The notes under the pieces are model-generated. The model did no database searches, was not told the DNA's origin, and was given only the letters and a program-made list of their open reading frames with translations. A DNA stretch of 15,497 nucleotides from an uncultured archaeon (GTDB lineage Archaea > Iainarchaeota > Iainarchaeia > Iainarchaeales > 0-14-0-20-30-16), in assembly GCA_964480435.1 (NCBI GenBank), contig CAYZSS010000020.1, positions 1 through 15,497 on the forward strand. Direction: 5' to 3'. Shown piece by piece: positions 1 through 15,497 of this stretch (position 1 is its first letter; each line of letters starts with the position of its first letter). The translations under genes and the position numbers were made by a program.

Positions 1-71
1 AATGTAGAAAGCTATAAAAACCTTAGAGCACAATATATATTGAAAAATATATTTATAGGGGGCTAATAAAC

Positions 72-473
72 ATGCAGAGAGTTCTTAGAGTGGGAAAGAA
101 AACACACGGATTAAAACTTATAGGTGCTTTTATTTTTTTCATAGGCATATTAGGGATTTTAGTAAGTATAGGGTATTTAGTTCAAACATGGAATGTATCA
201 CAGCATTTAGATAGTTGTTATTCTGATTTAGGACAAAATTACATTGTAGATTGTAAAGACGCTGCATCAGCTGAAACAGGATTAGTACTTTATCCTAATC
301 AAGTTTACTTCACAAGTAACCAAATGATTCAATTGGCATTAAAACCAATAATGTACTTATTCGGTTGGATAATTGTATTCATATTAGGAATAATGCTTTA
401 CAGGTTTGGACACCACATTATGCCTTTGCCAAAACCAACCAAAAAGGCAACAGTAATTAAGAGGAAAAGATAA
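72..473 (+). CDS. small membrane protein of unknown function
   Basis: 133-aa ORF with an ATG start and a GGGGG run 9 nt upstream. Two long hydrophobic segments (LIGAFIFFIGILGILVSIGYLV and IMYLFGWIIVFILGIML) flank a loop with two Cys. The C-terminus is basic (KKATVIKRKR). No family recognised. Confidence 0.55.
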   Translation: MQRVLRVGKKTHGLKLIGAFIFFIGILGILVSIGYLVQTWNVSQHLDSCYSDLGQNYIVDCKDAASAETGLVLYPNQVYFTSNQMIQLALKPIMYLFGWIIVFILGIMLYRFGHHIMPLPKPTKKATVIKRKR

Positions 474-491
474 ATTTCTTCTTCTTATTTT

Positions 492-1484
492 TTATTTTTT
501 ACTTAATTTTTTTATTAAATCCAGATACTCTTTTTTTCCTTTTATTACATCTTCCTTTCTAATCCTCTCGTCTGCTGAGTGAGCATATTTTGCATCTCCA
601 GGCCCAAAAACAAACCCCCTAGATTTATTCCAAAAACCCAGTTCTGTAAAGTACGGCAAAGTAGTTTTTTTATTATTAAAATCTTTCAAAAAATCAGTAG
701 AGGTACAAACAGATTCATAACAGCTGTAAATTTTTAATTCTACTTCTCGTGATATTCTTTGCAATTCCCCCAAAATAAATTTGCTATCACAGGCAAGTCT
801 AAAAGAAAGTTCCGCCTCAGCATAATCAGGAACAATATTTGCTGCGGTACCACCTGTTATTTTCCCTATGTTTAATGTTGTTTTACCAAGGACGCCATTA
901 CATGGAAATTTTATTGCTTTAAGTTTATTTAAGAAGGTTAATAGTTTTTCTATTGCTGAAACTCCATTTTCTGGAACTGCACTGTGGGCTGCCTTACCTC
1001 TAGCAATTACCTTTAATTCAAGCAGCCCTTTCTGACCTACCACAAAATCAAAATTAGTTGGTTCTCCCACAACTACAAACTCAGGGTTTGCAAATTTTAT
1101 TGCTTCTTTAATACCCCCAAAATCTGTTTCCTCTCTCACATCAAAAATAAGCCCAAAATCCAGTAACCCTTCCTTTGAAGCCTCTATTCCTGCAGAAAGC
1201 ATAGAAGCCATCAGCCCTTTTGTATCACAGGCTCCTCGCCCAAATAAATACTCTTTATCTTCATAGAAATCAAAGAAAGGCATAACAGTATCAATGTGTG
1301 TTGTAAGGATAAGTTTAGGGTTATCATTATTATAAGCAAAAATATTAAAAGAATCATCAATTTGTTGTGTTTTTATTTTAAAGTAAGGTTTTAACAGTTT
1401 TACAATGTATTCTCCAATCTCCTTCTCATTCCCCGAAACCGAGTTTATTTTTAATAAATCCTTTGTAAGTTCTATTTCATCCAT
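492..1484 (-). CDS. M20-family metallohydrolase (ArgE/DapE/LysK-like deacylase)
   Basis: 330 aa with M20 signature blocks in order: LTTHIDTV (metal His/Asp), GRGACDTKG (bridging Asp), REETD (catalytic Glu pair) and VVGEPT. The length fits the ArgE/LysK-type enzymes. Substrate cannot be assigned from sequence alone. Confidence 0.85.
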   Translation of the reverse strand: MDEIELTKDLLKINSVSGNEKEIGEYIVKLLKPYFKIKTQQIDDSFNIFAYNNDNPKLILTTHIDTVMPFFDFYEDKEYLFGRGACDTKGLMASMLSAGIEASKEGLLDFGLIFDVREETDFGGIKEAIKFANPEFVVVGEPTNFDFVVGQKGLLELKVIARGKAAHSAVPENGVSAIEKLLTFLNKLKAIKFPCNGVLGKTTLNIGKITGGTAANIVPDYAEAELSFRLACDSKFILGELQRISREVELKIYSCYESVCTSTDFLKDFNNKKTTLPYFTELGFWNKSRGFVFGPGDAKYAHSADERIRKEDVIKGKKEYLDLIKKLSKK

Positions 1485-1582
1485 ATTACCATTATTTTCA
1501 AAAAAGCATATAAAACCCCGTAACAGATGTTACAACCTTTTAAAAACCTTTGTAGCCCCTTTATTCTCAGAGGTGATGCTAT

Positions 1583-1778
1583 ATGAGTAACAAGGATTTA
1601 ATTTCCAAGTATTTTTCAACAGAAGGAGCTAAATCGTATTATTGGCATCACAGCAGAAACTAATTCAAAAATAGATCTTATTTATTCTCTATACTCTGAT
1701 GGTTTCAGTATGAGGGATATAGCAAACATCCTGGGAATCTCTCATATAACAGTATATAGAAAATTGCGGGAAGCTTAG
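1583..1778 (+). pseudogene. small stand-alone HTH protein (resolvase/Hin-type HTH), reading frame broken at a T5 run
   Basis: GGTGAT SD at 1572-1577, then ATG at 1583. Frame 0 gives MSNKDLISKYFSTEGAKSYYWHHSRN and stops at 1661-1663. Frame +1 is open from 1602 to TAG 1776-1778 and encodes ...QQKELNRIIGITAETNSKIDLIYSLYSDGFSMRDIANILGISHITVYRKLREA, a classic HTH ending in TVYRKL. It has no start codon of its own until near its end. Removing one T from the run at 1612-1616 fuses both parts into a 64-aa protein. Confidence 0.55.
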
Positions 1779-1795
1779 GCTTCCTTTATTCTTTT
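1768..1795 (+). terminator. hairpin plus T-rich tract between convergent genes
   Basis: GGGAAGC (1768-1774), loop TTAG, GCTTCC (1779-1784), followed by TTTATTCTTTT. It spans the TAG of the HTH gene and abuts the stop of trm56. Function is inferred only. Confidence 0.3.
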
Positions 1796-2307
1796 AAAGT
1801 ATTTCTAAAGCCTTTTTTTATCTTCATCTTTGCGTCCTTGTAGGTTTTCTTTAGCTCTTTCCCTTGTTGTAGCCTATCTAAAAATACTGCCAAAGCAGCA
1901 ATCTCTGAATGCGGTTGGTTTCCCACTGCAACATTATAATCTGCAATTTTATAAACATCTCCAGGTACTTTTTCAGCCCCTGCAAAAACAACTACATTTT
2001 CTTTTTTCAAGGCTTTAAATTGTTTTTCAAAATTAGGAAGATTTATACCAAACATAGTTAAGTGAACTATTTTGAATCCTTCTTCTTTTTTTTGCAATAA
2101 ATAAGCAATAAAATCTTCTGCATATTCTACTGAAAAATTACCACCCCATTCAGCAGTGGTTCTTTTTATAGATTCTTCAAAAGAGTTATCCCTTTGGCCA
2201 TAATAAACCAGTTTATCTGCACCAAAAGCACGAGACACCAAGGCACAATGAGTTGTTACTCTTATATCCCTAAAAGCCCTGTGTCCATATCTAAAAACAA
2301 TTAACAT
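1786..2307 (-). CDS. trm56: tRNA (cytidine56-2'-O)-methyltransferase, SPOUT family (aTrm56)
   Basis: 173 aa. The N-terminus YGHRAFRDIRVTTHCALVSRAFGAD and the block GAEKVPGDVYKIADYNVAVGNQPHSEIAALAVFLDRL closely match the conserved aTrm56 pattern (RLGHR..[34 protein letters not shown]). Confidence 0.88.
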   Translation of the reverse strand: MLIVFRYGHRAFRDIRVTTHCALVSRAFGADKLVYYGQRDNSFEESIKRTTAEWGGNFSVEYAEDFIAYLLQKKEEGFKIVHLTMFGINLPNFEKQFKALKKENVVVFAGAEKVPGDVYKIADYNVAVGNQPHSEIAALAVFLDRLQQGKELKKTYKDAKMKIKKGFRNTLKE

Positions 2308-2329
2308 CTAATCAACTCTTACTTACATA

Positions 2330-3376
2330 TTATTCAAAAAGGTTTCCAATATTTTCTTTCTCAAATAATACTAAATCCTCATATCCTTGCCCAGTTCCCA
2401 AAAATAATATTGGTTTTTTAAAATAAATATTTAATGAGAAAGCAGTACCACCCTTAGTATCAATATCTGCTTTTGTAAGAATAAATGCCTGTATCCCAAT
2501 TTCTTTTTCAAATTCTTTTACTTGATTTACTACTGCCTGCCCAGTCACACTTTCTGCAACATATACAATTAAGTCTGGTTTTATTACTCTTTTCATTTTT
2601 TCTAATTCTTTCATTAAAGAAGAATTAGTTTCTTGTCTTCCAGCAGTATCAATTAAAACATAATCTATATTTTTATTTTTTGCCAAAGTAATTGCATCAA
2701 AAGCAACTGCAGACGGATCACTACCATAATTTCCTGCTACTATTGGTACTTTTAAATTATTTGCGTGCTCTCTTAATTGCTCAATAGATGCAGCCCTAAA
2801 AGTATCACTTGCAGAAAGCAAGACAGATTTATTTTTATTTAAAATAAGTTTTGCTAATTTTGCAATTGTAGTTGTTTTTCCACAGCCATTTGGCCCAATA
2901 AACATTATTTTCACAGGTTTATTTTCAAAAGAAAATAACAAGTCAGTATTCTTTACAACCATTTCAAAAATAGTTTCTAAAAACTTTTCTTTTAATTGAA
3001 CATCAATATTTTTCCCTTTTTCAATTCCGTCCCTTAATTTATCCAAAAAAAGATTTAGAATATTATCAATTATTTCTACTGAAAAATCGCTTTGCAATAA
3101 AGCAAGCTCAAATTTTTCTTTTATTTCTTTCAGGTCGGTTTCAGATAAATAGAATTTTTCTTTAAGTAGAGATTTTAATTTGGCTTTTAAAGAAGGATCA
3201 ACAAGAATTATTTTTTCTTGTTTTTTTACTTCTTTTTGAAATTCTTTTTGCTTTACTTCTTCTGTTTTTTCTTGATTCTGATCTTCTTCCGCAATTAATG
3301 CTTTTTCCAAGTCATCTTTTTTTGATTTAAGAGCGTCTGCTACTTTTGTAAAAGCGGACTTGAGTAATTTAAACAT
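2330..3376 (-). CDS. ftsY: signal recognition particle receptor FtsY
   Basis: 348 aa. A K/E-rich N-terminal region is followed by an NG domain with GPNGCGKTTTIAKLA (G1), DTAGRQ (G3) and TKADIDTKGG (G4). It sits in the conserved position downstream of pfdA. Confidence 0.95.
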   Translation of the reverse strand: MFKLLKSAFTKVADALKSKKDDLEKALIAEEDQNQEKTEEVKQKEFQKEVKKQEKIILVDPSLKAKLKSLLKEKFYLSETDLKEIKEKFELALLQSDFSVEIIDNILNLFLDKLRDGIEKGKNIDVQLKEKFLETIFEMVVKNTDLLFSFENKPVKIMFIGPNGCGKTTTIAKLAKLILNKNKSVLLSASDTFRAASIEQLREHANNLKVPIVAGNYGSDPSAVAFDAITLAKNKNIDYVLIDTAGRQETNSSLMKELEKMKRVIKPDLIVYVAESVTGQAVVNQVKEFEKEIGIQAFILTKADIDTKGGTAFSLNIYFKKPILFLGTGQGYEDLVLFEKENIGNLFE

Positions 3377-3385
3377 TACAGACCA

Positions 3386-3847
3386 CTATTCTACTTTTTC
3401 TTGTTTTTTACTAATATTGTTCATATAGAAATACAATTTATTTAGATTATCAGTAAGTTCTGCTTCTTGTCTAATAAGTATTTCATATTCTTTTTGCAAT
3501 TTTATTTTTCTTTCCGTTAATGTTTTTGTAATGTCAGTAAATTCTTTTTCAATCATTATATCATTACCTATTACAAATAAAGCATTATTTATTTTTTCAG
3601 GGAATTTCAAAGAAACATAAACTCCATTTCCTAAATTTATCATTCCCTGTTCTTCTTTATTTCCTTTTAAAGCATCAATATTTGCTAAAGTACCATCTAA
3701 ACCAATTAAAAATTGTTCTACTTGTGCTTTTCTAGATAATACTGAATTCAAATTTTTTCTACTCATCCCAATTATATTTTTTGCCATTTCGGGAGTCATT
3801 TGAATTTTTTTTACTTCCTGTTTAACATTTTCTGTTTTTTCTGCCAT
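3386..3847 (-). CDS. pfdA: prefoldin alpha subunit
   Basis: 153-aa coiled-coil/beta-hairpin/coiled-coil protein in the conserved eif6-pfdA-ftsY position. GGAGGT SD 6 nt upstream of the ATG. Confidence 0.8.
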   Translation of the reverse strand: MAEKTENVKQEVKKIQMTPEMAKNIIGMSRKNLNSVLSRKAQVEQFLIGLDGTLANIDALKGNKEEQGMINLGNGVYVSLKFPEKINNALFVIGNDIMIEKEFTDITKTLTERKIKLQKEYEILIRQEAELTDNLNKLYFYMNNISKKQEKVE

Positions 3848-3874
3848 AAAAATACCTCCAAAATAAAAATAATT

Positions 3875-4534
3875 TCACTCTCTAAAGATTTCATCAAGTC
3901 TCATTAACTCATAACCAGTTGTGTCTTCTCCAACCATTAAACCTTTAGAATTAACTAACAAGCCACTAGATACAAATGATTCCCCATAATTTATGGTCCC
4001 TACATTTCCATCAACCTTAAACAAATTTTTTACTTTTTCAAATTCAGTTTCTTTTATACTTGCTCCACAAACAAAAGCCATATTAGTTGCTGCTACAACA
4101 GACCCCACTAATTCAGTATTGCATAAATTAAAAGAGTCATAATCTAAACCCATAAAAGCAGATATTTCCTTTTTACCATCATCATTAATCATTTTACTCA
4201 ATAATAAATTATTTTTATTTACTGCAATCATATTCCCCACAGCATGATAACTATTAAGCTTTAAGGTATTCAACCCAATATCTTCAAAAAAAGCTAGTTC
4301 TTTATCAGTAGTTATTTTTGAAATCACTACTTTTTTATTATATATCTTTGAAAGAACACCCAGCAAATTTGACTCACCTATTGTTGCCTTTATTGTTTCC
4401 ACTTCAAAGACATCTTTTACAAGCTCTTCAAACTTTGCAGAAGCATCAATAGGAATTAATGCTATTTTGTCAGACACGGCGCAAAAAATACCTATGCTTG
4501 AAAATGATTTAAAATTCGTTTTTTTAATATGCAT
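3875..4534 (-). CDS. eif6: translation initiation factor 6 (aIF6)
   Basis: The pentein-repeat-like sequence and the N-terminus MHIKKTNFKSFSSIGIFCAVSDKIALIP match the aIF6 pattern (F.G.p.IGv......d...lvP). It has conserved synteny after rpl31e. The ORF track starts 9 nt earlier at a GTG (4543). I prefer ATG 4534 because it gives a homolog-like N-terminus. Confidence 0.88.
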   Translation of the reverse strand: MHIKKTNFKSFSSIGIFCAVSDKIALIPIDASAKFEELVKDVFEVETIKATIGESNLLGVLSKIYNKKVVISKITTDKELAFFEDIGLNTLKLNSYHAVGNMIAVNKNNLLLSKMINDDGKKEISAFMGLDYDSFNLCNTELVGSVVAATNMAFVCGASIKETEFEKVKNLFKVDGNVGTINYGESFVSSGLLVNSKGLMVGEDTTGYELMRLDEIFRE

Positions 4535-4635
4535 AAAAACCACTTTTTATACCCAAGAAGTCAATTTTGTTTTTTAAAATTGCTTTGTTGACAAGCAAGT
4601 GCATAAATATAATAAAGTTAAGAGAAAGAAAACTC

Positions 4636-5058
4636 TTAAACTTTTTGTTTTTCTTTTATTCCTTTTAATTCTTTTTTATAATTTTTTTCTACTGTTTTTA
4701 CTTCTTTAGTTTTTTCTTTTTTTACTTCTTTTTTTGGTTCTTCTTTTTTATCAGGCTTTGTTTCTTTTTTTACTTCTTTTTTTTCTTCACCTTTTTCTAA
4801 AAAATCTTTTAATTCTTTTGAATCCGCCAAAAATACCCTTAAACTTTTATCTCCAACAATAGTTACTTCTACTTTTGTTGGACTTTCTGCTTTTCCTCTT
4901 GCCCAAATAAAGTTATTAACACTATTATCCAATGCATAATCTGTAGTTCTTAGGTGTTTTAGCATTTCTCTTTTTAGAGCTCTCATTGCGAAAGTAGCCC
5001 TTCTTTTTCTGTTCTTTCCAAGAACATTAAATCCAACTTTAATTGTTTTTGTATTCAT
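4636..5058 (-). CDS. rpl31e: 50S ribosomal protein L31e with a long K/E-rich C-terminal extension
   Basis: The first ~88 aa look like L31e (RKRRATFAMRALKREMLKHLRT...NNFIWARG). Synteny is rpl39e-rpl31e-eif6. GGTGAT SD 3 nt upstream of the ATG. Residues ~88-140 form a low-complexity KKEVKKE-type tail. Confidence 0.85.
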   Translation of the reverse strand: MNTKTIKVGFNVLGKNRKRRATFAMRALKREMLKHLRTTDYALDNSVNNFIWARGKAESPTKVEVTIVGDKSLRVFLADSKELKDFLEKGEEKKEVKKETKPDKKEEPKKEVKKEKTKEVKTVEKNYKKELKGIKEKQKV

Positions 5059-5165
5059 AATATCACCTTATATACTGGAAATAAGTAATTTTTCTAAAAA
5101 AGAAAAATTCTTAAGTCCCTGAAACTTTTTTGCTTCATGCAAAAAAGTTTTCTTGGATAATATCC
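5059..5165 (-). repeat. copy C of the recurring intergenic hairpin element (rpl39e-rpl31e spacer)
   Basis: Sense strand: TGA-GGATATTATC-CAAGAAAACTTTTTTGC-ATGAA-GCAAAAAAGTTTCAGGGACTTAAGAA...TATAAG-GTGATATTATG. There is a 12-bp stem (5122-5133 / 5139-5150) and a second 9-bp A/T stem (5087-5095 / 5101-5109). The core 5108-5155 matches copy B nearly base for base. A degenerate copy (GGATATTATC) of the rpl31e SD-start (GTGATATTATG) lies at the upstream edge. Confidence 0.65.
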
Positions 5166-5351
5166 TCAATATTTTCCAATTACTCTATTATATTCGTGTC
5201 CTAATTCTGTTCTTCTCCAGTGTCTCTTTCCTTTCTTATTCCAGATTTTTTTTCCTGCTTTTTGCATAACCCAAACAGGGGCTGCTGAAACACCTTGCTT
5301 TATTTTCTTTCTTTGTGAGATTAAAAATTCCTTTATTCCTGTGTCTTTCAT
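5166..5351 (-). CDS. rpl39e: 50S ribosomal protein L39e
   Basis: 61 aa with the L39e core ...APVWVMQKAGKKIWNKKGKRHWRRTELG. GGTGAT SD 3 nt upstream of the ATG. Position upstream of rpl31e is conserved. It has a short extra C-terminal extension (HEYNRVIGKY). Confidence 0.85.
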   Translation of the reverse strand: MKDTGIKEFLISQRKKIKQGVSAAPVWVMQKAGKKIWNKKGKRHWRRTELGHEYNRVIGKY

Positions 5352-5399
5352 TATATCACCATTTATTTCTTATTAAGAAACCATTTTACATTAGTAAAT

Positions 5400-5822
5400 T
5401 TATTTCTTATCCATAGCTTTCTTTACTTTATGGGCTATAGAATCCAAATATTTTCTTCCTTCGGTAGTAATTGCTCTACCATCTTCAGTTTTCTTCAAAT
5501 AACCTAATTTTTCTAAATCTTGTGCACAGTGTCTAGCAATTGATCCAGAACCCTTACAAAAGTGCTCAGGCTCAATACCATTGTTCTTTTTTCCACCATA
5601 AAGAATAGTTAAAACATTTGTAGTTATTTTTCCTCTAACATAAAACTTTCTTAAAACTGCTGCTAATCTAGTATAATACCAATCACTTTTATCTGGGCTT
5701 CTTTCTCTGTTTACCCCTGTTTTTGCAAAAAGAGTAAAACTTGGTTCTTTAACTTTTCCCTTCAGATCTTTTGCGGTTTCCGCGATTAGTTTACTATGAT
5801 GTATGTCATAAACACTTACCAT
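5400..5822 (-). CDS. rps19e: 30S ribosomal protein S19e
   Basis: VYDIHHSKLIAETAKDLKGKVKEPSFTLFAKTGVNRERSPDKSDWYYTRLAAVLRKFY...YGG...GSGSIARHCAQDLEKLGYLKK matches the S19e family pattern. The ORF-track start (5831) is a GTG that is really part of the SD GGTGA (5832-5828). ATG 5822 lies 5 nt downstream of that SD and gives the homolog-like MVSVYD start. Confidence 0.9.
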   Translation of the reverse strand: MVSVYDIHHSKLIAETAKDLKGKVKEPSFTLFAKTGVNRERSPDKSDWYYTRLAAVLRKFYVRGKITTNVLTILYGGKKNNGIEPEHFCKGSGSIARHCAQDLEKLGYLKKTEDGRAITTEGRKYLDSIAHKVKKAMDKK

Positions 5823-5903
5823 TATATTCACCTTTCTTAAAATTTTATAAACTATTGGCTCAATAACCCTTATAAATAGATATATAGACTATAGGAAGCA
5901 GAC

Positions 5904-5944
5904 CCTTTAAAAATATTACCCTTCTTTACCTTTAAAAAATATTA
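5904..5944. promoter_or_regulatory. two direct copies of a CCTTTAAAAA(A)TATTA box in the divergent rps19e / ORFan control region
   Basis: cctttaaaaatatta at 5904-5918 and cctttaaaaaatatta at 5929-5944, spaced 25 nt apart. They are TATA-box-like A/T cores preceded by CC. Similar CCTTTTAAA strings sit upstream of the HTH gene (about 1536-1549) and the MBL gene (7673-7683). Role (BRE/TATA or regulator site) not determined. Confidence 0.3.
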
Positions 5945-5958
5945 TGCACAAGATAGAA

Positions 5959-5965
5959 TTATATA
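5959..5965 (+). promoter_or_regulatory. TATA-like box about 25 nt upstream of the ORFan ATG (leaderless-type arrangement)
   Basis: TTATATA is centred about 25 nt upstream of ATG 5987. No GGTG/GGAG SD lies between it and the start codon, unlike most other genes in the window. Confidence 0.35.
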
Positions 5966-5986
5966 CCTTTTTTCTCGTTATTATAT

Positions 5987-7663
5987 ATGGCTGAATTAAA
6001 ACACAGTTTTAAAGCAGATCATTTTGGTTCTCATTTTAAAGATTTACATGAACAAAGCGGTACAGCCCATAAAATCCTTTTGGAAAAAGAGGGTATGCCC
6101 CACAGCATAGAAAACATCGTTCGTTTTTATGCCGAAAAAAGACCAAAGATGTTTGAGTATTATATCAGGCAAATGGCCACAAAAAAAGAAATAAAGTCAT
6201 TGGCAAACCTAATTGTATTTTTTAGAGGTGGAAATGAGGAACATAAGAAAATTTCCTTAGAAATATTTAAAATTGTTGCAAGACATAACAGAGAAATAGC
6301 AGAAGAGCTAATTAAAGAAATCAACGGTATTAATCAGGGACTATCTAAACCCACAAGCCCTAAGCCTTCTAAAGCGCCTGAAGAACCAAAAAAAGGAACT
6401 ACCCCACACCCTGTGGGGCCTCTCAAAGCAGATAAGGGCAGACCAGACAAGGAAACTATTAAACCCGTGGCAGAGATAAAGGCACCTGAAAGACCAAAGC
6501 CAAAATCAGGCCCAGAAAGAAATAAAAGAAAGGCGGAAATAAAAACGACTATAATTGAGATACACAGAAGATATGGATTAACCCCCTTTAACACATTAGA
6601 CAGAGCAGTATCCATTTTAGAACAAATAGAATACAACACAGGTGGAAAAATCGATTTAGAAAAACTGACCATCAGAGATGTAACTACAGGATTACAATTT
6701 TTAATTATGAGAAATGAGGAACATATTTTAGATATAGCAGGAAAAACAAAAGTAAACGACGTATCATACACCCTAGGCAACATATACAATCAGAAAGGAA
6801 ACCAAAGAAAATATGTTTGCTGTTATACTACAAAAAATGGCGAAACAAAAATCACTATTTATTATAAAAGTGGATCTTCAGACAATTGGCGCCTTCTCCC
6901 TTTAACAGGTGATGCTGATTCACCAGGGCACTTCTACAAATCCGAAGCCGGCGAAGAATTTATTAATGCTCCTTGGCAGATTCAAAGAATACTTGACTCT
7001 AAACCATCCATATCAGTGGAAGATGATGTTTCTGAAGAATTTACTTTACTTTCCCCTGAACAAGATAAAATTTGGTCAAAAGGAGGGGTAAAATCAAGAA
7101 AAATCGCAGGAAACAGAGAGAAATTAAAAATTGATACATCAATTAAATTCCCTGGTTGGAATACTTTAGATATAACCAGACAAGAAAACCTCCCTGATTT
7201 TTCAAAGGTAGTAGCAGTATGGCCAGCACAATCTGAATTATACGGCACTGTAAAGAAGGTTAGTATCCTTAGTAAGAGTGGGTCTTATACTTGGACATTT
7301 AGTTCCTGCGCAGAAGGAGTATTCTTTTCAGGAATAGAGGTCACAAACGGAGATATTTCAAAACATGGGTTACCACAAATACCTGCCATCCACGACCCAA
7401 AAGGATTACATTACTTACTAATAACACAACCCAGAGAATACCAAGGCCAGTTATTTAGAAGACTAATAAGAGCAGAAGCAAAATATAGAAAACAAGGAAA
7501 AAGTGAAGCCGCGGACAGAATTAAAAAAATATTAGCAGTGTATGGCAGCAATGTAGATCCCAAAGACATCAAATTCGGGTATGAGAATGTAATGAAAATA
7601 TTGTTAATGCACCCTTTTATCAAAGCAATTCAAGAGCCAATAAGAAAAATTACGGGCCATTAA
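5987..7663 (+). CDS. 558-aa hypothetical protein (ORFan; helical N-domain, P/K-rich linker, ~370-aa C-terminal domain)
   Basis: This is the longest ORF in the window and is uninterrupted. Only short, low-complexity shadow ORFs overlap it. I recognise no catalytic or family motif, no signal peptide and no TM segment. Residues ~120-185 form a Pro/Lys-rich linker (SKPTSPKPSKAPEEPKKGTTPHP...ERPKPKSGPERNKRK). Confidence 0.75.
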   Translation: MAELKHSFKADHFGSHFKDLHEQSGTAHKILLEKEGMPHSIENIVRFYAEKRPKMFEYYIRQMATKKEIKSLANLIVFFRGGNEEHKKISLEIFKIVARHNREIAEELIKEINGINQGLSKPTSPKPSKAPEEPKKGTTPHPVGPLKADKGRPDKETIKPVAEIKAPERPKPKSGPERNKRKAEIKTTIIEIHRRYGLTPFNTLDRAVSILEQIEYNTGGKIDLEKLTIRDVTTGLQFLIMRNEEHILDIAGKTKVNDVSYTLGNIYNQKGNQRKYVCCYTTKNGETKITIYYKSGSSDNWRLLPLTGDADSPGHFYKSEAGEEFINAPWQIQRILDSKPSISVEDDVSEEFTLLSPEQDKIWSKGGVKSRKIAGNREKLKIDTSIKFPGWNTLDITRQENLPDFSKVVAVWPAQSELYGTVKKVSILSKSGSYTWTFSSCAEGVFFSGIEVTNGDISKHGLPQIPAIHDPKGLHYLLITQPREYQGQLFRRLIRAEAKYRKQGKSEAADRIKKILAVYGSNVDPKDIKFGYENVMKILLMHPFIKAIQEPIRKITGH

Positions 7664-7674
7664 ACAAATAGCCC

Positions 7675-7681
7675 TTTTAAA
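7675..7681 (+). promoter_or_regulatory. TATA-like box about 26 nt upstream of the MBL-hydrolase ATG
   Basis: TTTTAAA within gcccttttaaacc. A second TTTATAA lies at 7684-7690. No SD precedes ATG 7704. The start context TTATTATATATGG (7695-7707) is identical to that of the ORFan (5978-5990). Confidence 0.3.
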
Positions 7682-7703
7682 CCTTTATAATCTTTTATTA
7701 TAT

Positions 7704-8444
7704 ATGGTTACTTTTTTGAAAGCACTTAAAAAAGATAAAGAGTCCACAAAAGATATTGAAAAGATTAGCATAATTAAATATTGGCATTCTTTTGTTTTAA
7801 TTAGTTTTTTTGATAAGCAAATATTATTTGATCCTTATTTTGGAAAAAACACGCCATGTAATTTTGACATAACTGACAAACTTGATATTATTGTACAAGA
7901 TATTCCTAAACTAGATGCCATTTTTATTACTCATGAACACTTTGATCATTTTGATAAAGAGGCCGTTGAATTTTTAGCAAAAAGGGATAATTGCCCAGTA
8001 ATTGCTCCCCAGATAGTAATTAATCAACTGGATATTGAAGAACATTTAAAAAGAATAGTAAAAACTGAAGATAAAGAAAAAATAGCAAATATTGATTTTT
8101 CTGTTTTGCCTGCACAACACCCACAATCACAATACCCAGTAAGTTTTCTTTTAAGATATAAAGATAAAGAAATTTACTTTGCCGGGGACACCTTTGATCA
8201 AAACTTAGATATAAAACCAGATATTGCAATTGTTCCTTGTGGAGGAGTTTTTACAATGGATTTATTTGAATTCATTGCTTTTGCAAGAAAAACATCACCA
8301 AAAGTAATTATCCCAATACATTACAACACATTTGGTTTAATAAAAACAAATATGGATAAATTAAAAGAAAGAGCATCAGAAAAACTAAAAAATACTCAGT
8401 TACTTATTCTAGAAAATAATGTAAACACAAAAATAGACGTATAA
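7704..8444 (+). CDS. metallo-beta-lactamase-fold metal-dependent hydrolase (COG2220/UlaG-like)
   Basis: 246 aa with the HxHxDH motif ITHEHFDHFD. Downstream ligand candidates are AQHPQ, FAGDT and IPIHYNTF. The N-terminal YWHSFVLIS...ILFDPYFG resembles the GHS.F.i...ilIDP.f start of this family. Confidence 0.82.
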   Translation: MVTFLKALKKDKESTKDIEKISIIKYWHSFVLISFFDKQILFDPYFGKNTPCNFDITDKLDIIVQDIPKLDAIFITHEHFDHFDKEAVEFLAKRDNCPVIAPQIVINQLDIEEHLKRIVKTEDKEKIANIDFSVLPAQHPQSQYPVSFLLRYKDKEIYFAGDTFDQNLDIKPDIAIVPCGGVFTMDLFEFIAFARKTSPKVIIPIHYNTFGLIKTNMDKLKERASEKLKNTQLLILENNVNTKIDV

Positions 8445-8484
8445 AAAATTAAAATAAAAAAAATAAAAAAGAAATAAAAAACCC
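8445..8484 (-). terminator. oligo-T tract downstream of pfdB (end of the superoperon)
   Basis: Sense strand after the pfdB stop: GGGTTTTTTATTTCTTTTTTATTTTTTTTATTTTAATTTT (T6, T6, T8). Archaeal termination typically uses oligo-T runs. Inferred only. Confidence 0.4.
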
Positions 8485-8850
8485 TTATTTCTTATCCTTT
8501 TTCTCTGGTGCTTTTACTACTTGTTTTGCAGAGTTATTTTGTTCCGCATCAAATTTAGCTTTTAATTCTTTTATTTTTGCGGTAACTATTTTTTCTTGAG
8601 TTTCTAAAGTTTTTATTCTCAACTCTAAAGATTTTTTATTATCTTCAAGTTCTTTTATTAATTCTGCTTTTGGTTTCTTTACTAAAATCAAACCCATGTT
8701 TTTGTAACCGTGAGTTTCTTTAGTTTTATTTAATTCATCAGTATTTTCTTTTATTCTATCTATCATACCTTTAATATTCATTACTTGTGAATTAATCATA
8801 TTTAATTGATTACTGTATTGATTAAATTCCATTATCTCTTTTTGATCCAT
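8485..8850 (-). CDS. pfdB: prefoldin beta subunit with a short K-rich tail
   Basis: 121-aa coiled-coil protein with a central hairpin region (GYKNMGLILVKK). It holds the terminal position of the exosome superoperon, as in other archaea. GGGGGAG SD 5 nt upstream of the ATG. Confidence 0.78.
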   Translation of the reverse strand: MDQKEIMEFNQYSNQLNMINSQVMNIKGMIDRIKENTDELNKTKETHGYKNMGLILVKKPKAELIKELEDNKKSLELRIKTLETQEKIVTAKIKELKAKFDAEQNNSAKQVVKAPEKKDKK

Positions 8851-8869
8851 AAAATCTCCCCCAATATCA

Positions 8870-9091
8870 TCATTTATTTGAATAAATATTATCTATACTC
8901 CCTAATTTTTGTAATAATGAATTTACGTTTGCCCTTAGAGCAGTGTAATCTTTTGCAGTAGTAATTATTTCTAAGCAATCTTTTTTTAGTTTAAATTCCA
9001 TTTTTGTTCTACTATTAATTTCTTTTTCCTGAGATATTATTTTATATATATCTTCAAAGTTTTTATCAATAATTATTTTCATTTCAGGCAT
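8870..9091 (-). CDS. pcc1: KEOPS complex subunit Pcc1
   Basis: 73 aa. LEIITTAKDYTALRANVNSLLQKLG matches the Pcc1 signature (l.i.i.A.D..ALRA.lNsylr). Position between Brix and pfdB is conserved. GGGGTGA SD (9102-9096) lies 4 nt upstream of ATG 9091. This start overlaps the Brix gene by 13 nt. An alternative ATG at 9082 forms an ATGA overlap with the Brix stop. Confidence 0.72.
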   Translation of the reverse strand: MPEMKIIIDKNFEDIYKIISQEKEINSRTKMEFKLKKDCLEIITTAKDYTALRANVNSLLQKLGSIDNIYSNK

Positions 9092-9534
9092 TCTGTCACC
9101 CCAAAGTTAAGTGCTTTTTCTTTTCCTTTCATAAGTGTCAGAATTTCTTTTTCTTCAACTACTTTATAATTTGATTTAACGCTTTCAATACCAAGTAGTT
9201 TAAATAACTCTTCGTATTTTTTGCTTTTCAAATCCAGTTCTATTTCACTTGGATTATATTTTTTTATTGATAAATTAAAATAATTTATATCATACTTTTT
9301 TTCTAATTTGAAGCTACCTTTTTCTACAGAATATATTAAAATTCTTTTAGGATTACCCTTATATTCTGAAACGGAAATCAAATTTTTATACCCTTCATAT
9401 TCCATGTATTCTGCAAGTTCTTTTACAGAACTTTTTCCTCTAACGAAATAAGCTGCATCAAAAATTGAAGTTGCTTGCCTAACAAACTTCCTCAAATTTT
9501 TTCCTGGTTTTCTTGAAGTAGTTATTAAATTCAT
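9079..9534 (-). CDS. Brix-domain (Imp4-like) ribosome biogenesis protein
   Basis: MNLITTSRKPGKNLRKFVRQ matches the archaeal Brix N-terminus (liTTSRkPs..tr.f). Superoperon position is conserved. The ORF-track start (9543) is a TTG. ATG 9534 gives the homolog-like N-terminus. No clear SD. Confidence 0.8.
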   Translation of the reverse strand: MNLITTSRKPGKNLRKFVRQATSIFDAAYFVRGKSSVKELAEYMEYEGYKNLISVSEYKGNPKRILIYSVEKGSFKLEKKYDINYFNLSIKKYNPSEIELDLKSKKYEELFKLLGIESVKSNYKVVEEKEILTLMKGKEKALNFGVTECLK

Positions 9535-9561
9535 ATAGATCAATAAAAAACAAAAAAAGAG

Positions 9562-9699
9562 TTATATTGCTTTTACTGTTTTTGCAACTTTTTGTCTCTT
9601 TTTTTCTACAACCCTAAATGCACATTGTGGGCATCTTACTTCTCCTTCTATAAGGTTGTCAAATTCTCCACCACATTTAACGCATTTATATCTGCCCAT
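9562..9699 (-). CDS. rpoP: DNA-directed RNA polymerase subunit P (Rpo12/RpoP)
   Basis: Not in the ORF track (45 codons). I translated it manually: MGRYKCVKCGGEFDNLIEGEVRCPQCAFRVVEKKRQKVAKTVKAI. Two CxxC pairs (C6/C9, C23/C26) form a zinc ribbon, with the typical RCP.C..R pattern. It holds the conserved position between rpl37ae and Brix. The ATG overlaps the rpl37ae stop as TAATG. GAGTGA lies 6 nt upstream. Confidence 0.82.
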   Translation of the reverse strand: MGRYKCVKCGGEFDNLIEGEVRCPQCAFRVVEKKRQKVAKTVKAI

Positions 9700-10061
9700 T
9701 ATTCTTCACTCTCTTTTTTCTTTTCTTTTTTTGGCTTCTTTTTTGGTTTTTCTACTTCTACTGCTTCGCCTTTTTCTTCTTCTAATACTAATTGATCAAT
9801 TATTTTTTCAGTTAGTTTTGTGCTTTTCCCTACAGTACTCTTTAGTGTCTTACCCATTCTTGTTTCTGCTTCATAAGCTCCACCGCTAAATTTCTTTCCA
9901 CAGTATTCACAATCAAAAACACCTGATGCCAATCTGCTAACTTTTTTCATTCCGCAGTATGGGCAAACTTGTTTTTTAAATTTGTAAGTTTCTGCCACCA
10001 CATCATATTTTCTTCTAACTTTTCTACCATATCTTGATCCAAATCCACTTGATAATGCCAT
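9699..10061 (-). CDS. rpl37ae: 50S ribosomal protein L37Ae (eL43) with a K/E-rich C-terminal extension
   Basis: GSRYGRKVRRKYDVV...CPYCGMKKVSRLASGVFDCEYCGKKFSGGAY is the L37Ae zinc ribbon. GGTGAT SD 3 nt upstream of the ATG. The last ~35 aa form a low-complexity tail (EEEKGEAVEVEKPKKKPKKEKKKESEE). Confidence 0.9.
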   Translation of the reverse strand: MALSSGFGSRYGRKVRRKYDVVAETYKFKKQVCPYCGMKKVSRLASGVFDCEYCGKKFSGGAYEAETRMGKTLKSTVGKSTKLTEKIIDQLVLEEEKGEAVEVEKPKKKPKKEKKKESEE

Positions 10062-10140
10062 AATATCACCCTATATTTAATGGCCCTGTTTGATGTTTTT
10101 GCGATTTGAGCACAAACTCAAACTTGGCCATAATATCACC
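10057..10140 (-). repeat. copy A of the recurring intergenic hairpin element, flanked by a perfect 14-nt duplication of the rpl37ae SD+ATG
   Basis: gccataatatcacc occurs at 10057-10070 and 10127-10140. The 56-nt core (10071-10126) has hairpins at 10095-10117 and 10105-10122. A 21-codon mini-ORF (10066-10131) ends with the TGA inside the downstream GGTGAT. Confidence 0.7.
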
Positions 10141-10142
10141 AC

Positions 10143-10928
10143 TTATAGTTTTTCTATAATTTTCCTTATTTCTTTATATTTTTTCTTAGATGTTTTTATT
10201 ATCTCTTTTAACTCTTCTAAAGTAAAAAAGCCTTTTTCTCCTTTTTGTAAAGCACAAATATTCAAATTATCATCCAGAGTTATTGATAATCTTGCCTCTG
10301 TTGCATAATCTTCATTTAAATCTGGGTCCAATATTATTTTATTACTTACCTTAGAATAAGTAGTCATCACAGGCAGTTTATCTAAAACAAGGTTTCCACT
10401 TGTTTCCCCTTTAATAACATTATATTCTTTATCTAATTTTGGCATTTTTGTTGTTTTTAGTGCTGCTATTGCTGCCAAATAGCAAGCATCAAATAAATTA
10501 CCATCATGGTTCAAAACATACATATCAACATAAACAAAGCATGCTTTTTCCCCTGGCACTAGGCACAATTTTTTAAAATCTATTGTTTTCGCTTCCCTTA
10601 TTCCTCTATCAACAACTCTTCCTAATTCAATTGATGTTTCATTAGGAGGACCAGCATTAAAATCAGGAGATCCAATTGGACTAAGTTCCACACCTACTGT
10701 TATACCCCCTTCTTCAGGAGAATCAGGATATGGCTGTCCAATTTCTATTTTTGTACCCGCATAAACTAATGTGTTTCCCAATTGTACTTTTGCACAACCT
10801 GCTGCATTTTTTAGGAAGCCAGTCTCAATTTTTATTTCTCTATATTCATCATCTTTTCTTCCTTTTGTTCTTTCGCCTTTGGCTAATTTATTTTTTGTTA
10901 ATTCAATATCATACACATAATTTAACAT
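10143..10928 (-). CDS. rrp42: exosome complex component Rrp42 (RNase PH-like, non-catalytic)
   Basis: 261-aa RNase PH fold (R.DGR-like KGRKDDEYREIKIETG..., AIAALK). It immediately follows rrp41 in the conserved rrp4-rrp41-rrp42 order. Confidence 0.9.
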   Translation of the reverse strand: MLNYVYDIELTKNKLAKGERTKGRKDDEYREIKIETGFLKNAAGCAKVQLGNTLVYAGTKIEIGQPYPDSPEEGGITVGVELSPIGSPDFNAGPPNETSIELGRVVDRGIREAKTIDFKKLCLVPGEKACFVYVDMYVLNHDGNLFDACYLAAIAALKTTKMPKLDKEYNVIKGETSGNLVLDKLPVMTTYSKVSNKIILDPDLNEDYATEARLSITLDDNLNICALQKGEKGFFTLEELKEIIKTSKKKYKEIRKIIEKL

Positions 10929-10940
10929 TATCTCAACTCC

Positions 10941-11642
10941 TTACTTTAAAGTTTTAAATTTTGACTTCAAAGCATCCACTTGCATTCCTCTTATTTCTTG
11001 ACACTTTTCTTTAGCTATTTTTATTGCTTTGTCATATTCATCTTCACTTAATACTCCATCCATTTGCAATAGAACAACCTCTTCACTATTTGGAAGCATA
11101 GCAAAAGCCATATCCACAGCATCAGGAGCATCTTCTTCAGATTTAGTCAAATCAGCAAGTATGTTTCCATTTGCTTTACCAACTGAAACTGAAGCAATTA
11201 AATCTTTCATTGGTATTCCCGCATCTGCTAAAGCAACAGCAGCAGCAGTTAATGCAGATACTCTTGTTCCTGCATCAGCATCTAAAATTTGAGCATAAAC
11301 ATCAACTGTCATACCAGGAAATTCTTCAAGCATAACTGTATGTGACAAAGCCTCTCCAACAACTTTTGATATTTCAATATCTCTTCTTCCAGGTTTAGGG
11401 TTCTTTCTTTCAGAAACTGAAAAAGGAGCCATCCTGTATGTGAATGTTACTCTTCCCTTTGTTGGATCTGACAAATGTTTTGGTAATAATTCTCTTGGTC
11501 CATAAACCGCCACAATTACCTTGTTATGACCCCATTCTAAATACGCTGAACCATCTGCTCTACCTATCACAGAAGGTATTATTTTTATTGGTCTTAATTC
11601 GTTTAAATCTCTACCATCAATTCTTTTCTTTACCATATTCAT
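10941..11642 (-). CDS. rrp41: exosome complex exonuclease Rrp41 (RNase PH)
   Basis: RIDGRDLNELRPIKI, GSAYLEWGHNKV and ILDADAGTRVSALTAAAVALADAGIPM are the RNase PH / Rrp41 phosphate-binding and active-site blocks. SD spacing (AGGTGT directly abutting the first ATG) suggests the third-codon ATG at 11636 may be the true start. Confidence 0.92.
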   Translation of the reverse strand: MNMVKKRIDGRDLNELRPIKIIPSVIGRADGSAYLEWGHNKVIVAVYGPRELLPKHLSDPTKGRVTFTYRMAPFSVSERKNPKPGRRDIEISKVVGEALSHTVMLEEFPGMTVDVYAQILDADAGTRVSALTAAAVALADAGIPMKDLIASVSVGKANGNILADLTKSEEDAPDAVDMAFAMLPNSEEVVLLQMDGVLSEDEYDKAIKIAKEKCQEIRGMQVDALKSKFKTLK

Positions 11643-11648
11643 ACACCT

Positions 11649-12254
11649 TTATTTTTTAACATTCATTTTATCTAAAACATCACTTACCTTATTTGTAAGA
11701 TTATCTTCGTGGCTGTATTCTTCAATAAAAGAAATTATCTCTTTTACTTTTTCCATATTTTCTCCAATTACGTACACCAGTCCATTTAATCCAATAACTA
11801 ATCTTGAGTTTGTTTTTGTCTCTATTAATGTTTGCATAGATTTATTTTTTCCTATCAATCTTGCAACTTTTCTAGGATTTACTTTAACTAACTCCCCACC
11901 AGTTAATTTACTAATTATTTCGATATCTATATCCTTTACTTCATTTACTGTTTTTACTCTTAGTAAATAAATATCGTAAAGTTTTGCTGTTTGATTTCTT
12001 TTAAAAAATACCCCTTGTTTGTGACTGTTTATGTCAAGCAAATAAACATAGTTATCTTCGTTTTGAACAACCCCGACAATTATATCGCTTTCTTTAGGAA
12101 CATATTTTCCAGAAATAGGTATTACTTTTACCCCATCATCTTTATACAAAATACCCAAATATTTTGAGTATGCTTTTCCATTTTTCTTGTAGGTTCCAAA
12201 ACCAGTTTTTGTATTTTCCTTAATTTCGTCTCCAGGAAATATTATCTCTTTCAT
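11649..12254 (-). CDS. rrp4: exosome RNA-binding subunit Rrp4 (N-terminal domain, S1 and KH)
   Basis: N-terminal IFPGDEI. S1-like DIIVGVVQNEDNYVYLLDINSHKQGVF. KH-like VNPRKVARLIGKNKSMQTLIETKTNSRLVIGLNGLVYV. Position upstream of rrp41 is conserved. GGTGAT SD 5 nt upstream. At 201 aa it is shorter than typical Rrp4. Confidence 0.85.
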   Translation of the reverse strand: MKEIIFPGDEIKENTKTGFGTYKKNGKAYSKYLGILYKDDGVKVIPISGKYVPKESDIIVGVVQNEDNYVYLLDINSHKQGVFFKRNQTAKLYDIYLLRVKTVNEVKDIDIEIISKLTGGELVKVNPRKVARLIGKNKSMQTLIETKTNSRLVIGLNGLVYVIGENMEKVKEIISFIEEYSHEDNLTNKVSDVLDKMNVKK

Positions 12255-12281
12255 CTTTCATCACCTTTTGGTTTTTATCAT

Positions 12282-12965
12282 TCATTCAAAAATTACTTGA
12301 CCGGAAGTTAGGCCGTAAACTCCATTTGTAACTTCTTGTTTCATTCCGCTACTTACTTTTATTTTTATGTACAGGCCATCTCCCCATTTTTTTTCTACTA
12401 TTTCAAATTTATTCAAATAACCTAACACTTTATTTGCAAAACTTATTGGTACTTTCATTGACATTGTTTCTTGATCAAAAGACATTGGCAGAATTGGTTT
12501 TAATTTTTCAATTATTGATTCCAATTGTTTTTTCATTGGCTTTGTAGGGTCCAATGTTACTCTTGCTTGATCCATGGCTAATTCTATTCTTTGTGGAGGG
12601 TGTGGTGTTTTTGTAAGAGGATTTATTGAATTTTTTGAAATATATACTATTGCTTCTTTTCTTAATTGTTCAATTTTTTTTCTTTTTTGTTCTGTTGTTA
12701 ATTCCACTCTTCCCTCTAGAATAATTTCTTTAGCAATAGGCAAAATTTCTTCAGTTTCAAAAGCATCAAGAAGGTCTTTAGAACTTGCTTTTTCACCTTT
12801 ATTTGAGTCTTTATATACATCCTCAGATGCTAACAAATTACTTAGTAATGGTTCTATAGGTTTTCCACCCCTTACTTCTAAAGCAAGATCAGCATCAACT
12901 AAGATTTCAAAATGTTTTCCATTTTTATCATAATTTGCAATTATTGCTTTATCAACTGTTACCAT
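12282..12965 (-). CDS. SBDS-family ribosome maturation protein (Sdo1 orthologue)
   Basis: 227 aa. The N-terminal FYSH-like region (AIIANYDKNGKHFEILVD...EDVYKDSNKGEKAS) and the position between psmA and rrp4 are characteristic of archaeal SBDS. Confidence 0.88.
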   Translation of the reverse strand: MVTVDKAIIANYDKNGKHFEILVDADLALEVRGGKPIEPLLSNLLASEDVYKDSNKGEKASSKDLLDAFETEEILPIAKEIILEGRVELTTEQKRKKIEQLRKEAIVYISKNSINPLTKTPHPPQRIELAMDQARVTLDPTKPMKKQLESIIEKLKPILPMSFDQETMSMKVPISFANKVLGYLNKFEIVEKKWGDGLYIKIKVSSGMKQEVTNGVYGLTSGQVIFE

Positions 12966-12977
12966 TAAATACCACTT

Positions 12978-13685
12978 TTATTTTTTTAGATATTCTTCTA
13001 GGTTGTATACATTTGCTTTTTTGTCTGTTATTATCCCTAATTTAACTCTATTTAAATCAACTTTCTCTTTATCATAGGTTTGTTTCAAAGCATTTACACA
13101 AAGTTTAACCGCGTCTTTTTCAGAAACAGTGTTCTTGTAATTTTTCTCTAAAAAGACCATTGCTTTTTGCCTATTTCTACCAATTGCCAGTGCAGAATAT
13201 TCTGCTACAGATCCAGATGGTTCTGTTTCATAAATATGACATTCACTATCTTTTCCAACAATTATAAATGATACCCCGTATGGTCTCATACCACCATATT
13301 GTGTGCAGGTTTGTTGTATTCCACCTATTTTTTTAGCTAAAAAAGATATTTCTATTGATTCCCCATAAATCATTCTATTTTCTTGAACCAGTTCTCTAGA
13401 AAATTCAACTATTTTTCTTGCATCCCCTGCCATACCGGCGGAAATCATGTAAATTTGGTCATCAATTTTAAACACTTTTTCAAGGGTATCAGAAATTAAC
13501 AATTTAGAATCAAAATTTAAATCTGCTAAAAATACAATACCATCTTTATACTTCAATGCAATAGCGGGAGTCCCCTTATCTATTATTTTTGTAGCATATT
13601 CTACTTGGTATAGTTTTCCCTCTGGACTAAATACAGTTATAGCCCTATCATATGCCATTGCCGGTGCCTTAGAAGCAGTATACAT
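12978..13685 (-). CDS. psmA: proteasome subunit alpha
   Basis: YDRAITVFSPEGKLYQVEYA is the alpha-subunit N-terminal signature, followed by GMAGDAR and a typical Ntn-fold core. It is the first gene of the superoperon. GGGGGAT SD 5 nt upstream of the ATG. Confidence 0.95.
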   Translation of the reverse strand: MYTASKAPAMAYDRAITVFSPEGKLYQVEYATKIIDKGTPAIALKYKDGIVFLADLNFDSKLLISDTLEKVFKIDDQIYMISAGMAGDARKIVEFSRELVQENRMIYGESIEISFLAKKIGGIQQTCTQYGGMRPYGVSFIIVGKDSECHIYETEPSGSVAEYSALAIGRNRQKAMVFLEKNYKNTVSEKDAVKLCVNALKQTYDKEKVDLNRVKLGIITDKKANVYNLEEYLKK

Positions 13686-13831
13686 AGTTTATCCCCCAAA
13701 AAAATTAAAAATGAAAACAATAACAAAAACAGAATTTTATGTTATTATACTTATATATTTTATAGTAGAGTTTTTTTAAACCTTTCGAGCCTTTTTAAAA
13801 AAAATACTCTATAAGAAGCTCCAGATACTTT

Positions 13832-14017
13832 TTAACTAGTTGATGCTGGAACTGCAGCCACCGGTTGAGCAGCTGCCACCTTAGTAGTTCCTTTAAACAT
13901 TGGTTTTACTACTGCGATAAGAACAACAGCAGCAATTGCTAGAATTAGGACCATATAAAGGGTATTCCACTCAGACTGCCCTTTCTTTTCTGTTAGGAAT
14001 ACCTTTATATCTCTCAT
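13832..14017 (-). CDS. small class-III-signal-peptide (archaeal type IV pilin-like) protein
   Basis: 61 aa: MRDIKVFLTEKKG|QSEWNTLYMVLILAIAAVVLIAVV... It has a short charged leader, a KG/Q prepilin-peptidase-type site and then an 18-residue hydrophobic helix. It resembles the QxSxExxxL class III signal family. AGGTGAT SD 5 nt upstream of the ATG. Confidence 0.6.
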   Translation of the reverse strand: MRDIKVFLTEKKGQSEWNTLYMVLILAIAAVVLIAVVKPMFKGTTKVAAAQPVAAVPASTS

Positions 14018-14094
14018 TCAAATCACCTTTTGATTTTAATGCGCCTGAAACTTTTTGCCTTTTTAGCAAAAAGCTTTCTTGTCATTCAAATCAC
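14014..14094 (-). repeat. copy B of the recurring intergenic hairpin element, flanked by a perfect 13-nt duplication of the pilin SD+ATG
   Basis: tcattcaaatcac occurs at 14014-14026 and 14082-14094. The 55-nt core (14027-14081) has an 8-bp hairpin, CTTTTTGC/GCAAAAAG (14051-14073). A 20-codon mini-ORF (14023-14085) ends with the TGA of the downstream AGGTGA. Confidence 0.7.
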
Positions 14095-14598
14095 TTACTT
14101 CTTAGGACCTATAGTAACAAAACACATTGTATCTTCAGCGCCTAATTGAGGGCTGCATTTACTAAAAACATCATAGGCCGCAGGTATAGTACCATCAGTA
14201 CTACAGAAAGCATACAAAGTTACTTCTTTATCACTTTTTCCACTATAAATTATACCATCAGTCGCCGAAAAAGAGGATAAAGTAGATGCAGCAGGTTCAC
14301 AAAATATAATCTGTGATTCATCTAAACCTACCCCTGCTTGAGTAATCTGTTGTGATACAATTGCATTATTTTTTTCTGTAAAAGTAACATTTTTAGATTG
14401 TGAGGTATACGGACTACTATAAGCAGTTTTTACCAAATCTTTTACTGCGGAATCTGGTTTACTTGATGGATTGAAGTTAATCATACCCATAATATTCAGT
14501 AGTAACATTAATATTGCCAAAGATACAATTGCAGCAATTAGAATTTTAAATACACTAAAAGCCTGCCCCTTCTGACTTTTAATTTTTAAGTTTATCAT
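14095..14598 (-). CDS. type IV pilin-like protein (class III signal peptide, Cys-containing globular domain)
   Basis: MINLKIKSQKG|QAFSVFKILIAAIVSLAILMLLLNIMGMI has a charged leader, a KG/Q site and a hydrophobic helix. A ~125-aa S/T-rich domain with 4 Cys follows. The longest ORF starts at 14613, but GGAGGT (14611-14606) lies 7 nt upstream of ATG 14598, which gives the canonical short leader. Confidence 0.6.
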   Translation of the reverse strand: MINLKIKSQKGQAFSVFKILIAAIVSLAILMLLLNIMGMINFNPSSKPDSAVKDLVKTAYSSPYTSQSKNVTFTEKNNAIVSQQITQAGVGLDESQIIFCEPAASTLSSFSATDGIIYSGKSDKEVTLYAFCSTDGTIPAAYDVFSKCSPQLGAEDTMCFVTIGPKK

Positions 14599-14685
14599 AA
14601 TTATAACCTCCATGAGTCATATATAATAAACCAATCTTATTTAAAAAAGTAACTCATCCCAATATTATAAATTGAGTGATGTATA

Positions 14686-15327
14686 ATGCGGATTCCAGAG
14701 ATACAACGAAAAATAGCTGTTTTGTTATTATCTGAACCAAAAACAACAGAAGAGATTAACAAGCAGTTAGATGTGGGGTATGCCCAGGTAACAAAAGAAC
14801 TAAATAACATGCTGAAGCAGAACCTTATTAAGAAAATTGATGGATTCCCAACAAAATACACTCTTGAAGACTATATTATTGAAACAATTAAAAAACGAAA
14901 GAAAGTTGCAGAAAGCGACGCATATAGACTAAAATTAAGGGCAATCATAGAATTACAAGGAATTGACAAAGACCTGGTAAAAATAAACCTAGATAAAATA
15001 GGCAATATGCTAAAAAATGAAAAAAACTTCACAATTTATGATTCAAAAATATCAGAAATACTTGAACAAGATAATATGTATTTTGGGTATTTAGATTTAA
15101 CACTTACTTTAAAAAACTTTTCAACATTAATTTATTTCGTTAGTTACTACACACCAACAAGTGTAGAAGTAATATCTCCTGAAAAATACGATCTATCCAT
15201 GTTTGAATTACAAGATGGAATCATGGATTTGTCAATGTTAGTTCAAAGATATACTTCTGAAATACAGAAGAGATTAACTCAGGAAGAAGTAAAGAAAATG
15301 CAAGACCTGCTTTACAAAGTAAACTAA
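14686..15327 (+). CDS. winged-helix (ArsR/MarR-like) DNA-binding protein with an uncharacterised C-terminal domain
   Basis: The N-terminal ~65 aa (IQRKIAVLLLSEPKTTEEINKQLDVGYAQVTKELNNMLKQNLIKKIDGFPTKYTL) have the wHTH helix-turn-helix-wing pattern. GTGAT SD 5 nt upstream of the ATG. The gene is divergent from the pilin-like genes. The C-terminal ~140 aa are unrecognised. Confidence 0.6.
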   Translation: MRIPEIQRKIAVLLLSEPKTTEEINKQLDVGYAQVTKELNNMLKQNLIKKIDGFPTKYTLEDYIIETIKKRKKVAESDAYRLKLRAIIELQGIDKDLVKINLDKIGNMLKNEKNFTIYDSKISEILEQDNMYFGYLDLTLTLKNFSTLIYFVSYYTPTSVEVISPEKYDLSMFELQDGIMDLSMLVQRYTSEIQKRLTQEEVKKMQDLLYKVN

Positions 15328-15442
15328 AGCAAGTAGGAAAGAGAATAGCACTAGTTATTCTAATTTGATTCTTAGTTACGCGAAGCACTTTTCTTTTTGG
15401 GTAACTTACACTTTTTCTTTCGTAAAAGAAAAAGGGCAGCGG

Positions 15443-15497
15443 GGGAAGGTAGCTCAGTCCGGAAGAGCAATAGGCTGAAGACCTATGTGTCGAGGGT
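15443..15497 (+). tRNA. tRNA-Phe (anticodon GAA), truncated by the window edge
   Basis: Manual cloverleaf: acceptor GGGAAGG, TA, D-stem GCTC/GAGC with loop AGTCCGGAA, anticodon stem ATAGG/CCTAT, loop CTGAAGA (U33, GAA at 34-36), variable GTGTC, then the start of the T-stem GAGGG. The 3' half lies outside the window. Confidence 0.85.

Follow-up and report, generated by a model that had tools for sequence, protein, structure and literature searches.

The spacer between rrp42 and rpl37ae in an uncultured archaeon carries the SD and start codon of the downstream gene twice, which raises the question of whether the DNA between the two copies is a regulatory RNA module or the trace of a mobile element. 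A preliminary description of this 15,497-nucleotide stretch of DNA (hereafter the window) had put forward both readings. We compared the locus with related DNA, all of it from metagenome contigs (loci are denoted by L numbers), and conclude that the 70 nt at positions 10071–10140 probably arose when a small mobile DNA hairpin repeat, non-autonomous and peculiar to an Iainarchaeota (DPANN) clade, inserted there.

All features of the junction, which we call copy A, lie on the minus strand. The upstream gene (10143–10928, with its TAA stop codon at 10143–10145) was assigned as rrp42, an exosome RNase PH subunit, from the Pfam RNase_PH and RNase_PH_C matches of an identical product and from homologues named Rrp42, and the downstream gene (9699–10061, 120 amino acids) matches Pfam Ribosomal_L37ae. 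Read from 10140 to 10057, TAA-GT is followed by GGTGATATTATGGC (10140–10127), 56 nt and again GGTGATATTATGGC (10070–10057). A repeat search of the window recovered this perfect 14-nt repeat of SD and ATG, with its copies 70 nt apart, exactly as first described, and none of 300 shuffles equalled it. The upstream copy, T1, runs from the SD to ATG+2 and sits 2 nt past the rrp42 stop codon, which is the native SD position and matches the single RBS of the empty sites described below. The downstream copy, T2, holds the functional SD and ATG (10061–10059) of rpl37ae.

Between the two repeats lie an A-type core hairpin at 10085–10126 (CAAG-TTTGAGTTTGTGC-loop-GCAAAAACATCAAA-CAGG), a type represented by six aligned copies, and a tail at 10071–10084 (GCCATTAAATATAG), which contains stop codons and fits the tail consensus of the family. 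Because the tail imperfectly matches the reverse complement of T (in copy A its first 5–6 nt pair with the ATGGC of T1), T1, core and tail form one long hairpin with T1 as its 5′ base. The RNA fold of copy A has a z score of −3.8. The mini-ORF previously read from the upstream start codon is also present at 10066–10131, comprising 21 codons and a stop (ATG at 10131, TGA at 10068–10066, peptide MAKFEFVLKSQKHQTGPLNIG) and ending inside the real SD, 4 nt ahead of the true rpl37ae ATG.

The same junction exists without the insert in related archaea. Its spacer measures 11 nt in two sister species and an outgroup (L006, L126, L127 and L128) versus the 70-nt insertion in the window, and these empty sites, of the kind anticipated in the preliminary description, are rebuilt exactly by removing one repeat together with the insert. 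A third relative (L012) carries an independent insertion at this junction, with a B-type core in inverted orientation. Judged from these sequences, the ancestral rrp42–rpl37ae spacer was 11 nt long and the window lineage gained the unit. Conversely, the SBDS–rrp4 and psmA–SBDS junctions are filled in relatives and empty in the window, and unit number differs between close relatives (two in L082 versus one in L006; three in L107 versus one in L110). Such comparisons show that units have been gained, lost and tandemly amplified between close relatives.

Two further spacers of the window had been said to hold the same ordered blocks, and both do. The pattern GCAAAAA-N1–9-CAGGNNC-N0–1-TTAA occurs three times in the window, always on the minus strand, versus 0.01 expected occurrences. 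Copy B (14014–14094, minus strand), which is flanked by genes encoding 172 and 61 amino acids and scores 62.5 bits with the covariance model, is composed of T1 (14082–14094), a B-type core (14044–14081), a tail (14027–14043) and T2 (14014–14026). Its flanks are a perfect 13-nt repeat of the downstream SD and ATG (GTGATTTGAATGA) with a spacing of 68 nt, a feature absent from the preliminary description, and its mini-ORF likewise stops at the TGA of the real SD. The orthologue of copy B in the sister species has a stem with compensatory changes, and a site that is filled in both species in this manner would also fit selection for function. Copy C (5055–5167, minus strand; 54.6 bits; fold z = −5.5), also with a B-type core, lies between rpl39e and rpl31e and consists of a decayed T1 without an ATG (5156–5167), the core (5118–5155), an additional inserted hairpin (5079–5117), a tail (5068–5078) and T2 (5055–5067).

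A possible fourth, degenerate copy that does not appear in the preliminary description (CAACAAAGCAATTTT-AAAAAA-CAAAATTGACTTCTTGG, flanked by TTTATGCA repeats; 4553–4590, minus strand) is a weak match to the covariance model, at 16.9 bits. It resides in the rpl31e–eIF6 spacer, which is 92 nt in the window versus 46 nt in the sister species.

Copies beyond the window, another expectation of the preliminary description, number in the dozens in related genomes and metagenomes, and our scans found none elsewhere. Among 185,579 species genomes, true hairpin copies occur only in the MAG GCA_964565125 ‘uncultured archaeon’ (six contigs) and in ‘Candidatus ainarchaeum sp. STB_43’ (three contigs); approximately 50 bacterial matches are each single and have no hairpin. 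A metagenome scan yielded 45 copies on 39 contigs from a few samples, and the covariance model gave 61 matches above 31 bits within 100 kb of those metagenome contigs. The protein cluster of the sister species bears the names Diapherotrites and ainarchaeum. The family is a lineage-restricted set of interspersed hairpin repeats of Iainarchaeota/Diapherotrites archaea. A scan of IMG/VR for a viral origin gave seven pattern matches, the best of which (35 bits) lies inside a coding region without a flank repeat, and this origin was rejected. Rfam reported a tRNA fragment as the sole match in the window at the gathering score, none for positions 9900–10300 at E ≤ 10 and none for five related loci; ARAGORN returned no match, and a literature search found no such element described for archaea or DPANN.

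The cores of the family fall into at least three types (A, B and C), each bounded by CAAG and CAGG and each with a covarying stem. Across the alignments, cores start with CAAG (or CAAC or TAAG) and finish with CAGG, and at gene boundaries the unit is laid out as T1–core–tail–T2, wherein the boundary sequence is present twice, as T1 and as T2. The covariation check outlined in the preliminary description gave a strong signal in the family stem. The 16 B-type cores are 99% paired, with compensatory changes in 5 of 13 pairs, and the long hairpin of the six A-type copies is 86.9% paired; in neither case did any of 500 shuffles do as well. The smaller, ‘mutually exclusive’ hairpin TTTGAG/CTCAAA that had been proposed for the core is not conserved, with 70.6% pairing in the six A-type copies, a value that 125 of 500 shuffles reached. 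Conservation extends to asymmetric core features, namely an internal loop formed by CAAG and CAGG and a G/A bulge whose position is the same throughout the 16 B-type copies.

Of 51 non-redundant copies, 21 lie at most 70 nt upstream of the start of a gene on the same strand. Some others lie at gene 3′ ends, where they repeat the last codons and the stop codon, and still others form intergenic multi-hairpin arrays. At gene 5′ ends the cores are mostly sense; those at 3′ ends are antisense, and within arrays the orientation alternates, with such clusters at L041, L086, L093, L095 and L101. The varying number of units, this sense and antisense placement and the alternating arrays argue for a DNA-level mobile element. 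We also considered CRISPR arrays, given that the arrays at L118, L107 and L101 repeat 31–33-nt units of tail plus T, but rejected that reading on the sequences: the intervening ‘spacers’ are members of the three hairpin core families rather than unique, and there are at most three units. At L041, a 65-aa Cys-rich ORF without a Pfam match lies between hairpin doublets.

The flanking repeats consist of SD-spacer-ATG+2 at gene starts and of the last codons and stop codon at gene ends. Of 19 copies, 12 have significant direct flank repeats and about 10 have an in-register inverted copy. Perfect repeats range from 2 to 21 nt (14, 13 and 14 nt in copies A, B and L006-8190). T sequences are locus-specific and some are not RBSs, as at L043, L019 and L093, whose perfect repeats measure 21, 15 and 16 nt. 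The tail and T2 of 23 copies fit a single consensus of roughly 30 nt, to which T2 is closer than T1 in nearly all copies; the downstream repeat copy and the CAGGNNCATTAA block are part of this RBS module, which is common to several loci. One and the same unit of around 88 nt precedes two unrelated genes, both beginning ATGAAAGA, in two genomes. For 14 of the 21 start-codon copies, the core begins 5 nt beyond the first base of the ATG. The bases on the 5′ side of CAAG differ among copies (GGC, TGA, GGT, GAT, GAG, TGT, TCT and TAC).

Neither of two simple schemes accounts for these flanks. A model of pure fold-back, with T as the template for a new tail whenever a unit inserts, fails on tails that are common to several loci and on the L107/L110 tail, which is not complementary to the local T end. 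A pure ‘element-borne RBS’ model fails at gene 3′ ends, where the T sequences of the copies are perfectly duplicated and unrelated. No single model jointly fits the long, perfect, locus-specific repeats (copies A, B and L043), a tail whose match is in every case poorer than that between T1 and T2, and the shared RBS module.

The preliminary reading of an insertion element that leaves a duplicated SD-ATG therefore stands in substance, given the empty sites, the independent L012 insertion, the dozens of copies and the varying unit number. It does not stand as strict targeting of RBSs, as some copies are found at gene 3′ ends or within intergenic arrays, nor as a clean target-site duplication of fixed length, as perfect repeats vary in length and T2 with CAGGNNCATTAA belongs to the shared module.

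The stop-in-SD arrangement had been offered as a means to preserve translational coupling. This arrangement is real in copies A and B, but it is not a property of the family and holds in just 5 of the 21 start-codon copies. The mini-ORF stop precedes the ATG by 4–5 nt in 5 of these copies and by 10–19 nt in 11; another 3 have the stop in the loop, 1 has it 29 nt upstream and 1 lacks it. The mini-ORF overlaps the downstream start in none of the 21, and it is lost in several copies, including L012 and copy C. A conserved leader peptide was rejected, since the ORFs span 7 to 26 codons, peptide similarity is confined to copies that share a DNA core, and an ATG is missing from several copies. The family does not conserve the mini-ORF, which is a by-product of the duplication. 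For rpl37ae, the insertion may be near neutral, with the decoy SD-ATG locked within the hairpin stem. If ribosomes leaving rrp42 were to restart at T1, they would translate the 21-codon filler ORF and open the hairpin, and a filler ORF ending 4 nt before the true AUG could relay translational coupling.

The alternative advanced in the preliminary description is that of a dedicated intra-operon RNA module, wherein the hairpin, through pairing of the tail with T1 or T2, controls downstream translation or marks a site of mRNA processing or stabilization and is kept by selection. Strong stem covariation, folds far more stable than those of shuffles (z = −3.8 and −5.5), a tail that by construction is able to pair with T1 or T2, stop codons in the tail near the real start, the mostly sense orientation of start-codon copies and the retention of copy B in two species with compensatory changes are all compatible with such a role. 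Covariation, however, is expected equally for a hairpin that is recognized as DNA, and the junction of this essential gene pair is empty in two sister species and the outgroup and carries an inverted core in L012. Moreover, cores occur in both orientations to transcription (those at gene 3′ ends are antisense and arrays alternate), unit number differs among strains, copies within essential operons are present in one close relative and missing from another, the mini-ORF and its stop in the SD are not conserved, and Rfam gives no match even at E ≤ 10. Thus, a dedicated RNA is unsupported as the primary nature of the element and seems to us quite improbable, although secondary effects on the mRNA are conceivable.

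Two further explanations treat the unit as DNA. A classical MITE could be moved in trans by a cut-and-paste or Cas1-type transposase making cuts staggered by 13–15 bp, such that the flank repeat is a true target-site duplication of fixed length. Casposases make target duplications of 14–15 bp, the locus-specific perfect repeats of copies A, B and L006-8190 measure 14, 13 and 14 nt, and removal of one repeat and the insert rebuilds the empty sites exactly. Across copies, however, perfect repeats span 2 to 21 nt, the sole terminal inverted repeat is the hairpin itself, and transposition of this kind does not add an inverted target copy such as the tail. Nor can a pure target duplication yield a T2 that is nearer than T1 to the family consensus and an SD module that recurs at unrelated genes, and no parent element was found among about 800 ORFs of related loci. 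We therefore consider a MITE very unlikely. It is also conceivable that no dedicated machinery is involved and that palindromes spread passively by replication slippage and copy-choice template switching at SD (GGTGA) and ATG microhomologies, with fold-back synthesis making the inverted tail. Crossover-like hybrids with a native SD in T1 and the family SD in T2, one unit at two genes that share ATGAAAGA, tandem amplification between direct repeats and the lack of an enzyme among our finds agree with passive spread. The conserved asymmetric core features instead resemble a protein recognition site, the insertion point is almost fixed at ATG+2, and copies exist at non-RBS targets with unrelated T sequences and without obvious donor microhomology; we hold this explanation to be unlikely.

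Mobility of the hairpin as DNA is inferred from comparative patterns only, because no transposase or recombinase was detected beside any copy (Pfam searches of ORFs adjoining hairpin arrays in the fetched related DNA) and no multi-copy ORF emerged when approximately 800 ORFs of related loci were compared all-against-all, which returned orthologous housekeeping genes only. A related autonomous element sharing the termini was also not found in roughly 270 kb of related DNA from incomplete genomes. We propose that the unit spreads as DNA by structure- and homology-guided copy-and-paste. The folded hairpin, probably single-stranded DNA at a replication fork, would be joined right after ATG+2, and pairing of the tail (..CCAT) with the target (ATGG..) would guide site choice. 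The unit would import its own SD module or re-copy the local one, and the gene start would therefore stay intact. Joining could depend on a hairpin-specific recombinase of the HUH or tyrosine type whose gene lies in another part of the genome; alternatively, template switching by the host could suffice. A bolder version of this copy-and-paste proposal, which we regard as speculative and doubtful, is that an archaeal DNA-joining system not yet described acts on the hairpins, with tail–target pairing picking the site and the target being rebuilt in direct and inverted form (T–core–reverse complement of T–T). If true, the unit would be a locus-reprogrammable, guide-directed mini-transposon that lands on the start codon and SD and carries a portable ribosome-binding site, by a chemistry apart from DDE, HUH ‘peel-and-paste’, Cas1 and integron recombination.

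Among known elements, the MIRU and REP repeats of bacteria are the closest analogues of this family. MIRUs vary in tandem copy number between strains, as do the units here (L082 versus L006, L107 versus L110), and to our knowledge they are not built around a covarying hairpin. Both kinds of element occupy the start codon of the downstream gene in operon spacers, here in 21 of 51 copies and with the core mostly starting from ATG+2. The small ORF of MIRU is translationally coupled to the downstream gene and insertion has little effect on expression (Supply et al. 1997 via PMC12548453). The MIRU ORF overlaps the gene start by 4 nt, whereas the stop here is mostly 4–19 nt upstream and the ORF is often lost; MIRU is mycobacterial, whereas these units are archaeal and also occur at gene 3′ ends and antisense. 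REP/BIME elements are described as imperfect 35–40-nt palindromes with conserved unpaired positions that are multi-copy, extragenic, intra-operon and clustered in alternation (PMC2817692). The hairpin units are similarly short, imperfect, multi-copy, extragenic palindromes that cluster in alternating orientation, but they have CAAG...CAGG ends rather than a GTAG head. REPs typically flank a cognate Y1-HUH (RAYT) gene in their genome, and no RAYT-like gene adjoins the copies in the fetched related DNA. Duplication of an RBS or an SD-ATG module is unreported for REPs, and the host here is a DPANN archaeon with roughly 30% GC.

Other systems share single traits. The MJRE1–3 palindromic repeats of Methanocaldococcus jannaschii, reportedly described by Suyama, Lathe and Bork in 2005 as mostly extragenic with some coding potential, are likewise archaeal, AT-rich, short and interspersed, a likeness drawn by description only; we know of no RBS duplication or start-codon targeting described for them. 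In IS200/IS605 elements and their hairpin-bearing derivatives (PATEs), a hairpin with unpaired bases is recognized, sequence beside the hairpin foot pairs with the target, and insertion occurs without duplication 3′ of a fixed 4–5-nt target. Site choice by pairing is the role that the tail may have here, whereas the flanks here are duplicated, the ‘guide’ changes by locus and the bases 5′ of CAAG vary; no TnpA or TnpB gene was seen in the fetched related DNA. Integron attC sites and cassette arrays also consist of imperfect hairpins with extrahelical bases, and arrays regenerate the site, have hybrid flanks and stack different inserts, but the units here span just ~70 nt and have no integrase or cassette ORFs. 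An attC identity was rejected on inspection of the core and tail alignments, in which the R″/R′ boxes (RYYYAAC/GTTRRRY) are absent from both strands.

These findings have practical consequences for annotation and typing. Gene callers will misplace starts and invent ORFs of 15–35 amino acids at such sites, and one such call is present in L010. The variable number of units offers strain markers comparable to MIRU-VNTR. If tail–target pairing directs insertion, the unit would constitute a minimal, naturally retargetable DNA insertion device. DPANN genomes are tiny and tightly packed, with operon spacers of around 11 nt, and almost any insertion should be lethal. The gene survives because the unit lands on a gene boundary and duplicates that boundary or brings its own SD-ATG, and this hairpin family thus represents one route for selfish DNA to persist in compact DPANN genomes.

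The spacer between rrp42 and rpl37ae (copy A, 10057–10140) contains an exact duplication of the SD sequence and start codon of rpl37ae. Along the minus strand, the TAA that ends rrp42 (10145–10143) is followed by GT and then by the 14-mer GGTGATATTATGGC, which occurs at 10140–10127 and, 56 nt further on, at 10070–10057, where the ATG at 10061 starts the 120-aa Rpl37ae ORF. A repeat search of the window found this repeat to be perfect and spaced by 70 nt, as in the preliminary description, and no shuffle of the downstream flank matched it. The mini-ORF reported from the upstream ATG, MAKFEFVLKSQKHQTGPLNIG, is also present, with a TGA that forms part of the real GGTGAT and lies 4 nt 5′ of the true ATG. 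The recurring block GCAAAAA..CAGGNNC(N)TTAA has three occurrences in the window, where 0.01 would be expected, and all of them lie on the coding strand. Copy B (14014–14094) is built like copy A and has a perfect 13-nt flanking repeat of its own downstream SD and ATG, which had previously gone unmentioned. Copy C (5055–5167) lies between rpl39e and rpl31e, and a weak fourth copy occupies 4553–4590.

All well-preserved copies, including those on related contigs (L numbers), share the order T1–core–tail–T2, wherein T1 and T2 each repeat the local gene boundary in direct orientation, the core is a hairpin running from CAAG to CAGG and the tail imperfectly matches the reverse complement of T. Therefore, T1, core and tail fold as a single long hairpin, predicted to be the minimum-energy structure, and the sequence initially described as CAGGNNC(A)TTAA is the core end plus the complement of the SD–ATG region. 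T varies by locus: GGTGATATTATGGC in copy A, GTGATTTGAATGA in copy B, TGTGATTTTATGGA at rpl31e of the related species S1 (L006–L011 and MAG GCA_964565125), GGTGTTATCTTTATGGA in L055, ATGAAAGAG in L006-1798 (tail TTCTTTCA), TATTAGAAAAGAGTTTTTTGT in L043, AAACTTATTTCTTCT in L019 and ATATTTACCTTCTTAC in L093. Copy C holds an extra 39-nt hairpin between core and tail (5079–5117, minus; AAGAATTTTTCT-TTTTT-AGAAAAATTACTT), which could represent a different type of repeat inserted within the copy; similar nesting occurs in the loop of an A-type core in L107 (1897–2012).

In 23 copies at start codons, tail and T2 align to one module, NCCAnTAAAATAT-AAGGTGTGAT-TTTATGG, and in nearly all copies T2 is nearer than T1 to the module consensus. 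Native ribosome-binding sites at element-free sites differ from it (GGTGAATATAATGG, GGTGATGAAAGATG and GGTGAAAACATG). Moreover, a unit of roughly 88 nt, ATGAAAGAG-core-TTYTTTCAAATRAGGTGTTAATTATGAAAGAA, occurs in front of rrp4 in S1 and, in Ca. ainarchaeum STB_43, in front of an unrelated CHASE2/cyclase-like gene; both genes start ATGAAAGA. The shared module, the closer fit of T2 and the presence of one unit at two genes thus indicate that the element carries the SD module. Locus-specific and duplicated sequence always includes at least the final 5 nt of T (ATG plus two), and in 14 of 21 copies the core begins 5 nt past the A of the ATG in T1.

Three core types share the CAAG and CAGG ends, which fold as a C–G pair, an AA/AG internal loop and a G–C pair. 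Among 16 aligned B-type cores (38 columns), the stem is 99% paired and a bulged G or A keeps a fixed position. Covariation, suggested earlier as a check, is present in this stem, with compensatory changes in 5 of 13 pairs; shuffles and slid registers perform far worse. This result is not circular, because the covarying positions were unconstrained in the search pattern. The core of copy A is of a second type (CAAGTTTGA...TCAAACAGG), whose long stem is 86.9% paired across six copies from different loci, a value equalled by none of 500 shuffles. C-type cores read CAAGAAGATGATTTA...ATCACTTCAGG.

The repeat family is confined to the lineage of the window. A scan of 185,579 species, one genome each, gave 67 matches, and only those in the S1 MAG (six contigs) and ‘Ca. 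ainarchaeum sp. STB_43’ (three contigs) bear the hairpin, scoring 51–62 bits with a covariance model. Bacterial and other archaeal matches were single, lacked the hairpin and scored 17–28 bits. A stricter pattern recovered 45 copies on 39 metagenome contigs from few samples, and in 100 kb of these contigs the covariance model found 61 matches scoring more than 31 bits. The proposed search beyond the window has thus yielded true hairpin copies in both genomes and in metagenome contigs, and a viral scan gave no convincing copy.

At least six loci (L041, L049, L095, L098, L101, L111, L112, L113) have a conserved flank, TTTTGGCAG(A/C)C(C/T)GTGC, 5′ of a B-type core and a fixed hairpin series 3′ of it (CAACAAAGC...GTTTGAGG, CCTGAAGTAGTTTG...CTTCTTG and GCCTTTT..AAAAGGC). 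This arrangement is a longer composite repeat, separate from the start-codon units. L041 also encodes a 65-aa Cys-rich ORF (CxxC...HxxC; 6579–6776, plus) with no Pfam match, bordered by core hairpin doublets at 6343–6419 and 6761–6835; the whole unit, roughly 490 bp, may represent a small composite mobile element or simply a small gene within a spacer rich in repeats.

The host gene cluster (roughly 30% GC) encodes proteasome-alpha, SBDS, Rrp4, Rrp41, Rrp42, Rpl37ae, RpoP ... Rps19e, Rpl39e, Rpl31e and eIF6. Rrp42 matches metagenome contigs only, at 80%, 78% and 81% identity for the nearest relatives and around 56% for the next; the 80% cluster includes proteins labelled ‘Candidatus Diapherotrites archaeon’ and ‘Candidatus ainarchaeum sp.’, which identifies the host as an uncultured archaeon of the Iainarchaeota (DPANN). 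Rpl37ae (120 aa, 9699–10061) and Rpl31e (140 aa, 4636–5058), both on the minus strand, have long Lys/Glu-rich C-terminal extensions, that of Rpl31e being encoded by imperfect 24-nt tandem repeats (4683–4742). Minus-strand genes on either side of copy B (14095–14613, 172 aa; 13832–14017, 61 aa) encode products that have hydrophobic N-terminal segments and no Pfam match, and that may be small membrane proteins, such as archaeal type IV pilin-like ones. The lactamase-fold gene is separated from rps19e by an ORF of 558 aa (5987–7663, plus) that has a low-complexity stretch rich in Pro and Lys and no Pfam match. Sister species contig L006 lacks this ORF and has, between its prefoldin-beta gene and its lactamase-fold gene, a 263-aa Kdo-like gene that is missing from the window. 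The cluster is syntenic apart from this variable region. The intergenic region from which rps19e and the 558-aa ORF diverge contains a 17-nt direct repeat (5902–5918, ACCCTTTAAAAATATTA; 5928–5944, ACCTTTAAAAAATATTA) that looks like a duplicated TATA-box/BRE-type promoter sequence. At the window end, 15443–15497 (plus) is the 5′ part of a tRNA gene (Rfam RF00005, 34 bits, 3′ truncated), which ARAGORN does not call because the gene is incomplete.

Comparison with relatives reveals empty sites, as the insertion proposal had anticipated. The rrp42–rpl37ae spacer is 11 nt in S1, in a further species (S4, L126) and in two outgroup contigs (56% identity), and removing 70 nt from the window sequence leaves exactly TAA, 11 nt and ATG. 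In another relative, S2 (L012/L117), this spacer measures 75 nt and holds an oppositely oriented B-type core and a T1 that has lost its ATG. Because the window species, S1 and S2 share 78–80% mutual identity, two independent gains, in the window species and in S2, are the parsimonious reading. Three sites are filled in S1 and empty in the window species: SBDS–rrp4 and the starts of rps19e and the lactamase-fold gene. Another relative carries two units between psmA and SBDS, C-type then A-type. Unit numbers at a single locus also differ, with one in L006 versus two identical units in L082, and one in L110 versus three in L107, one of which has more hairpins nested in its loop. Tandem units in L118 and L101 have different cores between identical tail-plus-T repeats, which implies that mixed-core tandems arise by repeated insertion into a regenerated site, not by slippage alone.

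Placement indicates that the element acts at the DNA level rather than as an RNA motif of the sense strand. A same-strand gene start lies within 70 nt downstream of 21 of 51 non-redundant copies. Other copies sit at gene 3′ ends (L043, L019 and the rps12 end in L093), where the core is antisense to the gene and T comprises the last codons and stop codon, so targeting is not strictly to ribosome-binding sites. In the rpoA″–rpl30e–rps12–rps7 operon of L093, every spacer has a copy, sense before starts and antisense after stops; outward from the gene, the order is constantly T, inverted T, core (CAGG end proximal) and T. Operon ends and larger intergenic regions contain mixed core types in alternating orientation, a pattern likewise seen for BIMEs and REPINs. 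With cores sense or antisense to genes and alternating in arrays, a regulatory RNA module is unsupported as the primary explanation.

The decoy SD–ATG of copy A (T1) keeps the native position, 2 nt past the rrp42 stop, and is paired within the predicted long hairpin. If ribosomes restarted there, translation of the mini-ORF would take them across the hairpin and end 4 nt short of the true AUG. Copies A and B could plausibly work in this way, but the family as a whole does not share the arrangement: among 21 copies, the mini-ORF stop falls in the SD in 5, 10–19 nt upstream in 11, in the loop in 3 and 29 nt upstream in 1; the remaining copy has none. The mini-ORF is incidental to the element. 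Window copy C and the L012 copy lack the upstream ATG, and alignment inspection found tails rich in stop codons, in up to all three frames in TAAAATATAAGGTGTGA. The repeat units also generate spurious small-ORF annotations; for example, a 34-aa ‘gene’ in the public gene calls (L010, 976–1080) is the mini-ORF of the SBDS–rrp4 spacer unit.

Copies have been gained at new sites, amplified and varied in orientation while sharing a structure-conserved core. Three models each explain part of this behaviour. Target duplication at a staggered cut suits the perfect locus-specific repeats of copies A and B and L043, but conflicts with repeat lengths of 2–21 nt and with an SD module common to many loci, and the same observations argue against a clean target-site duplication. 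Copy-choice or site-specific recombination through short SD/ATG homologies would account for hybrid T1/T2 pairs and for the ATGAAAGA case, although unrelated targets outside ribosome-binding sites conflict with it. Hairpin-primed fold-back synthesis accounts for the inverted tail, yet predicts a perfect tail, which is never observed. A folded single-stranded unit (core and tail, with or without the SD module) may instead be joined beside sequence that can pair with the tail, after which the gene boundary would be re-copied. Because the core retains asymmetric unpaired positions, a recombinase specific for the hairpin is probably encoded elsewhere; ORFs and Pfam matches around the copies include no recombinase gene.

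The insertion-element proposal is essentially right, but its details on target specificity, target-site duplication and the mini-ORF call for correction. MJRE are palindromes of M. jannaschii, and a literature search found no elements such as ours reported in DPANN or other archaea. REP, BIME and REPIN sequences are the nearest structural analogue, although their GTAG head is missing here. Guide pairing like that of IS200/IS605 and arrays like those of integron attC sites are resemblances only, as the defining features of both are absent from these sequences. In function, the elements come closest to the mycobacterial MIRU; MIRUs are apparently mobile, insert at start codons and have an internal ORF coupled to the gene, with expression little affected (2025 review, PMC12548453). 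The elements are a variant of small interspersed palindromic repeats, an already known kind, with an unusual signature in which direct and inverted target copies occur together with a portable ribosome-binding site. This signature is found in a type of genome in which such elements were not previously known.

Follow-up and report, generated by a model that had tools for sequence, protein, structure and literature searches.

A hairpin element at the start codon of a small gene in an AT-rich DPANN archaeon: probable insertion of a tolerated mobile repeat

The stretch of DNA analyzed here (15,497 nt; hereafter the window) comes from an archaeon, is rich in AT (31% GC) and carries on its minus strand a conserved proteasome/exosome/ribosomal-protein superoperon, with genes for PsmA, SBDS, Rrp4, Rrp41, Rrp42, L37Ae, RpoP, Pcc1, prefoldin, S19e, L39e, L31e, eIF6 and FtsY. 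Contigs identical or near-identical to the window are present in the ENA, JGI and Logan assemblies, and among named relatives the closest are MAGs that carry the label Candidatus Iainarchaeum or Diapherotrites. The locus of interest lies between two minus-strand genes. The upstream gene (14095..14598; stop codon TAA at 14095-14097) encodes a protein of 167 aa, a length also found on public contigs, and homologues with 45-50% identity occur in an unchanged gene context. The downstream gene (13832..14017; ATG at 14017-14015) encodes 61 aa with a short hydrophobic pilin-like N terminus; orthologues of 60-63 aa follow the pilin gene directly in all relatives. Both genes had been described as pilin-like. 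This label agrees with our reading of an N-terminal KGQ-plus-hydrophobic motif but receives no confirmation from Pfam or NCBIfam, a search of which placed the upstream 167-aa protein in no family.

Read on the minus strand, the junction between the two genes is TAA-GTGATTTGAATGA-CAAGAAAGCTTTTTGCTAAAAAGGCAAAAAGTTTCAGGCGCATTAAAATCAAAAG-GTGATTTGAATGA-GAGAT. The 13-mer GTGATTTGAATGA, consisting of a Shine-Dalgarno (SD) sequence, a spacer, an ATG and one further A, matches the window perfectly at two places and no others, 14014-14026 and 14082-14094; this is the predicted duplication, with a period of 68 nt and 55 nt between the repeats. The left-hand repeat (14082..14094, minus strand; ATG at 14085-14083) is the native start region, directly 3' of the TAA, and its exact duplicate on the right (14014..14026, minus strand) is the start region of the 61-aa gene. 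The original prediction treated the 55 nt between them as one core. The period and the 13-nt flanks stand, whereas the core is better divided into a 38-nt hairpin core and a 17-nt anti-start/SD module. The former, CAAG-AAAGCTTTTTGC-TAAAAAG-GCAAAAAGTTT-CAGG (14044..14081, minus strand), was delimited by folding, family alignment, covariation and a profile of foreign copies. The latter, CGCATTAAAATCAAAAG (14027..14043, minus strand), comprises CATTAAAATCA and an A-rich run ending in AG, which completes the SD sequence AGGTGA. The segment CATTAAAATCA, to be compared with CATTCAAATCA (the reverse complement of the start region), is an inverted near-copy (10/11) of the start region TGATTTGAATG. The hairpin of this unit, which we call copy B, folds with -19.4 kcal/mol (z = -2.9), and in the MFE structure the left-hand start region is paired with 14029-14039 while the right-hand one is free. 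From the left-hand ATG (14085) an open reading frame of 20 codons, MTRKLFAKKAKSFRRIKIKR, runs to a TGA at 14023 (14023..14085, minus strand), so that its stop codon forms part of the real SD (AGGTGA), 5 nt ahead of the actual start codon; the mini-ORF is thus as predicted. An exact 13-mer repeated within 30-150 nt is found at least once in ~20% of dinucleotide shuffles of the window. Such a repeat is not very rare at 31% GC, and the significance of the unit is therefore taken from comparative data.

Two further units are present in the window. Copy A, at the Rrp42|L37Ae junction (10062..10142, minus strand), has the parallel layout that had been proposed for it, with GGTGATATTATGGC occurring twice (10127-10140 and 10057-10070; period 70), a core at 10085-10126 and a mini-ORF of 21 codons. 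Copy C, at the L39e|L31e junction (5059..5165, minus strand), has a core at 5118-5155, a second hairpin and a degenerate upstream copy of the start region (GGATATTATC). The similarity noted previously between copy B and this region is real (73% over 49 nt, at 5107-5155; repeat family D12), and the core common to B and C can be written CAAGAAARCTTTTT(T)GC...GCAAAAA(A)GTTTCAGG. A profile built from foreign copies only detected copy B (14034-14084; E=6e-7), copy C (3e-5) and copy A (3e-4) and no other site in the window. A search of the whole window with Rfam 15 (cmscan, E<=10) produced no match at 14014-14094, 10062-10142 or 5059-5165. Just after the core of copy A, in the region of 10079, the window and one other contig (L001, 13602) read CAGGGCCAT and a third (L002, 9568) reads CAGGACCAT; this single-base polymorphism falls on the base pairing with the nucleotide after ATGG.

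The distribution of the family was examined in a set of loci that included 80 GTDB loci, from Iainarchaeia to Thermoplasmata, fetched with Rrp41. A regex-plus-RNAfold scan of the GTDB loci gave 254 hits, essentially all of them noise in GC-rich genomes, and nhmmer profiles took its place. With these profiles, copies were found only in the window lineage, L007, L008, a second lineage (lineage 2; L131, L210 and L229-232), L217 and L233, and none at the other GTDB loci, in a sample whose host sequences are all metagenome contigs and which is biased to one conserved operon region. Scanning of viral contigs with the pattern CAAGAAARCN{16,24}GTTTCAGG returned at least 120 matches, which are chance ones. 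A strict pattern (ATGGYCAAG...CAGG..CCATWAAAW) applied to metagenomes returned 19 loci, of which 3 were true members (L210, L217 and L222, the last being L007), which means either that the family is rare or that its variability defeats exact patterns. Lineage 2, whose Rrp42 is 80% identical to that of the window, has copies before an MBL-fold gene, S19e, L31e, Rrp4 and the small gene after pilin, the last at the same junction as copy B. At L39e|L31e there are two identical tandem units in L210 (141-300, minus strand) and one in L229 (8159-8253) and L230 (6343-6437), which, as read from the sequences, is a VNTR-like variation in copy number. Two different cores stand in tandem before SBDS in L007, and in L217 a copy with an exact 20-nt flanking repeat, TAAAAAGGTGATTTTATGGT, lies in the leader of an HTH gene. 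The copy at Rrp42|L37Ae in L233 (1068-1142) has a B-type core that is flipped relative to the gene, whereas its CCAT-A-rich-SD module keeps the orientation of the gene; the ATG of the upstream start-region copy reads CTG. This core may invert between its flanking inverted segments. Copies away from start codons are represented by copy F in L007, which is intergenic, and one in L008. The spacer between the 60-aa gene and PsmA in L007 (1530-1770) is expanded to 354 nt and contains a two-hairpin family copy. It also contains further direct repeats (CCCTTTTTTGGCA twice, 70 nt apart, and AAAAGGCTAGA twice, 142 nt apart), a pattern that suggests nested insertions at a non-start site.

Comparison of orthologous pilin loci had been proposed as a check on the unit. 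In L005 (Ca. Iainarchaeum sp. GCA_028710695.1) and in L007, the pilin|small-gene junction is TAAGTGATCAAAAATG, and the window has a 68-nt insert at this point; copy B is an insertion. The site of copy A is empty in L005, L229 and L234; at the junction of copy C, lineage 2 has a unit and L005 has none. Junctions in L005 are tight (11 nt for Rrp42|L37Ae and 27 nt for L39e|L31e), and both of these are filled in the window. The L005 and L007 sites indicate that tight, coupled junctions are ancestral, and all three units of the window are therefore additions. Filled and empty sites can also be compared between L005 and L229, which share 97.7% amino-acid identity in Rrp42 and 87.6% nucleotide identity over 9.8 kb: the five filled sites of L229 (MBL, S19e, L31e, the pilin junction and Rrp4) are all empty in L005. 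Similarly, Rrp42|L37Ae is filled in L233 and empty in its relative L234. The preference of the original prediction for a generic or mobile element over an autoregulatory leader of ribosomal-protein genes is upheld by these data, as the same core precedes unrelated genes and the three junctions are empty in relatives. The element occurs before non-ribosomal genes and is absent before L37Ae and L31e in close relatives. A different insert, of 74 nt with a small hairpin, is found at the pilin|60-aa junction of L008 (1962-2035; the same in L009, 866-939). Its hairpin is followed by a second SD-ATG (AAGTGATATTATGA), and this directly by AAGACCAAAGAAGTGATTTAAATG. This insert resembles the 3' module of the family without the core and is possibly a copy that has lost its hairpin.

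A typical copy consists of the start region (SD-spacer-ATG plus 1-6 nt), the core, the anti-start segment, the A-rich/SD module and the start region again. Cores are ~38-42 nt long across the family (38 nt in copy B), and their stem, of 10-13 bp, has the invariant CAAG and CAGG at its foot. In six B-type cores, aligned alone and with the structure supplied by hand, 98.6% of base-pair cells are standard pairs, as against 32-59% in slid controls, and compensatory double changes are present in 5 of 12 pairs. The hairpin is therefore under constraint. A MAFFT alignment that mixed the subtypes put the arms out of register, and RNAalifold therefore predicted no structure from it. Two alternative pairings had been proposed for the 5' arm, with a nearby and a distal partner. 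Covariation in the six B-type cores backs the distal pairing only, the loops differ freely, and the family comparison gave no conserved sign of a two-state switch.

The segment 3' of CAGG, of CCAT or GCAT type, is complementary to the start codon and its surroundings on the 5' side of the core, N'CCAT pairing with ATGGN. Next come an A-rich run ending in AAG or TAG and then GTGAT, which is the SD. This 3' module is alike in nearly all copies and has the form CCAT/CCAG-(T)AAAA(T)A(T)AAG-GTGAT (CCAT/CCAG-AAAATATAAG-GTGAT). The insertion point of the Rrp4 copy is 6 nt further into the gene, and its post-core segment TTCTTTCA is complementary to TGAAAGAG. This copy, together with the base after ATGG, suggests that the inverted post-core segment tracks the target. 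A locus-specific test of the post-CAGG segment as an inverted copy gave 7.7 for the own start region and 6.5 for those of other loci, start regions being similar to one another throughout.

In 10 of 10 start-site copies the frame that begins at the upstream ATG stays open across the core, compared with 8 of 20 other frames (Fisher p=0.0015), a count that overstates independence, since the copies are related and the core arms are compositionally poor in stop codons. Across these ten copies the mini-ORF ends 4-18 nt before the real ATG. The basic peptide that had been singled out in copy B is not maintained in the family as a whole, the core being read in three frames in different copies; the recurring traits are openness and end point only. 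Only the orthologous pair formed by copy B and the lineage 2 copy is alike, in having 20 codons that end at the TGA of the SD, despite two offsetting indels.

The most probable reading of these observations is that copy B arose by insertion of a small, non-autonomous, start-targeting mobile element that its hosts tolerate and whose range is a narrow group of AT-rich DPANN archaea allied to Candidatus Iainarchaeum (Diapherotrites). Such an element would insert 1-6 nt downstream of a start codon, within the region where translation begins, and SD-spacer-ATG(N) would then stand on both sides of it. The native upstream start would become a decoy, base-paired into the extended hairpin, and the downstream copy would drive the 61-aa gene. 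From the decoy ATG a short ORF would cross the hairpin and end within the real SD or shortly ahead of it. Ribosomes leaving the pilin gene might re-initiate at the decoy, melt the hairpin and terminate beside the real start; since the mini-ORF ends at the real SD, these ribosomes could re-initiate again and reach the real start. Coupling would thereby be preserved and the insertion would be nearly neutral. Alternatively, the 61-aa gene may be served by independent initiation at the regenerated SD. We infer that the mini-ORF is translated, that the two genes stay translationally coupled and that insertion is close to neutral. The element would be tolerated because insertion regenerates the start region, as a recent review proposes for mycobacterial interspersed repetitive units (MIRUs; PMC12548453), and host genes would survive because it rebuilds both the ribosome-binding site and the start codon. 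Decoy SD-ATG sequences and mini-ORFs of this kind will mislead gene callers and predictions of operons and leader RNAs in the carrier lineages.

The rival that survives best is that the hairpin is selected at all sites for a function at the mRNA level, for example as a barrier to 3'-5' decay, in cistron processing or as a protein-binding motif, mobility being secondary. The invariance of CAAG and CAGG, which form a 2x2 internal loop, and the maintenance of the stem by covariation are consistent with such a role, as is the sense orientation, relative to the host gene, of all start-site copies except that of L233. REP hairpins in bacterial operons act in this way (PMC3184786). Mobility would, however, equally need a conserved structure, the L233 copy is flipped relative to its gene and close relatives have the same junctions without the element. 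We consider primary selection for an mRNA function to be possible but rather unlikely.

How a start-targeting element of this kind moves is a separate question. Exact flanking repeats are 9, 10, 13 (copy B), 14 (copy A), 14 and 20 nt (L217) long, and those of 13-20 nt (copies A and B, L217) have the appearance of target-site duplications. A classic MITE, mobilized by a DDE transposase or a casposase-like integrase that makes a long staggered cut, would leave a target-site duplication of 13-14 bp; this accords with the exact repeats of copies A, B and L217 and the clean empty sites, and casposons produce duplications of roughly 14-15 bp. Several features nevertheless make a classic MITE improbable. 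Ordinary terminal inverted repeats that would match those of a parent insertion sequence were not found: the ends, CAAG... and ...AAAAG, have no inverted-repeat relation, and only the internal stem and ATGG/CCAT at the junction are inverted relative to one another. There is no fixed, family-specific duplication length, and observed lengths run from about 9 nt up to 20 nt or more. Often, too, the right-hand copy is unlike the native site and matches other loci instead. For example, the right-hand modules of the S19e and L31e copies in lineage 2, including the SD, are identical over 29 nt and differ from the native S19e SD of relatives, and the MBL gene, which natively has no SD, gained one with its lineage 2 copy. 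Neither a transposase or Cas1 gene nor a parent element was seen in the host-lineage sequence inspected (roughly 60 kb).

No single simple mechanism explains both the exact flanks and the donor-like right-hand modules. The variable repeat length and the donor-like modules therefore lead us to favour copying of the core and 3' module between start regions, guided by homology or microhomology, rather than the action of a classic transposase that duplicates a fixed length of target. The SD-spacer-ATGG sequence would guide such copying, with a variable return point, and the process might proceed via template switching, fold-back priming or short-tract gene conversion. In its full form, spread would need no dedicated transposase: the palindrome would drive fold-back priming or template switching, the microhomology being SD-spacer-ATGG as the only short sequence that recurs genome-wide, and each jump would leave a direct and a short inverted copy of the target. 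We put this forward as a speculative scheme, possible but doubtful in its entirety. Under it, each jump would install a portable anti-start/SD/start cassette, a 'translation-start parasite' kept harmless by its ribosome-relay mini-ORF. It is also possible that a transposase or casposase-like integrase acts and that conversion between copies follows later.

An explanation that we regard as highly unlikely is that copy B is a dedicated cis-regulatory RNA of the 61-aa gene, a two-hairpin leader or attenuator that exposes or hides the SD and uses the mini-ORF as a sensing leader peptide. The 5' arm, CTTTTT, has two A-runs, one nearby and one distal, with which it can pair, either start-region copy is a possible partner for CATTAAAATCA, and the orthologous lineage 2 copy keeps both the 20-codon ORF and an A-rich loop. 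However, the element also precedes the unrelated genes for L37Ae, L31e, S19e, SBDS, Rrp4, an MBL-fold hydrolase and an HTH protein, and the orthologous site in close relatives is without it; moreover, loops and peptide frames are not conserved, covariation backs one pairing only, and the copy sites have no Rfam match. Local tandem slippage, or a chance repeat beside a chance hairpin in AT-rich intergenic DNA, draws on the frequency of 13-mer repeats in shuffled sequence but has a negligible probability, as the material between the repeats is not locally duplicated and has homologues in the cores of other loci and genomes, and compensatory substitutions, empty sites and the foreign-copy profile all contradict it.

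As a mobile element of start regions, the family can be compared with several known systems. MIRUs are short repeats of 40-100 bp inside operons (PMC12548453; PMC3184786); they are described as mobile, inserting at start codons and having an internal ORF that is translationally coupled to the host gene (PMC12548453). The DPANN element is like them in its filled and empty sites between relatives, its tandem copy-number variation and its start-codon insertion with an ORF. The MIRU-like arrangement, in which an internal ORF ends close to the host start, is seen in 10 of 10 start-site copies and is a likeness of behaviour only and not homology, as the sequences are unrelated. The hosts are also unrelated, being GC-rich Actinobacteria for MIRUs and AT-rich archaea here. 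MIRU coupling relies on an overlapping stop and start (-4 nt), whereas the ORF of the DPANN element stops 4-18 nt upstream and SD and ATG are duplicated; MIRUs are reported to have tetranucleotide direct repeats, whereas the DPANN element has 13-20-nt duplications and an inverted copy. Neisseria REP2 elements carry an RBS and an ATG (PMC3184786). These elements and the upstream inverted-repeat elements of Borrelia resemble the DPANN family in being repeats immediately upstream of genes but are bacterial, larger and carry a promoter, and duplication of the host start region is not described for them. A further likeness is to REP/BIME, RPE and MJRE sequences, which are short imperfect palindromes in operon intergenic regions, co-transcribed and conserved in structure above sequence. 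MJRE (Methanocaldococcus) and RPE are small palindromic intergenic repeats, and we know of no REP/BIME, RPE or MJRE that targets start codons. REPs leave no target duplication and are linked to RAYT (IS200/IS605-like TnpA) transposases and to a conserved GTAG-type tetranucleotide at the hairpin foot; the invariant tetranucleotides of the DPANN element are CAAG and CAGG. Like MITEs, the element is short and non-coding, has direct-repeat flanks, is patchy between relatives and forms nested and tandem copies; unlike MITEs, it has no ordinary terminal inverted repeats, its repeat length varies, an inverted target copy is added and no parent insertion sequence was identified. Searches of the literature on archaeal MITEs at start codons and on casposon-derived non-autonomous elements yielded nothing that matched. 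To our knowledge, an insertion signature of direct plus inverted target copies has not been described for prokaryotic repeats, and small repeats in DPANN archaea are essentially undescribed.

On the preferred reading of a tolerated mobile element, the family would be a selfish hairpin able to colonize even the most conserved operons of a tiny genome, those with exosome, proteasome and ribosomal-protein genes. It would provide an archaeal parallel to mycobacterial MIRUs and natural test cases for termination-reinitiation coupling in archaea, and the direct and inverted target copies may point to a transposase-free route of mobilization.

Other classes of feature were considered for the hairpin and rejected. 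A BHB intron was dropped because there are no 3-nt bulges around a 4-bp helix, and a K-turn because there is no 3-nt bulge. CRISPR repeats were dropped on sequence grounds, the copies having no Rfam match. An archaeal oligo-T terminator was likewise dropped, as T-runs are present in B and C and absent from A-type cores. For integron attC sites, the RYYYAAC...GTTRRRY core sites are absent and the hosts are conserved housekeeping operon genes.

Some other features of the window were observed. In the L31e|eIF6 spacer (4562-4593, minus strand) there is a hairpin, GTCAACAAAGCAATTTTAAAAAACAAAATTGAC, whose arms are like those of B-type cores (nhmmer E=0.23) and which lacks CAAG and CAGG; it is possibly a decayed copy, or else a terminator-like hairpin native to the spacer. 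On the plus strand, 15443-15497 holds two-thirds of a tRNA gene, its 5' part (Rfam RF00005, 34 bits), which the end of the window cuts off; this truncation is the reason that ARAGORN did not report it. The plus strand also encodes, at 5987-7663, a 558-aa protein without a family match, at a position where L005 and L229 have a Kdo-like kinase gene. Within a 301-nt gap (1485-1785), a plus-strand frame of 58 codons at ~1600-1777, ending ...DIANILGISHITVYRKLREA* and without an ATG, GTG or TTG start, matches the resolvase-type helix-turn-helix family HTH_7 of Pfam (33.6 bits against a cut-off of 23.8 bits). This frame is perhaps a small HTH gene missed in annotation, or what is left of a recombinase, and L229 has a gap of like size between Trm56 and an M20 peptidase.
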